A stretch of 64,000 bases of DNA from a virus (Duplodnaviria; Caudoviricetes). Below are positions 1 through 64,000 of the stretch, piece after piece. Under the pieces are notes generated by a model, which had not been told where the DNA came from, did not search any database, and saw only the letters and a list, made by a program, of their open reading frames with translations. Positions within the stretch are counted from its first letter, which is position 1; every line of letters starts with the position of its first letter. A program made the position numbers and the translations under genes. Location of the stretch: IMG/VR virus record IMGVR_UViG_3300031992_000090, positions 1,401-65,400 of that record; one strand, 5' to 3'.

Positions 1-225
1 TGCAAAGTTAAGACTGACGGGATTCAGTTACTTCTGATTGATATGGACGGACAGCATCTGTATGAGCGGTTTGTACCAGATGAGGAACCAGTAAGATTGA
101 AAAGACTGGGGCGTCAGCGTTCGTGGCGTCTGTCTTTCACAGGAACCGGCACAGTGGAATACGCTGCGCTGGGTATGCTTTTAAACACACTTGAGGGAAA
201 TACTAACAATGGCACTGCAATATAA
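1..225 (+). CDS. 3' end (partial) of a tail/nozzle (stabilisation-type) protein
   Basis: Frame 1 is open from base 1 to the stop at 225. It precedes the acetyltransferase-like and ejection genes. Probably the C-terminus of the gene that starts at 63772 (inference from circular gene order). Confidence 0.5.
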   Translation, partial: CKVKTDGIQLLLIDMDGQHLYERFVPDEEPVRLKRLGRQRSWRLSFTGTGTVEYAALGMLLNTLEGNTNNGTAI

Positions 226-658
226 ATACTTAGAGCGTCCTAAGGACGTAGATACCTGTATTAAACTTCTGCATGACGACATCATTCCGCTACTTAAAGA
301 GCACTGGGATAGAGACGGTCTGCCGTTTTACGAACGACCTTTTGAGCTTAATGTAGAAGCTTTTGCACGTCTGTGGGTAACACAGGGCATTTCAATTGTG
401 CTTGCCTATGACAATGGTACAGCCGTAGGTATATTTGTAGGTGTGCGCTTTACTCCTATGAACTTTGGCGTAAAGGTTCTACAGGTTGAAAATTGTTATG
501 GGCGTACTACCGAAATTGAATCTGGACTCTATAATTATATAAAGAGCATCCGTAGCATACTTGGTTTCGAGGAGCTGTGGGTCGCAACAGATTCAAATCA
601 TACACCAGACTGCTTTGAGAAAATTCCTAAGGTGTCTGAGATTGTGCGTTATAAATAG
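209..658 (+). CDS. GNAT-like acetyltransferase-fold virion assembly protein
   Basis: ATG 209 after GAGGG. Pattern SIVLAYDNGTAVGIFVG...VLQVENCY resembles a GNAT beta-core. Position between tail and ejection genes is typical of podoviruses. Confidence 0.45.
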   Translation: MALQYKYLERPKDVDTCIKLLHDDIIPLLKEHWDRDGLPFYERPFELNVEAFARLWVTQGISIVLAYDNGTAVGIFVGVRFTPMNFGVKVLQVENCYGRTTEIESGLYNYIKSIRSILGFEELWVATDSNHTPDCFEKIPKVSEIVRYK

Positions 659-666
659 GTTAGCGT

Positions 667-1485
667 ATGACGGCGGCAAACTATAATTACACCTACGATA
701 ATAAAGTCGATCAGAAGTGCAACAAAGGCATTGATGATGACGGCAAGGGTTTGCTCTCCAATTTGTGGAGCTTAGTCCCTGCGGTAGTTGCTGCCTATAA
801 TACTGGGCAGGCGATTGACTATGCTTTGAAGCAGTACGATATTGCCAAGACCTATCTGAAAATATCCCAGTGGTGGCGTGGTTACTACAATGCCTACTTC
901 AAACCGCTTGAAGATCAGGAATTGTCAGATACTATGGCGCTGACGGAGACTACGCCGTATTACGACACTATGCGTGGCAGAGCACAGACGATTGGCAGGA
1001 TTCAGTTCAAGAATGCCGCTAATCAGGCAGTACAGTGTACCTCAGAATACTGCACTGGACTCAGACAGCAGTTACTGTTTGAGACTTCTGAGAAGGAAGC
1101 CAGAGCTATAGCTACACTGACTGGTGCCGGGTACCGCAATGAGAGATCTTACTATGAGGCACGTTCTGATGTACGCTGGAAACGTATGATAGCGACCGCT
1201 ACTCGTGGTAGAGATATGCAGGCTAATGCCGTCAATTCAGCACAGCTTGCCTACGGCATTTACGGAGACTTGGGACAGCAGGCGGCTGAGGGTGCTGTCG
1301 GTGCGGCAGCTGCCTTTAGTTATTTTGAGAACCGTAACAATACGCTATATCCTGGTTTCAGGCGTGGCACCTTAAACAGACAGCAGTCTACTCAGGCTGG
1401 TACTGCGGGGGCTAATCCAAGTTCAGGATATGTACAGAACGCCAACGGCAATTTAGTAGCTGCAGATCCGCAGCAGATGGGATAG
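667..1485 (+). CDS. Putative internal virion (ejection) protein 1
   Basis: Ala/Gln-rich helical 272-aa ORF in the ejection cluster; paralogous to the next ORF. Confidence 0.55.
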   Translation: MTAANYNYTYDNKVDQKCNKGIDDDGKGLLSNLWSLVPAVVAAYNTGQAIDYALKQYDIAKTYLKISQWWRGYYNAYFKPLEDQELSDTMALTETTPYYDTMRGRAQTIGRIQFKNAANQAVQCTSEYCTGLRQQLLFETSEKEARAIATLTGAGYRNERSYYEARSDVRWKRMIATATRGRDMQANAVNSAQLAYGIYGDLGQQAAEGAVGAAAAFSYFENRNNTLYPGFRRGTLNRQQSTQAGTAGANPSSGYVQNANGNLVAADPQQMG

Positions 1486-1489
1486 TAAA

Positions 1490-2359
1490 ATGGCTGCATG
1501 TATAGCTGCAACTGACGCGCGAGTAACTATCGCAAATGCTTCTGATGTAGGTTCTAAAGCTGGTGATACAGTATCCAAGAGTATCTCTGACGCTCGTGAT
1601 AAACAGCACGCAGATCTTGAACCGATAGCGCGCCGTATGTGCTCATGGGCGGCACCTGAGTATGGTACAGTCGGTGAGAGCTGGGACAGGAAAGCTATGC
1701 TGGCCGCTCAGATTGCTATCTATGCGTCTATCATAGGACTTAATACCTATATTCAGAATAAGAACCACGACATTGCCAGTTCTTATGCCGATATATCCAA
1801 AGACAAGTGGAACAGATTTAAGGATGCTTACGCTGCGCTCGAGAAAAAGATGATTGCGGAAGCTCAGAATACTCCTGAGCCTGTGGTAGATTACGGGGAT
1901 GCACGTAATAGAGCACGTAACGCTGTGAACTTTGCGTTCAATTCTGCTAAGTCAAGTATGACCCGATATGCTAAACTATACGCATTGTGTATGGATGACA
2001 GCTTGGATTTGGCATATGCTAAGTCAATTATGCTTGACGATACAGCTAACTATAATTACAGAAATGATGAGAATTTCCGAGACTATAAATCTGACAAACG
2101 CTGGAACCGCAGATCTGACATTCTGAACTTAGGTAGAAACACACAGGCTACAGCTTTTAGTTACGCACAGCACGCAAGCGAAGCGTTCGCAGGACTTGCA
2201 GGTGCTATAGCTCAGGCAGGTAATGGTTTATCAGGTTTATTTGGTTATCTGTTAAACCGGAACGAGACAGTATATCCTGCACAGTTCTCACAGGCGTCGC
2301 TGTTTGGCAACGGGTTCACAGTAGCCGGTGGGTTCAATCAAACCACAGTAGGTTTTTAG
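1490..2359 (+). CDS. Putative internal virion (ejection) protein 2
   Basis: 289 aa; shares RN(E/D)..SD.RW.R..GR..QA.A..AQ.A and NRN.T.YP motifs with 667..1485. Confidence 0.55.
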   Translation: MAACIAATDARVTIANASDVGSKAGDTVSKSISDARDKQHADLEPIARRMCSWAAPEYGTVGESWDRKAMLAAQIAIYASIIGLNTYIQNKNHDIASSYADISKDKWNRFKDAYAALEKKMIAEAQNTPEPVVDYGDARNRARNAVNFAFNSAKSSMTRYAKLYALCMDDSLDLAYAKSIMLDDTANYNYRNDENFRDYKSDKRWNRRSDILNLGRNTQATAFSYAQHASEAFAGLAGAIAQAGNGLSGLFGYLLNRNETVYPAQFSQASLFGNGFTVAGGFNQTTVGF

Positions 2360-2368
2360 GAGGGTGCT

Positions 2369-2890
2369 ATGCCAATCTTTATTCCTGATTTATTCGGTGG
2401 CTATCTGAAAGGGCGCCAGGCAGCTATTGCAGACAACTGGACTGACTTAAACCAGTTTAATAAGGTGCTCGGCGGTCAGATGCAGAACGCCTACAATCAG
2501 CAGACTATGGCAGACAGAGCACGTATGTCCAATGCAGCTGCAAATATATCGGACATGAACCAGGCCGTAACCGGAGCTACGGCTGACCAGCAGTTAGGTC
2601 TAATTCAGCAGCAGAAATTACAGCGTTTGAATGAGTTGAAAGCCGCAGCTGATGCGGCACAGCTTAGATATCAGACTGCGCTTGCGGAATACAATCAGCA
2701 GAATTTAGATCTTGATACTGCAGTTAAGAGAGCACAGGCTTTAAACGCTGCGATGAACCCACAGTCAGCCCAATCTCAGCAGGGTGGTACAGGTAGCGCC
2801 GGTAGCACAGGTGCCGCAGGTGGCACCGGTAGTGTGTCTATTGGATTGAATCAAACACCAATGGGCACTGGTTATGGTACTAATCAGTAA
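2369..2890 (+). CDS. Putative ejection protein, Gln/Ala-rich coiled coil
   Basis: 173 aa, N-terminal LFGGYLKG followed by a Q/A-rich helix; position in the cluster. Confidence 0.5.
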   Translation: MPIFIPDLFGGYLKGRQAAIADNWTDLNQFNKVLGGQMQNAYNQQTMADRARMSNAAANISDMNQAVTGATADQQLGLIQQQKLQRLNELKAAADAAQLRYQTALAEYNQQNLDLDTAVKRAQALNAAMNPQSAQSQQGGTGSAGSTGAAGGTGSVSIGLNQTPMGTGYGTNQ

Positions 2891-2907
2891 TGACATAGGG
2901 TAGAGCT

Positions 2908-4185
2908 ATGGCAAAGTATGATCCGAAACTAACACAGCTTGTAGATCAGGCACTGGATACTCCTCAAGCAAAAGCTTTCCTCGATATGATACAGGCATCT
3001 GAGGGAGGTGCGTTCGACCGTACTTTCGGCAATGAGCAGTTTACTGACTTCTCCAAGCACCCGAATAAATCTGTAGCCTTTACCGATAAGAACGGCAGAC
3101 AGTCCTACTCCACAGCGGCAGGTGCATATCAGATTTTAAAGCCTACATGGGACGACATTTCAGGCAGAATAAATGCTAAAGATTTCTCAGAGCGCAATCA
3201 GCGCAGAGCCGCTTTAGCTTTAGCTTTCCAGAAACCTGGCATGTATCAGGCGATTATGCAGGGCGATCTGAATAAGATTGTAGACGGTGCCAACAGCATC
3301 TGGACGTCTCTCCCTAATTCCGCAGAAGGACTGAAACGCCACGCTGTCCGTTCAGGTGACTATATTACCCGTGCTTATAATTCTGCCCGTCAGAGTTATG
3401 GTCTGCCTACTGTGGCAGGCTATCAGGGCAGTACTGCAACCGGTGCTGCAATCTCTCCTATGAGCAGCAACCAGAATTTCTTTGCCAATATGGCAATGAA
3501 CTCAATCGGTGGTACAGGCTCTTTCTACGACCGAGCAATGGATACGATCCGCAATAAGACATGGTCAGATCCGGGCAGTATCCCATTTGAGATGATGAAC
3601 AGTAACGTAGGCAACCGTACTGTGTTCGGCGCACCTGACCTTACCAATCCTCAGAATGTAGACCGTCTGTTAAACCGTCTTGAAGATACAGATCCTACCC
3701 ATCAGTATGGGCTGTCTTTCACTGACAACGGTCTGCGTCCTACTGTTTCAGTACAGGATACACAGGGTCGCAGAGTAGATATGATAGAGAACCAGCAGGG
3801 GAATATTGCCCGTGCCTTTGTAGACGGTAAGCCTGTAGATCCGTCCGCTATCTCTATTGCACCGTCCTCAGCTCCTATCACACCTGTACAGGCTACGCTT
3901 GCTCCTCAGGCGCAACAGACTGTCATGCCTACTCCTGATATGCTGCAGCCAGACGAGGCTATTGTCCCAGTCCAGCCGCGCAATCTAGCTGTATCAGGGG
4001 GAACATCTGCAGCAGGGGATATCCCTCTCCCTGTGAACGCTGCTGCTGTTGTTCCCCCTGATACTCCTATTACACCTGTGTCGCTGTCACAGCAGTTAGC
4101 CGCAGCCATAGGCGGCGATCCTCTCACTCGTGCTCTTAATGAGAACAGAGATCCTAATGATTTAGCACGTCAGTTATTCGCCTAA
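2908..4185 (+). CDS. Virion-associated lytic transglycosylase (lambda R-like muramidase domain plus Pro-rich tail)
   Basis: AFLDMIQASEG ... STAAGAYQILKPTW motifs are characteristic of lambda-type lysozymes; lies in the ejection cluster. Confidence 0.75.
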   Translation: MAKYDPKLTQLVDQALDTPQAKAFLDMIQASEGGAFDRTFGNEQFTDFSKHPNKSVAFTDKNGRQSYSTAAGAYQILKPTWDDISGRINAKDFSERNQRRAALALAFQKPGMYQAIMQGDLNKIVDGANSIWTSLPNSAEGLKRHAVRSGDYITRAYNSARQSYGLPTVAGYQGSTATGAAISPMSSNQNFFANMAMNSIGGTGSFYDRAMDTIRNKTWSDPGSIPFEMMNSNVGNRTVFGAPDLTNPQNVDRLLNRLEDTDPTHQYGLSFTDNGLRPTVSVQDTQGRRVDMIENQQGNIARAFVDGKPVDPSAISIAPSSAPITPVQATLAPQAQQTVMPTPDMLQPDEAIVPVQPRNLAVSGGTSAAGDIPLPVNAAAVVPPDTPITPVSLSQQLAAAIGGDPLTRALNENRDPNDLARQLFA

Positions 4186-4235
4186 ATTGTATTTGTTGAC
4201 ATATAATATAAATATATTTCAATGAGGGAATTTAT

Positions 4236-7200
4236 ATGCCATCGTCTAATTATGATGTCCCAAAGCCGGTCGGCTCTTTACCTAAACCAATAGACTACAG
4301 TTCCTCCAGCGGCGGTCGTTCATCTGCCGCTGCCGTCAACGATCCAATGCGACTTGCGCAGGAGATGGCACGTAATCAGAGACGTGCGCAGGCGCAGGCT
4401 AACAGGAAACCTACCAAGAAAGAGCAGGAAGAAGCTTTAAAGAACGCCAAAGAACAGCTGCTGACAAGTGCTGAACTGGAAGCACAGCAGTTAATTGACA
4501 ACGATCCAACTTACAGGAACGGAACCTATCAGCGTAAGAACGAGCTGTTAGACCATTACGAGAAGAATATCCTCCCGCAGATTTTGGCAGCTAATCCTTT
4601 ATTACGTGATGACGCTGTTCTGCGTGCCAATGTCCAGAGCAGAATTAAATATGTCTTTGACAATGCCCGTAAGGATAACGAGACTGCGTCCAATTTCAGT
4701 ATGGCTCAGGAGGCGTGGGCTTTAGGACAGTCACTTGGTCGTGGTGGTGACATTGCTTATGACAGCGCATCTACACTTGCGCAGGCTTTAAGAAACGCAT
4801 CACGTACGGCGGCTGATGATGAGCGTGCTCGTGTTATAAAACAGATTGAGGATAATTACAATACTCAGCTTGATGAACTGAATACCAGACAGCAGATGTT
4901 CAATGGTGATCCGGATACACAGAACGCTATTGAACAGCAGAAACAGCAGTTAATCAGAAACCGTAACGACAGTATGCGTCGTCTGGAGGAGAACACAGCC
5001 AGACTGCGTGCTGACGATGCCAAGCAGATTGCACTTGAGACTCAGGAACTTCTGAAAGAATATGCGAAAACTGCAGAGAATGAGCAGGCTCGTCGTGCAA
5101 GTAACGAGGCCTATAGAGAAACACAGTTAAGACAGGACGAGATTCAAGATAAGTCCTGGGGTCTTTCCAGGAACAATCGTAAAGTAGCAACCATAGCCTC
5201 ATGGCTTTTGGAACAGGTACCTCAGTTAGCTGTTACGATTGGTCTGACAGCAGCAGGTTCAGCAGTAGGTGGCGGTGCGGGAGCTGCTACCATGCTGGGT
5301 CTTACCAGTGCTGTTCAGGGTATGGGTGATGCTGGTATGCAGATATTCAGCGATATCATCAATACTCCAACTGAACAGCTTAAAAACTCTGAGGACTATC
5401 AGGAGATTTACCGCAATCTAGAGGGAAAGTATAAAGATCCTGTAGAGCGTGAACAGCTGGCAAAAGCCTATCTTGCCTACAATGCTATGAGCGAGGCTTT
5501 ACCTACAGCCGGTGCTGTATCAGGTGCGCTGTCATTCTTAGGACCAGAAGCTTTAGTTACAAAAACAGGTGTGTTCAATCGTCTGTTAGACAGTAAATTG
5601 CTGAACGCTACCAATTACAAAGGTTTCAATCTTCCTGGTATAGATAGACTCGTCCAGGTATCTCCTACTGCTGCCGTACGTACTAATGCTGCCGCTAACG
5701 CTATAGCGCAGCGCGCTCCACGAGCTGGTGCTATGGCGATACTTGGCGGTGCCGGTGAAGTTCCTGAGGAAGTAGCGCAGCAGGTTCTAGGCAATGTAAC
5801 CTACAGTGATGCTACCGGTATTCAGCGTGATCCATTTGAGGGTGCAGGACAGGCAGCCCTGCAGGCCTTTGCTACAGGCGGTCTTGTCGGTGGTATCGGT
5901 GGATTGTTAACCAGTCCTAGTGTAGCTCCGGAAACCGCAGGCACCACAGGAGCAGGACAGACTGGTGCTCAGACACAGCCAGCTCTGCCACAGCAGGCAC
6001 AAGCTGATACAACATTTACAGGAGAGTATCAGCCAGGTTATCGCTCGACAGATCTTGGTACACCACCTAGACAGGGACAGACTATAAATGTTCCACCTGA
6101 TATGCAGCAGCCGTTACTTTCTGACCAGCCTAGACTTACGGCACCACAGAATACAGCTGTACAGAATACAAACGTACAGACCGGCACAAATGCGCTGACT
6201 ATGCAGGGCAGACTCCCCGCTCCTCCGCAGCAGCTGCCTAATATGCCAGCTCCATTGAACGCCGCTGAACAGGCACAGGCTAACCAGATTCAGACCATGC
6301 TCACTGAGCCTGTCATTACACCTCCGCTTACTGATGCGCAGTCTCAGGCTATTCAGGCTGTACGCAATATGCTGACTGAGTCTGCTCCTACATCAGTAGA
6401 AGGCAGCATCGCTAACATGATGGCGTCAGGACAGCTTAACCCTGCGGCCATAAACACAGCCAGCGGACCTACTGAACAAGCCGTCGCTAACATGATGGCT
6501 CGTGCTCCTACGCCTGTAGAGGGCAGCATCGTTAATATGCTGGCATCGGAACAGCCTAACCCTGCTGCAGTTGCGAACACAAACAACGGACTGACCGAAC
6601 AGGACATCGCTAACATGATGGCTCCTGCTCCTACTGTAGAGGGCAGTATCCGTAATATGATGGGTACAAATCAGGTAAACCCTGCTGCAGCTGTCCTAGA
6701 TCCTAACAGCGGTCTGACTGCACAAGACATCGCCAACATGATGGCTCCTGCTCAGACGAGTACCGTAGCCAATACCTTACAGGAGACACCAAATGCTAAC
6801 CTCAGAACAAATCAGGGAATTGATCTTACAAATAGCCAGGCAACAGCCAATAGACCAGGAAACAGCCCTGCAATTGGATCCGAAAACTTTACGCCTGCTG
6901 CTGGAAGTAGTGCAGCAGCTCAGAGCGCAGGGACTGGCAGGACCTCACGTCAGGACGCCAGAACGCCTGCTGTGGATGTATCATCTAATCAAACAGAGAC
7001 TGGCGGGACAGGAAGCAGAGCCGGACGCCGACCAGATAATCCAGTCGCTGATACCACAGGCACGTCAGCAGATCTTGGGCAACGAGGCGGTGTTAGCCCG
7101 TCAGTCCAACGCACAGGCGATGGTGAACGCACAGAAGCAGATGGCAGCACTCAACCGGCCAGGTCTAATGTAACCAGTGACAGAACCGACCTGGGTGAGT

Positions 7201-10200
7201 CCGTTATGGACTTCTCCCCGGTTGATACATCGGAGGTTGACAACTTAGTTGCCGTTGCTGACACGTTAAAGCTTAACGCTGTGAACGTGGTATCTCCTGC
7301 CTACAGTCAGAGACTGCAGGATTTACAGAGGAATTTTACCGAGCAGGTAAACAGCGTGATTAAACAGTCAGGACAGAAACTAAGTCCTGACGATATAGCA
7401 GAGGCGGCCAATGCCTATGCGCAGTTAGTTATCCGTCTTGAGAACACGCTTGCTTACGTGACACAGGCCTCAATTGAGAACGGTGTTTTAAGTGACGTCC
7501 AGATACAGTTCAGTAATGACCTTGTTAACCGTGCCTATGGCAGATTCAATCCTGTTACCAAAGATTTACAGGTTTATTTCTACGAGAAAGACAAGCGCAA
7601 ACTTGCAGAGGTTATCAGTTCTACGACCTTTGCCCATGAGTACATGCACAACACAGTTGACTATGTACTAACTCATGTGAACTCTATACGCAGGCTGGCT
7701 GACAGCGGTAATGAGGCGGCCAGACAGTTCCTGCAGGATTTCAGCGACTTTGCGCACTACTGCGGTATTCCTGAGAATGTGGATCCATTCTGCGAGGCTA
7801 ACTGGTACAAGCAGGACAATGACAAGTTCCCGCATGAGAATGCCGCAATGCTGTTCGCTGATTACATAGTCGGCAACAAGCCGCTGCCTAGAGACACAGG
7901 ACTGAACCATCTCTACAGAGGTGCTACGAATTTTGCACGGCGTCTGCGTGACGGCTACCGTATGGTTATTAACTATATCAAACAGGTTATTGATTCGCTC
8001 AAAGCAATGTTTGAGTCCGGTAATGACCAGTTTGATTCTACCCATCAGAGCTTCGTAGCTAAGACCAAAGTAGATATAGCAGCCCATAATTTTCCGAACC
8101 AGGATCAGGTCTTTAACTTCTTTGACAAGCTCCTGAGTGATTTCTATGCTGACCTTGCGCATGAGCCTGTAGGTCCTGCGATTGAGCCTGACGACAATAT
8201 CGCAACTTTCGTAGGCGCACAGATAGACAGTTACAATATGGCAGGACAGTATGCAAGTGACGGCATGGACTTGCCTAATTCTATGCGCATGGCTGATGCT
8301 TATGTGGCTGAGTGTGTACGTGTGGCAAGTCTTACTGATGCAGAAAAGACATATGAAGCTGTACAGCGTCAGCAGGATCTAATAGCCAGCGCCATTGCTG
8401 AGGATCCAGGTCTATTGGTAAATTCAGCCGATGGTCAGACTGACCTTGAATCAGTTACGGTGGCCATGACCTCTGACACAGCTCCATATGACGCAGTCCA
8501 CGGGATTGTAGATCCTGTGATCCACGGTCTGTCCACTGTGAACGATCCGTCTATTGATGTAATGTCGCTTCCTGATAACAGCTACGAGATAGAGCCTATC
8601 TTCTCAGAAGAACAGGAACAGCAGATAAAATCAGAACTGACTGTGGCTATCAATGACGAGCTTGCCAATGGTCTGACAGGAGATTCAACTCCTGTTACCG
8701 AGCGTGAGTGGTTCAGTGCGTTTATCAACAACGGCGGTATCGTTGATGAGAACGGTTACCCACAGCCGCTCTACAGAGTAAACCACCAGCTTTCTACAAC
8801 ACCTAGCGGGAAAGAGCTTGAGACTGTAACCTACGGGCGTATGGAGAATCCTGTACGTGCAGGCGATAAGCTTGAGAATGTGGCGGCTTCGGAACGTGCA
8901 GCCGTACGAGACTTGATAAACCGTGTACAGACTGCGGTAAAGCAGAACAGACTTGATACCTTCGAGCCTACTGATAAAGACTTAGAGGCTCTGTTCAATG
9001 CGCAGATTGACGCCATCATTGCCCGTAATGCGGCAGGAGACGAGGTTTACTATATCCCAAGTCTGTTAAATGCCGCTGACTACGCCGAGATGGATCTCTA
9101 TGACTTTGGTCCTAATGTGGTCCGTCTGTCTGCCAGCCGTTACAATGCAATACTGCGCAGCCGTCCGCAGGCTAATCAGGCTGAACCTCAGACTGAGAGC
9201 GAACTGCAGGAGCAGCTGTCCCAGATTCTGCATCAGTTCCATCTTAAACAGGAGAGCCAGTTAAAAGACGGGCGTTATGCGCAGGCGGTACGAGTAGCTA
9301 ATGGCAGTAAGACTTTAGCTCAGGCTGAGGCTTACCGTACTGCAACTGTAGGACCGTACAGAGCCAACGGCTGGATGCGAGGCGCAACCCGTGTGCGTTA
9401 TGAGATAGTTGACGAGAACGCCTATTTCAGATTGTGGGTAATAGAATATTTTGCTACTACAGAAGGAGCGCTTGACAGCCATCCGCTTTACAGGACATAC
9501 GTCATTACACCGTCTCAGATCCGCGGCGCCAAGCAGGAACTGTACATGCGCTTTCAGCAGCCTATGAACCGCTGGATGCGTGAGAGAGCCAAAGAGTTCG
9601 GTATCAATGCTGATGTGTTTGCACATGACATAGGACAATTCTACACAGATCTGCATACCATTGAAGCCAATGTGCAGATGGAGAAAGAACTCAACGAAGC
9701 ACTGGCTAAAGCTCAGCTGGTTGAAGACCAGACTGAAAGAGCACAGGCGGTTAAGAACGCTCAGGATACTCTCAATAAATTCTACGAGCGCCAGAAAGAT
9801 AATACAAAGCGTTTTGGTATCCCAGGCGGCAAGTCAGTCGCTCAGTGCCGTACAGAGATGCAGGAGCTTGCCGCCAAGTATGGTGATGAGATTCTGCAGG
9901 ACGGCGTGGCTATGTTCCAGAAAACCATCAAAGATCTGGTAACTCTGCTGATTGAACGCGGCGTACTGTCTGAGGAATACGTAGCCTCGTTCGGTGACTG
10001 GTCGTTCTACTGTCCGTTAATCACCAAGGCAGGCTACAATGAGTCAGCTCCTAATGACGCTGCGGTTATGTTCCCGTCTAAACTTGACTATGCTCGAGAG
10101 GGATCTGAGCACCCTGCCGTTGACGCCTATACAGCCTTATCTTTCATCATCCATAAGAGCGGTAATGCTTTAGGATCTACAGCACTTGGACGTGAGGTTG

Positions 10201-12542
10201 TGGCAAGCTATGAGATCCTGCGCAACCGCTACTCACAGGGAGCTTATAACGCAAGCAATGAGCGCCAGTACAATCAGACCATCAACGGTGTTACAAACAG
10301 ACGTGAACGGTTAGGCAATCTGGAAATTAACTATTACAATGGTCTGGCAGTCGTACCTACTGCTGACCTGATGCAGTACTATGAGACGGCTATAAAAGAT
10401 CCTAAGGCACGCAGACGGGAGATAAACCGTAAACGTGACCTGGTTGTACGTGTGCTCCGTCCTGAACAGAAGAGGATTGCTCCTGAGGCGTACGTAGATG
10501 AGGGACAGATGAACAGATCTGTTTCTTATTCGGTTATCTTCGATGACAGCACTCCTGAGATGCAGCGTGTAAAAGAAGCTTTCAGGAGACCGTTCTTTAT
10601 AGATACAGACGCAAAAGAGAAATGGGGCGCAGAAGCTATATATGCCGTGCGCCGTGTAACCTCAGAATATGCGCAGCTGAATACAACCTGGAAACCACTC
10701 TTCCCTGTGTTCAACAGCGAGCGTGACTTCATAGAAAAGCTGAACTATGTGTTTACACGCAATTACCGTGACGACCAGGGCGCACGTGTGAACGGTGCCG
10801 TAGTGGCCAAACGCTACGCTGCCAATCTGCGCTACACACCTCAGATTGTACAGGCTGCCATAACCAATCAGCCTGAGACAATTGAGGGTAAGGTTGGTGA
10901 GTACCTGGTTGAGTTCCAGCGTCAGGGCATTATGCAGGTCAGCAGTCTGCAGACAGCTCTGGAGAAATCAGGACGTGTAACCTCAGCTTTTGTCGAGGGC
11001 AAACTCCAGAAGTTAGTTCCGGATCGTACTAAGCGTGAGCAGATAATAAGAGCACTAAGAACCGGAAAATACCCATTCAGTAAATGGGCTGAGATACTGT
11101 ACTCTATTCCTACATTCTGCGTGTACAAGGCTTTCCGTGACAGCGGACTGAACCCTAACGCTGCGCATTTCCATACCATTGAGCTGATGAATCTGGAGAT
11201 GAAAGGTCATCTTACCGGCAAGCTGATGCCGTTATTCCCGTTCATTCCGTCTATCACACAGACAGCTACTAATCTGGTAAGTTCCTATGGTTTTGACGTA
11301 GGCTCTTTTGGTTCTGTCAAAGAGGCTGACAAATACAGCAGAACTATCAGAGCATGGGGTATGCATTTTGGTATAACAGCATTAGCAAGCGCACTCATTC
11401 CAATCGTTGCTGTTATGTTAGGAGACGGTGACCAGGATAAAGGCTACAAAATCATGGATCAATGGTCTATCCAGTCGATAAACTTCTTCCCGATTCCGTT
11501 GGGCAGTCAGGATTACTACAAACAGCAGTTAGGTTTTGGTCCTGCCGTATTCAGTAATCAGGCAGCGTTTATAGTGAACCGTGTACTGCGTGGACAAATG
11601 ACCCTGGGTGAAGCAGCGTCTGCTTTAATCGGCAGTTTCATTCATAACGTTTCACCAGTTGCAGGACCGCAATGGGATATTGATTCCTGGGAAACTTTCT
11701 TCCAGAAAGTAATAGCAACGGCACTCCCAAGTGTGGTCGCACCAGTGGGCTATTTGTTTGGCTTTAACAAGAACTATTTCGGCAATACCATAAACCACCC
11801 TGAGTATATGTCTTATGGACAGCGTAAGTCTGATGTGGACGTACTGACAACTGAACAGACATTCAAAGATCTGGCTAAGTCTATATATGACGCAACTGGA
11901 GGAAAATTTGACCTGACCCCTGAGTCTATCAAAGAGTTTATGAAGTCCTATGCTACCGGAGTCTTTGCAGGTATATTTAACTATGTCACGGAAGATCCAC
12001 TAGCTAAGGATCCAGCCTACAAATCTACGGCTGAGATACTTGGTCCTATGTGGACATCTTTCGGTCTCACAATGGGATACGGTACAGTCGGTAACGTTGA
12101 CCGTCAGCTATACTATAAGTATCAGGAGTTCTACGAGGAACAGATTGAACGAGCAGGACTTGGTGACGCTATCAAAGTGACAAAAACAGGCGCAGCCAAT
12201 GCCACTGAGAGCCGCAGGAAAGTTTTGACTGAGGCTGGGTTCAACCAAATGTTTGTTGATGATGTTGCAAACTTAACGGATCTGAAAAAGGAACTTGAGA
12301 ACGTAACTAAAAAAGCCAAGAAAGATTTGGATAATGCATGGGCTAAGGGAGAGCCAGAAGCAGAGTTTGCTAGAATTATGAACGTTATGCGTTCCACGCA
12401 GAACATACTCATAAGCAATAAGATGAAAGAAATAAACCTCTATAAAGGGAAAATCACCAGAGTTGCTATGATGGAAAGTGTAGACGAGACTATAGCTTCT
12501 GGTAAACCACAGCTCATCAGAAACGAGGCAGGAGGCAGATAA
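4236..12542 (+). CDS. Giant internal virion / large polyvalent protein (2768 aa)
   Basis: Uninterrupted ORF with coiled coil, hydrophobic Gly/Ala segments, low-complexity linker and HEYMH (HExxH) at 7635-7649. C-terminus resembles LPD38-type domains (from recall). Confidence 0.7.
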   Translation: MPSSNYDVPKPVGSLPKPIDYSSSSGGRSSAAAVNDPMRLAQEMARNQRRAQAQANRKPTKKEQEEALKNAKEQLLTSAELEAQQLIDNDPTYRNGTYQRKNELLDHYEKNILPQILAANPLLRDDAVLRANVQSRIKYVFDNARKDNETASNFSMAQEAWALGQSLGRGGDIAYDSASTLAQALRNASRTAADDERARVIKQIEDNYNTQLDELNTRQQMFNGDPDTQNAIEQQKQQLIRNRNDSMRRLEENTARLRADDAKQIALETQELLKEYAKTAENEQARRASNEAYRETQLRQDEIQDKSWGLSRNNRKVATIASWLLEQVPQLAVTIGLTAAGSAVGGGAGAATMLGLTSAVQGMGDAGMQIFSDIINTPTEQLKNSEDYQEIYRNLEGKYKDPVEREQLAKAYLAYNAMSEALPTAGAVSGALSFLGPEALVTKTGVFNRLLDSKLLNATNYKGFNLPGIDRLVQVSPTAAVRTNAAANAIAQRAPRAGAMAILGGAGEVPEEVAQQVLGNVTYSDATGIQRDPFEGAGQAALQAFATGGLVGGIGGLLTSPSVAPETAGTTGAGQTGAQTQPALPQQAQADTTFTGEYQPGYRSTDLGTPPRQGQTINVPPDMQQPLLSDQPRLTAPQNTAVQNTNVQTGTNALTMQGRLPAPPQQLPNMPAPLNAAEQAQANQIQTMLTEPVITPPLTDAQSQAIQAVRNMLTESAPTSVEGSIANMMASGQLNPAAINTASGPTEQAVANMMARAPTPVEGSIVNMLASEQPNPAAVANTNNGLTEQDIANMMAPAPTVEGSIRNMMGTNQVNPAAAVLDPNSGLTAQDIANMMAPAQTSTVANTLQETPNANLRTNQGIDLTNSQATANRPGNSPAIGSENFTPAAGSSAAAQSAGTGRTSRQDARTPAVDVSSNQTETGGTGSRAGRRPDNPVADTTGTSADLGQRGGVSPSVQRTGDGERTEADGSTQPARSNVTSDRTDLGESVMDFSPVDTSEVDNLVAVADTLKLNAVNVVSPAYSQRLQDLQRNFTEQVNSVIKQSGQKLSPDDIAEAANAYAQLVIRLENTLAYVTQASIENGVLSDVQIQFSNDLVNRAYGRFNPVTKDLQVYFYEKDKRKLAEVISSTTFAHEYMHNTVDYVLTHVNSIRRLADSGNEAARQFLQDFSDFAHYCGIPENVDPFCEANWYKQDNDKFPHENAAMLFADYIVGNKPLPRDTGLNHLYRGATNFARRLRDGYRMVINYIKQVIDSLKAMFESGNDQFDSTHQSFVAKTKVDIAAHNFPNQDQVFNFFDKLLSDFYADLAHEPVGPAIEPDDNIATFVGAQIDSYNMAGQYASDGMDLPNSMRMADAYVAECVRVASLTDAEKTYEAVQRQQDLIASAIAEDPGLLVNSADGQTDLESVTVAMTSDTAPYDAVHGIVDPVIHGLSTVNDPSIDVMSLPDNSYEIEPIFSEEQEQQIKSELTVAINDELANGLTGDSTPVTEREWFSAFINNGGIVDENGYPQPLYRVNHQLSTTPSGKELETVTYGRMENPVRAGDKLENVAASERAAVRDLINRVQTAVKQNRLDTFEPTDKDLEALFNAQIDAIIARNAAGDEVYYIPSLLNAADYAEMDLYDFGPNVVRLSASRYNAILRSRPQANQAEPQTESELQEQLSQILHQFHLKQESQLKDGRYAQAVRVANGSKTLAQAEAYRTATVGPYRANGWMRGATRVRYEIVDENAYFRLWVIEYFATTEGALDSHPLYRTYVITPSQIRGAKQELYMRFQQPMNRWMRERAKEFGINADVFAHDIGQFYTDLHTIEANVQMEKELNEALAKAQLVEDQTERAQAVKNAQDTLNKFYERQKDNTKRFGIPGGKSVAQCRTEMQELAAKYGDEILQDGVAMFQKTIKDLVTLLIERGVLSEEYVASFGDWSFYCPLITKAGYNESAPNDAAVMFPSKLDYAREGSEHPAVDAYTALSFIIHKSGNALGSTALGREVVASYEILRNRYSQGAYNASNERQYNQTINGVTNRRERLGNLEINYYNGLAVVPTADLMQYYETAIKDPKARRREINRKRDLVVRVLRPEQKRIAPEAYVDEGQMNRSVSYSVIFDDSTPEMQRVKEAFRRPFFIDTDAKEKWGAEAIYAVRRVTSEYAQLNTTWKPLFPVFNSERDFIEKLNYVFTRNYRDDQGARVNGAVVAKRYAANLRYTPQIVQAAITNQPETIEGKVGEYLVEFQRQGIMQVSSLQTALEKSGRVTSAFVEGKLQKLVPDRTKREQIIRALRTGKYPFSKWAEILYSIPTFCVYKAFRDSGLNPNAAHFHTIELMNLEMKGHLTGKLMPLFPFIPSITQTATNLVSSYGFDVGSFGSVKEADKYSRTIRAWGMHFGITALASALIPIVAVMLGDGDQDKGYKIMDQWSIQSINFFPIPLGSQDYYKQQLGFGPAVFSNQAAFIVNRVLRGQMTLGEAASALIGSFIHNVSPVAGPQWDIDSWETFFQKVIATALPSVVAPVGYLFGFNKNYFGNTINHPEYMSYGQRKSDVDVLTTEQTFKDLAKSIYDATGGKFDLTPESIKEFMKSYATGVFAGIFNYVTEDPLAKDPAYKSTAEILGPMWTSFGLTMGYGTVGNVDRQLYYKYQEFYEEQIERAGLGDAIKVTKTGAANATESRRKVLTEAGFNQMFVDDVANLTDLKKELENVTKKAKKDLDNAWAKGEPEAEFARIMNVMRSTQNILISNKMKEINLYKGKITRVAMMESVDETIASGKPQLIRNEAGGR
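6380..6750 (+). repeat. Three imperfect ~40-aa repeats (EGSIxNMMA...NPAA...TxQDIANMMAPA) in the giant protein
   Basis: Recurring CATCGCTAACATGATGGC-like DNA motif, six IANMM-like copies. Confidence 0.85.
6793..7173 (+). CDS. Candidate nested +1-frame gene inside the giant protein gene
   Basis: AGGAG (6781-6785) upstream of ATG 6793. The 126-aa product is L/Q/A/E/I-rich and helical-looking, while the host frame there is disordered. Confidence 0.5.
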   Translation: MLTSEQIRELILQIARQQPIDQETALQLDPKTLRLLLEVVQQLRAQGLAGPHVRTPERLLWMYHLIKQRLAGQEAEPDADQIIQSLIPQARQQILGNEAVLARQSNAQAMVNAQKQMAALNRPGLM

Positions 12543-12979
12543 TGGCGATAGTTAGAATCTGTCAGGGACAGCCGGAACTGGCAGTCCGTCTGACAACAGC
12601 AGGCTGCAATGGGGCACAGCTTGTAGACTGGCAGCAGGTCCGGCTGCTGATTGTCCCGCCGCCTAGGACAACGTGCGAACTGCCGCTGTCACCGCAGGTG
12701 TTCAAAGGCTGCTGGCCTGCGCATGACATAGAGAAATGGAACAACAGTTTTATCCTGCCTGAGAACCAGCCGCTGCTCATTTATCCTGCGTTCGGTACAA
12801 ACGAGGACGGTGAAATTGTGTTTGTGCTTGATGAACAGCTCTGGAAAAGACGCGGACGTTACATAGGCGTGATTGAATTTACTAACGGTGAGAAAATCAC
12901 CGAACTGGATTTGGACATCTGTACCCAGCAGTTTGTTGCTGATAGAGTAAGTCTGAACTCACTACCATGTGGAGGCTAG
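12542..12979 (+). CDS. Hypothetical structural protein
   Basis: 145 aa, overlaps the stop of the giant gene, beta-rich, Cys-containing. Confidence 0.6.
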   Translation: MAIVRICQGQPELAVRLTTAGCNGAQLVDWQQVRLLIVPPPRTTCELPLSPQVFKGCWPAHDIEKWNNSFILPENQPLLIYPAFGTNEDGEIVFVLDEQLWKRRGRYIGVIEFTNGEKITELDLDICTQQFVADRVSLNSLPCGG

Positions 12980-12980
12980 T

Positions 12981-13571
12981 ATGATTTTAAAAGCAATGAG
13001 TTTCAACCTGAACGCCAAACTGGAGGCTGACAGTATTTATCTTCCGCTGACTGTGGCTGACATGGCAGCTCTGACTGCAGCTGTCCCAGAGGGCGAGCAG
13101 ATTTATCTGACCCTCGCATGGGACATGGCCAAAGAGTATGTGCTGGCAACCAATACCGCAGGTACTATCATCCTCACACGCGGCATAGACAGCGATGCCA
13201 GAGCTTTCCCTAAAGGCTCCTGTCTCTATTTTGAGAACAGTATACCGGTAACCAAGTGGCTTATCTGTAACTATGAGTGCTGTACCGGCGAGTGTCCTGT
13301 GACCCCTGTAACCTCTGCAGGCAAAGTACTGCCGGCCGGGAAAGTTGGTGATGCCTGGAGCGGATCATTTGTGTTCAGCGGAGACTTACCTATGGTATTC
13401 GGTGTAACTGGGATGCCGTCATGGATGACAGCTTCCTACCAAGGTAACTATGTGAGCTTGTCAGGAACCCCTACAGCCTCAGGAACATTTACAATTTCTG
13501 TAGCTGCGTCCAATAATCGCGGCGACAGCATAGCTGTAGATTCCGGAACCTTGACAATTACTGCGTCGTAG
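12981..13571 (+). CDS. Structural protein with C-terminal Ig-like domain
   Basis: GGAGG then ATG 12981. C-terminal ...GMPSWMT...LSGTPTASGTFTISVAASN is typical of putative Ig (He_PIG-like) repeats. Confidence 0.65.
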   Translation: MILKAMSFNLNAKLEADSIYLPLTVADMAALTAAVPEGEQIYLTLAWDMAKEYVLATNTAGTIILTRGIDSDARAFPKGSCLYFENSIPVTKWLICNYECCTGECPVTPVTSAGKVLPAGKVGDAWSGSFVFSGDLPMVFGVTGMPSWMTASYQGNYVSLSGTPTASGTFTISVAASNNRGDSIAVDSGTLTITAS

Positions 13572-13607
13572 GATATATTATCTATCAGCGAGTTTTGTTG
13601 TAAACGT

Positions 13608-13639
13608 ATGGCACACAATCGTCAGTGTGCCATTTTTTT
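13608..13639 (+). terminator. Rho-independent terminator ending the late arm
   Basis: ATGGCACAC-8 nt loop-GTGTGCCAT followed by a T tract, at the point where the two arms converge. Confidence 0.8.
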
Positions 13640-13654
13640 GCCCGCTGAATTCGT

Positions 13655-13963
13655 CTATTCCTCAGTCCTATCAGCTTTGAACTTGCTGTAGCTGACAGAT
13701 AGGAAATCACACAGCAGCCATACAGGTGTGAGAATTATAACAAGAAATACCACAACAGCCGCTACCAGTCCAAGTGAAGCCCACAGGAACGCATAGCCAA
13801 TAGCGCACAGACCGTCCAGCAGATAACTAAGGGCTGTCAGCATTGCCTGTACACACTGGGTAAAGAACTCCCTGTGCTTAGTACGGTCGGTAATTTCTTT
13901 TACAAATATTTTCATATAGGACAGCTCATTTAATTCTTTATGGGTTATGAAATTCTTAAGCAT
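13655..13963 (-). CDS. Small membrane protein
   Basis: Long hydrophobic stretch in the C-terminal half. Confidence 0.55.
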   Translation of the reverse strand: MLKNFITHKELNELSYMKIFVKEITDRTKHREFFTQCVQAMLTALSYLLDGLCAIGYAFLWASLGLVAAVVVFLVIILTPVWLLCDFLSVSYSKFKADRTEE

Positions 13964-14342
13964 TGTCTTCCCTCTGGTATTTTAAAATCTCTTCCTCTAT
14001 CAGCTCTAACATCTTATGGATACGATCTTCCGTAGGTGCATCTGGTTTATCTATATATGCCAGCACAAACTTATTGGAGGAAAAGTATGAGAGATAGCGC
14101 GCATTAGGAGCTGAGATATCCACAATGTAATCTTCCATAACCAGATAATGTAAGAAACGTTCCAGATAGAAACGCGCTTTCTGCAGATCTAAGACAGGAT
14201 TGCTCTTGTCCTGATAACGGAACAGATACTTAAAAGCGTTACCTAATAGGAATCCACAAGTCTCACACAATTCTATAGGCTCAATTACTTTGGTAATATT
14301 GTGCTTGGTGTAATGAGCTGGTGCATTAACTAAATCTTCCAT
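13956..14342 (-). CDS. DUF3310-family protein
   Basis: VNAPAHY...IEPIE...GFLLGNAFKYLFRY..K..PVLDLQKARFYL signature. Confidence 0.8.
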   Translation of the reverse strand: MEDLVNAPAHYTKHNITKVIEPIELCETCGFLLGNAFKYLFRYQDKSNPVLDLQKARFYLERFLHYLVMEDYIVDISAPNARYLSYFSSNKFVLAYIDKPDAPTEDRIHKMLELIEEEILKYQREDNA

Positions 14343-14602
14343 TATATAAGTCCTTTCTGTTTTGCAAGTGCTAAAAGTTTGTCCATGTCTTTGATGTTTT
14401 CAACGGTTGCAGCCCGCATATAAGCAATACCGCATGGGAGTTTTACCGCAGGCTGTTTCTGGTACGTAATGTGTACTCCTTCTTCTACGTGCAGCGGTTC
14501 TAGCAACAGGACTTTTACAGTCTTATCGGTAGCGGCTACAACCACACCATACCAGGGTCTCCTGCGACCTACGGATTTAACAAGCATTATATTTGCGTCC
14601 AT
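14342..14602 (-). CDS. Hypothetical protein
   Basis: 86 aa, GGAG RBS, coupled to its neighbour. Confidence 0.55.
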   Translation of the reverse strand: MDANIMLVKSVGRRRPWYGVVVAATDKTVKVLLLEPLHVEEGVHITYQKQPAVKLPCGIAYMRAATVENIKDMDKLLALAKQKGLI

Positions 14603-14623
14603 ACTTACTCCTTTTGTTAGTCT

Positions 14624-14845
14624 TTACTTAAGATTAATCATTAACCAAGACCTATCATTCCAATGTTCTAAATCTATGTAATCAACTTTACGATTTAAAA
14701 GATTTTTATGACCAGTTAATACAGAACTTACATATGTACAGTATACAAGTGCATTTTCATTTCCATTTTCATAAATAGAAATTTCAAAATCCTCGTCTGT
14801 AATAAATGAGTCTAAAAAATCTCTAAGTGATATTTCTATTTTCAT
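14624..14845 (-). CDS. Hypothetical acidic protein
   Basis: 73 aa, co-oriented with the cluster. Confidence 0.5.
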   Translation of the reverse strand: MKIEISLRDFLDSFITDEDFEISIYENGNENALVYCTYVSSVLTGHKNLLNRKVDYIDLEHWNDRSWLMINLK

Positions 14846-14858
14846 TCTTAAACCTTTG

Positions 14859-15167
14859 TCATGATTTAAACATTAAATTTAAATATTTAACCTTTTTAAA
14901 TCTATACTTCTGTTTCACATGTGGATACATTTCATGATCTACCTCGCACATAAACCTATCTAAAGGGCTGATACTTGGTTCAATTGGATAAACGTCCATT
15001 GCGTAATATACAACCATTCTTTGTCCTGTCTCAGAATGATGTCCTACACATACAATCTTGTAATATCCACCATTGAAATGCTGATAAATCTCACCTCGTT
15101 TTGGTTCAGGTCTTTTTCGTTTCATAGTTTTATTTAAAATCCATTTCTCGTAAAAGTTCCCTTGCAC
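14859..15167 (-). CDS. DUF1653-family protein (start possibly 15125)
   Basis: GEIYQHF.G.YYKIVCVGHHSETG..MVVY...FM.EVDHE.YP.VKQKYRF signature. Confidence 0.75.
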   Translation of the reverse strand: MQGNFYEKWILNKTMKRKRPEPKRGEIYQHFNGGYYKIVCVGHHSETGQRMVVYYAMDVYPIEPSISPLDRFMCEVDHEMYPHVKQKYRFKKVKYLNLMFKS

Positions 15168-15471
15168 TCTGGTTCAGTCGATTAATGCCGTATAACTTAA
15201 TATAATGTTTTCGTACTTTAATATGCCGCCATATCCAGACAGGATAAAGAATTAACCCATGAGTGACACGGCAGAATGGGATTAGAACCAAGCAAAAAGC
15301 TGTTCGTAGAAAGTTAATACATAGTTCCTTATACTCGTCAAAAGTCCAATATCTTTGCATTTGCTCGTATGTGTATACACAATAATCCAGATGCGATGCG
15401 GTGGCTACTGAGACAGACGAATGGGCTTTGGTTTGTCTTAAGAGTTTAGTTTGGATTAGTTTCATTTTCAT
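15130..15471 (-). CDS. Hypothetical protein with hydrophobic segment
   Basis: ORF track; co-oriented. Confidence 0.4.
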   Translation of the reverse strand: MKMKLIQTKLLRQTKAHSSVSVATASHLDYCVYTYEQMQRYWTFDEYKELCINFLRTAFCLVLIPFCRVTHGLILYPVWIWRHIKVRKHYIKLYGINRLNQSARELLREMDFK

Positions 15472-15619
15472 TATCCTTCACTATCACCCACTGCCAGATG
15501 TCATAATGACCTTGGAGTTCATAGTGATAGCCGTTAGGCACATCTTTTTCTACGAACCCTCCTACGTTATTTGGAATAATTTCTTTATGTGTGTCATTGC
15601 TTGATAACTCTGTTTCCAT

Positions 15620-15763
15620 TTAGTTATTTCCTACTAAGATACGAACAAGAACCATTACAAATAAATAACCAACAGTTAATCCTATACCCATCAGAGCAAA
15701 GAAAAGAACAATATCACATGCTGCTCCAATATCTTTTAAGAATTTAATGAGCCACGTTTTCAT
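15620..15763 (-). CDS. Small membrane protein (47 aa, not in ORF track)
   Basis: MKTWLIKFLKDIGAACDIVLFFALMGIGLTVGYLFVMVLVRILVGNN; its start overlaps the upstream stop. Confidence 0.5.
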   Translation of the reverse strand: MKTWLIKFLKDIGAACDIVLFFALMGIGLTVGYLFVMVLVRILVGNN

Positions 15764-15936
15764 TTCTTATTTGCCTTTAAAAAACTAGAAAGAGGCTGTA
15801 TAAAAAGCGTAATCAACAAAATCAGAATACCAATTGATACAACAAAAATGGAACCGAAGAACACGACAAACGTTATAATATCGCCCAAGCCACCACACGG
15901 GAAACCCGTTATAGTTTCATATAATCTAGCTAACAT
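15760..15936 (-). CDS. Small membrane protein (58 aa, not in ORF track)
   Basis: MLARLYETITGFPCGGLGDIITFVVFFGSIFVVSIGILILLITLFIQPLSSFLKANKK; overlaps both neighbours. Confidence 0.5.
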   Translation of the reverse strand: MLARLYETITGFPCGGLGDIITFVVFFGSIFVVSIGILILLITLFIQPLSSFLKANKK

Positions 15937-16111
15937 TTTTCTGCTCCTTTAGTTTGTTTATTTTGTTGTAAATTCTTTCTAGGAATTCTAGATGTATCCT
16001 TAAAGTGATTGCGTTTGGATACTCTTCTAAAGTATTTTTTACATCAATAATTAAACCATGAAGCAATATAAGTAAGAATCTTGCCTCCTCTTTAGAAAAT
16101 TCTAGTTTCAT
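15926..16111 (-). CDS. Hypothetical protein
   Basis: 61 aa, overlapping neighbours. Confidence 0.5.
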   Translation of the reverse strand: MKLEFSKEEARFLLILLHGLIIDVKNTLEEYPNAITLRIHLEFLERIYNKINKLKEQKNVS

Positions 16112-16488
16112 TCGGACTGCCTCTGCTCACTCTTACTGATTATCTCGTCAAGTTTTACATTAATTGCTTTCATTACTTTCTGTCCTGTTTCAGACACCGA
16201 AAGTTCCTGTGTGGCTGTAGCGCCGACCATTAGATAAACAGTGTTGCCGGACGGGATTACACATAAAATTAGCGTCTCTATAATTGCAGATATTAGAATC
16301 AGTTTTAGTTTGGTACGTGCTACCTTAATAAGACCAGTTGTAAATTCTTCATCGTCATTATCAACTGCGGCTGCGAACATAAAGAAACCAATTATTACTA
16401 GAATGCCTGTTATTGCAACACAAATAAAGCCTATAATCTTAATTGAGTTACAGAGATCTGCCAGATATAAATATAAAGCGATATTCAT
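16108..16488 (-). CDS. Membrane protein (2-3 TM)
   Basis: Hydrophobic segments; ...LCVIPSGNTVYLMVG... pattern common in phage membrane proteins. Confidence 0.6.
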   Translation of the reverse strand: MNIALYLYLADLCNSIKIIGFICVAITGILVIIGFFMFAAAVDNDDEEFTTGLIKVARTKLKLILISAIIETLILCVIPSGNTVYLMVGATATQELSVSETGQKVMKAINVKLDEIISKSEQRQSE

Positions 16489-16490
16489 TT

Positions 16491-16667
16491 TTACTTATCC
16501 TCTTTCATTGGTTCTTTCTGTCCGAACATTTCAGTTTTAACTCTTACTTTTCTTTCATCTGTCGGGTCTGAATCGGCCCATACATAAATGGCGACCGCAA
16601 TATCTACTAGGAGTTTTATATCAGCGGCCAGTTTTTCTTTATTTTTCTCTAACTCTGTAATAGTCAT
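16491..16667 (-). CDS. Hypothetical protein
   Basis: ATG 16667 after GGGGTAG. Confidence 0.45.
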   Translation of the reverse strand: MTITELEKNKEKLAADIKLLVDIAVAIYVWADSDPTDERKVRVKTEMFGQKEPMKEDK

Positions 16668-16671
16668 TTTT

Positions 16672-16869
16672 CTACCCCACAACTGTTATCGTTGTAACAA
16701 AAGCTACAAACATATGTCTATCAGAATCATATACACACCGAATTTCTTCAATGGAATCAGAAAACTTATTAAGTTCTTTATCTATTAAAGTAGCTAACTT
16801 TTCGGGTGACCGTGCTTCCAAAGCTACCGTATGCCATTTCTGGTCTGGATTATTATTGATGACACCCAT
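16672..16869 (-). CDS. Hypothetical protein
   Basis: 65 aa, co-oriented. Confidence 0.45.
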   Translation of the reverse strand: MGVINNNPDQKWHTVALEARSPEKLATLIDKELNKFSDSIEEIRCVYDSDRHMFVAFVTTITVVG

Positions 16870-17059
16870 GTGTAATTTTTCCTGTATATGAAAATTTAAT
16901 TTCTACAAAATGAAACTCGTGAACAATGTCATTAACTCGGAAATCTTCTAGTTCGGGATGATGCTCTAACCAGTAAACACACTGTTCTTCGGCATCTTCT
17001 CCTTCGAAACTAATTGAAGAGTAGATTGTTTTAATAGGCATTTCTCGACCCCTACGCAA
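16853..17059 (-). CDS. Hypothetical acidic protein
   Basis: 68 aa, co-oriented. Confidence 0.45.
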   Translation of the reverse strand: MRRGREMPIKTIYSSISFEGEDAEEQCVYWLEHHPELEDFRVNDIVHEFHFVEIKFSYTGKITHGCHQ

Positions 17060-17276
17060 CTACGATAACGTCTTTGCAGATTTCTGCAGCATCATCATCG
17101 CCTTCTGTATATCCTATTGGGCATTGAGCTATAAAGTCTGGCTTCTCTGTTATGTCAAAATAATACGTATAGATATTACCTGAAAGTGACATCTCACCTT
17201 GTGAATACACAACATCAACATTCCCGTATTCTTTTCTAAGCTTTTGCAACTCACGAATCAGTTTATCTACTTTCAT
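17052..17276 (-). CDS. Hypothetical protein
   Basis: MKVDKLIRELQKLRKEYGNVDV..., a common small phage ORF pattern; GGAAGTAG RBS. Confidence 0.55.
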   Translation of the reverse strand: MKVDKLIRELQKLRKEYGNVDVVYSQGEMSLSGNIYTYYFDITEKPDFIAQCPIGYTEGDDDAAEICKDVIVVA

Positions 17277-17776
17277 TCTTCTACTTCCACTCCAAACGGA
17301 TACCATTCACCACTGTCTGGGTCCTGCCATTCATAATTCTGGAATAATTCTTCCATATCAGATACACGGCAGCCTAAACCAATATGTGTGCTTTTTAAAT
17401 CAAGCTCGGTTATCAATACCTGGACTGTATGAGTGCTACCTTTAGAACGAATGTTAAACACTAAGCCTGCGCAGCCTGTGACTTTTATATGCCGACAAAG
17501 TTCTTCGCAATTCTTAAACGGTCGCCATTTCTTTTCGCCGTTTTTTACGTCTGTAACCTTACAGGCAGGAATGAAAAGACCGTACGAATATCCATCATCA
17601 CGACAAAAAGTTTCGTTTACAGCATTATCCAGATAAATCTGCGTTAATTTTCCGTAGTTCCACTCTTCTGCATTTTCGATACAATAGTCAGAAAAGTAAC
17701 CAGCCTGGCCTATGTACTGTTTAGCCTCGCTAGCGTTACTCCAGGAAAAAACGTCTTCCTTATTGAAAGTTTTCAT
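17273..17776 (-). CDS. Hypothetical protein
   Basis: 167 aa, GGAGTAGAG RBS. Confidence 0.65.
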   Translation of the reverse strand: MKTFNKEDVFSWSNASEAKQYIGQAGYFSDYCIENAEEWNYGKLTQIYLDNAVNETFCRDDGYSYGLFIPACKVTDVKNGEKKWRPFKNCEELCRHIKVTGCAGLVFNIRSKGSTHTVQVLITELDLKSTHIGLGCRVSDMEELFQNYEWQDPDSGEWYPFGVEVEE

Positions 17777-17778
17777 CT

Positions 17779-18045
17779 CTACTCCTGAATATAAATACGA
17801 ATTTCTACAAAATCTTTATGCTGATCTAACAGAATATGTTTTACTTCCCATGTATCATATTTGTTTGATTTATCTAAAGGACATAGATACAGTTCTTCTT
17901 TGGAATACGCATACACGTCACAGACAAAATCTTCCACAGGTTGTATAGGTCCATACTCGTTCTGCATTTGAAGATATAACCTGTTACTTACCGATAACCT
18001 GTGCGATAGTATGAATTCTTTTATAGCTGCTAAGGTGATCTGCAT
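17779..18045 (-). CDS. Hypothetical protein
   Basis: 88 aa, co-oriented. Confidence 0.5.
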   Translation of the reverse strand: MQITLAAIKEFILSHRLSVSNRLYLQMQNEYGPIQPVEDFVCDVYAYSKEELYLCPLDKSNKYDTWEVKHILLDQHKDFVEIRIYIQE

Positions 18046-18047
18046 AT

Positions 18048-18326
18048 TTACACTTCCAGAACATCGTCATCATCCTTATGCTGGATAACACTGTAATCAA
18101 GCCTATCACCCATATAGTGATAGTCTTCTGTAAGTACTGTCATAGCAGCCTCACATGTATTACTAATAAGAGTATCTAAATTATCATCTACGCCGAATAT
18201 ATTAGGCAGCGCAGGTATCACAGCAGCGTAAAATTTTCCTTCCGGATACACATGGATAATAATTTTAAGCGGCAGTCCGATAAGAGCTGCCAATTTCCAC
18301 CCGAAAGATCCTACGATAAGTCCCAT
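18048..18326 (-). CDS. HicB-like (antitoxin N-terminal fold) protein
   Basis: IHVYPEGKFYAAVIPALPNIFGVDDNLDTLISNTCEAAM resembles the HicB pattern Y.V.FPDLPG....G.TLEEA..NA.EAL. Confidence 0.45.
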   Translation of the reverse strand: MGLIVGSFGWKLAALIGLPLKIIIHVYPEGKFYAAVIPALPNIFGVDDNLDTLISNTCEAAMTVLTEDYHYMGDRLDYSVIQHKDDDDVLEV

Positions 18327-18434
18327 TTAATTTCCCTTACAGTATATTAACTATCACATGCGTTGCTATGAAATACAGGACATACACCAGCATGGCAGTA
18401 AGCCACAGCAGGACTGAGCCAAAGTGTTTCGCTC

Positions 18435-18671
18435 TCATACCGCCCCCACCATTGTCCACAGTTCTTTACGGTTCTCAAATCTCTGGCCGGGATGCAGATC
18501 GATAAGACAGTCTCTATAGTGACAGCCCTTACGGCAGGCGCAGGTAGTACCGCGCAGGAAGTCAAAACGTCCTGCATCGTCCTGAGTGATTATGATATAT
18601 CCAAGCTCAGTGTCACAGTTATCAGACTGGTCTTTAGGATCGTCTATGTAAATATCTACAATAGTTATCAT
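18435..18671 (-). CDS. Hypothetical Cys-rich protein
   Basis: 78 aa, CACRKGCHYRDC. Confidence 0.45.
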   Translation of the reverse strand: MITIVDIYIDDPKDQSDNCDTELGYIIITQDDAGRFDFLRGTTCACRKGCHYRDCLIDLHPGQRFENRKELWTMVGAV

Positions 18672-19015
18672 ACGTTCTCCTTTGCAATTCTCTGACAGAA
18701 AGCCATCACAGCCTTAGAGTCGTAGTAGTGGCGGTTGTAATGCTGTCTGTCTATGGTGGGTTCCGGCATACCCAGACGGCGTAAAGCAGGTATTGCTCCA
18801 ATCCTCTTGTACAGATACATAGCCTGTAACAGTGCAGTAGGTGTTACACGCTCATACTGTCTGCAGGTTTCAATAATAAGCTGCAGATGTTTAACAATAT
18901 GTTTGACGGCTTGTTCGTCTGTCACAGGTTTATATGCTGACTCAACACTACGCCGATGGGTTTGCTGCAGTTCTTTTATATGCTGTTCAAACCAGTCTTC
19001 TATTCTAAGACGCAT
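18668..19015 (-). CDS. Hypothetical protein
   Basis: 115 aa, GGAGTAGG RBS. Confidence 0.6.
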   Translation of the reverse strand: MRLRIEDWFEQHIKELQQTHRRSVESAYKPVTDEQAVKHIVKHLQLIIETCRQYERVTPTALLQAMYLYKRIGAIPALRRLGMPEPTIDRQHYNRHYYDSKAVMAFCQRIAKENV

Positions 19016-19017
19016 AC

Positions 19018-19224
19018 CTACTCCTGAACGGGTGTATCATTACGGTACTCAATTACAGCTATGCAGGTCCAGGTGCCAGAGTATGTTTCAATTAGCTGCT
19101 GGATAGTTACACCTATCACAGTAAAGCCTGGGTATCTGCTGTGTGCTTCATCTATCCAGCCATTGATAGTTTCAGTCGCGGTTGACAGACCGCCGTATGC
19201 CTTTAGAAGTTTTACATAGAGCAT
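19018..19224 (-). CDS. Hypothetical protein
   Basis: 68 aa, AAGGAG RBS. Confidence 0.55.
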   Translation of the reverse strand: MLYVKLLKAYGGLSTATETINGWIDEAHSRYPGFTVIGVTIQQLIETYSGTWTCIAVIEYRNDTPVQE

Positions 19225-19321
19225 ATAACATCTCCTTATTCGTTTATTGTGATTCTTTTATAATAAGTATAACAATAAAATCTTGTGATGCGACAGCATT
19301 TTTTCTAAGCTGTTAACAGTC

Positions 19322-19681
19322 TCACAGTTTTCCGTGTTTACTTCTCATATAACAGCGGCGGCAGAAAGCAGTCTTAGTTTTCTTCTCACGCATACTCATC
19401 TCCCAGACTGTTTTCTTAAGTCCGCACTTAGCGCAATGGAAATAGAATATAAACTGACTGAACAGATTTTTTATATTCCCATCGCTGTCCACCACTGTCC
19501 GGTAATCACTGACAAAATCATCACAAACCATCCCGTTCCATGTCTCTCCTGGCAGGGGTATCCAGTCTGTATTACTGTTGGCTTTGTCAAGATGCTTAGT
19601 GAACTTGCAATAAACTGCAATACTCTTACGGTTCAGTGGTAATTTGTGCATTTTGACAAACGTAAGAAAACTTATAGCCAT
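19322..19681 (-). CDS. Hypothetical protein with C-terminal CxxC...CxxC
   Basis: HCAKCG ... FCRRC. Confidence 0.55.
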   Translation of the reverse strand: MAISFLTFVKMHKLPLNRKSIAVYCKFTKHLDKANSNTDWIPLPGETWNGMVCDDFVSDYRTVVDSDGNIKNLFSQFIFYFHCAKCGLKKTVWEMSMREKKTKTAFCRRCYMRSKHGKL

Positions 19682-19703
19682 TTTATACTCCGATAAAGAT
19701 TTC

Positions 19704-21695
19704 TTATACCACCGTAAAGTCTGTACCTACCTCAGCTTCACAGCCTACAGGGAACCCCTCCAACCATTCCGGCACTGAGGACATTACCCTTTCCATAGTA
19801 GCTTTAGTCTCTTCTACCTGACTGTCAGGAACTACCGTACAGAAAGAGTCGTGAATATTAGCCTTGATAGAGATACCTGCGTCTGCCATACGGCAGGCCT
19901 GCCATGCCAGCATATGGAAAGCCAGTGACTGCGTAATATTCTCCACACACTTAGGACCTGTGATGCGGTTGTCCAGCAACTTTCCGTGTTCCCAGCGTTT
20001 GTAGAGCTTGGACACACCGCCGAAATTGTCCTCGCCTATGTGCAGATTCGGATACCAGATCTTGAACCCGTTAGGCAGGAGAATGTAGGCGGCTCTCTCA
20101 CTGGTAAGCGGTATGCAGTCCCACCCTGCGGTGAACATGTCCGCATGACCGAAAGTAAAGTGTGCTCCCATGGCTGTGTCTTTGCACAGATGGTCGAGAA
20201 TGTTGTCACACAGTTTCCAGAACTGGACGATTTTGAAATTGACCTTACGGTAAATTGTATGTGCCTGTTTTGACAAAGCGTTATGTTCTTCGATATCATC
20301 AGACAGGTGCACGTTACTGCGCAGTAAATATTGAGCGAATAACTTTGCACCAATTCCGTAACCTGCTGATAATACACAAGTTTTTCCTACATTTCGATAT
20401 ACCTTATAGGTAGAGTGATTCGGATCGTCATTGTGTTTGGCACCGTCATGGATAGTCTGCGCGTCTATACTAAAAATCTTAGCCGCCATCTCAGCGTATG
20501 GATCACGACCAGTACGGAACTGTTCTATCAGATCTTCCTGTTCAGCTTCCCATGCAAGCATACGAGCTTCTATCTGAGAGGAGTCACAGGCAACAACCTT
20601 GCAGCCCTCTGGTACTTTCAGCGCCTGTCTGATAATCAGCTTGCTTGGATCACGCTTGCTCAGGTTCTGGAAATTGAGCTTGTCGCTGCCCTCATTAGAG
20701 CCAGCTGCATAACGTCCCGTGTGTGCCTTGTAAGTTGCCAGCATAATCGGTACAGCTTTAGCCCCTTTGCGTACCAGTGACTCCGCACGGGACTTCTGGA
20801 TTGAGCTGTTCAGGTTCAGTCTGGTCTGCACCAGCAGCGCAATGTCAGGGTTTGGATCGTCTGCCATGGCTACGAAATCCAAGTCATTCTTGGCAGTAGC
20901 CGGTATCTCGCACTGTTTCTTATCGCTCCATTTCATAGGACAGACACCGCCGACTTTCTCCATAAGGGTTGGGAAAATCTTAGGAGAGCGGATAGCTTTC
21001 AGCAGTTCCTCTGTGGTGTCGTAGTGCAGTACGTGTGCAAGATTTACTCGTGCCTGTTCCTGCTCGGCATCGAGCCTTGCCAGGTAATCCTGCAGCATAG
21101 GAATATCTGGAATAAACGCAGGCTCAGTCGCCATCTTGGCTGTAAGGCTTATGAGCTTTAGCGCATCAGGCTGCATGTAAGGCAGCATACTGTAGAAGTT
21201 GGCAGCGCACTGGCTCACATCGTCCTTGCAGTAGTCTGTGAAATATGCCCATTCAGTATCTGTAAAATCCTGACGGTGCTTACCATCGGACACTACGGTA
21301 CCAGGTTTCTTGATGCCGTGTCCTAAGGTAGCAGTTAATTCTTTATGGGTACAGCGGATGACACGGGACAGACCTACCCAGTTCATCATGGGTATAGTGT
21401 CCAGTATCATCCATGGTCTGATACCATAATGCTCTGACAGAATGAGTGCGTCAAAGCCAGCCATATTATGACCGACTACAATCGTACCGGGTTCGTCCAG
21501 TTTAAGAGCTTTCAGAAACCTTACATCAAGACCATTCTCAGCAGGACAGACCACAGTCTGGTTGTGATCTATCTGTGCACCGACACACAGAACCTCGAAA
21601 CGGGGATCGCGTATATACTCTATCGGCCCCATCTTAGATAATGTATAAGTCTTTGAATCAAAAAAAGATTCAAAGTCCAGCACGATTACACGCAT
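19704..21695 (-). CDS. polA: DNA polymerase, family A (phage type) with 3'-5' exonuclease
   Basis: DFES exonuclease I; DSSQIEAR motif A; RNVGKTCVLSAGYG motif B; NIHDS motif C. Confidence 0.93.
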   Translation of the reverse strand: MRVIVLDFESFFDSKTYTLSKMGPIEYIRDPRFEVLCVGAQIDHNQTVVCPAENGLDVRFLKALKLDEPGTIVVGHNMAGFDALILSEHYGIRPWMILDTIPMMNWVGLSRVIRCTHKELTATLGHGIKKPGTVVSDGKHRQDFTDTEWAYFTDYCKDDVSQCAANFYSMLPYMQPDALKLISLTAKMATEPAFIPDIPMLQDYLARLDAEQEQARVNLAHVLHYDTTEELLKAIRSPKIFPTLMEKVGGVCPMKWSDKKQCEIPATAKNDLDFVAMADDPNPDIALLVQTRLNLNSSIQKSRAESLVRKGAKAVPIMLATYKAHTGRYAAGSNEGSDKLNFQNLSKRDPSKLIIRQALKVPEGCKVVACDSSQIEARMLAWEAEQEDLIEQFRTGRDPYAEMAAKIFSIDAQTIHDGAKHNDDPNHSTYKVYRNVGKTCVLSAGYGIGAKLFAQYLLRSNVHLSDDIEEHNALSKQAHTIYRKVNFKIVQFWKLCDNILDHLCKDTAMGAHFTFGHADMFTAGWDCIPLTSERAAYILLPNGFKIWYPNLHIGEDNFGGVSKLYKRWEHGKLLDNRITGPKCVENITQSLAFHMLAWQACRMADAGISIKANIHDSFCTVVPDSQVEETKATMERVMSSVPEWLEGFPVGCEAEVGTDFTVV

Positions 21696-21706
21696 TGTTA
21701 GACTCC

Positions 21707-22153
21707 TTAGAATTTTATAGTCAGTGTATCGTCTGATGCAGCTTCCATACTGTTTCTATAGTTGCGTGCATCTTTAGCATCATAGGTAATTATCAAATCA
21801 TTTGAATACCCCTGCTCAAGCATATAATTTCTCCAGACAGTCTTTTCTGAGTCATCAAGAGACTCGTAAAATTCTGCAACAGCTCTAAGCTCTCTTGGGA
21901 TACAGAAATTACGGAATGTAATCTCATGTGGTTCTAGTTGTACGGCGTCAGAGTTGAAACACGCGAAGTTAAAAGTACACTCTACTTCAAGCCAGTCACA
22001 CAAAAACTTGGCGTATTCCTTAATGAGTGCACGTATCTTGCGTTTCGCAAATTCCTTGTTTATCTGGTTGGATGCAATCTCATGCTCCAGTTTCCTGGCT
22101 TCCGCCAGAGCTTTGCTGTCTACGATTTGTTTAATCTTAGATTCAATGTCCAT
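21707..22153 (-). CDS. Hypothetical protein
   Basis: 148 aa, GGAGTAGAGAT RBS. Confidence 0.65.
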   Translation of the reverse strand: MDIESKIKQIVDSKALAEARKLEHEIASNQINKEFAKRKIRALIKEYAKFLCDWLEVECTFNFACFNSDAVQLEPHEITFRNFCIPRELRAVAEFYESLDDSEKTVWRNYMLEQGYSNDLIITYDAKDARNYRNSMEAASDDTLTIKF

Positions 22154-22157
22154 ATCT

Positions 22158-22355
22158 CTACTCCTTTTCTACTTCCTCAGTACCTGCTATGCGCTCCAAA
22201 TTTTCTATACGTTTCTCGAGGGTACGTATTATTTCTATGAGCGCAGTACTTACCGCGTATAAATCTTCGTCCATACAATAGTAGGCGTTTTCACCTACTT
22301 TATGACCGGCACGAGCCTTTTGTACGTTCTGTTCGAACTCATCTAAAATGTTCAT
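22158..22355 (-). CDS. Hypothetical protein (start reassigned to 22355)
   Basis: GGAGTAGAGAT precedes ATG 22355. Confidence 0.6.
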   Translation of the reverse strand: MNILDEFEQNVQKARAGHKVGENAYYCMDEDLYAVSTALIEIIRTLEKRIENLERIAGTEEVEKE

Positions 22356-22365
22356 ATCTCTACTC

Positions 22366-22950
22366 CTAGATCCAAAGTAATTCAGGGTTACCTTTAAAAC
22401 CTTTCTGCCATATAAACCATGCAAAAGCTACTGCACTATGCGTGGTCTGTGCATTTACATCACCATTCTTACAGCATTTAATTCTGGCTGAGAACACGAG
22501 CACATACCGCATAGGATTGGAGGAGAAGAATACTTTGCGCTGTTTTCCCTCAAGGAACTGCAGCCTTAACAGCGCACAACAGTACTCCCCCTCCTTTAAC
22601 ATTCCAAGTGCATGGTCAATATGCTCAAGTGCGTCACTGTACGGAGGATTCATCACAATAGCTACAGGTTCTTCTGTCGGTCTCCTGACTGTCATCCAGT
22701 CTGCTACTATGGTGTCGTGCCATCCTCGGTCTACAATGTCGTAGCTGTGTACAGTCCACTGCAGTATCTCGAAAATTTTAGCTATATGTCCTGCGCCTAC
22801 ACTTGGTTCTATGATATGCAGCGGCAGTCTGATATTCAGTTCCATAAGCTTTTTGATAAGTGCATACACAGCTACAGGATCCGTAGTATAGAAATCATGC
22901 TCGGCTCTATTGTCCTTAGGACCTAATTGTATAGTCTTACAGGTACGCAT
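22366..22950 (-). CDS. Orphan amino (N6A/N4C) DNA methyltransferase
   Basis: DFYTTDP, EPSVGAG (SAM-binding motif I) and NPPY (motif IV). Confidence 0.85.
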   Translation of the reverse strand: MRTCKTIQLGPKDNRAEHDFYTTDPVAVYALIKKLMELNIRLPLHIIEPSVGAGHIAKIFEILQWTVHSYDIVDRGWHDTIVADWMTVRRPTEEPVAIVMNPPYSDALEHIDHALGMLKEGEYCCALLRLQFLEGKQRKVFFSSNPMRYVLVFSARIKCCKNGDVNAQTTHSAVAFAWFIWQKGFKGNPELLWI

Positions 22951-22952
22951 CT

Positions 22953-23168
22953 CTACTCCTCAACGTCGTCATAAATCTGAGAACCAAACTCACATACCAG
23001 CTGCACTACATCACAGGCGATCATTGTCAGTTCATAGAACACATAGTCTTCATTCAGTCTGTGCTGTTTTGCAAGTCTCTCAGCATGACCCCGTAACTGT
23101 GTCTCGAGTTCTTCAAAGAACCTGTCATAAACCAGATCACGCTTAGACTTTTTCTTATTCTTACTCAT
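22953..23168 (-). CDS. Hypothetical protein
   Basis: 71 aa, co-oriented. Confidence 0.5.
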   Translation of the reverse strand: MSKNKKKSKRDLVYDRFFEELETQLRGHAERLAKQHRLNEDYVFYELTMIACDVVQLVCEFGSQIYDDVEE

Positions 23169-23171
23169 AGA

Positions 23172-23915
23172 TTAAAACGGTATATCGTCATACTGTGGAC
23201 ATTTGCCCTCTTTCTTCACATCGCACCACTGACAGAACCTGTGCTTGGTAGCAGGGAATGAGTTATGGTCAAGTGCGATCTGTGCACCACGTAAAGATAC
23301 AACCAGTTCAGAGCACGGTCCCTGCGCTACCGAGATAGCGTCCACCTTGTTTATGTCCACCCCTGTGATGTCAATCTTTTCAGTAGACAGACCGCCATTA
23401 TCGAGATAGTCAAAGTTCAGTACGTACTTGTTCTTACCGGTAACCGGCTGCAGGCAGACGGCATTGAACTGCAGCTGCAGCTGGTCAATGTCATACTTCT
23501 TCCCAGACTTATGATCGAACACAATCACAGTGTCCGAGTCCTTATGCTCAAGCCATACGTCAATACGGCAGCGCATCAGATTGTGTGGTGGTTTATCCCA
23601 GAAGTCAAGCTTATGCCCCTGTCCGTCAGTGGCTACGCTGTCCTCTACGTGGATCTCCCATCCTCTGTCAACAAGACCATGGATCACGCAGTAAAACTTA
23701 TACGCATTGGCACGGGATTTGTCATCGTCCCAGGTCACGCTGTCCCAGCCATGCAGCAGTGCTGTCTCCATCATAGAGTGCAGATGCTCACCGCGCTTGG
23801 CAGCCTCTCCCTGCACATAGGCTACCTCTTTGGTAAGGTTTACCATCTTGAACTTGAACGGACACTGTACAAAGGTCTTCAAATTACTTGGTGTGAATAC
23901 GACATCTCTAGCCAT
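23172..23915 (-). CDS. PD-(D/E)XK Cas4-like exonuclease
   Basis: N-terminal CPF, RIDV...DHKSGK catalytic motif, C-terminal CQWC...C Fe-S cluster ligands. Confidence 0.85.
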   Translation of the reverse strand: MARDVVFTPSNLKTFVQCPFKFKMVNLTKEVAYVQGEAAKRGEHLHSMMETALLHGWDSVTWDDDKSRANAYKFYCVIHGLVDRGWEIHVEDSVATDGQGHKLDFWDKPPHNLMRCRIDVWLEHKDSDTVIVFDHKSGKKYDIDQLQLQFNAVCLQPVTGKNKYVLNFDYLDNGGLSTEKIDITGVDINKVDAISVAQGPCSELVVSLRGAQIALDHNSFPATKHRFCQWCDVKKEGKCPQYDDIPF

Positions 23916-23924
23916 GCTTACTCC

Positions 23925-24428
23925 TTAAATCTTATATGAATATTTATACTCAAATCTGCGTGCCATAAGGGATACAGTCTCATACGGCATTGTGCCCCGC
24001 CCGTAATTTGCCCGCATCTCTACAGAGATATGACAGTCAAAGAACTCCTGCGGCGCATCTCTGTACCACTGATAGTCTTTCCAGGTCATACACCATGGAT
24101 GCGAGTACTCACCCCGATGCTTAAGCTCTTGCATAAATGCCTGCATATTGCTGCTGTCTACGACGTAGGTCGCCATGCCTGCGCCCCTTGCTTTGTCCAT
24201 CTCCATTATCTGCAGTGGTGTAGGCATGGTAGAGAGCGCTGTCTTGTGGTTCCTGTCCCATCTGATAGCGGCTTTGAACTCTATAAAAGACGGCTGACCG
24301 CAGAAGATGAAATAGTCATCAGGTATACCGCGTCTGCCTATCCCCTGCTGATTGATAGGGAATGTGTAGGCGCCGATGTCTTTTAAGAACTTACGCACGG
24401 TGGCCTTAACCTTACCCTCAGGTGTCAT
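23925..24428 (-). CDS. VRR-NUC domain nuclease (resolvase-like)
   Basis: TPEGKVK...GIPD...FIEFKA...TPLQ signature. Confidence 0.85.
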   Translation of the reverse strand: MTPEGKVKATVRKFLKDIGAYTFPINQQGIGRRGIPDDYFIFCGQPSFIEFKAAIRWDRNHKTALSTMPTPLQIMEMDKARGAGMATYVVDSSNMQAFMQELKHRGEYSHPWCMTWKDYQWYRDAPQEFFDCHISVEMRANYGRGTMPYETVSLMARRFEYKYSYKI

Positions 24429-24817
24429 TCCTGTACCTCCTGCTCACAGTCTTTCCGGTAGCTGTCTAAAGTCCTGTAAAGCTCATAGGTCTCTGGACTC
24501 CTTGGCAGCACTATCTGGTACTGTTTGAGATCTTTCACCCATAAAGCGACCACGTTCATAGAACGGATAAAACTTTTAGTCTCCTGGGTTCTTGCCTTAA
24601 GAGATATCTCAGGGAAAATCCCGCGCAGTAAGCCACGTCCTACAGACAGCTGCTGTCCTGCTACCGGCAGCTCTTTGCAATCCACCCAGAAAGGTATCAG
24701 ATACAGCTCCAGCCTGTCCTCGTAGCTGACCTTGCGCATCTGCATACGCATACCGTATGGTCTCGGCACCCTCAGTATGCCGGTGCTCATAAGATTAAGA
24801 ACTAATTGCGTCTCCAT
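24425..24817 (-). CDS. Hypothetical protein (start reassigned to 24817)
   Basis: GGAG upstream of ATG 24817. Confidence 0.55.
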   Translation of the reverse strand: METQLVLNLMSTGILRVPRPYGMRMQMRKVSYEDRLELYLIPFWVDCKELPVAGQQLSVGRGLLRGIFPEISLKARTQETKSFIRSMNVVALWVKDLKQYQIVLPRSPETYELYRTLDSYRKDCEQEVQE

Positions 24818-27764
24818 AATTACGCTCCACTCTAAAACAATAAACTGTCTGTGCACCGTTCGGTAATGCCGGTACGTCCTTACCCAATGCAAACCGCTTG
24901 GTGCTGATGCCGTAACGTGCGTAGCCATGCACCTGCAGTTCCTGCAGCATCGTATCAAGCGAGATGCCTTTCTGTTTGCACCATGAGCTTAAGGCGCGTG
25001 ATGAGATGTAAACTGTCTCAGTATCCAGCTCTCGCCTGATATGCATCTGTCTGGTCGGCAGCTGAACCACATACGGATCGTCACTGACACTGTCAAACGT
25101 ACCGTACTGAACAGACGGAACCTGGTCGGTCTTAAGCGCCTTGGCTTTACGTAGCGTCTCAAAGGTCTTTCTGGTATGTGCATGAACAATCAGCGTATCC
25201 GCAAGGCTGTCGTTCAGATAGTCCATCAGCAGGTTACTGCCGGTAGGCTTGTTCACTTTCACCTTGGCTCTAAGCTCTGGCAGCAGAGTCTGTGTGCAGT
25301 AGCGCTCCAGCTCGTCAAAGTCATAGGTAAGCAGCCCAAGAGCCTTGGCAATTTTGCCCGCTACCAGCGGGATAGCTATACCATACAGCCAGAAGCGCTC
25401 GTCTGACGTCTCGGCGTACTTGGTTGCAAACTTGTCAGCACACTGCTCTACCACATGCGGGATCTCCGGATGCTCCATCAAAAAGGACATGAACTTTGCA
25501 CCCGCCAGCCCGTAGTTGTCACGGGCAGCCGACATGGCAGCCGTAATTGTCAGTGCCATGGGTGTGTTGGTATAGTCCTTGAAGTCACACACAGACTCAA
25601 TTAAGCGCATACAGGTTGCGGAGGACTGCGCTTTGTAACTGCGCAGGCTCTCGTACATAGACTGATTGGCAGTAAACACGGTGATAGTATCCCAGTGTCC
25701 TGACTGCGCAAGCCCTGTACCAGATGCAGTAGAACGAGCTTTCTCTCTGCCGTTCACGATATCGTATAATAAGGAGGCAGTCTCCTCATCGTTGATACCG
25801 GTCAGCTCATCAATCAGTATCGGCAGATTGCGGTAGACTGCGTACTGCTGAAAGCGGGCAGCGTGTGTGTCCGTCCTGCCCATCAGCATCTGCTGCGGAT
25901 CGCCCCAGACAGAAGCGATGGCTTTCAGCACAGAGGACTTGCCCTTACCGCCGTTGATGTCCCAGAAGTTATAGGCTACGTTCGTGGCAGTACCGCGTCC
26001 AAACCGCATCAGCGGTGCACCGAACGCAGTGCACATCAGAAGCTGTGCGAATTTCTGGTCAAGTGTCTTGTATAACTCAGGCACCTGCAACCAGGACTGG
26101 AGACTGCCTTTAGTACCAAGCTTGGTTGCAACGCTTGCCGAACGCTCATCAAGTCTTACCTGCGAGGTGCCTTTGGCTGTGTACATCTGCTGACCTACTA
26201 TGAAGCCAGGATAGGTCACGCCGGTGGCTCTGTCAGTACAGTCCACCCAGCCGAAATGGTTGCGCACTACAACCTCAGGCAGTTTATTCTGTATAGCTGC
26301 AATATATGTGTTCATAAACGTATAAAAATCTTTCCTGTTCTTAGGAGCAGGGAGCAGACCACACTGGGCTGTCCACAGCTCTATCTTCTGCGTACCTAAG
26401 GCGTCCTCAATAGCGAACGGTATATCAACAGGAGCACACTCCGGTACAACCTTACGCATTATGTAGGTTCTTTTGGGTACACTCCCCTGTGTATAGTCAA
26501 TACACAGCGTATGGATATACACCTCCGCACTGGAGATTTTTACAGGTATCTTATTCCCGTTCTCGTCCACTACTATCTTATAAATCCCTTTGTGCGGAAT
26601 CACTTTGAACTGCTCGTCAGAGTACGGTATATACTGCGCAGTCTCCGTGGCGTTGCCCAGTGCAATCTCACCACGGGTGAAGTCGGCTGTCTCAATATTA
26701 GCCTTGGGCATCTCAACTGCTTTGGGTGCAGCAATGTCGTTCAGTGCCCATGGTGTTTTTATCTTCCCTCTGTGAGGACAGCCCTCGCAGCGTTCAGGAC
26801 AGTAACTCTCAAAGGTCTCACATAGTCCAGGAGGATTCTGGGCTTGGGTTGACAGCAGGTTATCTATCAGGCTCTGACATCTGTCATGGTCATACTGGCT
26901 CCTGTCTAACTTAGAGAGCGCATGTACCATCGCAGCTCCGCCTGTAGTATGGAGCACTGTCCGAGCCGCCAGCATCCAGGTCGGGTACTGCGCATAACCC
27001 ATCTCACGGATTTGCCGGCATTTGATAATCATCTGGTCAGGAGTACGTGGCAGAATCTCACCCTGCGGTCTGGTGAAACTGTCACCAAAACTCAACTGAC
27101 TGACATCAACTCCGGCTACTGTCACAGGTTTAACCGGCGCAGCGGCCGTAGTCTCTTTTACAAGCAGCTTTATAAACTGCTCAGGAGTTACCGGAGTCTC
27201 CGGCAGATGCATCAGGCGTACAGGTTTGGGTCCATGCTTGTGATTCAAAGTTCCAGGAACACGCAGAATAGATGCTATGTCTGCGGTTCTGTGATGGTCT
27301 ACTTTGAAGTCGTGAGCTACGCATACCTTACGCAGCAGACGTGCCGCCTGTCGCCAAACCTCTACACTTATAGCACGGGACAGACGCCAGTACAGGTGAT
27401 ACCCGTTGCCGCTGTCTACAATAGCAGGTACCGGCAGTCCTGTCTCTTTTAAGAATCTCCCCAGCTGTGCGCTGGCTTCAACTTTGGTTCTGTAACCATC
27501 GCCTACGTCAACGTCCAGCCAGAAAGATTTTACTTTGTGAGCATTAGTACCAGAACGGTGGAACCTGCCATTCTCATCAAGTCCCTTGTAAGAGGCCAGT
27601 GCAAAGTACACATTGCAATTCTGTGCATGTTCAAGAGCGAAATTACATGCAGTGTCGATACTGGTGAACGGTACATTACGCACATAACCCTGATTAGGGA
27701 CGAGCGTAATGCAGTACATACCCGTGTCAGGCAGTATGGCCTTTAGAAAATTTGTTGTATCCAT
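24795..27764 (-). CDS. Primase-helicase (AEP/RepB-like primase, Zn-binding region, DUF927-type ATPase)
   Basis: WLDVD, SGNGYHLYW and ILRVPGT primase motifs; CETF..C...C.GC; GGKGKSS Walker A; IDELT Walker B. Confidence 0.85.
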   Translation of the reverse strand: MDTTNFLKAILPDTGMYCITLVPNQGYVRNVPFTSIDTACNFALEHAQNCNVYFALASYKGLDENGRFHRSGTNAHKVKSFWLDVDVGDGYRTKVEASAQLGRFLKETGLPVPAIVDSGNGYHLYWRLSRAISVEVWRQAARLLRKVCVAHDFKVDHHRTADIASILRVPGTLNHKHGPKPVRLMHLPETPVTPEQFIKLLVKETTAAAPVKPVTVAGVDVSQLSFGDSFTRPQGEILPRTPDQMIIKCRQIREMGYAQYPTWMLAARTVLHTTGGAAMVHALSKLDRSQYDHDRCQSLIDNLLSTQAQNPPGLCETFESYCPERCEGCPHRGKIKTPWALNDIAAPKAVEMPKANIETADFTRGEIALGNATETAQYIPYSDEQFKVIPHKGIYKIVVDENGNKIPVKISSAEVYIHTLCIDYTQGSVPKRTYIMRKVVPECAPVDIPFAIEDALGTQKIELWTAQCGLLPAPKNRKDFYTFMNTYIAAIQNKLPEVVVRNHFGWVDCTDRATGVTYPGFIVGQQMYTAKGTSQVRLDERSASVATKLGTKGSLQSWLQVPELYKTLDQKFAQLLMCTAFGAPLMRFGRGTATNVAYNFWDINGGKGKSSVLKAIASVWGDPQQMLMGRTDTHAARFQQYAVYRNLPILIDELTGINDEETASLLYDIVNGREKARSTASGTGLAQSGHWDTITVFTANQSMYESLRSYKAQSSATCMRLIESVCDFKDYTNTPMALTITAAMSAARDNYGLAGAKFMSFLMEHPEIPHVVEQCADKFATKYAETSDERFWLYGIAIPLVAGKIAKALGLLTYDFDELERYCTQTLLPELRAKVKVNKPTGSNLLMDYLNDSLADTLIVHAHTRKTFETLRKAKALKTDQVPSVQYGTFDSVSDDPYVVQLPTRQMHIRRELDTETVYISSRALSSWCKQKGISLDTMLQELQVHGYARYGISTKRFALGKDVPALPNGAQTVYCFRVERNYGDAISS

Positions 27765-28068
27765 GTGTACTTACCCAGTTGTCAAACAGCATCTTCAACT
27801 GTTTGACCTCTTGCTCCGTGTCTGAAAACTGCATTGGGTACTGTCCCGTGGCTAGCTCTGCACTCAGCATAGCACTCATTGCACGTATCTGCTGTAAGTG
27901 TATATGCTGAATACCAGGTGACTGGATAAGACGGTAATGCACCATGCTCTGCAGACCCAGCACCTGATACGCAGATTTATAGTGGAACCCCGAGATATCA
28001 AGCAGGTAGTAGAGCTTGTCAAAAGCCTCTACCTCCTTGTCTGTCAGTTTACGTAAAGTGTCCACCAT
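27727..28068 (-). CDS. Hypothetical protein, possible DNA-binding regulator
   Basis: 113 aa, helical; no clear family. Confidence 0.5.
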   Translation of the reverse strand: MVDTLRKLTDKEVEAFDKLYYLLDISGFHYKSAYQVLGLQSMVHYRLIQSPGIQHIHLQQIRAMSAMLSAELATGQYPMQFSDTEQEVKQLKMLFDNWVSTHGYNKFSKGHTA

Positions 28069-28079
28069 AAACCCCCCTG

Positions 28080-29147
28080 CTACTTGGTAGTAGCGGCAGC
28101 CAGAATACTCATCAGAGCATCATCAGCCTGGATTTCCTGGGCTGCGGCTTCCGCTGCACTTAAAGCATTGGCAGGTGTCTGCTGTGCAGCAGGCTGTGGT
28201 GCTGCCTGTGTTGGCTGCGGAGCAGGCTGAACAGGTGCAGGAGCTGGCTGCGGAGCAGGCTGTGGAGCAACTGGAGGTACAGGAGCCTGTGGAGCAGATG
28301 CAGCCGGAGCAGACTGTGGCTGTGCATAGACAGGCTGTGCCTGATTATAGGCAGGCTGTGCCTGATTATAAGCAGGCTGCGGCTGCGGCTGTGCATAGGC
28401 AGGCTGTGTCTGCTGCTCAGTGCCGTCAATCAGAGAAACCTTTACTAAGTCTTTAACCTGCTGTGACTGGGCTAACTGTAATACCTGACCTAGTATTGGC
28501 TGTGGGAGAATTGCAGGCGCACGATCATTGCGGGCTGGGATAAAGCGTACACATGGAACGCTTGCACGGGTGTCGAAGATGACACGGGTGAAGATGAGGC
28601 AAGGTGGAATACCCTGCGCAGAGCACCAGCGGCGGAACCCTGTGTAAGAGTAAGCAACCATGTTATTGCTCAGAGTTAAGTCCTGTCCATATAAAGACAT
28701 AGAACCTACATCAAACACGACTGGTGTCAAGTCCAGCTGCTGTGTCTGTGGATTGATAATTGCAATCACAGTACGGTGCTGTCTTACATAGTCATAATGT
28801 CCGTCAGCGTTCTTCTGCAGAACAGTGCGCGGCACAATAGCAGGTGCGTCCTGTCCGTACAGCCAGACAGCATCAGGCTTTACGTCCTCCTTGGTCGGAT
28901 CGTATTTATTGCGGAACCAGGTGCAGTGGTCAGTTGCGGCGTCTGCCAAAATCACACAGTTCAGGTAGTCCGCAGACAGCAGTTCAGATGCTCCGCCTGA
29001 CCTCAGAGAGAACCTGTTGCCTTTCAGAGAGATACGTGAAAAGCTCTCTCCAAAAGAATCGCCGAAGTTCCCTGCAAGCTCTGCAACCTGAGCGGCAAGC
29101 TCAGCAGGTACACCGTAGTTCTGTAAGGTAGTTAAATCATATGCCAT
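28080..29147 (-). CDS. Putative ssDNA-binding/recombination protein with Pro/Gln-rich tail
   Basis: Beta-rich core (RISLKGNRFSLR...) in the replication module, with a long disordered C-terminus. Confidence 0.5.
   Translation of the reverse strand: MAYDLTTLQNYGVPAELAAQVAELAGNFGDSFGESFSRISLKGNRFSLRSGGASELLSADYLNCVILADAATDHCTWFRNKYDPTKEDVKPDAVWLYGQDAPAIVPRTVLQKNADGHYDYVRQHRTVIAIINPQTQQLDLTPVVFDVGSMSLYGQDLTLSNNMVAYSYTGFRRWCSAQGIPPCLIFTRVIFDTRASVPCVRFIPARNDRAPAILPQPILGQVLQLAQSQQVKDLVKVSLIDGTEQQTQPAYAQPQPQPAYNQAQPAYNQAQPVYAQPQSAPAASAPQAPVPPVAPQPAPQPAPAPVQPAPQPTQAAPQPAAQQTPANALSAAEAAAQEIQADDALMSILAAATTK
28315..28410 (-). repeat. 21-bp tandem coding repeats (QPAYNQA)
   Basis: CAGGCTGTGCCTGATTATA(G/A)G repeated, with degenerate flanking copies. 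Confidence 0.8.
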
Positions 29148-29168
29148 TTTTATTTCCTCTTTGTTAAA

Positions 29169-29576
29169 TTAAACTGCGAAACCAAGACAACCAATCGGCT
29201 GACCTTTATCATTACGTACCATATGAGTAGGTACCAGTAAGTCTAAAGAACGATACGGGAGAAGAGCGTTCTTTACTATACTGCTTACAATGTAATAGAC
29301 ACCGGTCTCTAAAGGTGTGTCAAAGACCGTTACAGTACCGTCTTTAGATACGACCTCAACCGTACCGAAGGTGACTGAGTACAGATTTACTCCATCCACA
29401 TTGCCTGCGTCACTTTCAGTCTGTGTGCAGCGCATTATTGCGCCAGATGTCGGATAGGTCTTAGCAATCACAGGCTCGCCGTTTAGCTTGTAACTGCGGC
29501 TTGCCTTATCGAAGACAATATTAGATCCGTCCAGAACCACTATGTCATGTGGTGTCATATTAATTATCTTAGTCAT
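29169..29576 (-). CDS. Small N-x-T-P-H family protein (candidate Crn4-like ring nuclease)
   Basis: IINMTPHDI ... YYIVS ... DLLVPT..VRNDKGQPIGCLGF; family assignment is from recall and unverified. Confidence 0.45.
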   Translation of the reverse strand: MTKIINMTPHDIVVLDGSNIVFDKASRSYKLNGEPVIAKTYPTSGAIMRCTQTESDAGNVDGVNLYSVTFGTVEVVSKDGTVTVFDTPLETGVYYIVSSIVKNALLPYRSLDLLVPTHMVRNDKGQPIGCLGFAV

Positions 29577-29587
29577 AAGAATACCCT

Positions 29588-30040
29588 TTATTTTTTACGA
29601 ATGGAAACGTCCACGATGTCAACCAGTCTAAGACCTAACTTAGCGGCCTCATCAATAGCAGCCTGTGAGTTCACGTCTATCTCTTCATCGTCCTTGAGAC
29701 CAAGGCGGGAATGGATTAGATCAAGGACTGTGTTCTTAGCCACCGTCCTCTGGAGCAGAAGTCCGTCCTGGAGTGGACGACCCTCGGCACGGGCTTGAGT
29801 CATCAGCTCGTACATGCTGTCCTGCAGGGCGGCATGGTTGGCAATCTCTGCTCTAATGGTGTGTTTCTTGAAGACAGTGAACCCGCCCTCGGATAATGAC
29901 TCAAGCCCATGGGCATTCAGGTCAGCCAGCATCTGACCTTTAAGCTCATCTTCCTTTTCTTTGAGAATTTGCGCCTGTTTTTCTAAAGATGCTCTTGCAT
30001 CTCTTATCTTTTTGTATAAAATGATTGTATCTTTCAGCAT
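29588..30040 (-). CDS. Coiled-coil replication-module protein
   Basis: 150 aa, N-terminal coiled coil, GGAGTAGAGAAC RBS. Confidence 0.6.
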   Translation of the reverse strand: MLKDTIILYKKIRDARASLEKQAQILKEKEDELKGQMLADLNAHGLESLSEGGFTVFKKHTIRAEIANHAALQDSMYELMTQARAEGRPLQDGLLLQRTVAKNTVLDLIHSRLGLKDDEEIDVNSQAAIDEAAKLGLRLVDIVDVSIRKK

Positions 30041-30072
30041 GTTCTCTACTCCAATAAACTTTATATACTATT

Positions 30073-30102
30073 ATTATAAGCCACAACATAGCATAATTGC
30101 AA
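30073..30102 (-). promoter_or_regulatory. Sigma70-type promoter
   Basis: TTGCAA-18 bp-TATAAT on the minus strand in the intergenic gap. Confidence 0.65.
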
Positions 30103-30114
30103 CATAAATTATAA

Positions 30115-31884
30115 TTATGTCGCCTTGCTCACAGAATTAAATAAATCTGCCACCACCGCAGCCTGAGTCTGGCCATCAGCCAGAGCCTGGAACACCCGCC
30201 GCTCCTCAGGACAGGAATAAACCTGAGCGATAGTAATCTGTTTGGCTTTCTGTTTTACGGAACTCAGTCTCTCAATTGCCTGCCCAAACACAAAGTCGCC
30301 GCTTAATGGTGCACCGTTGAATATCATCATATCCGCAGCTGACAGCTCGACCCCAAACGCAGTCGTTCTGGGATGGGCAATGAGTACATCGACCTCGCCT
30401 TCCCCTTTGCGCTCATACTGAAACGCACGGAAAATCTCTGTACGGTTACGCTCAGAGGTAGAGCCGTCTACCACAGCGCACTTGATACCCATTGCCATGA
30501 GGCCACTATATAACTGCTGAATAGCACCCGTAAAAGCGCAGAAGATAACCGTCTTACCAGTCGCCTCATCAATTAAGTTCTTTATCTCCGCAAGTCTTGA
30601 GGTAATGTCCAGAGCTACGGTCTGACCAGAGTCGGAGTACACCGCCCCGCAGGCGCACTGCAGGAGCTTGCTTACCAGTACCGATTTCTGCTGTGCAGTC
30701 ACCGTCTCGCCGTTGTCCGCTGCGGCGGTCATATCATCGCGCAGTCTGTCCATAAGTTTGCGCTGCTGTGCGGTACTCTCTACCTCACGGGCAACCCACA
30801 CCACAGGAGGCAGATCGAAAAGGTCATCTTTCTTAAACAGAATAGCAGGACTCAGTGCCTCACGTATCAGCTCAGGTGCGCACTCACGGTTGCGCCACTG
30901 CCAGTCCTGCTGTCCCCACTTGTACATGGTCAGATCACGCCAGGCATACAGCGACTTGCACTTGACCGCCATCGGATTGATGAGCTTGCTCATTGCGAAC
31001 GCCTTTAAAGGATCCGACCCAGGAGTACCAGTCAAGCCCCACACATAGCGCGGCTTAACGTCCTGGATAAAGGCTTTAATGGCTTTACTGCGCTGGCTCT
31101 GCGTGTTCGCATAGTGCGTACACTCATCTATCACCACTGCATCAGGATGGAACTCCCGCCACTCATCAGGGTGCAGCTTGACGCTCTCATAGTTTGCACA
31201 TAGGATATCAGCGTGACCCTTGAAAGCCCGCAAACGTTGAGCTTTAGTGCCTATCACCGCATCAACCACATGGCGCGGCATGGTCTGATGGATCGCATCC
31301 ACCCAGACAGGATGCACACAGGACAATGGAGACAGCACCATCACCCGGCTGATAGCCTGTGTCCTGAACAGATACTCAAGAGCCAGCATGGTACTGCCTG
31401 TCTTGCCTGTACGCATAGTGGACAGGTCAAATGCACGGGCGTGGGTAGCCTTGAACCAGGCGGCGCTAAGCTGATGTGCCATCGGTGGATACCTGCCCTC
31501 AATCTTTACATCTAACAGCATGTTCCGGAAGTTATCGGGAACAGCTGTAACAGGCTTAGGCTTCGGTCTGATATCTGCAATGGAGGTTATCTCGCGCGGA
31601 GTGCCTGTCACCTCAATAATAAGCGCCGCCAGCTTGGCGCTGCTGATTAACGTGAACTGCTCCCTGTGATTGAACAGACCAAAACCTAAGGTCTGCTCAG
31701 GTCGCATCAGAATGAGCCGCCCATTATCTACATGCTTAGGCAGTACGCACGTACTGGGAACACTGATTGCGAACTCTCCGCGCGGGAGCTTTAGTTTGTA
31801 CTCACAGAAGTCCAGGGCTTCGGCAAGCACAAACTCTGCCTCCAGATACAGGAGGTAACGATTCTTGTATGTAAATATCTGCAT
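30115..31884 (-). CDS. SNF2-like SF2 helicase
   Basis: MRTGKT Walker A, IDECTH, GLTGTPG, helicase C-terminal motifs. Confidence 0.9.
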   Translation of the reverse strand: MQIFTYKNRYLLYLEAEFVLAEALDFCEYKLKLPRGEFAISVPSTCVLPKHVDNGRLILMRPEQTLGFGLFNHREQFTLISSAKLAALIIEVTGTPREITSIADIRPKPKPVTAVPDNFRNMLLDVKIEGRYPPMAHQLSAAWFKATHARAFDLSTMRTGKTGSTMLALEYLFRTQAISRVMVLSPLSCVHPVWVDAIHQTMPRHVVDAVIGTKAQRLRAFKGHADILCANYESVKLHPDEWREFHPDAVVIDECTHYANTQSQRSKAIKAFIQDVKPRYVWGLTGTPGSDPLKAFAMSKLINPMAVKCKSLYAWRDLTMYKWGQQDWQWRNRECAPELIREALSPAILFKKDDLFDLPPVVWVAREVESTAQQRKLMDRLRDDMTAAADNGETVTAQQKSVLVSKLLQCACGAVYSDSGQTVALDITSRLAEIKNLIDEATGKTVIFCAFTGAIQQLYSGLMAMGIKCAVVDGSTSERNRTEIFRAFQYERKGEGEVDVLIAHPRTTAFGVELSAADMMIFNGAPLSGDFVFGQAIERLSSVKQKAKQITIAQVYSCPEERRVFQALADGQTQAAVVADLFNSVSKAT

Positions 31885-32279
31885 CAGTAAAGATTCTCCA
31901 GTAAGCGCTGCCGATATGCCACATGTTTATTCTTCTTCCCTTTGCCCAAATACCATATGCCATAATGCATACTGGCAGACTCCACCTTAAACAGGTCGTA
32001 GCGGGTACGCCAGTTGTCATGGTAATACAGCCACAGGAGCCACTTGTAATGGCGGATCTGCTCACGCTGCTGCATAATCTCTTTCCAGTAATTAGGCAGC
32101 ACGTTCCTGATAATCGGTGTACCTGGGTGCTGTCGGCAGCTGTCAAGCAGTATCCGATAGCTGCGGTACAGTTCATCATGCAGCTTAATCGCACGGTCAA
32201 GTCCTGCGTGGGCCTGCAGATACTGTTTGAATGTATAACGGTACCGATAAGGGTGCCGAAATTTAGAATAACGGGACAT
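31884..32279 (-). CDS. Hypothetical basic protein
   Basis: 131 aa, GGAGTAGAGAA RBS, coupled to the helicase. Confidence 0.6.
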   Translation of the reverse strand: MSRYSKFRHPYRYRYTFKQYLQAHAGLDRAIKLHDELYRSYRILLDSCRQHPGTPIIRNVLPNYWKEIMQQREQIRHYKWLLWLYYHDNWRTRYDLFKVESASMHYGIWYLGKGKKNKHVAYRQRLLENLY

Positions 32280-32301
32280 TTCTCTACTCCTTACAGCTGA
32301 T

Positions 32302-32601
32302 TTAAGAACGCTGCTTCTGTAGCTGTGCTTTGAAAAAGTTGATTAGAAAACGGATACCTACAGAGATGCCGCCGTCAGGCTGCATACGCTTGCCAAGTTC
32401 GGTTAATAACAGGTGCTCTTCTGGCGTAATGTACACAGTATAATTCTTACCGCGGGTCGGATGCCTGCGGCGTGCGTCAGGGCGCTTCTTTGGTGTCGGT
32501 GTCGGTGTCGGTGTCGGTGTTGGCTGTGTAGCTTGGACAGGAGCCTGCGGCTGTGCATTGAGCGCATCAGCAAAATCAGCAAATGGTGGTAGTAAGGCCA
32601 T
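32302..32601 (-). CDS. Ribbon-helix-helix-like regulator with PT repeat
   Basis: NYTVYITPEEHLLLTELG...SVGIRFLI pattern; TPTPTP encoded by (ACACCG)n at about 32493-32520. Confidence 0.55.
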   Translation of the reverse strand: MALLPPFADFADALNAQPQAPVQATQPTPTPTPTPTPKKRPDARRRHPTRGKNYTVYITPEEHLLLTELGKRMQPDGGISVGIRFLINFFKAQLQKQRS

Positions 32602-32681
32602 AATTTATCCCTCGTGTTATGGTTTGATATACTCGCAACCTAGATTATATCAGCTTTCCTATAATATAGGTTGCGATTTAG

Positions 32682-34292
32682 TTAGCAAACTTCTAAGTTT
32701 TTGACCGCAAACATTTTCTTAAGCTGATTAACAGCTACAGTGTTCAGTTCATCAGCCTGCCTGACAACTACCACATTCTTATTTACAATTGTGCAGTTGT
32801 CCTCGTTCTCCTCAGTCTCATCCTTTGCGCTTACAAGATTAAACAGATCGTGCAGGAAATTGGTTTTAATACACAGTCCGTAACACTCAATCCCTAAGTC
32901 CTTAGCCTGTCTAAGTGCGGCCTTAGCCTGCGTTATGCTGTCTGGCACACCGTCCGTAATAATCAGAATGATGTTCCTGTTCTTAGGACTTATACGCATA
33001 TGGCGCATAGCCGCCCACAGTGCCTGCGCAAGCGGCGTACTCCCTCTCGGTGACTGTGCAAATATCTTTCCTGTGCCTGCGGTCAGACGGTCACAAATGC
33101 TCACGGCCTCGTCCACTTCCGTCTGCATACCAGGAAAATAGTAACAGTCGCGGGTCACATTGCTTATGCCTGACAGCGCACGCACCATCATATAAGCGCA
33201 CTTGTTTGCCAGTGTTAAGCGGGACTCCTCTCCTCCGTCTAAAGCCTGCATAGATCCTGAGGCATCAACTAAGATGCTAACGTGGGTATCGTGGTCAAGA
33301 TCTAAATGTTTAGCTTTAAATATCCTGTCCTCACCACATGGAATTTTCACAGCTTTCTTTATGTTAAGGCGCTGCCCACTGGTACCTGCGTCCTGCATAG
33401 TAGTCACATAGGTCTGAATGTATCTATGTAACATACGGCTAAGGTTGTTTATTGCCGGAGTCTCTACTGACTCCGCACCTGGTACACAGCGTTTAATGTC
33501 CATGATGCCTAAGTCTTCACGCGACCCCTGTTCAGGCGCAGGTTTCATAAGTTCCTTACAGATAGAACCAACGTCAAACGGTGCAATGTCGCCGACTGAG
33601 CGCGTATCTAGCTCGGCATCCGTGGTGCTCCCGTCTGTATCTATGGCGGCGCAATCAGAATCCTCTTTTGCAGAGCCGTACTCATTCCAGTTTTCAACCA
33701 AATCTACCAGACGATTTGCAATTCCGATCACGTCCACGGTGCTGTTAACTGTCGGCATCTCCTGCAGGATTCGGCAGATATCTGCAGTAAGTTCACGTCC
33801 CAGAAGACTCCGTGCATGACGCAGGACTGCGGCAGCTATTCCGCGTGCGTGCTCATACTTCTGCATAAGCGTGATAGAGTAGTCCATCACCACGCAGAGG
33901 AAAAGAGTTTTCTTCTTTCTTAGCAGTGACAGATCATGGATATGTTCTGTCAGATGAAACCGATTAAGCCTGCAAAGATTTTCGTAGACTCCCACATACT
34001 CACGGCCGATTAGCTTCTCTATGCGTGTATCTTCCAGGATATTGATTAAGTCCTTTTTGAGACTCCCGCCCTGCGGCATCACACCAAAATCTGTGTACTT
34101 GATGTGCGCCGCCTCGTGAGCAAGATATGCATAGGCCGCACTGACTGAGACAGCATCCGTAAAATCTATGCGCGGTATGTTAATTATCTGCCCATTAGTA
34201 AAGGCTTCCCTGCCCTGAATACGCAGAGTAATTCCGAACTGCTTTGCATAATTTGATGCCGTCATCAGGAATGAACTGGTACTAATCTTCAT
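32682..34292 (-). CDS. CobT-like vWA protein with N-terminal HExxH domain
   Basis: HEAAH; MIDAS DASGS; TPLA; IITDG. Confidence 0.85.
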   Translation of the reverse strand: MKISTSSFLMTASNYAKQFGITLRIQGREAFTNGQIINIPRIDFTDAVSVSAAYAYLAHEAAHIKYTDFGVMPQGGSLKKDLINILEDTRIEKLIGREYVGVYENLCRLNRFHLTEHIHDLSLLRKKKTLFLCVVMDYSITLMQKYEHARGIAAAVLRHARSLLGRELTADICRILQEMPTVNSTVDVIGIANRLVDLVENWNEYGSAKEDSDCAAIDTDGSTTDAELDTRSVGDIAPFDVGSICKELMKPAPEQGSREDLGIMDIKRCVPGAESVETPAINNLSRMLHRYIQTYVTTMQDAGTSGQRLNIKKAVKIPCGEDRIFKAKHLDLDHDTHVSILVDASGSMQALDGGEESRLTLANKCAYMMVRALSGISNVTRDCYYFPGMQTEVDEAVSICDRLTAGTGKIFAQSPRGSTPLAQALWAAMRHMRISPKNRNIILIITDGVPDSITQAKAALRQAKDLGIECYGLCIKTNFLHDLFNLVSAKDETEENEDNCTIVNKNVVVVRQADELNTVAVNQLKKMFAVKNLEVC

Positions 34293-34303
34293 AAGTCCTC
34301 CCT

Positions 34304-35635
34304 CTATAATTCTGCATACGCAATCGCTTTGGACTGCTGCCTGGTCACCGCCTCGCCGAACACGTCCACCACAAGACGCTGCAGGAAGGCGTACTCGTCC
34401 TTATTGAGTCGGTTACCCAGGCTCACATTGAAAGCGGTCAGCGGATCAATATGCAGATCCAATAGACCGCACACTTTCAGAATGGTACGTGTAGTGACTG
34501 GAACGCTGAACCCTGTCCCGTCCTCATTGCCTGCCAGCATCTTGCGTAAGTCAGCGACTACCTTTAGAACGTTTTGAATCACGGTAGCGTCCAAGCTGTA
34601 GCGACGGTTAATCAGTGTCTGCATTTCAGCGTCCGTTGGATAGTCCACTTTCACAAATCTGAATCTATCCAGAAAAGCGGCGTTCATCTGTCGGGTACCG
34701 GAATATAATCCCGTTTCATCACCCGCGCCGAACGTATTAGCAGTCGCAATGACGCGGAACAGCGGATGCGGTTTAATAATCTCGCCGTTGTTCTGCACCA
34801 CGGTCAGAGGTTTGCCCTCTAACACATCGTTAAGAGTGCTCAGATCCTGCGGTGACATTGTATCTATCTCATTTAGTAGAAGTATCTCCCCGTATTTCAT
34901 GGCATGAGCAAGCGCACCATACTCAAACTTAAGAGAGCCATTGACCAAGGTTGTTCTGCCTATCAGATCATAGGACTCTGTCTTATTTGAACAAGTGATT
35001 TGCTGTACACCCCATCTTAATCGGGCGGCGACCTGGAGCACGGCTGTCGTTTTGCCCGTGCCTGCGTCGCCTGCTAACCATAAGCAGTCGCGGTTAGGAT
35101 AAAACAGATACAGGAGGATCTGATTTGTAACATCGGTCTGAAACAGATAGTCAGTATCTGTATCTGGTATGCTGTCATATGACGGCAGATTGATTGATGC
35201 TGTCTCTATCAATGGCTTGAAAGAAAATAAATCTTTAAGGGCCAGCACGGAATTAACGGCAGCCGTTTGCGGCTCAGGAGGCACGGCATCGGTTAGCGGA
35301 GGTACAATGGCTGCAGATGTTTCAGTTTGCGCCTGGGTCTGCTTAGGTTTACGGGCGCGTTTTGGTTTGGTTGGAACGGCGGCAGAACTGACAGGGCTCA
35401 GAAGTTCATTAGATTTATTTATTGACTCATTTGCTTTTTGTATCAGCGCATCGGCGGCATCGGTTGGAACTGCAGGAACAAACGGAACAGACGGGACAGG
35501 ACTATCGAACAGGCGGTTAATATCTGCCATAATTGAGTGATTGTCCACAACTACAGCAGGTTTGTTTGCGGTGTTAGAAGTGTCGGCTGTGGTGTTGAAA
35601 GTGTCGGTCACAGTGTCGTTTAAAAACTTTATCAT
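34304..35635 (-). CDS. CobS/MoxR-like AAA+ ATPase
   Basis: GDAGTGKT; LLNEID; FRVIATANT; NAAFLDRF. Confidence 0.88.
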   Translation of the reverse strand: MIKFLNDTVTDTFNTTADTSNTANKPAVVVDNHSIMADINRLFDSPVPSVPFVPAVPTDAADALIQKANESINKSNELLSPVSSAAVPTKPKRARKPKQTQAQTETSAAIVPPLTDAVPPEPQTAAVNSVLALKDLFSFKPLIETASINLPSYDSIPDTDTDYLFQTDVTNQILLYLFYPNRDCLWLAGDAGTGKTTAVLQVAARLRWGVQQITCSNKTESYDLIGRTTLVNGSLKFEYGALAHAMKYGEILLLNEIDTMSPQDLSTLNDVLEGKPLTVVQNNGEIIKPHPLFRVIATANTFGAGDETGLYSGTRQMNAAFLDRFRFVKVDYPTDAEMQTLINRRYSLDATVIQNVLKVVADLRKMLAGNEDGTGFSVPVTTRTILKVCGLLDLHIDPLTAFNVSLGNRLNKDEYAFLQRLVVDVFGEAVTRQQSKAIAYAEL

Positions 35636-35659
35636 TTTCTCTCTACTCCAAATAAAATG

Positions 35660-36058
35660 TTAATCTTCGTCTGCTTCGGTGTCGGATTCTTCTTCTAACT
35701 CAGCAAAGAAGTCCTTAATGTCATCTGGTAACATGTCCGGCTCTCGGTCGTAAACTGACAGGACATTGTCTCTATCTATATAAATGTCTCTACGACCGCG
35801 TATGCTTACAATATTTGCGTAACCATTGAATCGCCAGTAAGCATAACTAGCTGAAAAATCACCGTAAGATATGCGGCACGCAATATCAAACGGATTCATG
35901 CCATAAAGTACCTCGTCCATCTCATCGGTACTGTAGATACGATTGTCACCATAATTGCAGACATCGCATATAGCATTATTCAATTGGACTAAATCATCAA
36001 GACTTAAGCTGTCCATAACTTCCTGCAGTTGCTCTAAGTTTTTGTCAGTCAGTTCCAT
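35660..36058 (-). CDS. Acidic early protein
   Basis: GGAGATAGAGAAA before ATG 36058; very D/E-rich; FNGYAN motif. Confidence 0.65.
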   Translation of the reverse strand: MELTDKNLEQLQEVMDSLSLDDLVQLNNAICDVCNYGDNRIYSTDEMDEVLYGMNPFDIACRISYGDFSASYAYWRFNGYANIVSIRGRRDIYIDRDNVLSVYDREPDMLPDDIKDFFAELEEESDTEADED

Positions 36059-36082
36059 TTTCTCTATCTCCAAAATCTATTA

Positions 36083-36622
36083 TTACTTCATATATACAGC
36101 GGCGATAATAACAAGCTTGTTGTCTTTCTGGTAAACGCGCTGCATTTCTGATTTATCTGACGGTGACACCAAGGATTTGTATTTATATGTGCCGAATCTT
36201 TTTTCCTCCAGAAAATCTATTGCGGCTTTCGTATATACCACATTGAAATGGCCGTGAATAATAGGTGTCTCAAATGGATCCACAAGGTCAGAAGGCGTGC
36301 CAAAACAGGCGCTTACATTAGGACAACGTCCGAATTTAAACGGAACCTCGGTACCGTCACAAAGCAAGCGCCCATCTTGGAATGTGAGGTCGTGATCGAT
36401 GGTTGGATTCAGACTGACAGCGTGCCATACGCCCTGGTCACGGGCGGTCACATCGCGGCCCGCAAGGTTAAGGCCCATAATGATATGGCCGTTAGATGTT
36501 AGAAGTGTACCTGTATCAGAGATTAAGAAGTCAGATAGCCACTCTCTGACAGAGGACTTTTCACGCATTGCATACATACATTTTAAAGTTGTCTTAGAAA
36601 TTCTCATTTTATTTTCCCTCAT
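36083..36622 (-). CDS. Hypothetical early protein
   Basis: 179 aa; LLTSNGHI resembles clamp-like fragments (weak). Confidence 0.55.
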   Translation of the reverse strand: MRENKMRISKTTLKCMYAMREKSSVREWLSDFLISDTGTLLTSNGHIIMGLNLAGRDVTARDQGVWHAVSLNPTIDHDLTFQDGRLLCDGTEVPFKFGRCPNVSACFGTPSDLVDPFETPIIHGHFNVVYTKAAIDFLEEKRFGTYKYKSLVSPSDKSEMQRVYQKDNKLVIIAAVYMK

Positions 36623-36630
36623 TGAATCGG

Positions 36631-36951
36631 TTAATGGTTAGCTAATTGAACAGTTAACAGGCTTGTAAGCTTGGTCATGCTGTCAAGGGCGTTTAATCCT
36701 TTAGTCGTATACCCTATATATGACATTAGGATTTTGTCTATGTCGTCTGGCGTGAACGCACTCGTGATAGCTGCAGGGGCTATCTCAAAGATAGAATCAA
36801 GTTTGAACTGGGATTCACTGACTTGCGTTATCACTGCATTGTGATCTTCTGTCGTAGCAAGCAAGTCCAGAAGATACAGTTTGTCTGTGAAAGACAAGGC
36901 CTGCAGGAAATTGACTAAAGTCGTTTGCTTTTTGGTTACGAACTGTGCCAT
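36631..36951 (-). CDS. Hypothetical early protein
   Basis: GGAGG RBS. Confidence 0.6.
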   Translation of the reverse strand: MAQFVTKKQTTLVNFLQALSFTDKLYLLDLLATTEDHNAVITQVSESQFKLDSIFEIAPAAITSAFTPDDIDKILMSYIGYTTKGLNALDSMTKLTSLLTVQLANH

Positions 36952-36965
36952 GGTTAAGCCTCCGT

Positions 36966-37169
36966 TTATTTCTGTTTCAGGTCTGTAAGACGTTGGATTA
37001 TTGTCTGTGCACGGGCAAGAGACGCCTCAAGATCTAACTCAAGATGATCCATTTCTTCCTGCACATCGTAGGCGCCGTAAGGTGCGCACGGTCTTAGATC
37101 GTGCAATGCTACAAGCGCATTGCGTAAAGACTGTGTAAGATTCCAAGCATGATGATTGAAGTTTGTCAT
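36966..37169 (-). CDS. Hypothetical early protein
   Basis: GGAGG RBS, overlapping its neighbour. Confidence 0.55.
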   Translation of the reverse strand: MTNFNHHAWNLTQSLRNALVALHDLRPCAPYGAYDVQEEMDHLELDLEASLARAQTIIQRLTDLKQK

Positions 37170-37492
37170 ATTGAAACCTCCAAATGATGGTTAATAATGT
37201 CAGATAAGAACGCGTGATACTCATGCGTCCCGCGTATGTCATATAGGATCTGCAGCAGATCCGTATCAGGTTTTAGACGGGACAGAAGAAAATCTAAACA
37301 ATCAAACAAGCCTGTATAAGTACATTCCGACTGATTTAAATCAGCCGCTAAAGAATCAAAAGCAAGTTTGTCGTTAGTCAAGTCACGGCCATAACGCCGT
37401 AAATAATCTGTAAAGATTCTTGCATTGTCAGCGATCGTCAAGATGTACGATAACATGCAGCAGGAAAAGACTATCTTATGATACTCACGCAT
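37166..37492 (-). CDS. Hypothetical early protein
   Basis: 108 aa. Confidence 0.55.
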   Translation of the reverse strand: MREYHKIVFSCCMLSYILTIADNARIFTDYLRRYGRDLTNDKLAFDSLAADLNQSECTYTGLFDCLDFLLSRLKPDTDLLQILYDIRGTHEYHAFLSDIINHHLEVSI

Positions 37493-37610
37493 TTTAATAC
37501 CCCATAAAAGTTAATGTGAAAATCGGCAGCGCAAACAACCAAAGATACAGGACAAATAACAGCACGATAACGGCAGATAAAAATCTGAATAATTCCATTT
37601 GGATTACCCC

Positions 37611-37892
37611 CTATCTGATAAAACCTGTAACGTGGAAATTATTATGCCCAAGCTTCTCAAAAATTAGGTGATAGTCGCTAGCCCGCAGCGACTCAATAAT
37701 TTCAGTTACGTTATAGCCGTCGTAACAGGTATCTATCTTTGTGCCATTAGCTTTAATACTACGATAGCCTGTATCATTCTTGACTGCTATCAGGTACTGA
37801 AAAGTGCCGCGATTTTTGAAAGCCTGAATCGTAGCAGGTCCTAGGACATTTGTGTGTACTGTTTTTGCAGAAGATAGTTTGATTGTAGACAT
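37611..37892 (-). CDS. Hypothetical early protein
   Basis: GGAGG RBS. Confidence 0.6.
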   Translation of the reverse strand: MSTIKLSSAKTVHTNVLGPATIQAFKNRGTFQYLIAVKNDTGYRSIKANGTKIDTCYDGYNVTEIIESLRASDYHLIFEKLGHNNFHVTGFIR

Positions 37893-37905
37893 GATTTTGA
37901 CCTCC

Positions 37906-38121
37906 CTATTTAACTTGAACCCAGTGGGAATTAGTCTTCATGCATACAGGATCTACGATCCAACCGTTTGCATTGACGGCCGTGCCGATTACAAGCACGG
38001 TGTCATAAAAAGCCTGCTGTTTGGCGGCAGTGCGTTTAGCCGCTGTCAAGGTAGTAGCTTCAACGCTGTAAGCCTGCCTGTAGGATTTTACAGTCTGCAA
38101 TTCTGCGATATAGAATTTCAT
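37906..38121 (-). CDS. Hypothetical early protein
   Basis: GAGGT RBS; ..TLTAAKR.A.K.Q.F..TVL.. is a common small phage ORF pattern. Confidence 0.6.
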   Translation of the reverse strand: MKFYIAELQTVKSYRQAYSVEATTLTAAKRTAAKQQAFYDTVLVIGTAVNANGWIVDPVCMKTNSHWVQVK

Positions 38122-38138
38122 ATGATTTGTACCTCACG

Positions 38139-38444
38139 TTATTCATCAAGGGTTGCAAGAATTTCATCTAATAAGACTTTCGCGTAAGCTTTACGATCAG
38201 GCATAGGAAACAGGACATTGTACTTATGCTCATTGTTGTCAATGTCATTTGTGTACAGCTTACAAGCTGTAGTGACAAGACGTGTTACAGCTCTCAGAGC
38301 TTTGTCGGCGTCGTAAATTCCTTTCTGCATAGCTTTCTTGATGCCGCGTTTCATCGCTTGGATCATGGTGTAAGTCGTGCGTGTATTTGGAATATATAAA
38401 TCAAGGTCGCAGATTTTGTCTGCATTGATGTATGTGTTTGTCAT
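38139..38444 (-). CDS. Hypothetical early protein (start reassigned to 38444)
   Basis: GAGGTAGAGAAA before ATG 38444. Confidence 0.6.
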   Translation of the reverse strand: MTNTYINADKICDLDLYIPNTRTTYTMIQAMKRGIKKAMQKGIYDADKALRAVTRLVTTACKLYTNDIDNNEHKYNVLFPMPDRKAYAKVLLDEILATLDE

Positions 38445-38466
38445 TTTCTCTACCTCGTATAGTTGA

Positions 38467-38712
38467 TTAAGCGCAGTCTTTAAGCGCAATCAGCTCTTCT
38501 AACCAATCCGTTACATAATACGGATTATCTTTTAACCATTGTTCGAACTCATCTGCAGTGCCTTGACCGTTTGTTCTGTCCTGAAAATCCTCCCAAAGCG
38601 GATCTTCTACGTCGTAATAATTGAACAGATAACCCTTATACATAATTTCAGGATCAGCCCAATCGCCGTGATAAATAAATTTAACACCCTTGATACCTAG
38701 ATAATTAGCCAT
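38467..38712 (-). CDS. Acidic, aromatic-rich early protein
   Basis: First gene after the consensus promoter; HGDWADPE...FNYYDVED. Confidence 0.65.
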   Translation of the reverse strand: MANYLGIKGVKFIYHGDWADPEIMYKGYLFNYYDVEDPLWEDFQDRTNGQGTADEFEQWLKDNPYYVTDWLEELIALKDCA

Positions 38713-38748
38713 TTTGTTTTACCTCTTATTTAACAATCTATATCGTGT

Positions 38749-38778
38749 ATTATAGACTATCTAAATTGTCACTGTCAA
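38749..38778 (-). promoter_or_regulatory. Strong sigma70 early promoter
   Basis: TTGACA (38773-38778)-18 bp-TATAAT (38749-38754) on the minus strand. Confidence 0.8.
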
Positions 38779-39300
38779 GAATAAATTGTGATACATATAA
38801 CAATTTAAAATAGTATTTGTATATACAACAATCTAAATTAGTTGTTTAGTGCAACTGTAAAAATTTACAGTACATTTTTAGTTAAAATTATAGAATGTGA
38901 TAAAGGATTATCATTGTAAATCATAATGATAGTGCCGATTTTACAGACTTTACAGTTTTTACAGTTTCAAAAAACAGGATTCAGCAAAATGAGTCGCAAT
39001 TGCAAAAAACTTTTTTAAAAGTTTTTTAATTTTTCTGGGCAAAAAAACTAGAGCCCTGTTTTTTGCAGCACTAATTTCTGTTCACTTACTACTACTATCT
39101 ATAATATAATATAATATAAAATAAATAAATAAATAAATCAAGGGCTTAGTCCCCCTCAACGCCGCAAAAACCGTGATTCACATCACACTTTTACAACCTG
39201 CAAAACTGTAAACATTTTTCTGTCATCTCACTAACACCATGATTTATAAAATAAATCTTGTTTTCACAATTCACATTTAAAACTGTAAAAACTTCCTTTA

Positions 39301-39372
39301 TCTTATATATCAGTAACTTGCAAATAAATCACTGATATATAAGAGGTTGTTACACAAATAATGTAACAACCT
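39301..39372. repeat. Two abutting inverted repeats in an AT-rich non-coding region
   Basis: TCTTATATATCAGT-16-ACTGATATATAAGA and AGGTTGTTACA-7-TGTAACAACCT. Confidence 0.85.
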
Positions 39373-39439
39373 ATATATTTTATAATAAAATGCTACGCTG
39401 TCTCAGACAACCTATTTTAATTTAGGTACGAAAGTTGCA

Positions 39440-39742
39440 TTAACTTGCATAATGATCTATGTTTGCGTTCAATCTGTCAAAATTCCATTCTAGATCGTTC
39501 GCAATAAAAGCTGTCAACGTATCGCCTAAGTATGCGCCATTGAATAATGTTTGTGCAAGTTTGAAAATGCTAGCATGTACTTTTATGTGATGCACGTCAA
39601 TGCGATGGATGCATTGATTGATAGCGTCTCTTAATGTAAAATAATCACGTTCAATAAATGCTGCTTTTAAGTCGTTAATATCGATCATTGATAGCAGTGT
39701 GAAGCATATTTCAGCTTTGTCTTTTTTATTCATTTTAATCAT
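39440..39742 (-). CDS. Hypothetical early protein
   Basis: GGAGGGTAGAGAAA RBS. Confidence 0.6.
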   Translation of the reverse strand: MIKMNKKDKAEICFTLLSMIDINDLKAAFIERDYFTLRDAINQCIHRIDVHHIKVHASIFKLAQTLFNGAYLGDTLTAFIANDLEWNFDRLNANIDHYAS

Positions 39743-39747
39743 TTTCT

Positions 39748-40146
39748 CTACCCTCCGAAAACTTCTACAAATATTTGTTTGCCATCAAGATCCCACACAT
39801 CCCACGAATCAAGCATTAGATCCACGAATAGGTCTTTAAACTCATTATCGTATGAATCCGTGATAGTCATACATTCTGTGTCATCTGTATTGAAAAATTC
39901 AGCATCCAACCAAATGAGTTTTGTATCATCGTGCGGCGTGTCATACAGCTTGCATACTGTGCCACCATGCCCAAGTGCTTTTATCCGATTCGAATATTCG
40001 TTAATGCGATCTACTAATTCAGCGGTTTCAATGTTTTCAATATGCTTGAAAGTTTTGCGTTTTAATTGTTCAAAGCGCTTAGTTTGCATCGTTTCAATAA
40101 AGTCTTCTGAATTATCAAATCCGTATACTTCTATTTCATTGTTCAT
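39748..40146 (-). CDS. Acidic early protein
   Basis: GAGG RBS; D/E-rich. Confidence 0.6.
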   Translation of the reverse strand: MNNEIEVYGFDNSEDFIETMQTKRFEQLKRKTFKHIENIETAELVDRINEYSNRIKALGHGGTVCKLYDTPHDDTKLIWLDAEFFNTDDTECMTITDSYDNEFKDLFVDLMLDSWDVWDLDGKQIFVEVFGG

Positions 40147-40160
40147 TTTTATTCCCTCAG

Positions 40161-40490
40161 TTAGTCAAAAATAAATTTAGTAAAGCACGCTTTGTTTTTT
40201 GCATAGCTTGCTTCGGAAAACAGTTTGTCTAAATTGCGACAGAGATATTCATACGTAAATGCATCACACTGAATTGTAATTTTTATTGCGTCTCTTGTGA
40301 GTGCTAGTTTCATTTTGAATCCATCAACTATGTCTTGCGTTACTTTAGGATCTTCTGTTATTTCGTTTACGATTTGTGCAAGCTCTGATTCATAGCGTTC
40401 TTTCAATTCATTCATTTCTGACTCACTTGTTCCACGTGGAACGTTTACTTGTTTACAGGCACTTGCAGTGCAAGCACCACATACGTGCAT
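40161..40490 (-). CDS. First gene of the early arm, hypothetical
   Basis: 109 aa; the start could be the internal Met. Confidence 0.5.
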   Translation of the reverse strand: MHVCGACTASACKQVNVPRGTSESEMNELKERYESELAQIVNEITEDPKVTQDIVDGFKMKLALTRDAIKITIQCDAFTYEYLCRNLDKLFSEASYAKNKACFTKFIFD

Positions 40491-40553
40491 CTACCTATAT
40501 TATAAACGATGTGCGTAGTAATTCCACAATATTTTATAACTTTTGTAACTAAG

Positions 40554-40569
40554 TGTGAGCTTTGTCACA
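40554..40569. promoter_or_regulatory. CRP-consensus site
   Basis: TGTGA-GCTTTG-TCACA, a perfect TGTGA-N6-TCACA in AT-rich flanks. Confidence 0.55.
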
Positions 40570-40922
40570 TTTTAATTTATAAGTGATTGATAGTAAAGGA
40601 AATGTTTGCACGGCTTGCATATATATGTATAGACCTGTCACGCCGTTGGCTGTACGTCTAAGATGCCGCCGCATCTTGAATGGCTGACACGTTTGGTTTG
40701 TATACGTATAGATACTGCACGCATCTTGTATGTTAGACGGTGAGGCGATGCCAGGGGGGCGGGGGCGGTTTGGACAGCGGCGCGGCGACACCCCCCACCA
40801 CACACATTAGGTCTGCAAAAATTTTTTATAAATTTTTCAAAATCTTAACACAATCTACATTGCTCGTTTTCAAAGTCTGCTACACTTGCGACGCCCTCGG
40901 TGTCCTATTTGCACTCTTGGTC

Positions 40923-41104
40923 TGCGGCGTCTCCGATGTCCTATCTTTTATTATGAGTGCGGCGTCTCCGATGTCCTATCTTTTATTATGAGTGCGGCGT
41001 CTCCGATGTCCTATCTTTTATTATGAGTGCGGCGTCTCCGATGTCCTATCTTTTATTATGAGTGCGGCGTCTCCGATTTCCTATCTTTTATTATGAGTGC
41101 GGCG
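40923..41104. repeat. 35-bp tandem repeat, 5 full copies plus a partial
   Basis: TGCGGCGTCTCCGATGTCCTATCTTTTATTATGAG at 40923, 40958, 40993, 41028 and 41063 (one G>T), then TGCGGCG. Confidence 0.95.
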
Positions 41105-41151
41105 CCCTCGGTGACGTTACTGACGTTACGTTTATTCTGTCCTCAGTGTCC

Positions 41152-41180
41152 TTGACATCACCATTAAAATTAAGTACAGT
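41152..41180 (+). promoter_or_regulatory. Sigma70 promoter for the hairpin RNA
   Basis: TTGACA (41152-41157)-17 bp-TACAGT (41175-41180). Confidence 0.7.
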
Positions 41181-41186
41181 ATGAGT

Positions 41187-41240
41187 GTGCCTTGGCTGAT
41201 TAGTTCTTCCGTTTCTCTACTCACTTGTCAGTTAGGGCAC
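41187..41240 (+). ncRNA. Candidate small hairpin RNA with an anti-RBS loop
   Basis: 13-bp stem 41187-41199/41228-41240 (3 G-U pairs) begins at the predicted +1. The loop contains TTTCTCTACTC (41212-41222), antisense to early-gene RBS motifs. Confidence 0.5.
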
Positions 41241-41280
41241 TCCCCAGTCCTATAATTTTCCGCGTCTTGCATACAAATAG

Positions 41281-41309
41281 TGGCAAATCTCCTTAGTTTC
41301 GCATATACT
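41281..41309 (+). promoter_or_regulatory. Putative promoter of the late arm
   Basis: TGGCAA-17 bp-TATACT upstream of the AGGAG RBS of 41343. Confidence 0.55.
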
Positions 41310-41342
41310 TAGAGCAGTAGTTCAAACCTAGGAGAACTTTAC

Positions 41343-43025
41343 ATGACTGTAACATTTGTACCAGGTGAGCTGAAATCTGACGGTTCACGTCAAAGACCAA
41401 TCGACGGTTCTGTAATTGATAACGCTTACATAGATAAGCCTGCTCTCGTATCGTCTGATGCAGACAATCTTCTTAAAACCGGCACAGACGGTAACCTCAT
41501 TGTAGACAAGAATGACATTCCGGCAGCCGCAGTTCCGGCCGCCTCTGATTATGTATCCGCAGAAAGCGGTAATCAGCTTAAGGTTTCCACTGTTGACTCC
41601 AAACTGTTTGTAGCAGAACCGGAGGACGTTGATCCGGCCTCTCTGGTTTCAGGTGTTTCCGGTAATGCTATGACAGTTGCAGCCGATAATAAGCTTTACG
41701 TAGCGTCTGCTGATGTCCCGTCTCCTGCTGATATGGTGTCCTCTGATACCGGCAATCGTTTGACCGTAGGTTCCGACAGCAAGCTGTTTGTAGCAAGTCA
41801 GAGTGTAGCTCCTGCCGATCTGATTTCAACTGACGTCAATAATTCTCTGGTACGCGGTTCAGATGAGAAGCTCAAAGTAAAGGTAGTCTCCGATGATGCG
41901 GGCAACCTGCTGACCCGCGGTTCAGATTTAGGTGCCATGGTAAAGGCTGCTGATATGATTTCAAACGGCAGCACCGGCAACCTTATCATTGAGAACGCTA
42001 CTGACCATGGACTTGAGGTAAAGACTTCCGATGTCCAGACTTTAATCAATACTGCTCTCAATGAGAAAGTGATTGTGTCCGAGGACGCTGACAATCTCAT
42101 AACCAAAGGTACCGACGGCGGTGCGTTCCTGTCAGGTGACGCCCTGCCTGATGCCGTGTCCGCAGGTGAGGGTATCGCAGTTGACGCAGGAAAGGTGAGT
42201 GTCCTCCCAGGTCACGGTCTTGCCGTAAACAGCACTACCAACAAGCTGTATGTCAACGAGGACGACTTAGACTTCAAAGAGATTTCATTGGCGGCTACAG
42301 AGAAAATTCTGTCTCTGACTTCATCAAATGAGCTGTCGTCCAGTCTGTCCATGTCCTACAATGCTTCCACAGGTTATTTAACTCTGCAGGGTATCGGCGG
42401 ACAGACCGTAGACTCTATCTATATTCCAGGTGCGGAGCAGGCTCTGCTTGGTGTAGAGGTGGTAACCAATCCGGTAGGTTACGAGCCGGGCACCTATTTC
42501 AAGTACACCTTCACTACCGCAGGCGGTAACGTGGTGTCCTATGTTAAAGTCCCAGAGGGTTCCACCACTGTAGGCGGCGACGGTATCAACGCTGTAACCT
42601 CAGACGGCGTGGCTACCGTTTCTGCCAGAGCAGGGCTTGGTATCAGCGTAGACTCTGTCGGTATCAATGTCAAACCTGAGGCTGACAAGGGTCTGAGCGT
42701 AAGCGCCAGCGGCGTGGCTGTCAAGGTTAAGTCAGGCGGCGGTGTGGTGGTGGACGCCGATGGTCTGTCAGTTGACACCTCAGTGGTTCCAACCTCTGAC
42801 GCCTTAGAGGCTCTGTCAAACCGTGTGACCGTGGCTGAGGGTGACATTGGCACCGTTAAGACAGGTTTAACAAATACCAATACAAAATTAAACGATCTGC
42901 AGGACGAGGTTGACGCTCTTGAGCTGAGCGCTTCCTCGCTGTCAGTATCCAGTACCGAGGTAGATCCGGGCACCCTTGACAATTCAACCGGTGCGCTCTA
43001 TCCGGCTACAGATTTGTTGTCATAA
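41343..43025 (+). CDS. Tail fibre/appendage protein 1
   Basis: Repeats of VSxDxxNxLxxGxDxxLFV and of GxGIxVxxxGxSV; C-terminal coiled coil and YPATDLLS motif. Confidence 0.75.
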   Translation: MTVTFVPGELKSDGSRQRPIDGSVIDNAYIDKPALVSSDADNLLKTGTDGNLIVDKNDIPAAAVPAASDYVSAESGNQLKVSTVDSKLFVAEPEDVDPASLVSGVSGNAMTVAADNKLYVASADVPSPADMVSSDTGNRLTVGSDSKLFVASQSVAPADLISTDVNNSLVRGSDEKLKVKVVSDDAGNLLTRGSDLGAMVKAADMISNGSTGNLIIENATDHGLEVKTSDVQTLINTALNEKVIVSEDADNLITKGTDGGAFLSGDALPDAVSAGEGIAVDAGKVSVLPGHGLAVNSTTNKLYVNEDDLDFKEISLAATEKILSLTSSNELSSSLSMSYNASTGYLTLQGIGGQTVDSIYIPGAEQALLGVEVVTNPVGYEPGTYFKYTFTTAGGNVVSYVKVPEGSTTVGGDGINAVTSDGVATVSARAGLGISVDSVGINVKPEADKGLSVSASGVAVKVKSGGGVVVDADGLSVDTSVVPTSDALEALSNRVTVAEGDIGTVKTGLTNTNTKLNDLQDEVDALELSASSLSVSSTEVDPGTLDNSTGALYPATDLLS

Positions 43026-43041
43026 ACTAAAGGAGAAAAAA

Positions 43042-43836
43042 ATGGCTGATATTGCATATGCAAATGTCGTGTTTAAAGACGCTGCCGGTAATACAGGTCA
43101 CATCAAGACTTTAACCGCAGCAGACATTACCCGTGTCCAGAACACTATCCAGGGTCTGAAAGACTTAAAGGACAGAGTAGATGTTATCATTGACAATAAC
43201 GGTGCTTTCCTTGCCGCTACTGAGGCAACTGATGCTGTCCTGGGTACTGTAAAGAAAGCTTCCGCTGCTGACGTTACCGCAGGTACCGCAGGCAAGGTTG
43301 TTGATGCTGCTCAGTTAAAAGCTGTAGCTGACAAGCTCACTAACGGTGTTCACTACAAGGGCACTGTAGCAACCTTTGACGCTCTGCCTACTACTGACGT
43401 AGAGGCTGGTGACATGTACAACGTTACTGCTGCCTTTACCAAGGACGGCATTAACTATCCGGCAGGCACCAACGTCATTGCTGACACCTCAGGCGCATCT
43501 GTTGAGTGGGACGTCCTGGACGGTGATCCATCAGGCTTTGCCAAGCAGGCTGTAGCTAACACCTTCACTGCTGCCAACACCTTCAATAACGACGTTACCG
43601 TAGCGGCTGCTTCCGGTGGTTCTGCTCCTAATGTGGATCTCACTGGTGCCAACGTTACCGTTGCAACTCAGAGCGCAGGTGACAATTCTACCAAGGCAGC
43701 TTCTACTGCTTACGTAGACGCAGCTGTGGCAGAGGTTGTTAAATACAGCGCATCCGCTCCTGCTGATGTGTCTGCCTTAGACAACAACACAGCTACATTC
43801 TATCCTGCTCAGGATCTGCTTTCAGATCCAGTTTAA
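43042..43836 (+). CDS. Tail fibre protein 2 (start 43042)
   Basis: AAGGAG RBS; ATEATDAVLGTVKKA T4-like fibre repeat; HYKGTVATFDALP domain. Confidence 0.75.
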   Translation: MADIAYANVVFKDAAGNTGHIKTLTAADITRVQNTIQGLKDLKDRVDVIIDNNGAFLAATEATDAVLGTVKKASAADVTAGTAGKVVDAAQLKAVADKLTNGVHYKGTVATFDALPTTDVEAGDMYNVTAAFTKDGINYPAGTNVIADTSGASVEWDVLDGDPSGFAKQAVANTFTAANTFNNDVTVAAASGGSAPNVDLTGANVTVATQSAGDNSTKAASTAYVDAAVAEVVKYSASAPADVSALDNNTATFYPAQDLLSDPV

Positions 43837-43844
43837 CAGCACGC

Positions 43845-43867
43845 GCCTCCCTACGGGGAGGCTTTTT
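43845..43867 (+). terminator. Rho-independent terminator
   Basis: GCCTCCC-TACG-GGGAGGC-TTTTT (cUACGg tetraloop). Confidence 0.85.
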
Positions 43868-43883
43868 CTAAAAGGTAAAAATT

Positions 43884-44381
43884 ATGGCAACAATAGATTA
43901 TGCTTCTCTGCTTTTGAAAGATAAAGACGGCAACGTAGGCAGAGTCAGGACTTTAAGCCAGACAGACATTGCAAAACTCAACAATGCGGTAGCTGTTACC
44001 ACCAAGAGCGGTCTGCCGGTCTACAGTTCCACTATTGACTATGAGGTAGGCTTTGTAGTGCGTTCGGGCACTTACATCTACCAGGCTCTGGTTGCAAACG
44101 GTCCTAATGAGCCAGCTGGCGTACAGCCTGTAACCAACCGCACTTACTGGGCGCAGATAGGCTCAGTTGCAGATGCTACCACCACAACCAAAGGTGTGGT
44201 ACAGCTGGCTGACAGTGCCGCAATTACCGCAGGCACCGCAGGACGTGTGATTGACGCAGCCCAGCTCAAGGCTGTAGCGGATACGATAGAGAACATAACC
44301 GTATCCAGTGTCGCAGTCGATCCGTCTGCTCTCAATGCCCGCGAGGGTGTGATAATGCCTGCCACTGACTTACTGGATTAG
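43884..44381 (+). CDS. Tail fibre protein 3 with CBM5/12-like module
   Basis: YSSTIDYEVGFVVRSGTYIYQAL...P.TNRTYW; ATTTTKGVVQLA repeat. Confidence 0.7.
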   Translation: MATIDYASLLLKDKDGNVGRVRTLSQTDIAKLNNAVAVTTKSGLPVYSSTIDYEVGFVVRSGTYIYQALVANGPNEPAGVQPVTNRTYWAQIGSVADATTTTKGVVQLADSAAITAGTAGRVIDAAQLKAVADTIENITVSSVAVDPSALNAREGVIMPATDLLD

Positions 44382-44392
44382 GAGGATGCAAA

Positions 44393-45166
44393 ATGGCTGA
44401 CGTAACACATGGCAAGTTTGTCTTTAAGGACAGCAGCAACAACGCTGGTACAGTTCTCGGTTTATCTGCAAATGACATCAGCAAGATGAACGCCAAGGCT
44501 ACTCTGGACGTGGTAAGTTCCGCAAGTGCTTCAATAAGTAACAAGCATGGTGAGCTGTTCCCGGCCACTGACCGTCTGACTGCTCCTGACACTCACTATC
44601 CGGTTGTCATTCAGGCACACTTTGTCACCGGCGATATCAAGCAGACCATGAACCCGAATTTTGACGCCACCGAGTGGGTGCTTGGCAATGGCGCATTAGT
44701 CCCAAGAACAGGAGCTTACAAAGATCTGTGGGAGTTTGCCAACGACCTCGGCCTTGTCAGAGACGCCTCTGCCCAGGCAAGCTATGAGAGTAACCCTTCC
44801 ACCTTTGAGGGTCTGTCCTACGGTCCTGGTGACGGCTCCACCACTTTCCAGCTCCCCGATTTCAGAGGGCGTGTAATACAGGGCGCAGATGCGTCCCATG
44901 CACTTGGTCATTTCATTAAAGCTGGGTTACCTAACATAACTGGACAAACAGGAAGTTGGGTAAGGTACAGAAGCATAACTACAAGCGGCGCCATATACAA
45001 AAGTGCTGACCAAACACAACAAGGTCAGGGCTTGGCTGATCCAAGTTCAGGCTTTATCGTTTATAGTGGACTCGTGTTAGATGCATCTGGTTCAAATAGC
45101 ACCTACGGAAATAGCAATACCGTTCAACCTTTAGCCGTATCGAGCTACAACTTAATCAAACTGTAG
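44393..45166 (+). CDS. Collar-domain tail fibre A with invertible C-terminus (cassette A expressed)
   Basis: GNG..V.R..Y.DL...YGPGDGSTTFQLPDFRGRV collar motif; PNITG crossover at codon 180. Confidence 0.9.
   Translation: MADVTHGKFVFKDSSNNAGTVLGLSANDISKMNAKATLDVVSSASASISNKHGELFPATDRLTAPDTHYPVVIQAHFVTGDIKQTMNPNFDATEWVLGNGALVPRTGAYKDLWEFANDLGLVRDASAQASYESNPSTFEGLSYGPGDGSTTFQLPDFRGRVIQGADASHALGHFIKAGLPNITGQTGSWVRYRSITTSGAIYKSADQTQQGQGLADPSSGFIVYSGLVLDASGSNSTYGNSNTVQPLAVSSYNLIKL
44930..44944 (+). repeat. Shufflon 1 crossover site A (expression site)
   Basis: CCTAACATAACTGGA. Confidence 0.9.
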
Positions 45167-45378
45167 GTAGATACTGCTTCTTGCTGAACAGTTGAAACGC
45201 TGTCGCTGTAAATGGCATTACTGCTTGAGGCTTTAAATTCGAGATACACATAGTATCCCTCAAGCGACCCGTCCGGTAATGGAGCATTGCTAGTAAACGA
45301 GGTGGTAGCAAAACAGCCCGTGTGCCGATAACCGTTTGCGCGTGCTGCTACATCGGCTTGTGTTCCAGTTATGTTAGG
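45145..45378 (-). other. Silent C-terminal cassette B (77 aa)
   Basis: PNITGTQADV...VSTYSLIKL*, starting at the inverted site 45364-45378. Confidence 0.9.
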
Positions 45379-45391
45379 GAAAAATTTAAGC

Positions 45392-45616
45392 CCTAACATA
45401 ACTGGAGATATACACGATATGTATGGTGGTGACAGAACTGTTAGCGTCGCATTTAGCCGTTCGACTATACACGCTAGTACTATGAAAGCAGAAGCTGGAA
45501 ATAACATGGGTAGTACAACTGTTTATTTCGGGGCCTCGTATGCTAACTCGATTTATGGAGCTTCTACAACCGTACAATCACCAGCTATAAGTTCTTACAG
45601 TTTAATTAAACTGTAG
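45392..45616 (+). other. Silent C-terminal cassette C (74 aa)
   Basis: PNITGDIHDM...ISSYSLIKL*, site 45392-45406. Confidence 0.9.
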
Positions 45617-45819
45617 GTAGATACGGCTAAAGATTGTACAGTGTTGCTTGTGCCGTAAACTGCACTCGAACGAGACGCATTAAAGGTTATTCCCCAATAC
45701 CATTGTTCACTTCCAGCAACGTTAGGTGCAAGTCCTGTAAGACTTGTGTTAATAGCAAGAGCTCCACTCGCAGTCTTTAAAGGCGATGTTAATGTTGTAA
45801 AATCTCCAGTTATGTTAGG
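45595..45819 (-). other. Silent C-terminal cassette D (74 aa, not in ORF track)
   Basis: Hand translation PNITGDFTTLTSPLKTASGALAINTSLTGLAPNVAGSEQWYWGITFNASRSSAVYGTSNTVQSLAVSTYSLIKL*; site 45805-45819. Confidence 0.9.
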
Positions 45820-45892
45820 CCCCTTTCCCTACCCAATCTCTCTAAACATAAATCCAGCTATCCGTTCTCGCGCCCAAAGTGTGTTAATTTCC

Positions 45893-45987
45893 CTGTGCCT
45901 GGCACAATAGCAGAAAACGGCAGATACAGTCACAAATGGCTAAGTGGTGCGGTTTCCAACCTAAATCCTGAGCACAGCGGGCACATT
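45893..45987. promoter_or_regulatory. Arm-like GCACA site set, copy 1
   Basis: CTGTGCCTGGCACAATA plus direct GCACA pair at 45972 and 45981. Confidence 0.7.
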
Positions 45988-45997
45988 AAAAATCCTA

Positions 45998-46026
45998 TTG
46001 GCAATCTTGTAAACTGCACATATAAT
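45998..46026 (+). promoter_or_regulatory. Sigma70 promoter for fibre B
   Basis: TTGGCA-17 bp-TATAAT. Confidence 0.7.
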
Positions 46027-46063
46027 ATGAATATACGCATGTGTACGATTAATGGAGAATATT

Positions 46064-46669
46064 ATGGCCACAGTAAGTCCGTCCAATTTTAAATTTGTAA
46101 ATGCATCTGGTGATGACGGTGAGGTAAAGTCCCTGTCAGATGCTGACATTACTCTTATCAACAACTGTTTGCAGGACGTTGAGAATTTAAAATATACCGC
46201 TTTAAGCTCGCTGCCGTCTGGAAGTATGATCCATTTTGCAGGTAACGTTGTCCCTGCCGGGTTCCTCGTCTGCAACGGTGCAGCCGTAAGTCGTACTGAC
46301 TATGCAAATCTGTTCGCTGCCATTGGTACTCTCTATGGAGCCGGTGACGGTTCTACCACCTTTAATCTGCCTGATGCCCGTGACAGAGTCCTCCAGGGAG
46401 CTTCTTCAACATACGCAGTCGGAACCCGCATTGCGGCTGGGTTACCGAATATCACGGGAAAAGTCTATTGGAGTAATGCTGGGAATCCCGCGGCTAGCGG
46501 GGAAGGTGCACTATATTGGTCGATGAACGATGCTGCGGGTACTCGTGTCACTGATGAAGGTTATCCAGCAAACATTAGTATCGACGCCTCTCGATCAAGC
46601 TCATATTACGGCGTTACTACGAAACCTCAAATAGACGGTATATCGGTTTACACCTTAATCAAAATATAA
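46064..46669 (+). CDS. Collar-domain tail fibre B with invertible C-terminus (cassette E expressed)
   Basis: GGAG RBS; LPSGSMIHFAG..VPAGFLVCNGAAVSRTDYANLFAAIG...GDGSTTFNLPD collar motif; CCGAATAT at 46445-46452. Confidence 0.9.
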   Translation: MATVSPSNFKFVNASGDDGEVKSLSDADITLINNCLQDVENLKYTALSSLPSGSMIHFAGNVVPAGFLVCNGAAVSRTDYANLFAAIGTLYGAGDGSTTFNLPDARDRVLQGASSTYAVGTRIAAGLPNITGKVYWSNAGNPAASGEGALYWSMNDAAGTRVTDEGYPANISIDASRSSSYYGVTTKPQIDGISVYTLIKI

Positions 46670-46872
46670 GACGCTACAGCAGGCGCTTGTACTGTAGTTA
46701 CTGAATCACTATAAATCGCATTGCCAAGCGACAGGTTGAAGTATGGATCTATATTTTTTGATTGCGCTACGGTTTCGACATTTTCTCTTGAAGTGCCAGG
46801 ATTCAAAAAATAAGTCGCCCCTGCGGTGGCACTTGATCTGCCTATCATAGACCATCCACCCCGAATATTCGG
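46648..46872 (-). other. Silent C-terminal cassette F (74 aa)
   Basis: PNIRGGWSM...VASYILIKV*; inverted core CCGAATAT at 46865-46872. Confidence 0.85.
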
Positions 46873-46944
46873 CACCCTTTCTCCACCCATCCCACCCGTT
46901 AGATTTTCAATTCGTTATACCATGTTTATTCTCCTGTAAAATCG

Positions 46945-47039
46945 CTGTGCCAGGCACAATACGGCTTTTCATCCATCTGACAATAAACTCTAGCCTTATC
47001 AGTTATTTGTCCTGATATCTGCGGCACATTGAGCACAGC
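46945..47039. promoter_or_regulatory. Arm-like GCACA site set, copy 2
   Basis: CTGTGCCAGGCACAATA plus direct GCACA pair at 47024 and 47033, overlapping the integrase 3' end. Confidence 0.7.
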
Positions 47040-48132
47040 CTTTTGAGCAGAGGTAATCCCACCAGTTTTGCAGAACAATTCTGCGCTGTGCCGTAAGCTG
47101 GGAGTGCATGTAGGCCTGGACGGTTTCCGAGCCGGTGACATGGGCAAGCATACTCTCTGCCACTTCAAAAGCTACGCCCTGCTCTGCCATCCATGTGCGT
47201 CCTGTAGCTCTAAGCCCATGATGGGTGGTGACACCGCTCAGGTCACTGGCTTTAAGCCATTTGGTAAGCGCCTGCACATGGACATGCTTTCCGCGTCCTA
47301 TTCGCCATATATAGGGGCTTCTGCTGTGGTTCAGGTATTTGATTTCGTCCAATAGATTTATGACAGGCTGGATCAGCGGTACCGTATGGTCACGTCTTTT
47401 TTTCATAAATCTGGCAGGAATGGTCATCACATCATCGGTGATCCATGACCACTGCATCTGGCTGACCTCATTGGGGCGCAGCATTGACCAGACACAGAAC
47501 GTGACATAGATTTGCCAGGCTCTCTCCTCCTGTGAGCACAGACTGAACAGCAGATTGAGATTCTGCGGGTTTATATAGGGGTGGTGTCTGACGCATTTAG
47601 GCGGGAGTATGCGGGAGAGCTGGGCTGCCACGTTGGCATCTACCAGTCCTGCGGCTTTGGCAAGATTGAGCATCTCATTTATGCGCATCAGACAGCGTCT
47701 GCGGGTTGCAGGTCTGTCCTTGAGATTGTCAAGGGCCTCGAGTATTTGAGGTGCGTTTAAGCTGTCCAGTTCACATTTTCCCAGTTTGGTTATGATATAC
47801 TTCTCGATGCGTTTTTTCTCATTCGGATAGGAAGTCAAGCTCTTTTTCTTGTCTCTCCAGAGATAGAACGCATCCCATAGGCGTGCTCCTTCTGATGATT
47901 TCAGTCCAAGTCTTGCTCGTATTTTGTGCGCTTGAGCTCTGGCCTGGACGATGGTCATGGGAACACGGCCTAGGGTGATGTCTCGCACTTTGCCGTGTTT
48001 ACTGTAGCGGAGCACATAAGTTTTCACGCCAGAGGGGAATACACGGACAAACAGACTTTCCCCAAGTTTAAAGGTATAGCGTTTGGTTTGAACCGGCAGA
48101 CGGTTGATGGTTTGTTGAGTTATCTTATTCAT
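46999..48132 (-). CDS. int: Tyrosine recombinase (P4-type integrase with arm-binding domain), probable shufflon invertase
   Basis: AGGAGG before ATG 48132; N-terminal LFVRVFPSGVKTYVLRY arm domain; catalytic LRPNE, K, HGLR, LAH and AY. Confidence 0.9.
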   Translation of the reverse strand: MNKITQQTINRLPVQTKRYTFKLGESLFVRVFPSGVKTYVLRYSKHGKVRDITLGRVPMTIVQARAQAHKIRARLGLKSSEGARLWDAFYLWRDKKKSLTSYPNEKKRIEKYIITKLGKCELDSLNAPQILEALDNLKDRPATRRRCLMRINEMLNLAKAAGLVDANVAAQLSRILPPKCVRHHPYINPQNLNLLFSLCSQEERAWQIYVTFCVWSMLRPNEVSQMQWSWITDDVMTIPARFMKKRRDHTVPLIQPVINLLDEIKYLNHSRSPYIWRIGRGKHVHVQALTKWLKASDLSGVTTHHGLRATGRTWMAEQGVAFEVAESMLAHVTGSETVQAYMHSQLTAQRRIVLQNWWDYLCSKGCAQCAADIRTNN

Positions 48133-48305
48133 ATCGTTAACTTTCCTCCTATTAATTTGATAGTACATTTTTCGGAAAGTTGCATTAACTTGTAGATAAT
48201 TAAGCGTTTACACGCAAGACTTGTGACGGATTGTGTGAAATTCTTTTGTTTCTGACATATAATAAGACTAGTTATGTAACTTAACACTTGAGGAGTTAAT
48301 TCCAA

Positions 48306-48839
48306 ATGGCAACACAATTGCAGACAGCATATCGCTTCGATAAGTACAGTTACTATCGTGGCGAAGATAAGGTAATGATGGACGGTGAAGGCAAAATCCT
48401 GTTACCGCCTGATGACACTTTAGTCAAGCCAGATTTAAAAGACGGCTACTGGTCTAAGTTTGATAAAGCCGGTAACAAATGGGTAAAAGAGAAAATCCCT
48501 ACCACCTGTCAGGAAGTTATTGACGCTGGTCTTTCCGTAGTATCCAACTCATCTGAGCCGCACGATCGTGAACTTATAGATCTGTTTGCTCGTCTGGTTG
48601 AGGCTGAGAAAGATGTATACCAGCTGCACACAGAGCCGGATACTCTGGTTCAGACCATCGAGAAAATCCCTGAGCCTACCCCTGAGGAGAAAGAGCGTCA
48701 GGAGCAGGAGAAGCAGAAAGCTGAACTGGACAGACAGATAGCCGATATCCGTGAACGTTTAGCAGACGCTACTCTGTTAGGTGATGAGGAATGGATCGCA
48801 GAGTTACAGGCTGCTTATAAGGAACTGATAGGAGCATAA
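48306..48839 (+). CDS. Tail fibre assembly chaperone-like protein
   Basis: AYRFD...Y.GE......ILLPPD.TLVKP..K.GYW.KF....W; follows the fibre genes. Confidence 0.65.
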   Translation: MATQLQTAYRFDKYSYYRGEDKVMMDGEGKILLPPDDTLVKPDLKDGYWSKFDKAGNKWVKEKIPTTCQEVIDAGLSVVSNSSEPHDRELIDLFARLVEAEKDVYQLHTEPDTLVQTIEKIPEPTPEEKERQEQEKQKAELDRQIADIRERLADATLLGDEEWIAELQAAYKELIGA

Positions 48840-48841
48840 TT

Positions 48842-48976
48842 ATGGCTAAGAGTGCAGTAAAAGTTACACGTTGTAAATATTGCGGTGCTAAGCTGGCATC
48901 TGATGGGTTCTGTTCCAAGCCATGCAAGCCGGGCGAATTAGATCGCAAGCTTGCGGCTGACGCAAAGAAATCCTGA
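48842..48976 (+). CDS. Small Zn-ribbon protein (44 aa, not in ORF track)
   Basis: MAKSAVKVTRCKYCGAKLASDGFCSKPC...; GGAG upstream. Confidence 0.55.
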   Translation: MAKSAVKVTRCKYCGAKLASDGFCSKPCKPGELDRKLAADAKKS

Positions 48977-48996
48977 TTGCAGTTATTACGCATAAG

Positions 48997-49023
48997 AACC
49001 GCACTTATTAAGTGCGGTTTTTT
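48997..49023. terminator. Rho-independent terminator
   Basis: AACCGCACTT-ATT-AAGTGCGGTT-TTTT. Confidence 0.8.
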
Positions 49024-49068
49024 GTTGTATGTTCTATACTTAGTTTGAGAGTTCAAGTGGGAGCTACC

Positions 49069-49374
49069 ATGTTCATTTCAGACGAAACCTTAATAGACAT
49101 TATCTGGTGCGCCATTGGCGGCTGTACCTGCTTTGCTACGTCCATTTTAGTAGTGGGTTTCAGATCGCCGCGTCCTCGCCTGTCACGCAGGATTGAGTAC
49201 GGACTGATAAGTGCTCTGGGTGCGTTTGCTATAAACATGTTAGCCTTAAAATACTTCCCTGATAAGGTAGAACCGATGGATGCACCAGCATATTCAATAC
49301 TGATTGCGCTCTTTGGTTTGACACGTATTCTTGACTTTATAGCCAAGAAGTATGGCTTAGGAGATAGACAATGA
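49069..49374 (+). CDS. Holin (3 TM)
   Basis: Three hydrophobic segments, basic C-terminus, upstream of the endolysin; GGGAG before ATG 49069. Confidence 0.7.
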   Translation: MFISDETLIDIIWCAIGGCTCFATSILVVGFRSPRPRLSRRIEYGLISALGAFAINMLALKYFPDKVEPMDAPAYSILIALFGLTRILDFIAKKYGLGDRQ

Positions 49375-49562
49375 CGACGGACAGGAAACAATGTTTGCTG
49401 CGTTCATTATGGCGTGTCTTAACATATTCAACAGAATTAGGGGTTGCTTTCCTGTTCATGGTGAGCGGCTGGCTCCCAGTGTACGGAGTGATAGCGCTGA
49501 CCTGCTTCCTGTTCGTGCTAACGCACGAAAGACTGAGTGCCAGGAGGAGACAGAAATGCTAG
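49371..49562 (+). CDS. Small membrane protein (holin/antiholin-like)
   Basis: Two TM segments; coupled between holin and endolysin. Confidence 0.55.
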   Translation: MTTDRKQCLLRSLWRVLTYSTELGVAFLFMVSGWLPVYGVIALTCFLFVLTHERLSARRRQKC

Positions 49563-50161
49563 TATCTGAGCAGGCATTTTTACATGTGTTCCCTAAAGCC
49601 CCTCTGACTTTACCTACCTTATTCGACTTATATTTCCCAGCCCATGGTCTTAAGACCAGAGAACGTATTGCAGCTTTTCTGGCACAATGCGGGCATGAGA
49701 GTGCAGGTTTCACTGTGACCAGAGAGAATCTGAATTATTCAGCCAAAGCCTTACAGTCTGTGTTCAGGAAATATTTTCCGACCGCTGAGCTTGCAGAGAA
49801 GTACGCACGTAAGCCTGAGATGATTGCCAATCGTGTGTACGCAAACCGTATGGGCAATGGTGATGAGAAGTCCGGTGACGGATGGCATTATCGCGGGCGT
49901 GGTTTTATTCAGCTTACGGGTAAAGCAAACTATTATGAGCTTGCCAGTGACATGCATGACATGCAGTATTATGCTCATCCTGAGCTTTTAGAGCAGCCGT
50001 CCCGTGCGCTTCTGAGTGCTTTATGGTTCTGGGATAAGCACAGACTTAATGACTATGCCGATAAGTGTGACATCAGAGGCATAACTAAAATCATCAATGG
50101 CGGTTATAATGGGCTTGAGGATAGATTAAAGCTGTATGAGAGGCTGATAATCGCATTATGA
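49556..50161 (+). CDS. GH19 (chitinase-like) endolysin
   Basis: AGGAGG before ATG 49556; RIAAFLAQCGHES, ENLNYS, YRGRGFIQLTG, TKIINGGYNGL. Confidence 0.93.
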   Translation: MLVSEQAFLHVFPKAPLTLPTLFDLYFPAHGLKTRERIAAFLAQCGHESAGFTVTRENLNYSAKALQSVFRKYFPTAELAEKYARKPEMIANRVYANRMGNGDEKSGDGWHYRGRGFIQLTGKANYYELASDMHDMQYYAHPELLEQPSRALLSALWFWDKHRLNDYADKCDIRGITKIINGGYNGLEDRLKLYERLIIAL

Positions 50162-50646
50162 CAACATGGGTTAAGGTTTGCATAGTTCTAAGTGTTCTGG
50201 CGTTTGCGTTCTCTGGGGGCTATTACGTACGTGCGCTTAAAGCACAGCGGGATTTAGCCATGCTCAATGAGCAGATGCATCACGAGCTGACTCTGGTACA
50301 GCAGCATAATCTTGACCTTACAGACCAGTTGTCCCATGTAACTAACAAGGCTGATACGGAGAGCGCTAAGCATGAGAGTGAGCTTAATAATACTTATGAG
50401 CATCTGGTTAACAGCCTGCACCACGACACAGACAGTCCAGCCGGTGGAAGTAAAACCGGTAGTACCGCCGCTGCCGGCACGGTTTCTGGAAAGTGCGACT
50501 GCGGACAGTATGCAGCAAGTCAACGAGCTTTTAGAAAATTACAGAAAGACGTACTTGCCATAACCTATAAGTGCGATCGTGATGCAATACGTTATAATGA
50601 GCTTAGGAATTTATATTTAGATTTGCAGAAACTGCTTAATCAGTGA
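50158..50646 (+). CDS. Rz: Inner-membrane spanin
   Basis: N-terminal TM plus coiled coil, after the endolysin. Confidence 0.8.
   Translation: MTTWVKVCIVLSVLAFAFSGGYYVRALKAQRDLAMLNEQMHHELTLVQQHNLDLTDQLSHVTNKADTESAKHESELNNTYEHLVNSLHHDTDSPAGGSKTGSTAAAGTVSGKCDCGQYAASQRAFRKLQKDVLAITYKCDRDAIRYNELRNLYLDLQKLLNQ
50372..50563 (+). CDS. Rz1: Embedded outer-membrane lipoprotein spanin
   Basis: Signal peptide with lipobox LTAC, Pro-rich mature part, nested in the Rz gene. Confidence 0.8.
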   Translation: MRVSLIILMSIWLTACTTTQTVQPVEVKPVVPPLPARFLESATADSMQQVNELLENYRKTYLP

Positions 50647-50657
50647 GGGAGTGATTT

Positions 50658-51146
50658 ATGCAGAGAGTTGAAGAAAAGCTGTGGCCTGACATAGCTCACG
50701 ATATAGCTATGCTGTCAGTACCGGCGGCAGGGGCGGCCACTTATACGGCCGCCGATATAGCCAAAAGTCACGGCATCAGTCTGGAGGCGTTCACAGGACT
50801 GATGCAGCTCTCCTCTTTCCAGATGCTTGTTCAGGAAGAGGTTAAGAGGATTAAAAGTTTAGGTCCTCACGCAGGCGCACGCATACGTGCCGAAGCTATG
50901 GCCACTCCGCTCCTTGAGAATCTTTTCACTAAAGCCATCAGCAATGAGCTTACTGATGAGCTGTCAATAAAACTTCTGAGTATGCTTTTGAAATCAGCAG
51001 GGCTTGAACAGCCTCCGGAGGTTATACAGGCACAGCAGCAGTCTAACACTGTGAATATAGCGTTCAATATTCCAAAGCTGCATAACAGTAAGCTTAATCA
51101 TCTTACCGCCCAGCCGCAGGTTAATGTGGTCGATGTAGAGGAGTAG
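50658..51146 (+). CDS. Putative terminase small subunit
   Basis: N-terminal HTH-like (YTAADIAKSHGIS) and helical; upstream of TerL. Confidence 0.55.
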   Translation: MQRVEEKLWPDIAHDIAMLSVPAAGAATYTAADIAKSHGISLEAFTGLMQLSSFQMLVQEEVKRIKSLGPHAGARIRAEAMATPLLENLFTKAISNELTDELSIKLLSMLLKSAGLEQPPEVIQAQQQSNTVNIAFNIPKLHNSKLNHLTAQPQVNVVDVEE

Positions 51147-51150
51147 CAGC

Positions 51151-51516
51151 ATGGGTAGATTGAGGGAACATGTCAAACCGTTACAGCATCATGTGCTGGG
51201 TATTCCTAAGGAAGTTCAGGAACAGCTTAACAGATTAAGTAAGATGCAGGCTGCGGCACTTAACGAGGAGTATGTAAAACTTGTCGATCGTGCTGAAAGG
51301 CTGTATCAGCATCTCTTGAAACAGGCTAAATCCTATGAGGCTATTGCAGATGCCAAGTGTCCTGATGAGAAGATAGACCACGCCGCTGAGCTTTTCGTAC
51401 ATCAGATTTTTGACCTGGCTTTCATTCACAATGCTATTGCCTCAAGTGGTTATCCTATCGGAGAGTTCCCGTATAATGATTTAGCGGTCAGATTATTCGG
51501 GGGCGTAGCTGAATAA
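51151..51516 (+). CDS. Hypothetical protein
   Basis: 121 aa between putative TerS and TerL. Confidence 0.6.
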   Translation: MGRLREHVKPLQHHVLGIPKEVQEQLNRLSKMQAAALNEEYVKLVDRAERLYQHLLKQAKSYEAIADAKCPDEKIDHAAELFVHQIFDLAFIHNAIASSGYPIGEFPYNDLAVRLFGGVAE

Positions 51517-51518
51517 GT

Positions 51519-53105
51519 ATGCAGGTAGTAGCGGGTTTTAAGTACGTACCTACTGAAACAGGTTTAAAGTTTCACGAATCAGATGCAAAAATAAAATTAG
51601 TCGTAGGTCCGTTCGGTTCAGGCAAGTCCTGTATGATTATGAATGATGCGCTGTTCTATTGTCTGGCACAGCGTCCGGCACCAGACGGGGTAAGATATAC
51701 CCGTATTGCCGTGATTCGTGGTACCTATCCAGAACTGCAGTCAACCACACGCAAATCTTTAGAAGAAGTATTCCCGTCTGAGTTTGGCGGCATGAACGCC
51801 AGCGGTGCTCCTATAACAGGACATTATTATTTTCCTGTAGGTGATGGACCGTATGAATACAAATCAACGGGCGAGAAGTGGAAACCAGGTTATGGCACTT
51901 TCTGTAATGTTGAAATCGAGATGTACGCCGTACCCGATGAATATGCGGCTATGAAAGTCCGTTCCTTGAACGCAACTTTTGCGCTTATTAATGAGGCCAC
52001 GTCAGTTACGAAAGAAGTAATAGCATCTTTACAGGGACGTGTAGGACGTTACCCGCCTGAGAGTATGGGGGGCTGTTCTTACTCGGGTATTATAATGGAT
52101 ACTAACCAGCCAGTGCAGGGACATTATTTGCTGGATTATATTGAGCACCCATTACCAGACTGGGCAATTTTCAAACAGCCGCCTGCTGCGTTCAAGCATG
52201 TCAATGAGGACAGGACAGTTACTTATGAGGTTAATCCAAACGCAGAGAATTTAACGAACTTAGGCTCTGCAGTGAAACCTGCTGACTATGACACATGGGA
52301 CGCAGAGCGTAAACACGCCTGGCTGAAACAGCGCGGTATGTCCTATTACCAGACACAGATAGACACATGGCTTAAGAACGGTCGTGATGACATGGTGGAT
52401 TCTCTGTTCTGCATGTTGGACGTACCGATTCAAGACGGCAAGCCGGTGTTCACACTGTTCAACTACAAGATCCACGTAGCACAGTCGGAGATTCCTCCGC
52501 TACCATACAAGAATGTGATAGTAGGCTATGACACCTCTGGTATTCATCCGGCTACTGTTTTCCTGCAGGAGCAGGGCGGCAAGTGGATTGTGTTGGATGA
52601 GCTGTACGGTGAGGACATGGGCATGGAAGCTTTTTTAGATAAAGCTCTGATGCCATTAATCTCATCTAAATACTATAATTGTAATATTGTGGTAGCGTGC
52701 GATCCGGCAAACGCCAAGGACAGCTACACAGGATTAGCACCAAGTCAGCACCTGCAGGAGCGTGGTCTTGCTGTGTACATGCCAAAGACCAACGATCCAA
52801 AGACCCGTATCAATGGCGTTGAGACTATGCTCAACAAGAACGTAGGCGGTCTGCTTATAAGTGCTAACTGTAAGTATCTTATCAAAGCAATGCAGGGCGG
52901 GTATCATTACAAGCGTCTGCGGCTGGTTGGCGGCGTTGAGGACGCATATGACTCACGACCTGAAAAGAATAAATACTCGCACGTAGCCGATGCGCTACAA
53001 TACGCTGCGCTGTGCATACAGCGTGACGATTTTGTGAATTATGACGCACGACCTATAATACGTGAGGTGTCACGGAGACGTAATGTGCTACGGAGGATAA
53101 TGTAA
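51519..53105 (+). CDS. terL: Terminase large subunit
   Basis: GPFGSGKS Walker A; LINEA Walker B; GYD nuclease motif; HVADALQY. Confidence 0.92.
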   Translation: MQVVAGFKYVPTETGLKFHESDAKIKLVVGPFGSGKSCMIMNDALFYCLAQRPAPDGVRYTRIAVIRGTYPELQSTTRKSLEEVFPSEFGGMNASGAPITGHYYFPVGDGPYEYKSTGEKWKPGYGTFCNVEIEMYAVPDEYAAMKVRSLNATFALINEATSVTKEVIASLQGRVGRYPPESMGGCSYSGIIMDTNQPVQGHYLLDYIEHPLPDWAIFKQPPAAFKHVNEDRTVTYEVNPNAENLTNLGSAVKPADYDTWDAERKHAWLKQRGMSYYQTQIDTWLKNGRDDMVDSLFCMLDVPIQDGKPVFTLFNYKIHVAQSEIPPLPYKNVIVGYDTSGIHPATVFLQEQGGKWIVLDELYGEDMGMEAFLDKALMPLISSKYYNCNIVVACDPANAKDSYTGLAPSQHLQERGLAVYMPKTNDPKTRINGVETMLNKNVGGLLISANCKYLIKAMQGGYHYKRLRLVGGVEDAYDSRPEKNKYSHVADALQYAALCIQRDDFVNYDARPIIREVSRRRNVLRRIM

Positions 53106-55096
53106 TGTCAGAAAGTAAAATCCATACGCAGGGTGTATATGATTACGCGCGTGACAATGTTGAGCTGCCGTCAGAGTCTTTAGACAAGCTTGCCTGTACG
53201 GTGCTGTCCCGTTTTAACAGAGCCGTATGGTGGCAGTCTATGGAGCAGGTAGGCGGCCGCAGTCTGAGAGTGGTACTGCGTGAATGTTATGAGCAGTACA
53301 ATGGTGTGCTAAGTCCTGAGGATCAGCAGATTGTAGAAGAACTCGGGGTAAGTGCACACATCAATCTTACGGCTATGAAGTCGTGTCTTGTACAGTCTTA
53401 TCTGCTTGAAACACTGGTACAGGCAAATCAGCTGCCGTGGGTGATTGAGCCTACACCTATCTCAAGTCTGTCCAAAGCTGACGAGGACGCTGCTGTAAAA
53501 CAGCTGCTGCAGGGTATAACTGCCGCAAACGCAGCAGGATCTCCTATGGGTTCGCAGACTATTCTGGATCTGGCAAAGCAGATTAAGACTGATTTAATGC
53601 GTAAAGAGACTGAGCTTGCCAAAGACAAAGCTGAGAACATGGAGAAGCTTCTGACTGACCAGTGCATTGAGGGCGGCTGGAATAAAGCCATGTATGCGTT
53701 TACATCGGATTTTACTGTCTATCCGTTCGCTATACTGCAGGGACCGGTACCTACTGTACGTAACTGTCCGGTATGGGAGGGCAACACCTACACAGTCAAG
53801 CAGAAAACTTTTTATGAGTTTAATTCAATAAGTCCGTGGGATTTCTGGTACTCACCTGACAGTGCTGATACCCAGTGCGGCACAGGTGTGTTTGTGCGCC
53901 AGAGATGGACACGCCGTCAGCTTTTGGACGCCATGCGTCTGCCGTCTTACAATGCTGATAATATCAGGAAAGTTTTAGAGGAAGCAGGGCGTAAGGACTA
54001 TATCTACAGGTGGATGAGTGAGAACCCAGAGCAGCCTGATGAGCAGCTTTTATTCTGGAACAACTGTACCACAACCATAGATGTTCTGATACATTATGGT
54101 TTCTTTAAGGGTTCAGAGCTGCGCGACTATGGTGTGACTGATATAGAAGATCTTGAGACTTACAATGCTCAGATAACCGTAGTAGGTCGCTATACTATTC
54201 AGGTGATAGTTCAGAAAGATCCAAGTCTGAATATCAGACCTATATTCACAACCTCTTTCTACAAGACCCAGAACCGTATACCGTCCTATGGTATTGCACA
54301 GCGTCTGCGTGATACAGAGCGTGCGTTTATGAACGCTCTGCGTTATCTGATGATAAACGCCTATAATGCTTCAGGTCCTATCACTGAGGCTGACTATACA
54401 CGTCTTGCCAAATACATGAGCAACGAGGACATCAACAAGATAATCCCTAACACAATTTACTTATCTTCATCTGACGTGCCTACGTCAAATCCTGCTTTGA
54501 GGTTCTACACAGTGCCAAGCGCCATGCCTCAGTATCAGGCTATGATGTCGTTCTTTATGGATATTGCAGATCGTGTCACCAACATTCCGGCGGCTTTGCA
54601 TGGTACAGCTGTAGGCTCAGGTGCTAACCGTACGTTCCGAGGCGCCGCCATGCTGCAGGGCAATGCGGTTAAAGCTATCCAGGCATCGGTTGCGAATATT
54701 GACCAGTTTGTGTTCAAGCCTATGGGCGAGCTTCTGTATAATTACAACATGAAGTATAGCGATGACGAGAGCGTTAAGGGAGATTGCAGGATAGTCGCCG
54801 CCGGTGCTACCGGTCTGATGCAGCGTGAGATTGATCGTCAGTCCTCGTATGAGATTCTACAGATGATAGGCTCCGCAGGTCAGCAGATTATGCAGATGCC
54901 TAAAGGTCCGCAGATTGTAACCTGGGCGCTTACTAATGTTCTAGGCAAGATGGGTGTACCGAAAGACTTACTCTCACAGCAGAGTATTCCTGCACCGGCA
55001 CCGCAGCAGAATCCGTTAGAGTCTGAGAGTGCTGACATGACAGCCGGTACAGCTATGGCAGATTCGGGTATGCTGCAGCCAGCAGGTCAGGTATAA
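53105..55096 (+). CDS. Portal protein
   Basis: 663 aa directly after TerL; SPWDFWYSPD and GIAQRLRD patterns. Confidence 0.85.
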   Translation: MSESKIHTQGVYDYARDNVELPSESLDKLACTVLSRFNRAVWWQSMEQVGGRSLRVVLRECYEQYNGVLSPEDQQIVEELGVSAHINLTAMKSCLVQSYLLETLVQANQLPWVIEPTPISSLSKADEDAAVKQLLQGITAANAAGSPMGSQTILDLAKQIKTDLMRKETELAKDKAENMEKLLTDQCIEGGWNKAMYAFTSDFTVYPFAILQGPVPTVRNCPVWEGNTYTVKQKTFYEFNSISPWDFWYSPDSADTQCGTGVFVRQRWTRRQLLDAMRLPSYNADNIRKVLEEAGRKDYIYRWMSENPEQPDEQLLFWNNCTTTIDVLIHYGFFKGSELRDYGVTDIEDLETYNAQITVVGRYTIQVIVQKDPSLNIRPIFTTSFYKTQNRIPSYGIAQRLRDTERAFMNALRYLMINAYNASGPITEADYTRLAKYMSNEDINKIIPNTIYLSSSDVPTSNPALRFYTVPSAMPQYQAMMSFFMDIADRVTNIPAALHGTAVGSGANRTFRGAAMLQGNAVKAIQASVANIDQFVFKPMGELLYNYNMKYSDDESVKGDCRIVAAGATGLMQREIDRQSSYEILQMIGSAGQQIMQMPKGPQIVTWALTNVLGKMGVPKDLLSQQSIPAPAPQQNPLESESADMTAGTAMADSGMLQPAGQV

Positions 55097-55169
55097 AATT
55101 TATCTGACTTGTATGTAAGAGCGTGAGTTTTCAAGAATTTGATATATACTATAGGTAGAGGTAAAAACT

Positions 55170-55493
55170 ATGTTAGACGGTGTAGAAGTAAACGTAGGTG
55201 ATACAGTATTTGTACTGGGCATTGGCTACGGACAGGTAAACTCAGTCTCGGCTGACGGTTCTTTCAAGGTTAAGATTGGCAGAGCTACACAGGAATACCG
55301 TGACGGTGGTATGATTGGCAATGTACGTAAAGTATACTGGCATGATCCGCTGTTCATCGTACCGCCTAAAGATGCTACCTTGTGGGCGACTTTCAAAGAA
55401 CAGGCCTTGTATAATTACGCACTTATGGTACGTGTGCTGCAGGGCGGGATTAAAGCACCTGAGGTAACCACTGATGAGAGCGAAGCTGAATAA
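55170..55493 (+). CDS. Hypothetical protein (SH3-like N-terminus)
   Basis: VNVGDTVFVLGIGYGQV. Confidence 0.6.
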   Translation: MLDGVEVNVGDTVFVLGIGYGQVNSVSADGSFKVKIGRATQEYRDGGMIGNVRKVYWHDPLFIVPPKDATLWATFKEQALYNYALMVRVLQGGIKAPEVTTDESEAE

Positions 55494-55716
55494 GTGGTGG
55501 TATGAGGCCAAGTGGTTTTTCCTTGAGAAAATCAACTGGTGTCATCCGTCTGACAGACATGGTAAAGAAAAGCCGCAGTCTCTGTTCTACACAATCTACT
55601 GCTGGCTGTTCTGGCCTATTCCATGGATGGAACCGGCACCATGTTGGTGCTGTGCGTCTGTACGCGGTCTGATATATGGACTGATTTTAGGATTTACATT
55701 GGGGTACTTGCTATGA
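55474..55716 (+). CDS. Small Trp/Cys-rich membrane protein
   Basis: WCWCCASVRGLIYGLILGFTLGYLL. Confidence 0.55.
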   Translation: MRAKLNKWWYEAKWFFLEKINWCHPSDRHGKEKPQSLFYTIYCWLFWPIPWMEPAPCWCCASVRGLIYGLILGFTLGYLL

Positions 55717-56249
55717 GTTGTAACATACAGACAGGCTACTCAGTAGGCGCCGTGCCTGCTCCAAGCGGTTCATGTCTGGTAGCATCACCAGGCAAAGTGA
55801 TTTTATTTTCACCGACTACGCTGGCAGGTACAGATCGTAGTGCGCCATTTACTATCACACCGGGTATGGCGGTTCTTATTGATGCCTATAATCTTGAGCC
55901 AGATCTGCATGTCTATGTGAACAGACTGGTAGTTACATCAGACTGTATTACTACAGGTGTTGCATGTAATGCCGCAGACATGCAAAAGGCTGGCGGCAGT
56001 GCTCCTACTGTAGTTTTCCGTGAGCGTATGACACTGGGTAATAATCCTGAGAGATGGAGCCTTATAAAGAACTCCGACGAGACTGTTGCCTCCCGCTGTC
56101 AGCTGTATATCTCAATGCCGGGAACTTATGAGCTTGAGCTTGAAGATGCCGCAGTCCAGCTTAACGGTACTATGGAAATTGAGTACCAGGCATTTAAGGT
56201 TGCAGATGTTGGACATCTGCCAGCCTCTTATTATGGAGGAATTGACTAA
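55713..56249 (+). CDS. Hypothetical structural protein (start reassigned to 55713)
   Basis: ATGA overlap with the previous stop. Confidence 0.6.
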   Translation: MSCNIQTGYSVGAVPAPSGSCLVASPGKVILFSPTTLAGTDRSAPFTITPGMAVLIDAYNLEPDLHVYVNRLVVTSDCITTGVACNAADMQKAGGSAPTVVFRERMTLGNNPERWSLIKNSDETVASRCQLYISMPGTYELELEDAAVQLNGTMEIEYQAFKVADVGHLPASYYGGID

Positions 56250-56728
56250 TGGCAGTTACCCGTTCTATTCCTACAGCGCTGTTCCATGCTAAATCCTCCA
56301 GTGTGGAAAGCCCTATCTTTTTCGTAGATCCAGGTGAGGTTGTCCAGGTTTTAGGTTTTGGTTTTGCATGTCAGCGCGCCAAACTGGACGAGACTGAACG
56401 TGCTGTACCTCAGGTTGCGTATCTTGAACAGATAATTTTCAAGGAAGCCAATGTAGAACATGCTACAACAGTTATGCAAGGTAAATGCAGTTGTACTAAA
56501 CTATACGATAAGACGACTGAGATATTGGCTACGTCTGAGGTTATGTTATGCGGAAATTGTGTTATGCTTAGCGCATCCAATAATCACATGCTGATAAATT
56601 CGCCGGGTGCCTACCGTTTCGTCTTGAATGACGTAACTGCATTAACCAATGTACAGGTATTTATCAGAACCTTTAGTATGCACGAGTTCCCATGGAATTC
56701 TAAATTGTTTATCGGAGAAAGATTATGA
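56249..56728 (+). CDS. Hypothetical structural protein
   Basis: Coupled ORF; PGAYRFVL echoes PGTYELEL of the previous ORF (possible paralogs). Confidence 0.6.
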   Translation: MAVTRSIPTALFHAKSSSVESPIFFVDPGEVVQVLGFGFACQRAKLDETERAVPQVAYLEQIIFKEANVEHATTVMQGKCSCTKLYDKTTEILATSEVMLCGNCVMLSASNNHMLINSPGAYRFVLNDVTALTNVQVFIRTFSMHEFPWNSKLFIGERL

Positions 56729-57042
56729 GTTGTCTAGAGACTGGTCCATTTGACGGTGGCACATATAATGATCCAACTGTCAACAATCCAACCGTATCTG
56801 GCGGTACACTGACAAACCCGACCTTAGACGGTTCTGTTAACATGACTGAGTCCGCAGCCAGCTCAGTACTCGCAGCCATGCAGGAAATGAGTCCTGCTGC
56901 GGTAACTGATGATCCAAAGCAGAGTTCCGCTGATGACCTGCCAGCAATTATTGTCGGTGAAGATCGTACTGTGATTCTCGGCAAACCATTCAAGTGGATT
57001 AAATGCGGGGACGGTATGATCCCTGTATTCCGCAAGGGGTAG
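56725..57042 (+). CDS. Hypothetical protein
   Basis: Short NPT repeats. Confidence 0.55.
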   Translation: MSCLETGPFDGGTYNDPTVNNPTVSGGTLTNPTLDGSVNMTESAASSVLAAMQEMSPAAVTDDPKQSSADDLPAIIVGEDRTVILGKPFKWIKCGDGMIPVFRKG

Positions 57043-57045
57043 ATT

Positions 57046-57273
57046 ATGGGCAGAGAAATTTTCGATGGTCCTAGTAAGCCAAGTGCTATAGAAGAAGCAC
57101 GAATGGCTTTATGGGAGAAACCTGCACCTACTACCCGTGACCAATATTTAGAGCGCAAAGATTTAAAACATGAGATTGATGTGCTTGCTAAAGATGATTA
57201 CATGCGTACACACAAGGCTGGGTATGCTAAGATTATGGATTTACGGGGACAGACCCGTGAGGAGTTAGAGTAA
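57046..57273 (+). CDS. Hypothetical protein
   Basis: 75 aa. Confidence 0.5.
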   Translation: MGREIFDGPSKPSAIEEARMALWEKPAPTTRDQYLERKDLKHEIDVLAKDDYMRTHKAGYAKIMDLRGQTREELE

Positions 57274-57443
57274 TGGCATGTGGTTCATGTAGGCAATCAC
57301 CTGTGTATCGTAGACCATCGTCTACACCTACTGGTAATGGCGGCATTGTACTGCCGACCCCAACGCAGGTAAATAACATAACCGCACCACGTACAGGTGA
57401 TGCACGTTCAAAGATAACCAATTTGAAATATGTCCCAAAGTAA
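57273..57443 (+). CDS. Small basic protein (56 aa, not in ORF track)
   Basis: MACGSCRQSPVYRRP...KYVPK; TAATG coupling. Confidence 0.5.
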   Translation: MACGSCRQSPVYRRPSSTPTGNGGIVLPTPTQVNNITAPRTGDARSKITNLKYVPK

Positions 57444-57666
57444 AAACGAATTAAAACTTTTACTGAGCAATCAGGCTGGGTATGATGCACTGCTTGCATA
57501 CCTTGAGGAGCTGTATGCAGATTTAGACAATAGTCTGACTAATACAGCCCGCATGGTGTTGTTCGCAGCAGATCAGCGTGATGCTGCCATAGCGTTACAT
57601 GGCAAAGTTCAGGCAATCGGGGACTTAATAGATTTACTTAAATCTATCAGCAAGAGGGAAAAATAA
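57430..57666 (+). CDS. Hypothetical helical protein
   Basis: 78 aa before the scaffold gene. Confidence 0.55.
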   Translation: MSQSKNELKLLLSNQAGYDALLAYLEELYADLDNSLTNTARMVLFAADQRDAAIALHGKVQAIGDLIDLLKSISKREK

Positions 57667-58689
57667 ATGTACAGAAATGGAACCGTTACACGCAACCGTA
57701 TCTTAGAGGCGCGTGAGCAATTCAGAGACAGTTTAAAAAACGATCATGCTGCACCGCAGACTATTGTGTCAGCTCCTAATCCTGCGGCAGCTTCACAGGT
57801 AGCTCCGGCAGTTAATCCGGCACCTGCTCCGGCACCGGCTCCACAGCCTGCACCGACAGCTCAGATGGTACAGCCGTCTGAGATCCCTGTACCGGATTCA
57901 TTTATTCAGACTGTAGACAAGCTTGGTCAGCTGCAGGACACTGTAGCACCTCCACAGCCACAGGAGAATCCTGAGTTAAAATCTGCGCAGGAAGAAAATG
58001 CTAAATTACAGAAAGAATTAGAAGAACTGCGTAAAGCCCGTGAGACTGATGCGCAGTCTTTACAGGAACTACAGCAATTACGTGACAAGAAACAGATTGA
58101 TGACTATCTGGCAAGCATGTCAGATTTAGGCTCTATCAATCCTGATGATGCACGTAAACTTATTAGTCCGCTTTTAAAACGTCTTGATACCGTTCAGTCA
58201 GAAAATCAGAAGAAACTGCAGGAAGCTCAGTCCGCTATGGACAAGCGCCTTGCTGAACTGGACAAGCGTAACAGTGTGAACAGATCTAATCAGATGTATT
58301 CACAGATTATGAAAGCCCATCCTGATTTACAGGAACTGCAGAAGTCACAGGCTTATAAAGACGTGATGATGTCTCCTGTACAGGCAGGTTCAGCTATTAC
58401 CGTAGGTGAGCTGGTTACAGCTGAACTGCGTAACGGTAATGCAGATTATGTGATTAAGGTTTTGGATACAGTAAAACAGAGAAACGCTGTACCAAACATC
58501 AATCAGATTGCCTCTGTTGGTGCGTCCTCAAGTGTGGCAGGAGCTACCGGCGGCGTGGACAACAGCGGCGACAGATTAACCCCTGAGCAGATATCGGATT
58601 TAAGATATAAGGTTCAGATCGGTGAGATGAGTCGTGATGAGTTTAGGCAAATCATGGCTCGCCATAGGGAAGCGTCAAAGCTTCATTAA
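57667..58689 (+). CDS. Capsid scaffolding protein
   Basis: Pro-rich N-terminus and long coiled coil, immediately upstream of the MCP. Confidence 0.7.
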   Translation: MYRNGTVTRNRILEAREQFRDSLKNDHAAPQTIVSAPNPAAASQVAPAVNPAPAPAPAPQPAPTAQMVQPSEIPVPDSFIQTVDKLGQLQDTVAPPQPQENPELKSAQEENAKLQKELEELRKARETDAQSLQELQQLRDKKQIDDYLASMSDLGSINPDDARKLISPLLKRLDTVQSENQKKLQEAQSAMDKRLAELDKRNSVNRSNQMYSQIMKAHPDLQELQKSQAYKDVMMSPVQAGSAITVGELVTAELRNGNADYVIKVLDTVKQRNAVPNINQIASVGASSSVAGATGGVDNSGDRLTPEQISDLRYKVQIGEMSRDEFRQIMARHREASKLH

Positions 58690-58709
58690 CTTAGAAAGGA
58701 GAAAATGAA

Positions 58710-59672
58710 ATGCCAGCACCATTGCAGAGCGCTAGTGGATACGGTGGGTTAGACGCTACCCCTCTTGCCCGCCCTGGATACTACAATGAAATCATGGCTC
58801 GTGTATACGAGCGTGACTTCTTACCAGATATTACCAACTCAGATATTGATGAACGTGTGATCCGCTGTCATCAGCAGGTACAGATTCTGAAAGCACCTGA
58901 GGTTGGTCCATGGCGTTCAATTCAGAAAAATCAGGAGATGATTCCGTCACAGGTAACTGCCGAAGCTATCTGTTTCGAGATCTGCAACGCCGCCTACAAC
59001 GACATCAAGTTTGATAAGCTTGATATTCGCTGGGCCTGTGACCGCTGGGAACAGTTCGAACAGAAATTCCTGGAGGACTGCTACGAGTCATGGGTTGCTG
59101 TACAGCGCCGCTGGGTGCTTGCAGCTATGGTTGTTGAAGCCAGCAAAGACAATCAGGGTGCCAATGCAGGTAAGCATCACGACATTGATTTAGGTTCTCG
59201 TGGTAATCCTATTTCAATCACACCATCAAACATTGCTTTCCACTTCACCAATCTGCAGCGTGTTCTTATGGAACAGCTGCGCTGGGTTGAAGGTGAGATG
59301 TTCCTGGTTCTGCCGGTTGCGTTCCGTACCACACTGGTACTGTCTGATTTCGCAAACTCCATGTGGGTAGGTGAAGCCAAGCGTACCTCTTTTGCCGTTG
59401 ACGGCATGTGGGAACAGCCAATTGCAGGCTTTAACCTGATTGAGACTGTACATGCTCCTCTGGTAAAAGAGAGTGACGGACGTATCTGCTATTATGTAAT
59501 TGCCGGACACCGTTCAGCCTTTGCATATGCAGCCGACATCATTGACGGACGTATCGTTTATCCGGAAAGAACATGGTCTGCTGAATACCAGATGCTCGGC
59601 GTATGGGGCGGTAAGATGCTGTATCCAGAAGCTATTGCTATTGGTTACTGGACTTTCAACCCAGGCGTTTAA
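58710..59672 (+). CDS. Major capsid protein
   Basis: 320 aa, strong AAGGAG RBS, HK97-like layout, position after the scaffold gene. Confidence 0.8.
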   Translation: MPAPLQSASGYGGLDATPLARPGYYNEIMARVYERDFLPDITNSDIDERVIRCHQQVQILKAPEVGPWRSIQKNQEMIPSQVTAEAICFEICNAAYNDIKFDKLDIRWACDRWEQFEQKFLEDCYESWVAVQRRWVLAAMVVEASKDNQGANAGKHHDIDLGSRGNPISITPSNIAFHFTNLQRVLMEQLRWVEGEMFLVLPVAFRTTLVLSDFANSMWVGEAKRTSFAVDGMWEQPIAGFNLIETVHAPLVKESDGRICYYVIAGHRSAFAYAADIIDGRIVYPERTWSAEYQMLGVWGGKMLYPEAIAIGYWTFNPGV

Positions 59673-59690
59673 CAAGGAGGCTTTTAGAAA

Positions 59691-60434
59691 ATGGCTAATA
59701 TTAATTTATATCGTGGCGGTACACCAGTTGTACGTTTTATGTGGTGTGATAAAGACTTCCCACAGTTTCAGCCGCCATTCTCTCAGACCCATCAGGGCAC
59801 TCAGTCTCCTTTATTTGTAGACGAACTGCCTATGGAGGAGACACCACCATACGACTCACACGCTGACGGTGCTTACAATGCCGGTAACTTTGTGCTGGGT
59901 ATGCCTATTGCTCCGCGTGTTCGCGGCAATATCGCACAGCGTAAAGCTTTACAGGCTTTCAATATCGCCGTTGGTGATATAATGCAGTGTATGTGGCTGC
60001 CAGAAGATCACATCGCCACCTATGTGAACCTCAAGAGTATTACTCTGGATTCCAAGATGGCCGGTGCGACTATCGCCTTATGCGTGCAGAACGCTGTACC
60101 TGATGCAAATGGTGATTTCACCTATACAGAGGATACAGATTTTGACGCAGCAGTTACCGCACAGGTAGGAAGCAACAGCTTTAACGTGGCCGAGCCTTTC
60201 AATGCTTTCGTGTCACTGTTCAAAGTTGACGGCGACTATGCTGTACCTATGTACAGTTCACCTGCTCTGCCAGCTAAGGATAGTTCTTCTTCCGTAACTT
60301 TCCCTACTTACAAGGTGTTCGGAATTAAGGTTCTGTCTTTACCTACAGACAATACTGTAACATTCGCTGACATGATGAAAGCTATCTATCTTTCTGTAAG
60401 AATGGAAGCTTTTGAATGCCCATCTGCTCTCTAA
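59691..60434 (+). CDS. Minor capsid/decoration protein
   Basis: Follows the MCP, AGGAGG RBS. Confidence 0.55.
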   Translation: MANINLYRGGTPVVRFMWCDKDFPQFQPPFSQTHQGTQSPLFVDELPMEETPPYDSHADGAYNAGNFVLGMPIAPRVRGNIAQRKALQAFNIAVGDIMQCMWLPEDHIATYVNLKSITLDSKMAGATIALCVQNAVPDANGDFTYTEDTDFDAAVTAQVGSNSFNVAEPFNAFVSLFKVDGDYAVPMYSSPALPAKDSSSSVTFPTYKVFGIKVLSLPTDNTVTFADMMKAIYLSVRMEAFECPSAL

Positions 60435-60449
60435 TCTAAGGAGGTACTT

Positions 60450-60608
60450 ATGGCTGAACCATTACAGTTCGACGGCCTGCCACGCTGCCCTGCAGGGAAG
60501 TTAGGCAGAGATACTACTGACTTGCCACGTAAAATCAGTGCACTTCGTATGCCTAAACCAGAGGCCGCTGAGAGCACTGTAAAGCGCGGCAGTTCACGTA
60601 GACGTTAA
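60450..60608 (+). CDS. Small basic protein (52 aa, not in ORF track)
   Basis: AAGGAGGT RBS; ends KRGSSRRR. Confidence 0.6.
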   Translation: MAEPLQFDGLPRCPAGKLGRDTTDLPRKISALRMPKPEAAESTVKRGSSRRR

Positions 60609-60631
60609 TCAGCTATGCATGGAGGGATATT

Positions 60632-61126
60632 ATGCAGGCGTCACAATTACAGGCAAACATGCGGCAAGATCGTTTAAACGGCGACACGTTCACTGAGTCG
60701 TATGCTGAGAGTTATGCACGGTTACAGGCACTGAATCCTAGCAACACTACTGTGCTGCCACGTTCACCTTGTATCCGTGTTAAAAAGACAGGTGTTATAT
60801 GGCCATGGTCAGAAGAGTTCGCAGCCAGACCAGACTTATGTGAGTGCTGTAATGAAGATGGTACCCCATGGGTTGACAATACACCTGTTGCTGCACCTGA
60901 ACCTGTACAGGTGAACGGCGTAATTGAGCGTCCAAAGATTAACAACGAGCACACAATAGCGGTAGGACAGGCAAGTGAGAAACTGGGCGTAGATGCGTCT
61001 TTTTCGCAGGATTTCTCAGTAGCAGACGGTACAACCCGTGAGGCTATGCCGCTGCCTGAGCAGAAATCTTCTGTACCTGTTGGTGCTATCATTGATGCAA
61101 TGTTTGACAATCAGATGAATAAATAA
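60632..61126 (+). CDS. Hypothetical protein
   Basis: GGAGGG RBS. Confidence 0.6.
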   Translation: MQASQLQANMRQDRLNGDTFTESYAESYARLQALNPSNTTVLPRSPCIRVKKTGVIWPWSEEFAARPDLCECCNEDGTPWVDNTPVAAPEPVQVNGVIERPKINNEHTIAVGQASEKLGVDASFSQDFSVADGTTREAMPLPEQKSSVPVGAIIDAMFDNQMNK

Positions 61127-61141
61127 AAACCAGGAGATCTT

Positions 61142-61837
61142 ATGGCTGCGCTGCAACGTTTGGCACGTCAAGTCAGTATTGATTTGAATGATTATGCACC
61201 AGGCCATGAGTTCACCACATGGTCCGAAGAGCAGATAAATGCGTATCTGATTGAGGGCTTGCAAGTTGCCTTTTCTTTCCGTCCTGATTTATTTTTACAT
61301 TCCGTCGTAGTAGAACTGGAAGCAGGGACCAATATTCAGCGTCCCTGCAACTGCACAGTAATCAGGCGCGTCTATGGTATCTCTACTAAAGACGGTCGAT
61401 TGCTGTACGGTCTGCGCAAGCGCAAGAGTTCAGAACGTCTGCAGTGGTATGGTAAGACCTGTCCTGCAGATCCTGCGCATTATCACGCCCGTGATTACTA
61501 TATAGATTCTCAGGAAGATACCTTTTTCATAGAGCCAGCACCGCCTGTAGGACAGACAACCTATGCACTGATTGAGTGTGCGCAGGCTCCTACGGCTGAG
61601 GACTTAAATAATGGCTATGAGATACCGGTTGAGCTGGAAGCTCCTGCAATTCAGTGGGCTTTGTACCGTGCCAAAATGATAGACGGGGAGAATAATTCTA
61701 CTATCTATCAGGTAGCCAATGCGCACAAGCAGACCTGCTTTGACCTGCTGAGAATTCAGGCAGCCACTAATGACGCCATCGAGGTAGATCATGACACACC
61801 TGGAACTACACAGGTAAGGGTAGCAAACAATGGCTAA
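61142..61837 (+). CDS. Head-tail adaptor protein
   Basis: WSEEQINAYLIEGL...RPDLF and WALYRAKMID patterns; position. Confidence 0.65.
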   Translation: MAALQRLARQVSIDLNDYAPGHEFTTWSEEQINAYLIEGLQVAFSFRPDLFLHSVVVELEAGTNIQRPCNCTVIRRVYGISTKDGRLLYGLRKRKSSERLQWYGKTCPADPAHYHARDYYIDSQEDTFFIEPAPPVGQTTYALIECAQAPTAEDLNNGYEIPVELEAPAIQWALYRAKMIDGENNSTIYQVANAHKQTCFDLLRIQAATNDAIEVDHDTPGTTQVRVANNG

Positions 61838-62471
61838 TATAGTATTTGAGAATACCCCTAAAGTACCTATCAGTGAGTTCTTAGATGAGCTTGCCTATGA
61901 GTTCACAGATGCTCCGTATGGACTGCTGGAGCATTGTCTAAAGCGTGTAGTCTGTAAAATCTGCGAGCAGACTAATATCATGCGCAGAACTGTGTACTTA
62001 GAAACTCAGTGCAATGTGCATAACTATATCTTAGAACCGCCTGACTGCATGGAAGTGATAGCGATTATGTCAATCTGCTACTGTAAAAGCAGATTCCTGC
62101 ATGGTCCTTTGTACAGACTGACATCTCCTGTCTGTACCTGCTGCTGTTTTGACAACACTGTACATGTGGATAAAGGTGAGATTGTGTTCTCAGCTCCGAA
62201 GTCAGGTACTATGTTCAAAATAGAACTGTCAGTTAAGCCTACACAGGACGCCTGTGAGATTGACAGTATCCTGTTAACTGACCATGCTGATTTAGTCGTG
62301 CAAGGTGTACGTGCCATGATGTTCAGTATGATAGATAAGCCGTGGTCAAGTCTGCAGCGGTCACAGCTTGAGGAGCAGGCCTTTAAGAGGGCCTGTGCTG
62401 AGGCTGCTGTAGATACTATGTTAGGACATCAGCGCGGTGTAATGCGTGTGAAAAAACAGAGGATTATCTAA
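61830..62471 (+). CDS. Tail tubular/adaptor protein
   Basis: Position and size; Cys-rich. Confidence 0.55.
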   Translation: MANIVFENTPKVPISEFLDELAYEFTDAPYGLLEHCLKRVVCKICEQTNIMRRTVYLETQCNVHNYILEPPDCMEVIAIMSICYCKSRFLHGPLYRLTSPVCTCCCFDNTVHVDKGEIVFSAPKSGTMFKIELSVKPTQDACEIDSILLTDHADLVVQGVRAMMFSMIDKPWSSLQRSQLEEQAFKRACAEAAVDTMLGHQRGVMRVKKQRII

Positions 62472-63772
62472 TGGCTACTAACAGATGCAGAAATACCGTA
62501 AAGGTCCTAGACTGCGGCAGTGAGTTAGAGAATGAGCATACTATAGTTTATGAACCGTTTGAGGTTTGTTTACCGTTTGGTCGCAAGCTGGTGTGGGATG
62601 GGCAGGGGCTGCGTCTGCAGGAGAACGTAGTCCTGGCAGACGGACAGTATGGCGTGATAACTGTCCAGAATGGCTGTATTACTGACGCTGTCGCACAGCC
62701 TGTCTGCGAGTATACTGCTCAGCCATGCACACCGGCAGCGACCCCCTGCGGCGACAGTTCAGGCAGTATCTCACTACAGCCAGGTGCCGACAATCTTCTG
62801 AACTATGACGCCTCAGGGCGTTTAGGTGCCTCGCTTACTTATGAGACTAACACTGAGGGCTTGTCCATTACAGGTTACGGCACGGCCGCAAGTCCGCTTG
62901 TAATTGATTACACACCCGGAGATTCTGAGAAGACTTATCTGCAGAGCGGGACACCGACTATTCTGCCGGTAGCTGGCAGCGGTTCAGATACAGATCCATA
63001 TTTCATAAGCCATGAGGAGTCAGTACTTGGAGCTGGCACTTACGGCAATTTCACCATAGACGCCTTTGGACATATCATAGGTTACGAGGAGCAGACTTTA
63101 GCGGTTACTTCCGTAGTAGCAGGTGACGGTCTGGTGGTATCCAAGGCAGGAACTATTTACACCGTAGGCATGGAGCGTAAGACTACCAGCGGTACATACC
63201 GTCTTGGCGGTTACGATATGACATTTGATGGGCAGGGCACACTGAGCGGGACAGCGCAGGCTATAAGTTTACCGGTCGATCCGGATACAGGACTTATTAC
63301 CTATGATCCTACCTATACTACATTCACGTTTAATGAGTACGGCAATCTGGTAAGTACTACAGCCCGTACTGATGTAGCTGACGACCAGTTTGCCGAGGTG
63401 TTCTATTCAGGCAGAAATACCACAGCCATGACTGTAGCTACTACTAAGTCGGCTTATTTCAAGATAACCTATCGCGGCAGATTGACTACGACTGTAACAG
63501 CAAGTCAGGTACCGGCAGGCTACGGCTCTCTGCCTAGTCCTTATACGGTAACTATCAATAACAGACAAGTAAGTGCGCTTGTCCACTATGTGATAATTCC
63601 GACTGTTTCGACCACTACGACTGTTCTGCATGTCTATATAGATGAGATTGTAGTTATTACAGATGCGTACTATGGTGCAGGTTCTTACACAGTTTCCCTT
63701 AACTGTAGTACGGAGGACTTCACATTCCCTGACAATGCCATAATGACCGTTGAACTGATAGCGAGGAGCTAA
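62471..63772 (+). CDS. Tail fibre/anchor-like structural protein
   Basis: Repeated GxYGxFTxDxxGxIxxx motifs; GYGTAASPL / GSGSDTDPY. Confidence 0.6.
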   Translation: MATNRCRNTVKVLDCGSELENEHTIVYEPFEVCLPFGRKLVWDGQGLRLQENVVLADGQYGVITVQNGCITDAVAQPVCEYTAQPCTPAATPCGDSSGSISLQPGADNLLNYDASGRLGASLTYETNTEGLSITGYGTAASPLVIDYTPGDSEKTYLQSGTPTILPVAGSGSDTDPYFISHEESVLGAGTYGNFTIDAFGHIIGYEEQTLAVTSVVAGDGLVVSKAGTIYTVGMERKTTSGTYRLGGYDMTFDGQGTLSGTAQAISLPVDPDTGLITYDPTYTTFTFNEYGNLVSTTARTDVADDQFAEVFYSGRNTTAMTVATTKSAYFKITYRGRLTTTVTASQVPAGYGSLPSPYTVTINNRQVSALVHYVIIPTVSTTTTVLHVYIDEIVVITDAYYGAGSYTVSLNCSTEDFTFPDNAIMTVELIARS

Positions 63773-64000
63773 TGCCGATTATCTCTAATTTCGGCGGGAT
63801 TATCCCACGTGCAGCGTGGCATGATTTACCGCTGAGCAATGCGACTATAGCGCACAATGTCAAGCTGCGCAACGGTAAGCTTGAGCCTTGGCGTGAGCGT
63901 TTAGCGGTTGGTGCATCTGTGACCGATGCGGTCTGTGTGTGGTATCATGGCTGCTGCTATTACACCTTTGACAAGTGTGTAGACATGGCTGAGTATGTCA
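63772..64000 (+). CDS. 5' end (partial) of a tail nozzle/stabilisation protein
   Basis: MPIISNFGGIIPR...LP...ATIAHNVKLRNGKLEPWR, open to the window end. Confidence 0.6.
   Translation, partial: MPIISNFGGIIPRAAWHDLPLSNATIAHNVKLRNGKLEPWRERLAVGASVTDAVCVWYHGCCYYTFDKCVDMAEYV

Follow-up and report, generated by a model that had tools for sequence, protein, structure and literature searches.

What is understood of temporal control in phages mostly concerns promoters, sigma factors and anti-terminators, along with a handful of mRNA-directed proteins such as RegA and RegB of T4. In Firmicutes, the hairpins of S. aureus RNAIII and the RsaE/RoxS RNAs use pyrimidine-rich loops to pair with the Shine-Dalgarno regions of many mRNAs without any long antisense stretch, and a 5' hairpin with zero overhang is the hallmark of the ompA-type stabilisers. 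Among phages, the closest described systems are the c4 RNA of phages P1/P7 and the CI RNA of P4, which are phage-encoded structured leader RNAs devoid of a classical sRNA terminator and released by processing (PMC12197685), and whose exposed loops pair around a ribosome-binding site (RBS), thereby blocking translation (PMC12197685; Citron & Schuster 1990 cited therein). In T4, the early mRNAs share a ribosome-site signature of ~11 nt (GGA followed by an A-rich part) that is read by RegB with S1 (PMC1702504), a signature by which one factor can silence this dispersed set of messages jointly once the early phase is over; RegA is a translational repressor (PMC3014915). Our literature search, the 2025 phage-sRNA review PMC12197685 included, did not turn up any lytic phage with a described anti-RBS RNA acting on several targets.

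The locus described here belongs to an uncultured ruminant-gut phage known from an IMG/VR virus record rated complete; the 64,000 of its 65,400 bases that were analysed are called the window. The nearest isolates are Pseudomonas phage KPP25 and Rhizobium phages, with a DNA-polymerase identity of only ~30%; a DNA search with 40500-42000 against 50,697 phage records gave zero matches, and a tRNA search found none. In a crude ORF map, the minus-strand early arm covers 26 kb (13655-40490) and encodes a family A DNA polymerase, a DUF927 primase-helicase, an SNF2 helicase, a VWA protein and an AAA_5 ATPase in addition to many small ORFs. The plus-strand genes start with a 560-aa fibre-like protein (41343-43025) containing an Av_adeno_fibre repeat, and run from there through the fibre-cassette region, the lysis genes, a likely terminase and portal and other structural genes, the last of them coding for a 2768-aa protein. 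The two arms are separated by a divergent non-coding region (40491-41342), in which the promoter P1 and the hairpin HP1 are located, ahead of a same-strand plus-gene block of ~38 kb. A second non-coding stretch, AT-rich and 0.73 kb long, lies within the early arm (38713-39439) and contains a perfect consensus promoter on the minus strand, TTGACA-18-TATAAT, with its first hexamer from 38778; this is probably the main early promoter for the genes leftwards from 38712.

Promoter P1 (41152-41180, plus strand) combines TTGACA (41152-41157), a 17-nt spacer and TACAGT (41175-41180), with a predicted +1 near 41187, and it is the sole plus-strand site of the region in which a promoter scan recognised 10 of 12 consensus positions. 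Both the sequence read and the scan thus bear out the promoter proposed in an earlier note on this DNA, and P1 looks constitutive. HP1 (41187-41240, plus strand) would form the first 54 nt of the transcript: 41187-41200 pairs with 41227-41240 in a 14-bp stem that includes four G-U pairs, and a small 3-bp inner helix accompanies a loop of about 26 nt. The earlier note had counted 13 bp from the predicted +1; the start stands, and folding adds one pair to the length. The plus strand folds at -21.1 kcal/mol (z = -5.07; none of 200 shuffles folds as well), versus -11.5 kcal/mol (z -1.62) for the minus strand, and the corresponding hairpin of the related genome G001 shows the same asymmetry (-20.0 kcal/mol and z -4.95 for the plus strand, -6.3 kcal/mol and z -0.62 for the minus strand). 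The G001 stem likewise contains four G-U pairs, and all such pairs become A-C mismatches on the other strand; this orientation favours the plus-strand RNA fold only and thereby excludes that selection acts on a DNA cruciform or on an RNA of the minus strand. HP1 is present in one copy in the genome, no Rfam family reached its gathering score anywhere in the window, and a search of 40500-41500 against Rfam at E up to 10 gave no relevant hit.

The comparison set consisted of G001, a mosaic genome of 61.5 kb with ~80% nucleotide identity to the window, and of many near-identical metagenome contigs. An IMG/VR search gave G001 as the one related genome, a scan of JGI metagenomes gave it again, and a single-protein search with the ATPase as query found nothing; a protein search combined with contig look-ups provided the contigs, all of the G001-like clade, with 7-8 distinct leader variants. 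Every one of these variants keeps TTGACA, the 17-nt spacing and a hairpin at the predicted +1, their -10 hexamer being TAAATT, and in both clades the stem begins 7 nt past the -10 hexamer, at the predicted +1. In the alignment of HP1, 99% of the cells are paired across 16 pairs, three of which carry a compensatory change on both sides; the scores of shuffle and slide controls are far below this. To judge by sequence, HP1 is therefore a conserved, strand-specific RNA element of the plus strand. More distant lineages (L018, L019, L032 and L038), whose fibre N-terminus is 36-56% identical, have different leaders in which no P1-HP1 was recognised by eye; no recurring tag of the kind described below was seen in L038, and the tag of L019 differs (TAGGAGACA), a matching anti-loop for it not being found. 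Judged from these sequences, the P1-HP1 unit is specific to one phage clade. The relatives also differ from the window in other respects: the DNA polymerase gene of G001 carries an insertion of ~1.15 kb (39570-40721 of G001), absent from the window at 20363-20374, for which an intron, an intein and a homing-endonuclease insertion are candidates.

The 3' half of the HP1 loop contains the segment UUUCUCUACUC (41212-41222, plus strand), which is single-stranded in the folding ensemble (P(unpaired) 0.78-0.99) and complementary to an extended ribosome-binding site recurring along the early arm. The core of this tag, GAGTAGAGA, is the commonest 9-mer of the window, and GGAGTAGAGA is its commonest 10-mer. 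GAGTAGAGA has eight copies where 0.67 would be expected, all of them on the minus strand; seven stand 0-6 nt ahead of early-gene start codons, and the eighth, alone in not adjoining a start codon, is the HP1 loop read in antisense. That antisense copy was also considered as the RBS of a minus-strand ORF and rejected, neither clade offering a start codon at a usable distance.

The earlier note had listed ten minus-strand starts as complementary to the loop (17776, 22153, 22355, 22950, 30040, 32279, 35635, 36058, 38444 and 39742), and perfect complementarity of 8-11 nt was recovered at ten of ten: 9-11 nt at nine of these ribosome sites and 8 nt at the tenth. The tag reads GGAGTAGAG(A) before a 167-aa early gene (17776-17785) and before a 194-aa methyltransferase-like gene (22950-22959) whose G001 orthologue retains it, and GGAGTAGAGA before a 148-aa early gene (22155-22164), a 65-aa early ORF (22357-22366) and the 443-aa AAA_5 ATPase gene (35640-35649). 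It is extended to GGAGTAGAGAA before a 150-aa early gene (30042-30052; 10-nt match) and to GGAGTAGAGAAA before a 131-aa early gene (32279-32290), which, with an 11-nt match, is the best target. The remaining three starts carry close variants instead of the exact GAGTAGAGA, namely GGAGATAGAGAAA (36059-36066; 132-aa gene, 8-nt match), GAGGTAGAGAAA (38445-38453; 101-aa gene, 9-nt match) and GGAGGGTAGAGAAA (39743-39751; 100-aa gene, 9-nt match), with forms such as GTAGAGAAA and TAGAGAAA among them. All of these tags lie on the minus strand, and the genes behind them have no function in common. Near P1, at 40399-40415, a possible eleventh target was noticed: CAAGTGAGT, a 9-nt complement to the 3' edge of the HP1 loop and the top of the stem, precedes ATG 40415, which is an internal start in the 109-aa ORF that lies closest to the promoter.

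The energies of whole-loop duplexes separate the targets poorly, any pyrimidine-rich loop binding purine-rich ribosome sites moderately well, and exact matches combined with loop shuffles were used in their place. The actual loop reaches ten ribosome sites with at least 9 nt matched. When the 28-nt loop was shuffled 20,000 times with its pyrimidine-rich composition kept, at least ten ribosome sites matched over at least 9 nt in 0.01% of the shuffled loops (P = 1e-4), and 0.4% of the trials reached the observed result in the same test at 8 nt. The complementarity between loop and tag is far above composition-matched chance. When both strands were scanned for duplexes with the 16-nt loop core, early-gene ribosome sites made up about half of the top 22, at -15.7 to -20 kcal/mol. 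The sequences flanking the ten tagged sites are mutually unrelated, and the tag word therefore recurs by selection and not by duplication or copying. Of the 53 minus-strand ribosome sites 7 carry the exact tag, and of the 54 on the plus strand none does (Fisher P = 0.006); the tag is biased to early genes but not confined to them, weaker forms such as GGGTAGAG being present at a few late genes (2899, 55154). According to the earlier note, the first G of GGAG stays outside the pairing with the loop. This holds in the window and fails in the relatives, whose loop ends in CUCC and would pair. The conserved core of the loop, UCUACUC, is on sequence grounds directed to the spacer-specific part of the tag, and not to the generic Shine-Dalgarno core in the manner of a CCUCC anti-SD.

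How loop and tag vary together was followed across the two clades. UCUACUC is invariant in the loops of all G001-like relatives, whereas the 5' half is variable; loops of the G001-like type are 19 nt long and end with UUUUCUACUCC, and the three or four changes that distinguish the loop of one variant (L017) all fall in the 5' half. With only two clades at ~77% background identity, this conserved 7-nt block is weak evidence. In G001, GGAGTAGA is found at five early starts and no late start (P = 0.011). A C of the window loop faces G in seven of seven window tags, and the U of the relatives' loop faces A, G or T in their tags; such differences between the clades fit co-evolution of loop and tag, and are far from proof of it. 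The G001 loop finds five of its own ribosome sites at 8 nt versus seven in the window, and a single target of its own at 9 nt (P = 0.26). The covariation of loop and RBS that the earlier note had suggested as a check therefore gave a weak signal, the G001 loop fitting the window sites as well as its own; most tagged genes of the window are without a G001 orthologue, and the site-by-site comparison covers four or five genes.

Other occurrences of the loop sequence were seen in the relatives. At 2287-2299 of G001 (L011), a 13-nt copy, TGTTTTCTACTCC, lies on the plus strand, in frame (YMFSTP), within a 351-aa gene of the fibre cassette, ~0.002 such matches being expected by chance. As a target ribosome site this match (G001:2292) was rejected, since it lies on the non-coding strand of the plus-strand fibre gene. 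Only in the G001-like clade, a small hairpin, CTGTG-AACTACTC-CACAG, whose loop contains CUACUC, stands just upstream of P1 (3785-3802 in L002); in L017, where an additional 198-aa ORF separates the repeats from P1, it forms the end of that ORF.

The earlier note had proposed a candidate phage sRNA, with 41260 as the end of its interval. No intrinsic terminator was found after HP1; the unit is therefore not a free-standing sRNA gene, and the end at 41260 is unsupported. The sole terminator-like hairpin (41233-41252, 6 bp, -6.8 kcal/mol) shares eight bases with the far stronger HP1 stem, with which it cannot compete, and its U-run is broken by a CAA insertion in the commonest relative variant. 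The sequence that follows the stem is UCCA in G001 only, UCCCCA in the window and UCCCG in other relatives, and no conserved CCA-like end was found among them. Downstream, the whole 156-nt leader is structured (z -3.04), two further conserved hairpins coming after HP1: HP2 (41265-41288, plus strand), a small one with nine pairs and one compensatory change, and HP3. The unit moreover lies in tandem upstream of the promoter of the fibre operon. This promoter-like element, P2 (41280-41327, plus strand), reads GTGGCA-18-TATACT, with its -10 at 41304-41309, and includes a 26-nt block (41302-41327) that is identical between the clades in a region otherwise ~77% identical. Six lineages, with fibre identities as low as ~40%, all keep TATAMT and AGTARTT unchanged some 40 nt ahead of the fibre ATG, the window versions within the block being TATACT and AGTAGTT; the block is probably the promoter and start region of the fibre operon. 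It was also considered as a repeated late-promoter motif and rejected, no other copy being present in the window.

From the tandem arrangement of P1-HP1 and P2 and the lack of a terminator, HP1 probably stands at the head of an RNA that continues as a leader or mRNA, or is cut out of such an RNA. Since the fibre operon has its own ancient promoter in P2, the P1-HP1 unit is an add-on, and its placement argues for a job other than fibre expression. Two possible actions in cis on the fibre gene were rejected: pairing of the loop with the fibre RBS AGGAGAAC, for which the match is poor, and sequestration of the fibre Shine-Dalgarno sequence in P1 transcripts only, for which the differences in P(unpaired) are too small (0.04 vs 0.27 in the window, 0.23 vs 0.34 in G001). 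A sheep-gut metatranscriptome run (0.06 of sampled words) contained three short perfect contigs (38562-38722, 41343-41514 and 43330-43533), none of them over 41187-41260; contigs of this kind are uninformative on starts, ends and absence. DNA of this phage or of the G001-like clade was also seen in the ENA GAIO21-1 series and in the runs SRR8960077, SRR29381460 and SRR31487440.

The DNA upstream of P1 is rich in repeats and conserved blocks. Between 40923 and 41104, a 35-bp unit is repeated in 5.2 tandem copies, 99% alike, each of which carries CCGATGTCCTAT and a weak promoter-like pair on the minus strand (AGGACA-16-CATAAT). The array is flanked by copies of GGTGTCC/CAGTGTCC (40899-40908 and 41144-41151), one of which abuts the -35 hexamer of P1, and the relatives, in which the number and the sequence of the repeats differ, have a GGTGYCC core in common; by their sequence, the repeats look like iterons or operator arrays. 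Farther upstream, at 40756-40830, a G-run, TTTGGACAGCG, a C-run and then AAAATTTTT compose a block conserved in every relative, down to ~40% fibre identity, and present twice in L032 and L038, with the second copy just upstream of the fibre promoter. The 84-aa GTG ORF that overlaps this block (40549-40803) is probably not a gene, and the block could serve for packaging, as an origin or as a special promoter. Several independent G001-like assemblies of 58-60 kb (L025-L030) end 0.75-1.1 kb upstream of the fibre gene, where their first 100-250 bases lie within microsatellite arrays of 5-7 bp, (ACATG)n, (CAGAA)n and (CACGACA)n; either the assemblies broke at these repeats or the physical genome ends may lie here.

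Set beside the described systems, HP1 resembles the c4 RNA of phages P1/P7 and the CI RNA of P4 in being a structured RNA at a leader, without a terminator of its own, that exposes a loop against RBS sequences. It differs from c4 in the number and the location of its candidate targets: c4 acts on one or two sites downstream on its own transcript, in prophage immunity, whereas HP1 has about ten candidate sites, on the opposite strand, over 26 kb. No covariance-model match places HP1 in the C4 family of Rfam, and its best matches lie not downstream on its own transcript but on the opposite strand, at 17.8-39.8 kb. With the C/U-rich-loop sRNAs of Firmicutes it shares the use of one pyrimidine-rich loop for many candidate Shine-Dalgarno regions; those are host RNAs with terminators and a generic UCCC/CCC loop, whereas HP1 sets UCUACUC against a private phage tag. 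Like an sRNA gene it has its own predicted promoter and an accessible seed, but neither its own terminator nor a 3' end was found. The tag itself, GGAGUAGAGAA, fits the general form of the RegB/S1 signature of T4 (PMC1702504), with the difference that the reader is a protein in T4 and, in the window, a candidate complementary RNA loop. As in the ompA-type stabilisers, a stable hairpin extends from the first transcribed nucleotide, here from a 5' end that is itself predicted; in those stabilisers, however, the loop sequence is unconstrained and there are no targets in trans, whereas part of the HP1 loop is conserved. HP1, as proposed, works most like the c4/CI leader antisense RNAs and the anti-Shine-Dalgarno sRNAs of Firmicutes, and is a member of neither class on account of the absence of an Rfam match, its dispersed targets on the other strand and its private loop motif.

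The explanation that we favour, with a probability of roughly 0.4, is that the HP1 loop would be a trans-acting anti-RBS element on about ten early mRNAs. Points that count against it are the constitutive look of P1, the missing terminator, the weak covariation of loop and tag, the weaker tag forms at late genes, the moderate pairing of any pyrimidine-rich loop with ribosome sites and the lack of a shared function among the tagged genes. Its main competitor, which we consider somewhat unlikely, is that HP1 acts purely in cis, either as a 5'-terminal stabiliser against 5'-end-dependent decay or as an element shaping the leader; the match between loop and tag would then be a coincidence, and the tag would serve efficient starts or be recognised by a protein, for instance a nuclease like RegB or a repressor like RegA. 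Several features would be expected of such a stabiliser: in both clades the hairpin begins right at the predicted +1 and leaves no 5' overhang, it is followed by a gene and not by a terminator, and the entire leader is structured, with HP2 and HP3 conserved. The weak covariation of loop and tag also suits it, and the 11-nt tag of the T4 early mRNAs, GGA plus an A-rich part, is a precedent for a protein reader (RegB with S1; PMC1702504). A stabiliser, however, needs no particular loop, yet the loop of HP1 contains a perfect complement to the word that is most over-represented in the genome (P = 1e-4 by loop shuffles), and it is the anti-tag part that is kept in every relative variant while the 5' half varies. 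P1-HP1 is moreover unneeded for the expression of a fibre gene that is already served by the deeply conserved P2, and the 39 early proteins, many of them without a known family, include no RegA or RegB homologue (no hit to the RegB family).

A nascent-transcript element of the lambda nut/boxB or HK022 put type, bound by a protein or by RNA polymerase, is a more doubtful candidate still. Anti-termination through the plus-strand fibre and structural block would agree with the promoter-proximal position of HP1 at the head of ~38 kb of same-strand genes, with the conservation of the stem and of part of the loop, which would be the recognition site, and with the GATGTCC/GGTGTCC motif arrays that reach the -35 of P1 and suggest a regulated promoter. 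It leaves the mirroring of the RBS tag by the loop unexplained, and a single copy of the element in the genome, the absence of any recognised N-like or Q-like protein and the lack of a matching Rfam family all speak against it. Highly improbable, finally, is a function of HP1 as DNA in a replication or regulatory region, whether as a cruciform or as an eighth double-stranded GAGTAGAGA site for a phage protein. The common orientation of the eight copies of GAGTAGAGA, all on the minus strand, and the 5.2 copies of the 35-bp repeat adjoining the hairpin, in a repeat-rich non-coding region typical of origins, are what recommends it; the G-U pairs of both stems (four in the window, four in G001) would nevertheless be mismatches in a cruciform, and the other seven copies stand at a fixed Shine-Dalgarno distance from start codons, which is the place for an RNA signal.

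The mechanism that we propose for the trans-acting loop can be summarized as follows. The near-consensus, sigma-70-type promoter P1 would drive the synthesis of a plus-strand RNA beginning with HP1, and the hairpin would either remain at its head, as part of an extended leader or mRNA, or be excised from it. The single-stranded 3' half of the loop would pair in trans with GGAGUAGAGA, a private tag made of the Shine-Dalgarno sequence plus its spacer, in about ten genes dispersed along the 26-kb early arm. This pairing would occlude the binding of the 30S subunit and perhaps accelerate the decay of the mRNAs, and the firing of P1 would in this way turn down dispersed early proteins together. Such an sRNA regulon, for which the complementarity is the evidence, is plausible.

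RNA-based immunity had been considered as another outcome of this pairing. A tyrosine recombinase gene (46999-48168) is indeed present, but in the fibre genes beside it a 15-mer is present four times, and the recombinase and these alternating 15-bp crossover sites would, from their arrangement, constitute a fibre shufflon. The 15-mer, CCTAACATAACTGGA, occurs in four copies of alternating orientation between 44930 and 45819, where ~0.01 would be expected by chance. Many of the G001-like relatives are without the recombinase gene, and none of the 39 early proteins is repressor-like, in agreement with the observation in the earlier note that no CI-like repressor is evident. The phage shows no sign of lysogeny; because the recombinase flanks a fibre shufflon and is absent from many relatives, and no repressor was recognised, RNA immunity is unlikely. 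The form of the regulon idea that survives is the early shut-off, or dampening, of gene expression, which is plausible from the sequence.

In conclusion, our observations lead to the picture of a virulent gut podophage that would endow a scattered set of its early genes with a private RBS tag, and in which an anti-tag hairpin RNA alone, with no protein regulator, would stop early translation as the promoter of the fibre and late side is activated. We hold this complete scenario to be rather unlikely in its entirety. If it is true, a single loop reading a private tag would shut off early genes by RNA alone, the odd and over-represented extended RBS kept by some phages would find an explanation, and the co-regulated gene sets of uncultured phages would become predictable from sequence alone.

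Follow-up and report, generated by a model that had tools for sequence, protein, structure and literature searches.

Tail-fibre tips determine the bacteria to which a phage attaches. In the gut virus examined here, the 3' end of a collar-domain fibre gene is followed by three further, silent versions of its tip, which raises the question of whether the phage exchanges these tips by DNA inversion, and by which enzyme. We analysed positions 1401-65400 of a 65.4-kb IMG/VR virus record, which is rated complete. This stretch of 64,000 nucleotides is called the window, and all coordinates refer to it. Judging from the architecture of the locus, its recombinase and its relatives, we consider it likely that the cassettes behind fibre A, termed array A, form a shufflon that exchanges the receptor-binding tip of this tail fibre. 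The parts of array A are the following.

44393-44929, plus strand: constant part of fibre A (open reading frame and translation), ending in ...HFIKAGL and including the collar domain; its sequence directly before the core is GCTGGGTTA
44930-44944, plus strand: site 1, the putative crossover core in the expressed gene (codons PNITG)
44930-45166, plus strand: cassette A, the tip now expressed, 78 aa
45145-45378, minus strand: cassette B, silent, 77 aa, converging on A
45364-45378, minus strand: site 2
45392-45406, plus strand: site 3, facing site 2 head-to-head, with a spacer of 13 nt (45379-45391) in between
45392-45616, plus strand: cassette C, silent, 74 aa
45595-45819, minus strand: cassette D, silent, 74 aa
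45805-45819, minus strand: site 4, the terminal site of array A, adjoined by the flank GGGAAAGGGG

The exact 15-mer CCTAACATAACTGGA occurs four times, in the orientations +, -, +, - and at the positions listed for sites 1 to 4, just as a sequence-only reading of the window had described; there is no further copy in the 65.4-kb record. Allowing up to two mismatches, we obtained five matches in the window, namely the exact 15-mers and one stray site, compared with 0.14 expected, and none of 100 shuffles reached five. The same reading had stated that each 15-mer opens an in-frame cassette of 74-78 aa, that cassette A alone is fused to the collar-domain fibre and that the upstream flanks of the sites differ. 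Our translations yielded four open cassettes, each running from PNITG to Y(S/N)LIKL-stop, of which A continues a 257-aa open reading frame (44393-45166) with a Pfam Collar domain, and the four 5' flanks were all found to be different. Shufflons are recognised by at least three short alternating sites that bound invertible segments, here the four exact 15-mers, and by segments that are alternative C-terminal parts of one constant gene, here four cassettes of which one is fused.

When the four cassettes are compared pairwise in 15-nt bins, nucleotide identity reaches 100% within the core, drops to 29-30% in the adjoining bins on both sides, and climbs back to 63-83% over the final 45 nt. The cassette proteins A-D are 39-48% identical to one another. 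The identity of the 15-mers at the nucleotide level is not forced by the protein, since PNITG is encoded by different synonymous codons in fibre B and in the relatives. A search for dyad symmetry within the core and its surroundings gave no convincing result.

The convergent pairs A/B (45145-45166) and C/D (45595-45616) each overlap by 22 nt. In the C/D overlap, 20 of the 22 nt form a perfect palindrome (45596-45615), so that YSLIKL-stop is encoded on both strands. The overlap palindrome is centred on TTAATTAA (codons L-I-K) and hence gives the same C-terminal peptide from either strand. Overlaps of 22-28 nt between convergent cassettes are also present in five of the relatives described below (L048, L070, L102, L104 and L107); for other lineages, a perfect palindrome TCAGTATTTAATTAAATACTGA, deduced from the peptide and not from DNA, would give QYLIKY-stop on both strands. 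The reverse complement of the core contains an ATG (window 45371, plus strand, and 45397-45399, minus strand). Together with the 13-nt spacer, it provides the silent cassettes B and C with an in-frame ATG seven codons upstream of PNITG, which may be a coincidence; we saw no clear ribosome-binding site for these two ATGs.

The Pfam Collar domain of fibre A spans residues 133-162. A sequence search of solved structures with fibre A gave chance matches only, and Foldseek alone retrieved nothing for its model at E ≤ 0.001. The AlphaFold model has a pLDDT of 69.7, with the N-terminal 75 residues being poor. With VIA, residues 67-257 of the model matched the tail fibre of cyanophage A-1(L) (8kec, Z 10.7) and T4 gp12, both in the baseplate (5iv5, Z 7.9) and as the receptor-binding domain (1ocy, Z 7.8). 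The Collar domain and these structural matches over residues 67-257, the latter obtained with a model of moderate quality, assign fibre A to the gp12-like collar tail fibres. According to the model alignment, the swapped 74-78 residues are the part that follows the collar, where gp12 has its receptor-binding head. The tips A-D presumably differ in receptor specificity.

Array A is followed by a second collar-domain fibre with an array of its own, array B, and by a tyrosine recombinase gene.

45893-45985: distal flank motifs of array A, candidate arm-type sites
45894-45906, plus strand: palindrome of array A, TGTGCCTGGCACA; reported match TTGTGCCAGGCAC at 45895-45907, minus strand
45971-45985: direct TGTGC pair of array A, in non-coding DNA
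46052-46669, plus strand: fibre B, the second fibre with a collar domain; the expressed cassette spans 46445-46669
46648-46872, minus strand: silent cassette of fibre B (PNIRG...YILIKV-stop), convergent
46945-47037: distal flank motifs of array B
46946-46958, plus strand: palindrome of array B, TGTGCCAGGCACA; reported match TTGTGCCTGGCAC at 46947-46959, minus strand
47023-47037: direct TGTGC pair of array B, inside the 3' end of the integrase gene
46999-48168, minus strand: tyrosine recombinase of 389 aa, candidate shufflon invertase, with the Pfam domains Arm-DNA-bind_3, Phage_int_M and Phage_integrase

The expressed and the silent site of fibre B have only 8 nt in common, CCGAATAT. The tyrosine recombinase, whose gene lies 127 nt past array B, is the sole recombinase in the 65.4-kb record. 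All three of its Pfam domains score above their cut-offs and the residues R-K-H-R-H-Y are present, as in a P4-type integrase with an arm domain; these catalytic residues (R231, K256, H317, R320, H343 and Y353) are invariant among its relatives. NCBIfam PRK09692 matches the protein below its cut-off. A tblastn search of 72,556 plasmids with the integrase hit 523 records, all at less than 30% identity. None of the 52 listed was an annotated Rci or shufflon recombinase, and the E. coli plasmid match that we inspected was an IncF integrase fragment. By its sequence, the enzyme belongs to the P4-type integrases that carry an arm-binding domain, and among the plasmid matches listed nothing pointed to a similarity with Rci. 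A search for the serine recombinase domain PF00239 found none in the whole 65.4-kb record at E ≤ 1 and was positive in 13 of 14 control genomes, which rules out a serine invertase of the Gin/Cin/Min/Pin type.

Relatives of the integrase with 41-47% identity were found in many gut assemblies, one of them named from a Succinatimonas bin, and the clade is one of Succinivibrionaceae prophages. The host of the window phage is probably a gut member of the Succinivibrionaceae as well. Viral contigs yielded no integrase relative with either a single-protein or an alignment query. In all long contigs examined, the integrase gene converges on a Collar fibre gene 0.7-1.6 kb away, with alternating cassettes between the two. 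The metagenome contigs L070 and L101-L108 have 2 to 8 cassettes in this interval (silent or array cassettes: five silent in L070, six in L102 and L103, eight in L104-L106, seven in L107). We then applied a clade profile to 98 Succinivibrionaceae genomes and obtained 8 matches of at least 327 bits, followed by a gap down to 222 bits or less. Six of these 8 top-scoring integrases have arrays in their 1.5-kb flank and another lies on a contig cut inside the first cassette (7/8), as compared with 1 of the 22 lower-scoring P4-type integrases, which has a single cassette nearby. A further mark of a shufflon, a dedicated recombinase gene beside the array, is therefore found in the integrase at 46999-48168 and the association of its clade with arrays.

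A second, different integrase is present near the element edge in L048, G001, L101, L102, L104 and L110, which speaks against a role of the array-adjacent enzyme as the integrase of lysogeny. In L107, the array-adjacent integrase lies near host-like genes at an apparent prophage edge, which would also be compatible with an integrating role for this enzyme. On L048, a 217-kb JGI contig, the region 382-4487 ahead of the fibre module contains the second P4-type integrase, which is 28% identical to the array-adjacent one, together with a partner gene of 283 aa and one resembling NikA. The same pair of an integrase and a 280-aa protein occurs 37 kb from the array in a Succinivibrionaceae bin (L099). 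The second integrase and its partner of ~280 aa may be the integration module of these elements.

In five proteins with 73-90% identity to fibre A, the sequence does not vary as far as GLP(N/D)I and is wholly divergent beyond. The reference phage collection contains no near relative by DNA or protein; a genome scan with the fibre alignment returned nothing, and a second scan returned distant collar fibres only. Among the relatives with arrays, the closest one (L048-L050) encodes, in the same position, an integrase that shares 96% identity with that of the window. This phage, represented by four assemblies of animal and gut samples (L048-L051), has four cassettes on fibre A and at least five on fibre B, and its sites have CCGAATATTA in common. 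Fibres A and B of another phage, L053, stand back to back, with neither a silent cassette nor the integrase. No cassette of the window recurs in a relative above ~51% identity, and among the relatives we found none above this level that is expressed in one and silent in another. In L052 (3886-7168), a 502-aa gene, bAvd and a reverse transcriptase replace fibre B, the array and the integrase, next to a fibre A of 77% identity. These genes make up a diversity-generating retroelement (DGR), so that sister phages have diversification devices of two different kinds at one and the same position.

Evidence for rearrangement at the sites comes from related genomes, whose integrases are 43-47% identical to that of the window. 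L107 and L108, derived from two samples, share an identical integrase protein and flanks that are 100% identical over 2196 and 417 nt. Compared with L107, one pair is inverted and two pairs are absent in L108, all breakpoints lie at sites, and a different tip is expressed. Throughout the integrase gene and the terminal flank, L115 and L116 share 98.9% identity; only the middle pair is present in L116, and the breaks are again at sites. L111 and L112 have the same sequence as far as the terminal site and are unrelated beyond it. Four contigs (L109, L110, L113 and L114) break off after 10-14 nt of the terminal site, as branching of the assembly graph at this point would lead one to expect. The contig L009, with six cassettes and the core CCTAACAT as in the window, has at its end an inverted copy (99%) of one of its internal cassettes. 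The rearranged contigs of the relatives are possibly mixed walks through a population graph, and they thus prove recombinant junctions, not whole-molecule structures. Metagenome and bin contigs of relatives, including L120, were also seen to break inside or just past the terminal recombination site.

For the phage of the window, exact scans of viral and metagenome contigs with the constant part and the core found no other contig and thus no isoform, and the large protein database held no protein in which the constant part is fused to B, C or D. The head-to-head site pattern occurred in L009 only among viral contigs. A second assembly (Logan contig, run SRR9006729) has an identical fibre A and the same layout as the window. 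The four assemblies of the L048-type phage (4/4) are all in one configuration, which suggests that switching may be rare, or that assemblers report the majority form only.

These data suggest the following mechanism. The constant part of fibre A ends with the codons G-L, and the codons P-N-I-T-G that follow would be the recombination site itself. The four tips of 74-78 aa are arranged in two convergent pairs, and inverted copies of the site delimit each pair. The integrase (46999-48168) would bring a (+) and a (-) site together and flip the intervening DNA, joining another tip in frame to the constant part, with eight configurations and four proteins as the possible outcome. It had been proposed from the sequence that inversions employing only the terminal site would suffice to reach every cassette; our enumeration bears this out, in that there are 8 configurations and such inversions bring 4 of 4 tips into expression within 1, 2 or 3 steps. 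We infer that array A of the window still inverts, and that the integrase at 46999-48168 performs the inversion.

Within the site, the crossover probably takes place in the first 8-10 nt, CCN-RAY-AT, since this is the only stretch that is always identical within every array. The cores vary by lineage (CCTAACAT, CCAAATAT, CCCGATAT, CCGAATAT and CCAAACAT), and their first 8-10 nt are constant within each array. Tyrosine recombinases need identity in the overlap region. Given this requirement and the different cores, arrays A and B of the window phage would stay apart, and one enzyme may serve both, with synonymous recoding of the core (CCTAACAT versus CCGAATAT) keeping them separate. As a general rule, insulation of arrays by core recoding fails in L048, where both arrays use CCGAATATT.

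How firmly does the evidence point to a working shufflon driven by this integrase? Array A could be a fossil, which no longer inverts or does so too rarely for tip A to be anything other than effectively fixed. We regard this as unlikely. While the lack of an isoform of the window array in the sequences scanned, the mere 8 nt common to both fibre B sites and the single state of the 4 L048-type assemblies would fit such a fossil, four perfect 15-nt sites, four open cassettes and intact catalytic residues are unlike decay, and related arrays do rearrange. It is scarcely credible that the pattern arose by chance, or that several fibre alleles were stitched into one contig during assembly. The record is indeed metagenome-derived, but no shuffle out of 100 reached the observed count of 15-mers, the independent Logan assembly has the same gene layout, and many unrelated samples and genome bins show this architecture too.

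The question of the enzyme is a separate one, as a host enzyme or general recombination might invert the array while the integrase only integrates the phage. The full P4-type architecture including the arm-binding domain, as well as the host-like genes near the integrase of L107, speak for this explanation, which we nevertheless hold to be very improbable. The relative that has no cassettes, L053, has no integrase either, and in the window the gene sits between fibre and lysis genes, not at the element end. Moreover, the clade tracks arrays in 7 of 8 genomes versus 1 of 22 for other P4-type integrases, and several relatives possess a second, different integrase. The phage has replication genes of its own (DNA polymerase, primase-helicase and helicase), and we found no lysogeny gene among the proteins sampled from the window genome. 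As to general recombination, repeats of 15 nt are below the length for RecA-type recombination, and hence too short. An array that is inverted by the phage integrase therefore remains our preferred reading.

Several known systems resemble array A in part. The shufflon of R64 comprises a constant pilV part, convergent cassettes, asymmetric sites and the recombinase Rci. Like the window, this R64/IncI1 pilV shufflon joins one constant N-terminal part to segments with two convergent C-terminal cassettes, and it has short asymmetric alternating sites and a tyrosine recombinase gene directly behind the array. The two differ in their target, which is a conjugative pilus adhesin in R64 and a phage tail fibre in the window. 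Unlike in R64, the sites of the window lie in frame on the conserved codons PNITG, and its enzyme is of the P4 type with an arm-binding domain. Our description of the R64 layout follows in part the review by Komano 1999, to the extent that it is cited in PMC13418256. The sequence-only reading had attributed the logic of R64 and Min to the window: the constant part, the convergent pairs, the alternating sites and the adjacent tyrosine recombinase agree with this assignment, but no likeness to Rci showed among the plasmid matches listed, and a serine recombinase is absent. Mu Gin, P1 Cin, p15B Min and FRphi gin also alternate fibre C-termini by DNA inversion. Switches of the Gin/Cin/Min type rely on serine invertases, an enhancer and Fis, in contrast to the window record with its lack of a serine recombinase. 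A Gin-type shufflon has recently been linked to receptor choice (PMC13418256).

Tail-fibre shufflons with phage tyrosine recombinases are already published (PMC6109161, PMC13596623). Rin from Bifidobacterium prophages, described in 2018, is a tyrosine recombinase with 11-bp asymmetric rix sites and alternative C-termini of a receptor-binding protein; its isoforms were seen in prophage and virion DNA, and the authors ask how deletion is avoided (PMC6109161). Rin and the window have in common a phage-encoded tyrosine recombinase adjoining several alternative C-terminal cassettes, and short asymmetric sites. However, Rin has no arm-type domain, whereas the window enzyme has one and conserved TGTGC motifs are found on one flank only. 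Fibre family, host phylum and site sequence differ as well, and the overlapping palindromic cassette ends are particular to the window system. In a BV01-like Phocaeicola phage, reported in 2026, a multi-cassette array of ~1.7 kb lies at the 3' end of a tail-fibre gene and is flanked by a recombinase, with all configurations seen in reads (PMC13596623). That array has three cassettes, 10-bp motifs with extensions, and variable lengths resulting from different stop codons, whereas the window encodes in-frame tips of near-equal length with a common C-terminal peptide. What is new here is an arm-domain P4-type integrase clade dedicated to arrays, conserved flank motifs on one side, the location of the sites on codons conserved in a collar fibre, cassette ends that overlap and are palindromic, two tandem arrays, and the breadth of the family in Succinivibrionaceae-type gut phages.

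Each of the two arrays has, outside its last site, a copy of the palindrome TTGTGCC(A/T)GGCAC at a distance of 73-74 nt from the core, with the direct TGTGC pair farther out. Apart from these motif islands, the flanks of A and B are unrelated. A four-way flank alignment with L048 showed the motif islands and a short G-rich stretch beside the core to be conserved, and nothing else. Moreover, a TGTGC-N3-GCAC palindrome is located 47-92 nt from the terminal site in 8 of the 9 lineages examined. The TGTGC motifs on one flank, together with the arm-binding domain, suggest predicted arm-type sites for the N-terminal domain of the integrase.

From this we derive a tentative and, in our own estimate, rather doubtful proposal, in which an arm-domain integrase was recruited as invertase and its arm-type TGTGC sites are confined to the distal side of every array. 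In that case, the terminal site would correspond roughly to attP and the in-frame armless sites to attB, and every event would use the terminal site. If true, such 'prefix reversals' would still reach all tips, and there would be a bias against events between two armless internal sites. This would also answer the puzzle raised by the armless Rin, namely how a shufflon with a tyrosine recombinase controls site pairing. An observation of its own concerns the invariant C-terminal CAxCA peptide of the integrase, which is encoded by TGTGC-N4-TGTGC (47023-47037 in the window, and at the 3' ends of the relatives' integrase genes). Since these codons are the same DNA motif as in the non-coding DNA beside array A, protein motif and DNA site may be coupled.

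With four ready tips on fibre A and two on fibre B in one gut phage, and up to eight in relatives, host-range calls from single assemblies will be incomplete, and contigs will tend to break here. Loci of this kind will be systematically truncated or mis-joined in assemblies. The family is compact and well defined: its elements are a collar fibre, sites of the form PN/DI-x-G, and a P4-type integrase accompanied by flank motifs. It occurs in many animal-gut samples. It thus offers a natural system for studying how tyrosine recombinases choose partner sites in shufflons, and its short orthogonal sites could serve for in-frame protein swapping.

The rest of the genome encodes, besides the three replication proteins named above, a terminase, a portal-like protein and a protein of 2768 aa. 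The open reading frame of the latter (4236-12542) has no PHROG match and is preceded by a lysozyme/peptidase-like protein of 425 aa (2908-4185). The 2768-aa protein is probably an internal or ejection protein of the virion.

Follow-up and report, generated by a model that had tools for sequence, protein, structure and literature searches.

A candidate arm-site module beside the terminal crossover cores of phage tail-fibre shufflons

The tyrosine recombinases of fibre shufflons must find short crossover sites that are locked by what they encode, and must do so without deleting the cassettes in between. The 64-kb stretch of phage DNA analysed here (the window; IMG/VR record IMGVR_UViG_3300031992_000090) holds two tail-fibre shufflons and one recombinase gene.

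Two shufflons and one recombinase gene

This sheep-gut phage has two tail fibres with tips that are probably exchanged by DNA inversion. Tail-fibre gene A (44393..45166, plus strand) is an open reading frame with a Pfam Collar domain, a PHROG tail-fibre match and an expressed C-terminal cassette. The crossover core of its shufflon is a 15-mer, CCTAACATAACTGGA, that codes for P-N-I-T-G and occurs in four exact copies of alternating orientation: core a (44930..44944, plus), core b (45364..45378, minus), core c (45392..45406, plus) and the terminal core d (45805..45819, minus). Homology to relatives breaks exactly at core a and resumes at 45803. Tail-fibre gene B (46052..46669, plus), likewise an open reading frame with a Collar domain, Pfam and PHROG matches and an expressed cassette, carries the first of the two cores of shufflon 2, core e (GGTTACCGAATAT; 46440..46452, plus), with P-N-I in frame and a homology break at 46458. 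The silent alternative cassette of this shufflon (46648..46890, minus) is an 80-aa open reading frame starting M-G-G-E-R-V-P-N-I-R-G, and the terminal core f (46865..46877, minus) matches core e over CCGAATAT only, a weak pair. Relatives have up to 12 alternating cores, recurring every 400-450 bp, and the cassettes are non-homologous from one relative to the next, with breaks exactly at the cores. A preliminary description of the locus had also pointed to a CCCTTTC..ACCCA flank shared by the terminal cores; it is present at both, forming the beginning of the silent cassette's open reading frame in locus 2, but it is absent outside this lineage and is not part of the module described below.

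The recombinase gene (46999..48135, minus) and the fibre gene converge, both in the window and in every related locus whose flank is long enough. Its 378-aa product is a tyrosine recombinase with arm-binding, core-binding and catalytic domains. The arm-domain assignment, already made in the preliminary description, agrees with a Pfam match to Arm-DNA-bind_3 (PF13356, E 1.5e-11, residues 29-87), alongside matches to Phage_int_M (PF22022) and Phage_integrase (PF00589), and with an AlphaFold model (pLDDT 86) in which residues 20-76 form a four-strand sheet and a helix. Full-length lambda integrase (1Z1B/1Z1G) was the best match in a fold search, over about 360-370 alignment columns for a model of 378 residues; a PDB sequence search with the recombinase gave no match. 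Invariant in 31 homologues are R220, K245, H306, R309, H332 and Y342, which we read from the conserved motifs as the probable R-K-H-R-H pentad and tyrosine nucleophile, together with residues of the N-terminal domain. The enzyme has the three-domain, heterobivalent architecture of the lambda/P4 type.

Finding relatives took an alignment-based scan; a peptide-pattern scan of viral contigs with the recombinase alone found nothing, and a distant blastn search of 44300-48200 against INPHARED phages gave no matches. Divergent from the recombinase gene lies a gene for a 177-aa, tail-fibre-assembly-like protein (48306..48839, plus). Its homologues, five distinct proteins in all, sit beside the recombinase in each of the seven loci compared, some of them with a DUF4376 C-terminus.

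Inversion itself is visible among the relatives. Two loci from one metagenome, L018 and L021, have 99% identical flanks and differ by two in-place inversions bounded by cores, and inversion differences likewise separate L017 from L021 and L016 from L037. Logan contigs from four gut runs, the two sheep-gut source runs among them, showed one arrangement and no inversion joints, in assemblies that drop minority forms, and in a 96% relative, represented by four contigs (L003-L006), the shufflon was 100% identical and in the same arrangement.

Do these enzymes serve the fibre genes, or do they integrate the phage? Clade members always sit beside tail-fibre shufflons, where, in various myovirus backbones, their genes converge with those for Collar-domain fibres. 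Prophages with a clade member also carry a separate, canonical integrase, either beside tRNA-Leu or close to an end of the phage region: in L007 at a tRNA-Leu prophage edge, and in L009, L011 and L070 a few kb from the clade gene. The recombinase tree places the fibre-associated enzymes apart from the co-resident integrases but does not resolve how the two fibre clades and the co-resident group join. The clade is best read as dedicated to fibre shufflons rather than to prophage integration.

In a rival account, the module described below would form an attP with the terminal core, or double as one, and the enzyme would integrate the phage, with inversion secondary or absent. The enzyme is, after all, of the P4/lambda integrase type and the sole recombinase of the 65.4-kb phage genome, and a 217-kb metagenome contig joins a relative's fibre module to bacterial or ICE-like DNA. 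That contig was rejected as proof of integration via the module: its junction, about 6 kb away from the module, coincides with a break in a second assembly of the same sample and could have arisen in assembly. Against an attP stand the second, canonical integrases of the clade-bearing prophages, the core, placed within a fibre coding motif and recurring in alternating orientation, the inversions at cores that distinguish relatives, and the lytic-type replication set of the window phage (DNA polymerase A, DUF927 primase-helicase and SNF2 helicase). No tRNA genes were found in the window. We consider it highly improbable that the module and terminal core act as an attP.

A four-site module with conserved geometry

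Beyond each terminal core lies one copy of a module composed of a palindrome and a direct pair. In copy 1 the palindrome (45893..45909, minus; TATTGTGCC-A-GGCACAG) comprises two inverted TGTGCY sites centred 81 bp from core d, and the direct pair (45972..45985, minus; TGTGCC-N3-TGTGCT) lies 79 bp from the palindrome in non-coding DNA, 1 kb away from the recombinase gene. In copy 2 the palindrome (46945..46961; TATTGTGCC-T-GGCACAG on the minus strand) is centred 80 bp from core f and starts 38 bp after the recombinase stop codon, with its TGTGC 41 bp after, while the direct pair (47024..47037, minus; TGTGCT-N3-TGTGCC) is dual-coded as Cys-Ala-Gln-Cys-Ala near the recombinase C-terminus.

The preliminary description had reported this layout as repeated 17-mers, each enclosing the palindrome and followed by GCACA words, and its measurements hold to the base. 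The 17-mers are CTGTGCCTGGCACAATA (45893-45909) and CTGTGCCAGGCACAATA (46945-46961), which lie 74 and 73 bp outside the final cores at 45805-45819 and 46865-46877; GCACA occurs at 45972 and 45981 in copy 1 and at 47024 and 47033 in copy 2, in pairs of 9-bp period that start exactly 79 bp past each 17-mer start and use the words GAGCACAGC and GGCACATT in swapped order. The overlap of copy 2 with the 3′ end of the integrase gene was also correctly seen, its pair falling in the C-A-Q-C-A codons. GCACA is a real motif but forms just the central part of a longer site, (t)(a)(t)TGTGCY. The two 17-mers are the sole matches with fewer than three mismatches in the 64-kb window; with up to three allowed the count is 3, compared with a shuffle expectation of 0.43. 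Motifs of copies 1 and 2 are 79% and 89% identical, whereas their 62- and 66-bp spacers are at shuffle level (23% and 27% identity).

The proposed survey of homologous integrases for the same flanking motifs found them in about 20 distinct phage or prophage loci. Read along the recombinase strand, the layout is TGTGCY-N3-TGTGCY, then the TGTGC-N3-GCACA palindrome, then the terminal crossover core. The window and 28 fetched loci, 29 sequences in all, carry it with at most two mismatches beside recombinases of 35-62% identity. The palindrome is always 78-81 bp from the first TGTGC of the pair in these 29 sequences, and 53-81 bp separate the palindrome from the terminal crossover core. The loci had been gathered by recombinase homology and the search pattern derived from the window. 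As a composite (pair, 76-84 bp, palindrome; up to two mismatches in 20 bases; both strands), the pattern matched the window at the two module copies only and, across 1.2 Mb of window and fetched loci, solely by homologous recombinase genes, where we estimate that random sequence would yield about 0.02 matches. The matches overlap the recombinase 3′ end or fall just past it. The exception, L067, came from a later scan: here an NYN gene lies between recombinase and shufflon, and the module, 1 kb downstream of the recombinase, remains with the terminal core, which it adjoins. The pattern scan of fetched loci found no module beside outgroup or co-resident canonical integrases.

All four positions share one consensus, (t)(a)(t)TGTGCY (80 sites): GTGC is kept in 78-80 of the 80 and Y at +5 in 78, A is the preferred base at -2, and G never occurs at -1. 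The centre triplet of the palindrome varies (CGA, AAA, TCA, TTA, TGA and others) as the half-sites are kept, and the suggestion that a central CCWGG allows Dcm methylation to modulate switching does not survive this comparison. Neither is the module universal. A recognisable copy is absent from a six-row subclade of the tree and from L064, though their fibre cores are kept. In L031 and L033 a gene lies between module and first core, and in L068 a gene directly follows the module, so the arm-to-core distance is not always kept. Overall the motifs behave like a selected cis-element, with a fixed geometry that travels with the recombinase clade and the terminal crossover site.

Such an element need not be read by the recombinase. 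A host nucleoid protein, or a dimeric regulator from phage or host, could instead bind the palindrome and, as an accessory factor or a switch, act on inversion or on the transcription of neighbouring genes; the module would still be a real cis-element of the shufflon. The TGTGC-N3-GCACA palindrome with its 3-bp centre would suit a dimer, and a promoter-like site (TTGGCA-17-TATAAT; 45998..46026, plus), a consensus match only, lies upstream of fibre gene B and directly adjoins copy 1. There is also precedent in the serine invertases, for which the host factor Fis acts at an enhancer. However, the four sites, direct and inverted, have in common a monomer-type consensus that extends into their flanks, which is a better fit to monomeric arm-binding domains than to a dimer. 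Beside the system, the sole conserved neighbour is the assembly-like protein and no conserved DNA-binding gene is present, and the module follows the recombinase clade across phage backbones and hosts. An IHF-type bend site is not conserved either, the module spacers giving no consistent WATCAANNNNTTR match across loci. Binding by a protein other than the recombinase is thus a reading that we think unlikely, if worth keeping in view.

Constraint on DNA rather than protein

With the direct pair usually falling inside the recombinase gene and the palindrome, in the window, following its stop codon, the module could in principle have no function as DNA at all. The pair would then be a Cys-Ala-x-Cys-Ala protein motif and the palindrome the terminator of the recombinase gene or a hairpin in its mRNA, with copy 1 the decaying remnant of a gene end that had been duplicated. 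The two cysteines are indeed at least 90% conserved in the recombinase protein alignment.

Several lineages nevertheless carry the module outside coding sequence. Measured from the stop codon, the position of the pair ranges from -86 to +18. In L068, L069, L067 and window copy 1 none of the pair is coding, in L031 half of it is, and several fully non-coding modules have zero mismatches. Where the pair is coding, the codons are skewed: cysteine is TGT in 27 of 27 cases at the pair versus 48 of 133 (36%) elsewhere in the same genes, and the alanine that follows is GCY in 29 of 29 versus 211 of 437 (48%), the Y base being outside the search pattern. Replacements of cysteine by glycine or serine at the pair preserve nGTGCY, and so retain the DNA word. 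The coding-only reading of the pair is ruled out by the non-coding lineages together with the TGT and GCY skew.

The hairpin reading of the palindrome was rejected as well. Its folding energy equals that of shuffles (z -0.3 to 1.0), changes in its half-sites are not compensatory, and in many loci true terminator hairpins are positioned after the palindrome. A decaying relic also sits poorly with copy 1, which has swapped words and random spacers yet keeps exact spacing. That the module lacks any function at the DNA level is barely credible. It is conserved as a DNA signal, and the constraint is on DNA rather than protein. The module also offers a clear example of a DNA-binding signal written over C-terminal codons of its own probable reader.

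A putative arm-site role and its precedents

We infer from the sequence comparisons both which protein binds the TGTGCY sites and what binding does for recombination. The module probably represents the arm-type accessory sites of a heterobivalent invertase dedicated to shufflons, duplicated for a second shufflon. At each tail-fibre shufflon the module lies on the fixed side of the terminal crossover core. There the recombinase protomers would use their N-terminal arm-binding domains to occupy the four TGTGCY sites with high affinity, and their C-terminal domains would next engage the core sites, which would be weak and not optimisable because they must encode the fibre motif P-N-I-T-G. The intasome-like complex so formed at the fixed end would deliver the enzyme to inverted core pairs and drive inversion in cis. 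With two shufflons and one recombinase gene, the second, non-coding copy of the module would serve the shufflon away from the gene. The preliminary description had likewise proposed a co-opted integrase whose arm module was duplicated; a second copy, non-coding, does lie by the second shufflon, and the clade is associated with shufflons and does not supply the prophage's integrase, and the N-terminal domain of the enzyme may bind the module sites.

More tentatively, a natural lambda-like intasome may have been rebuilt as an inversion machine, with four arm sites, one for each protomer of the synaptic tetramer, forming a portable cis module that licenses nearby weak, coding-constrained cores. 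If the module licenses any nearby core array, copying it would suffice to place a second gene under the same recombinase, and enzyme and site would stay together through phage mosaicism because two of the sites lie within the recombinase's C-terminal codons. An attP origin of the module is plausible.

Among the closest parallels is lambda integrase, whose attP carries the arm-type sites P1, P2 and P′1-P′3. Like lambda Int, the recombinase has a three-domain heterobivalent architecture, and, as in attP, the candidate accessory sites are distinct from the core, both direct and inverted, roughly 60-170 bp from the core and near the 3′ end of the recombinase gene. Unlike in lambda, they lie on one side of the core only, two of them are usually dual-coded within the recombinase's own C-terminus, and neither a Xis-like gene nor a conserved IHF site was seen in the module system. 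The partner cores, moreover, lie in a structural gene in alternating orientation, so that recombination would invert fibre cassettes instead of integrating or excising an element.

Gin, Cin, Min and Pin, of Mu, P1, p15B and e14, are serine recombinases that work with a Fis-bound enhancer. They resemble the present system in producing alternative fibre C-termini by DNA inversion with a cis accessory element, there the enhancer. In contrast, a resolvase-family gene is absent from this phage, a search of the whole 65.4-kb genome for PF00239 giving no match at E up to 1.

Arm-domain recombinases, the P4/SXT-type group among them, are regarded as hallmarks of integrating elements, and the best characterised are described as phage or ICE integrases (Smyshlyaev et al., 2021; PMC8138268). 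In the Rin shufflon of Bifidobacterium prophages, a phage tyrosine recombinase gene lies by alternative receptor-binding C-terminal cassettes with short crossover repeats (Mavrich et al., 2018; PMC6109161). There too a separate integrase handles lysogeny; unlike the module clade, Rin lacks an arm-binding domain and no accessory sites are described for it, and, since it lacks that domain, its authors ask how directionality is set (PMC6109161). The two systems also differ in recombinase family, host phylum and crossover sequence. Rci of R64, a simple recombinase that carries an additional C-terminal domain, takes its selectivity from asymmetric 31-bp sfx sites (Komano; PMC11852207). The R64 shufflon shares with ours multiple inversion by a tyrosine recombinase, many alternating sites and the need for inversion over deletion, but Rci achieves its selectivity without a remote site cluster, and its target is a pilus adhesin on a plasmid. 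The present enzyme probably has a shufflon-like function yet falls outside the arm-less Rci and Rin recombinase families.

Tyrosine-recombinase fibre shufflons are already known, Rin being published, and an arm module for them is not described in the literature searched. Full-text literature searches found no description of an arm-domain shufflon invertase or of its arm sites, although absence there is no proof of absence. Were an intasome indeed rebuilt in this way, it would explain in mechanistic terms how tyrosine-recombinase shufflons find their targets and come to favour inversion, and would provide a new orthogonal tool for multiple inversion. The recombinase, the module and the 14-bp cores are a compact set of candidate parts with which multi-state DNA shuffling could be engineered and phage host range tuned, and the module reduces the targeting question to simple tests on four 6-bp words and one spacer. 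For the family, putative (tat)TGTGCY sites, unlike the core in sequence, cluster in fours beside the terminal core in about 20 distinct loci. A whole clade of arm-domain recombinases is tied to fibre shufflons, and it is accompanied by a sharply defined, phylogenetically footprinted, four-site module of fixed spacing.

The fibre locus and its cassettes

The phage genome was assembled from a sheep-gut metagenome, and its source IMG/VR record of 65.4 kb, of which the window is bases 1401-65400, is complete by CheckV. The phage codes for its own DNA polymerase A, DUF927 primase-helicase and SNF2 helicase, which with an AAA_5/VWA pair give the rest of the genome a lytic-type replication gene set, as well as for a terminase and a portal-like protein. 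A 2768-aa ORF (4236-12542) has no Pfam match, and a tRNA search of the phage returned none. In the region of interest, a run of fibre genes ends with two Collar-domain genes, A (44393-45166, + strand) and B (46052-46669, + strand), and convergent with these is a tyrosine recombinase gene (46999-48135, - strand). This recombinase, with the single Phage_integrase match, is the genome's only one; we found no resolvase-family match in the genome, and no recognisable lysogeny integrase besides the shufflon enzyme.

Fibre gene A is followed by four exact copies of the 15-mer CCTAACATAACTGGA, which translates to P-N-I-T-G, in alternating orientation (44930+, 45364-, 45392+, 45805-), while fibre gene B has a single weaker inverted core pair around CCGAATAT (46440 and 46865). 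The P-N-I codons of both core types are in frame with silent cassettes. Four metagenome contigs carry a recombinase 96% identical to that of the window, and in their constant parts these contigs share 80-93% identity with the window sequence. Homology to this relative stops exactly at the cores (44943, 45803, 46458 and 46860) and the intervening cassettes are unrelated, the pattern expected of a cassette system. The core overlaps differ between the two window shufflons (CCTAACATAAC at 44930-45819, CCGAATAT at 46440-46877), so cross-recombination between them should be prevented; the 96% relative has a CCGAATATTA-type core in both shufflons (L003:11200-14200), making cross-talk possible there.

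Inversion is apparent between two loci from one metagenome, L018 and L021, whose flanks are 99% identical and which have two segments of ~430 bp in opposite orientation at the same place, the breaks falling at the cores. Inverted cassette segments were found in other locus pairs too. For the window's own lineage, contigs alone were examined, and these gave no evidence of inversion. At its end (7250-7514), the IMG/VR contig of L018 repeats its first cassette segment in inverted orientation, an assembly artefact of the type expected if both orientations coexist in the sample.

A module of fixed geometry beside the terminal cores

The preliminary description had placed a palindromic 17-mer and a GCACA pair beside each shufflon (45893 with 45972/45981, and 46945 with 47024/47033), and every coordinate was borne out by checks on the window sequence. 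On the strand of the recombinase gene, each copy of this module reads TGTGCY-N3-TGTGCY, then the palindrome TATTGTGCC-W-GGCACAG and then the terminal core, the palindrome's TGTGC lying 79 bp past the first TGTGC of the pair and the CC of the core 80-81 bp from the palindrome centre. Copy 2, beside shufflon 2, overlaps the recombinase's last codons (C-A-Q-C-A), and copy 1 occupies non-coding DNA between shufflon 1 and fibre gene B. In ungapped comparison of the copies, the pair is 79% and the palindrome 89% identical, and the spacers (62 and 66 bp) show 23% and 27% identity, not above shuffled sequence. Between the two window copies, words and distances alone are conserved. A strong promoter-like site for fibre gene B (TTGGCA-17-TATAAT, 11/12 match, 45998-46026) begins 13 bp past copy 1, so near that occupancy of the pair could also influence fibre B transcription.

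Recombinase homologues with 35-47% identity turned up in metagenomes of gut and rumen, in IMG/VR contigs and in MAGs of Succinivibrio and Succinatimonas, and their DNA was fetched. Together with the window, the fetched sequences came to 1.2 Mb, and we scanned both strands of this for a composite pattern of pair, 76-84 bp and palindrome, allowing at most two mismatches in 20 bases. Apart from the second copy of the window lineage, all matches lay beside homologous recombinase genes, overlapping or just past the 3′ end; a slightly looser later scan added one further copy, in locus L067, ~1 kb downstream of the recombinase gene and beside a terminal core. The 1.2-Mb scan gave no match next to outgroup integrases, and there was none beside canonical integrases co-resident in the same prophages. 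The survey of homologous integrases that the preliminary description had proposed as a check found that, where the module occurs beside them, its geometry is kept, the pair-to-palindrome distance being 78-81 bp in all cases.

In loci with sufficient flank, the core CCnAAyATnAnnGG follows at 53-54, 64-67 or 78-81 bp, three discrete classes of distance from the palindrome centre with no continuum; in L067, which was scanned separately, it lies ~59 bp past the palindrome, counted from coordinates. The core repeats every 400-450 bp, inverted and direct in turn, up to 12 times, and past the array comes a Collar-domain fibre gene in convergent orientation. Loci differ in baseplate context, with Mu-like gp45-48 in one set of loci and Baseplate_J plus Wedge1 in another. 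Exceptions are L031 and L033, where a gene lies between module and core, and L068, where a SocA-type gene directly follows the module and a first core was looked for and not located. In three lineages, unrelated genes stand between recombinase and shufflon (NYN domain, L067:4085-4909; SocA/Panacea, L068:2518-2991; a 192-aa ORF, L031:6211-6789), and as they occur either before or after the module, this slot takes foreign genes.

Constraint on the DNA words

Both cysteines of the Y-C-A-x-C-A motif show conservation of at least 90% in the recombinase protein, so the possibility that the pair is a by-product of coding needed testing. The start of the pair ranges from 86 bp before the stop codon to 18 bp after it at a constant distance from the palindrome. 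Where proteins end in C-K-V-C-E or C-S-V-C-E, TGTGC words are absent from the C-terminal codons and the pair reappears, non-coding, just past the stop: at +2/+11 in L068, where the palindrome is 80 bp further on, and +18/+27 in L069. L031 has its second word past the stop codon. In L067, where the recombinase gene is followed by an inserted NYN-domain gene, a zero-mismatch module adjoins the terminal core 1 kb downstream. Across 15 lineages, cysteine codons at the coding pair are TGT in 27/27 cases (in the rest of these genes, 48 are TGT and 85 TGC), and the next alanine codon is GCC or GCT in 29/29 (211/437 elsewhere), its third position, the sixth base of the word, being outside the search pattern. 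Where the second cysteine is replaced by glycine (L011) or serine (L034), the DNA word is still nGTGCY. The floating stop, the modules outside the gene, the codon skew and the words kept despite amino-acid changes all place the constraint on the DNA, against a coding by-product.

Pooling 80 sites, four per module, gave one consensus common to direct and inverted sites. Positions 1-4 are G, T, G and C in 80, 79, 80 and 78 of the 80; position 0 is T in 72 and position 5 a pyrimidine in 78, and position -2 prefers A, with G at position -1 in none. The palindrome centre varies freely between loci, so the window's CCWGG (Dcm) site is not conserved and the earlier suggestion that Dcm modulates switching is not supported; nor did the CCCTTTC..ACCCA flank hold up as part of the module. 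We rejected an RNA-structure reading of the palindrome because half-site changes occur without compensating change in the other half, the hairpins have no folding advantage over shuffled sequence, and many loci have a true terminator hairpin separately, between palindrome and core.

A heterobivalent recombinase probably serving inversion

The recombinase matches Arm-DNA-bind_3, Phage_int_M and Phage_integrase in Pfam and, in NCBIfam, only an integrase-domain model below threshold (PRK09692, at 111 bits where the cut-off is 434). Its AlphaFold model (mean pLDDT 86) has an N-terminal four-strand sheet and helix followed by core-binding and catalytic domains, and the structures that match it best are chains of full-length lambda integrase (1Z1B, 1Z1G and 5J0N; 334-370 aligned columns). 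Invariant in a 31-sequence alignment are N-domain residues and R220, K245, H306, R309, H332 and Y342, the latter six read as catalytic pentad and putative tyrosine nucleophile.

Several prophages have a second integrase: 385 aa, adjoining tRNA-Leu at the prophage edge, in L007; 376 aa in each of L009 and L011; and 375 aa on a 217-kb contig of the 96% relative. These are just 28-33% identical to the shufflon-associated enzymes, whereas those of the window, L007 and L009 share 44-62%. In a quick maximum-likelihood tree, fibre-associated enzymes form two supported clades (SH-aLRT 97 and 99), both with module-bearing members; a nested subclade and L064 have no recognisable module, which we read as loss. 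The co-resident integrases fall outside these clades, the node joining the three groups lacking resolution. On the 217-kb JGI contig (L070:7778-12405), the relative's fibre module is joined to DNA that carries a canonical integrase together with type IV secretion genes and a NikA-like gene. In a second assembly of the same sample, both contigs (ends of L072 and L003) break at this junction (~40850-41152 in the window), and homology of all relatives to the window begins at 41152; the junction is either a prophage/mosaic junction or a chimeric join.

The four TGTGCY words are most economically read as putative arm-type sites, to which the N-terminal domain of the recombinase itself would bind. 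The core of the earlier interpretation, that arm-type sites of the integrase act at the shufflons, is supported by strong comparative evidence, with binding itself predicted. Going by what is known of lambda Int, cores so short and locked by P-N-I-T-G coding would be poor binding sites, and high-affinity arm sites by the fixed end would load the recombinase and bridge it to the cores; four sites would equal the four protomers of the synaptic tetramer. We argue that the module probably acts in cis at the recombination site, not in recombinase gene expression, because it lies beside each shufflon, stays with the core in L067 and, in the window, has a non-coding copy standing 1 kb away from the recombinase gene.

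The report of the Rin shufflon in Bifidobacterium prophages presented it as the first tyrosine invertase of a phage and raised the question of what controls directionality (PMC6109161). Rin lacks an arm-binding domain (PMC6109161), unlike the Arm-DNA-bind_3-bearing window enzyme, and Rci works through a C-terminal domain and sfx sites that are asymmetric (PMC11852207). In a large tyrosine recombinase survey, arm-domain enzymes are classed as integrases of mobile elements (PMC8138268), and our literature search found no description of an arm-domain shufflon invertase or of accessory sites for one. The system is shufflon-like in its working and outside the Rci and Rin families, and the enzyme belongs to the lambda/P4-type heterobivalent recombinases, here probably serving inversion.

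The main rival, that a different protein binds the module, seems to us unlikely. The sole other conserved neighbour is a 177-aa gene divergent from the recombinase (48306-48839), whose N-terminal 125 residues recur beside the recombinase in all loci and some of whose homologues have a DUF4376 C-terminus. By its sequence pattern it is probably a tail-fibre assembly protein and no DNA binder. If it is an assembly protein, then fibre, cassettes, recombinase and chaperone would be one travelling unit.

Follow-up and report, generated by a model that had tools for sequence, protein, structure and literature searches.

A putative two-cassette tip switch on the second tail fibre of a gut phage with two crossover cores

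The closest described counterparts of the locus considered here are phage shufflons that employ tyrosine recombinases. The Rin shufflon of Bifidobacterium prophages has an armless XerD-like invertase and an 11-bp rix site, TTCCCTAACCC (Mavrich et al. 2018, PMC6109161), a BV01-like phage shufflon combines a tyrosine recombinase with a 10-bp motif (PMC13596623), and programmed inversions in tail-fibre genes have been catalogued (PMC9881135). As with Rin and BV01, a phage-encoded tyrosine recombinase adjoins a receptor-binding-protein gene in the phage dealt with below, silent C-terminal cassettes are parted by short sites, and inversion would swap the tip.

Three other kinds of system are pertinent. 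The R64/IncI plasmid shufflon reportedly has the Rci recombinase, 19-bp sfx sites and the PilV pilus adhesin as its target (Komano 1999). Gin of Mu, Cin of P1, Pin of e14 and Min of p15B are serine invertases with 26-bp sites, a 2-bp core and a Fis-dependent enhancer. Then there are the overlap variants engineered for tyrosine recombinases, lox511 and lox2272 as against loxP, and F3 and F5 as against FRT, the orthogonality of which has been measured.

The window analysed makes up 64,000 bases of an IMG/VR virus record 65,400 bases long, whose CheckV completeness is 100%. We hold the following account of its second fibre locus with moderate confidence, taken as a whole, i.e. the two-cassette switch, the enzyme family, the separate core classes and a core difference that was not selected. 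Positions 46436-46872 would form an invertible switch of two cassettes for the tip of the second collar-type tail fibre, driven by an arm-domain (P4-integrase-like) tyrosine recombinase encoded at 46999-48168, some 125 bp past the last cassette. Strand exchange would take place inside an 8-bp Pro-Asn-Ile core, CCGAATAT, present at 46445-46452 (plus strand) and 46865-46872 (minus strand), and the consequent inversion of about 420 bp would swap tip E for tip F with fibre length unchanged. Because partners must match in the core, each array would evolve in concert and hold a single 8-mer, wobble bases included, and different arrays would be free to hold different 8-mers even with closely related enzymes. 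The core difference between fibres A and B would then most likely be inherited or the result of drift, the arrays having been homogenised separately, rather than of selection against cross-locus events.

Anatomy of the two fibre loci

The first locus opens with tail fibre A and its tip A (44393-45166, plus strand; collar domain by Pfam and PHROG), whose crossover site, CCTAACATAACTGGA, is at 44930-44944. The silent cassettes B, C and D of array 1 follow at 45167-45819, with sites at 45364-45378 (B, minus strand), 45392-45406 (C, plus strand) and 45805-45819 (D, minus strand). There are four perfect copies of CCTAACATAACTGGA in the array, and the core is CCTAACAT in all. Beyond them is a distal element (45820-45960) which is a paralogue of 46873-46998 and contains a palindrome, TGTGCCTGGCACA, at 45894-45906. 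Cassette D also has a degenerate internal site, CCTAACGTTGCTGGA (PNVAG; 45712-45726, minus strand), heading a 43-codon tail, and this may be the remnant of a cassette fusion.

Fibre B, with tip E attached, occupies 46052-46669 on the plus strand (Pfam Collar, 4e-23; PHROG tail collar/fibre families); the gene as called in the database begins at 46064 (201 aa), and P0001 is identical. Its crossover site (46445-46459, plus strand) consists of the core followed by CACGGGA and encodes PNITG. The expressed tip cassette E runs from 46453 to 46669. Silent tip cassette F lies inverted at 46648-46864 (minus strand), overlapping the end of E by 22 bp (46648-46669), and its crossover site (46858-46872, minus strand) has the same core and then TCGGGGT (PNIRG). 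Read on the minus strand from 46872, F is VPNIRGGW...SYILIKV followed by the terminal stop, 74 open codons in all, with the length of tip E and the C-terminal motif of every other tip. A spacer (46873-46998), with a palindrome, TGTGCCAGGCACA, at 46946-46958, leads to the gene for the arm-domain tyrosine recombinase, the proposed shufflon invertase, on the minus strand (46999-48168; 389 aa, or 377 aa from the likely start at M13). The distance from the recombinase stop to the first site, that of F, is 127 bp.

An earlier note on this DNA had drawn attention to the encoding of AGLPNITG in both fibres with four differing wobble positions, and a 24-mer search of the 64 kb bears it out: GCTGGGTTACCTAACATAACTGGA is at 44921-44944 in fibre A and GCTGGGTTACCGAATATCACGGGA at 46436-46459 in fibre B, there are no other matches (0 expected), and the two differ at exactly four third-codon positions, all silent. 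It was also correct in assigning inverted cassette F to the core of fibre B. Comparison of the head of F, CCGAATATTCGGGGT, with that of fibre B, CCGAATATCACGGGA, gives a common 8-mer, CCGAATAT, plus GG, and CCTAACAT is absent from the F site. The cores segregate perfectly by array, with CCTAACAT at 4/4 sites of array 1 and CCGAATAT at 2/2 of array 2, and they differ at core positions 3 and 6. Elsewhere in the window CCGAATAT has one other copy (18193) and CCTAACAT has two. The perfect repeat at locus 2 amounts to just 8 bp (plus GG) versus 15-18 bp at locus 1.

Several further features of the cassettes deserve mention. Within the F site there is a perfect 12-bp palindrome, CCGAATATTCGG (46861-46872), so that the 8-mer can be read there on either strand, the two copies being offset by 4 bp; should orientation be determined by the core alone, the F site could also act as a direct-repeat partner of the fibre-B site. 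The ends of convergent cassettes overlap over about 22 bp (at 46648-46669, 45145-45166 and 45595-45616 in the window, and at 3915-3936 in the sister phage L006), the overlap being near-palindromic, with the common ending ...Y-x-L-I-K-x-stop encoded on each strand. That F might be expressed by itself from an ATG at 46890 was considered and deemed unlikely, as that ATG is not kept at the paralogous position of array 1. P0121, a 286-aa collar fibre (4501-5361 of L020, an unrelated baseplate-bearing phage contig), has an expressed tip that is 71% identical to silent cassette F, which implies that tips are common to different phage types.

The recombinase and the arrays of its clade

By Pfam the enzyme has Arm-DNA-bind_3, Phage_int_M and Phage_integrase (PF00589, 5e-16) domains, i.e. 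the arm, central and catalytic parts of a P4-type arm-domain phage integrase. Its match to the PHROG 1 integrase is at 3e-50, with NCBIfam matches falling far below cut-off, and no catalytic residue (Arg, Lys, His-x-x-Arg, His and Tyr) varies among 13 aligned clade members. Searches of the complete 65.4-kb genome for the tyrosine and serine families found this to be the sole recombinase gene. A switch operated by a serine invertase was rejected, since PF00239 had no match in the complete genome, the control genomes having matched.

The locus had no Megablast match in the GenBank phage collection, and scans of viral, metagenome and genome collections with the single recombinase protein gave no usable relative; alignment-based scans of viral and metagenome contigs did return loci, 136 of them. 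From these a clade set (n=50) was taken, consisting of loci with distinct DNA, a clade homologue of 34% identity or more and a downstream flank of 1 kb or longer. An array of at least two P[N/D][I/V]xG tip cassettes is present beside 37 of the 50 clade loci, the other 13 having fewer than two sites by that pattern, and beside none of the 26 loci of more distant integrases (30% identity or less). Family arrays mostly start about 123-158 bp after the recombinase stop codon, and the largest have 11 sites. Judged by sequence, the window locus belongs to a large, widespread family of phage tail-fibre tip shufflons.

A palindrome of the pattern TTGTGC-N3-4-GCACA recurs in nearly every family array, at a distance of about 60-75 bp from the recombinase-proximal site. 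It is at 45894-45906 and 46946-46958 in the window and at 5823-5835 in L013, and in L035, L038, L039, L042, L049, L064, L029 and L091 it falls between the recombinase stop codon and the first site. It might act as an accessory or arm-type binding element. Both the window and L013 have it after each of two arrays, though array 1 is without an adjoining recombinase gene.

L025, a JGI contig of 217,825 bp, has at its end sequence 100% identical to the L013 phage, and the L013-like part is followed by genes for a 304-aa protein and a NikA-like protein, both missing from the window; it may be a prophage, a chimera or a variant. For L026, the notion that its extra sequence is host DNA, and so marks a prophage state, was rejected when it proved to be a mosaic phage early region.

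Core identity and the two-array relatives

In 37/37 arrays the 8-mer coding P-N/D-I/V is identical at every site, both wobble bases included. Core positions 0-7, with the Pro and Asn/Asp wobbles among them, are invariant within arrays and wobble positions 8, 11 and 14 vary, the Ile wobble (position 8) doing so in 97% of arrays with at least three sites; the 15 positions upstream are essentially unconserved. The family site consensus is CCNRAYRT, then a weakly conserved 3' part, and nine cores occur among the phages: CCTAACAT, CCTAATAT, CCAAATAT, CCAAATGT, CCAAACGT, CCTGACAT, CCGGACAT, CCGAACAT and CCGAATAT. Two of the four wobble differences between fibres A and B, at site positions 9 and 12, are outside the invariant core; these positions vary freely within arrays and so are irrelevant to exchange.

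Where exchange occurs is evident from clade relatives that are available as alternative isoforms (L049/L052/L055 and L039/L040/L043). The recombinase flanks of L055, L052 and L049 are 95-97% identical and their cassettes 99-100% identical, with order and orientation changed. Neighbouring alignment pieces overlap by exactly the 8-mer (in L055, for example, 5649-7237 aligns directly and 7230-7460 inverted), the base 3' of the 8-mer always going with the cassette and the base 5' of it staying with the left flank, which places strand exchange inside the 8-mer in these phages. L035 and L042 are 88% identical in the recombinase region and 95% in the fibre stem at the DNA level, and the core is CCTAACAT in eleven copies in the former and CCAAATGT in eight in the latter, so that whole arrays change core in concert with the enzyme barely changed. 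Heterology in the overlap region blocks recombination by lambda Int, Cre, Flp and XerCD, and concerted change of the core of a whole array is a prediction of this overlap-identity rule of tyrosine recombinases.

Does locus 2 itself flip? The runs with window DNA (two, from sheep gut, probably the source of the phage) and those with relatives (two) provided assembled contigs only, and these gave no joints and no alternative forms. A single arrangement is common to the five contigs with fibre B. No fusion of fibre B to F was found among the longer proteins searched with the F tip, the sole match being P0121. L013, L014, L024, L025 and L026 were rejected as isoforms, being 100% identical copies, as were L029-L031, which are collinear. 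Locus 2 has the layout of a shufflon, with an adjoining tyrosine recombinase, short identical opposed sites and alternative in-frame 3' cassettes, and since an 8-mer match is all that active family arrays share, it is plausibly a working switch. We infer that it still flips, that the adjoining enzyme is responsible, and that the two core mismatches, if within the overlap region, block exchange across arrays.

The two-array layout of the window is also that of L013, whose recombinase is 96% identical to the window's. In L013/L014 CCGAATAT is present at all 10 sites (four in array 1 and six in array 2). In L171, which represents a third two-array lineage, CCTAATAT is present in the last array-1 cassette and at three array-2 sites; the enzyme of L091, from the same sample, is 69% identical to that of the window. 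With two arrays and one core in both L013 and L171, orthogonality is not a family trait. L021 has both fibres, without cassettes and without a recombinase gene at the locus, fibre A having CCTAACATAACTGGT (core CCTAACAT, CCTAAC) and fibre B CCGAACATAACGGGC (core CCGAACAT, CCGAAC).

When 43690-48954 of the window is set against L013, identity is 87-93% in all framework parts, none of the cassettes are related, and the homology blocks all stop at crossover sites. One such block ends at 46458, in the fibre B site; tip E, the flanks of which are 91% identical, is not homologous to the L013 tip; and the recombinase-proximal site of locus 2 and the spacer are kept (92.7% identity from 46860 onward). 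This suggests wholesale replacement of cassettes at the sites, possibly via recombinase-mediated exchange between co-infecting phages. Import of the window's fibre A from an L021-like lineage was considered and rejected, its stem being equally distant (86.5%) from L013 and L021.

Sister phages of the same gene order without a recombinase gene at the locus (L006, L015-L019 and L021) provide a further comparison. One inverted fibre-B tip is kept in three of them (L006 3690-4200, L015 4860-5400 and L019 4860-5330), with a long 24-35-bp inverted repeat covering GSYIAAGLPN. The core has decayed in 2/3 (CCGGATAT vs CCGAATGT in L015, and CCGAATAT vs CCGAACAT in L019). L006 and L015 differ by inversion of exactly the repeat-flanked fibre-B tip segment, so that some flipping may not need an enzyme such as the window's.

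With within-array wobble identity the rule in 37/37 arrays, two cores most likely signify two recombination classes, and as the cores differ at positions 3 and 6 and segregate by array, we would expect little or no exchange between the arrays. Array 1 (CCTAACAT x4) and array 2 (CCGAATAT x2) are probably two non-interacting classes served by one enzyme. The proposal in the earlier note of one enzyme running two orthogonal switches survives to this extent, given the sole tyrosine recombinase, the core exchange in relatives and the wobble identity. The fuller proposition, that with one enzyme and two site classes a mere two silent differences render the fibre tip repertoires independent (4 x 2 combinations), is one we would advance only tentatively, at somewhat short of an even chance. 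Were the two-class reading true, L013 and L171 would exemplify the pooled state, with both fibres drawing on all cassettes, and the window would harbour a natural equivalent of heterospecific lox/FRT sites.

Might the enzyme instead be an ordinary lysogeny integrase, the tips being inverted by a host or co-infecting enzyme or by homologous recombination? Its full P4-type domain architecture with an arm-binding domain would suit this, as would retention of the inverted cassette by recombinase-less sisters that differ by inversion (L006 and L015), including G001, the complete genome of L006 with terminal repeats, where a search found no tyrosine or serine recombinase, and the presence near the end of a 217-kb contig of a 100% copy of the L013 recombinase. 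However, the clade is tied to arrays at a fixed distance and arrays are not found beside distant integrases, and L008/G002, L028 and L029 each have a further integrase-type gene distinct from the first (in G002, which is of another phage type, the gene adjoining the six-site array is 46% identical to the window enzyme, and the second integrase, 2.6 kb away, 28%). The phage encodes its own DNA polymerase A, DUF927 primase-helicase and SNF2 helicase, which together with sister phages of the same build that have no recombinase gene favours a dedicated invertase. No tRNA gene, which often serves such integrases as attB, was found in the window and no host junction in the contigs examined, and it is the recombinase-less phages that have the long repeats and decaying cores, those with recombinase having the 8-mer only. 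A lysogeny integrase is to our minds highly improbable, a dedicated invertase being the better fit. That locus 2 is a frozen relic, with F no longer flipping and the 8-mer surviving only as P-N-I coding, would accord with a repeat of only 8 bp plus GG, with the unusual fourth codon of F (CGG, Arg) and with the lack of an isoform in the public contigs examined. Yet F has stayed open for 74 codons on a silent strand and has the family's conserved end, both core wobbles match despite free synonymous choice, as they do in shuffling arrays that share only the 8-mer, the core decays in recombinase-less L015 and L019, and the recombinase-proximal site and its 127-bp spacing are kept in L013. We regard a relic as quite unlikely.

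On the origin of the distinct core the earlier note had gone further: selection would have favoured synonymous recoding of the core in one array, allowing one enzyme to run two switches without harmful cross-locus deletion or inversion. The perfect segregation of cores by array, the universality of within-array wobble identity in the family and the silence of all four differences speak in its favour. Against it, L013, with its 96%-identical enzyme, and the L171 lineage hold one core in both arrays, L021 has an A/B codon difference with neither cassettes nor a recombinase gene at the locus, and two of the four wobble differences are the ones irrelevant to exchange. Tandem arrays of four or five direct sites 225 bp apart are kept in relatives and do not collapse, so that deletion seems to be avoided by the enzyme or the system itself, which weakens the need for insulation. 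By geometry, too, cross-array inversion would still give two complete fibre genes, and the selective need is then weak. Recoding for the purpose of insulation is a claim that the relatives do not uphold, and we think it unlikely. It is simpler to view the arrays as separate units, each evolving in concert, that drifted apart in the window; the arrays of L013 and L171 would be still, or again, one class.

Comparison with described switches

Phage host range is set by fibre tips, and a coding 8-mer whose silent positions are fixed within an array and drift between arrays is a clear signature of overlap identity. The genome is a natural test of whether two silent changes can split the sites of one recombinase into orthogonal classes, with potential use in predicting the number of fibre combinations open to a phage population and in supplying compact sets of orthogonal sites and enzymes. 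There is no new principle here, and adaptive insulation is not supported by the relatives; the dual core is a useful natural experiment.

Tip shufflons with tyrosine recombinases have been on record since 2018, but always with a small armless invertase. The literature yielded no published description of the arm-domain clade or of a two-core genome, and the loci aligned point to a large clade, not described before, of full-length integrase-like enzymes that appear dedicated to the shuffling of tips in gut phages. Unlike the Rin invertase, which has no arm-binding domain, the window enzyme has Arm-DNA-bind_3, Int_M and catalytic domains. The site sequences are unrelated, that of the window being a P-N-I coding 8-mer and rix being of a non-coding type, and the fibres concerned are of the collar-domain type, from Gram-negative gut phages. 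No genome with two arrays and two cores has been described for Rin.

With R64 the resemblance extends to multiple inversion by a tyrosine recombinase, a short conserved core with one poorly conserved arm, C-terminal adhesin tips, and inversions only despite direct repeats. Rci is nevertheless armless, the sfx sequence differs, and R64 has one array with one site family (Rci being set apart here by description). Gin, Cin, Pin and Min likewise invert DNA to give a tail fibre another C-terminus, Min with multiple segments, but their enzyme class is different, and no serine recombinase was found in the window genome. With heterospecific lox and FRT sites the likeness is that of one tyrosine recombinase having two site classes which differ only in the overlap region; unlike those engineered variants, the window has an orthogonality inferred from sequence, and the difference on which it would depend is in the wobble positions of codons.
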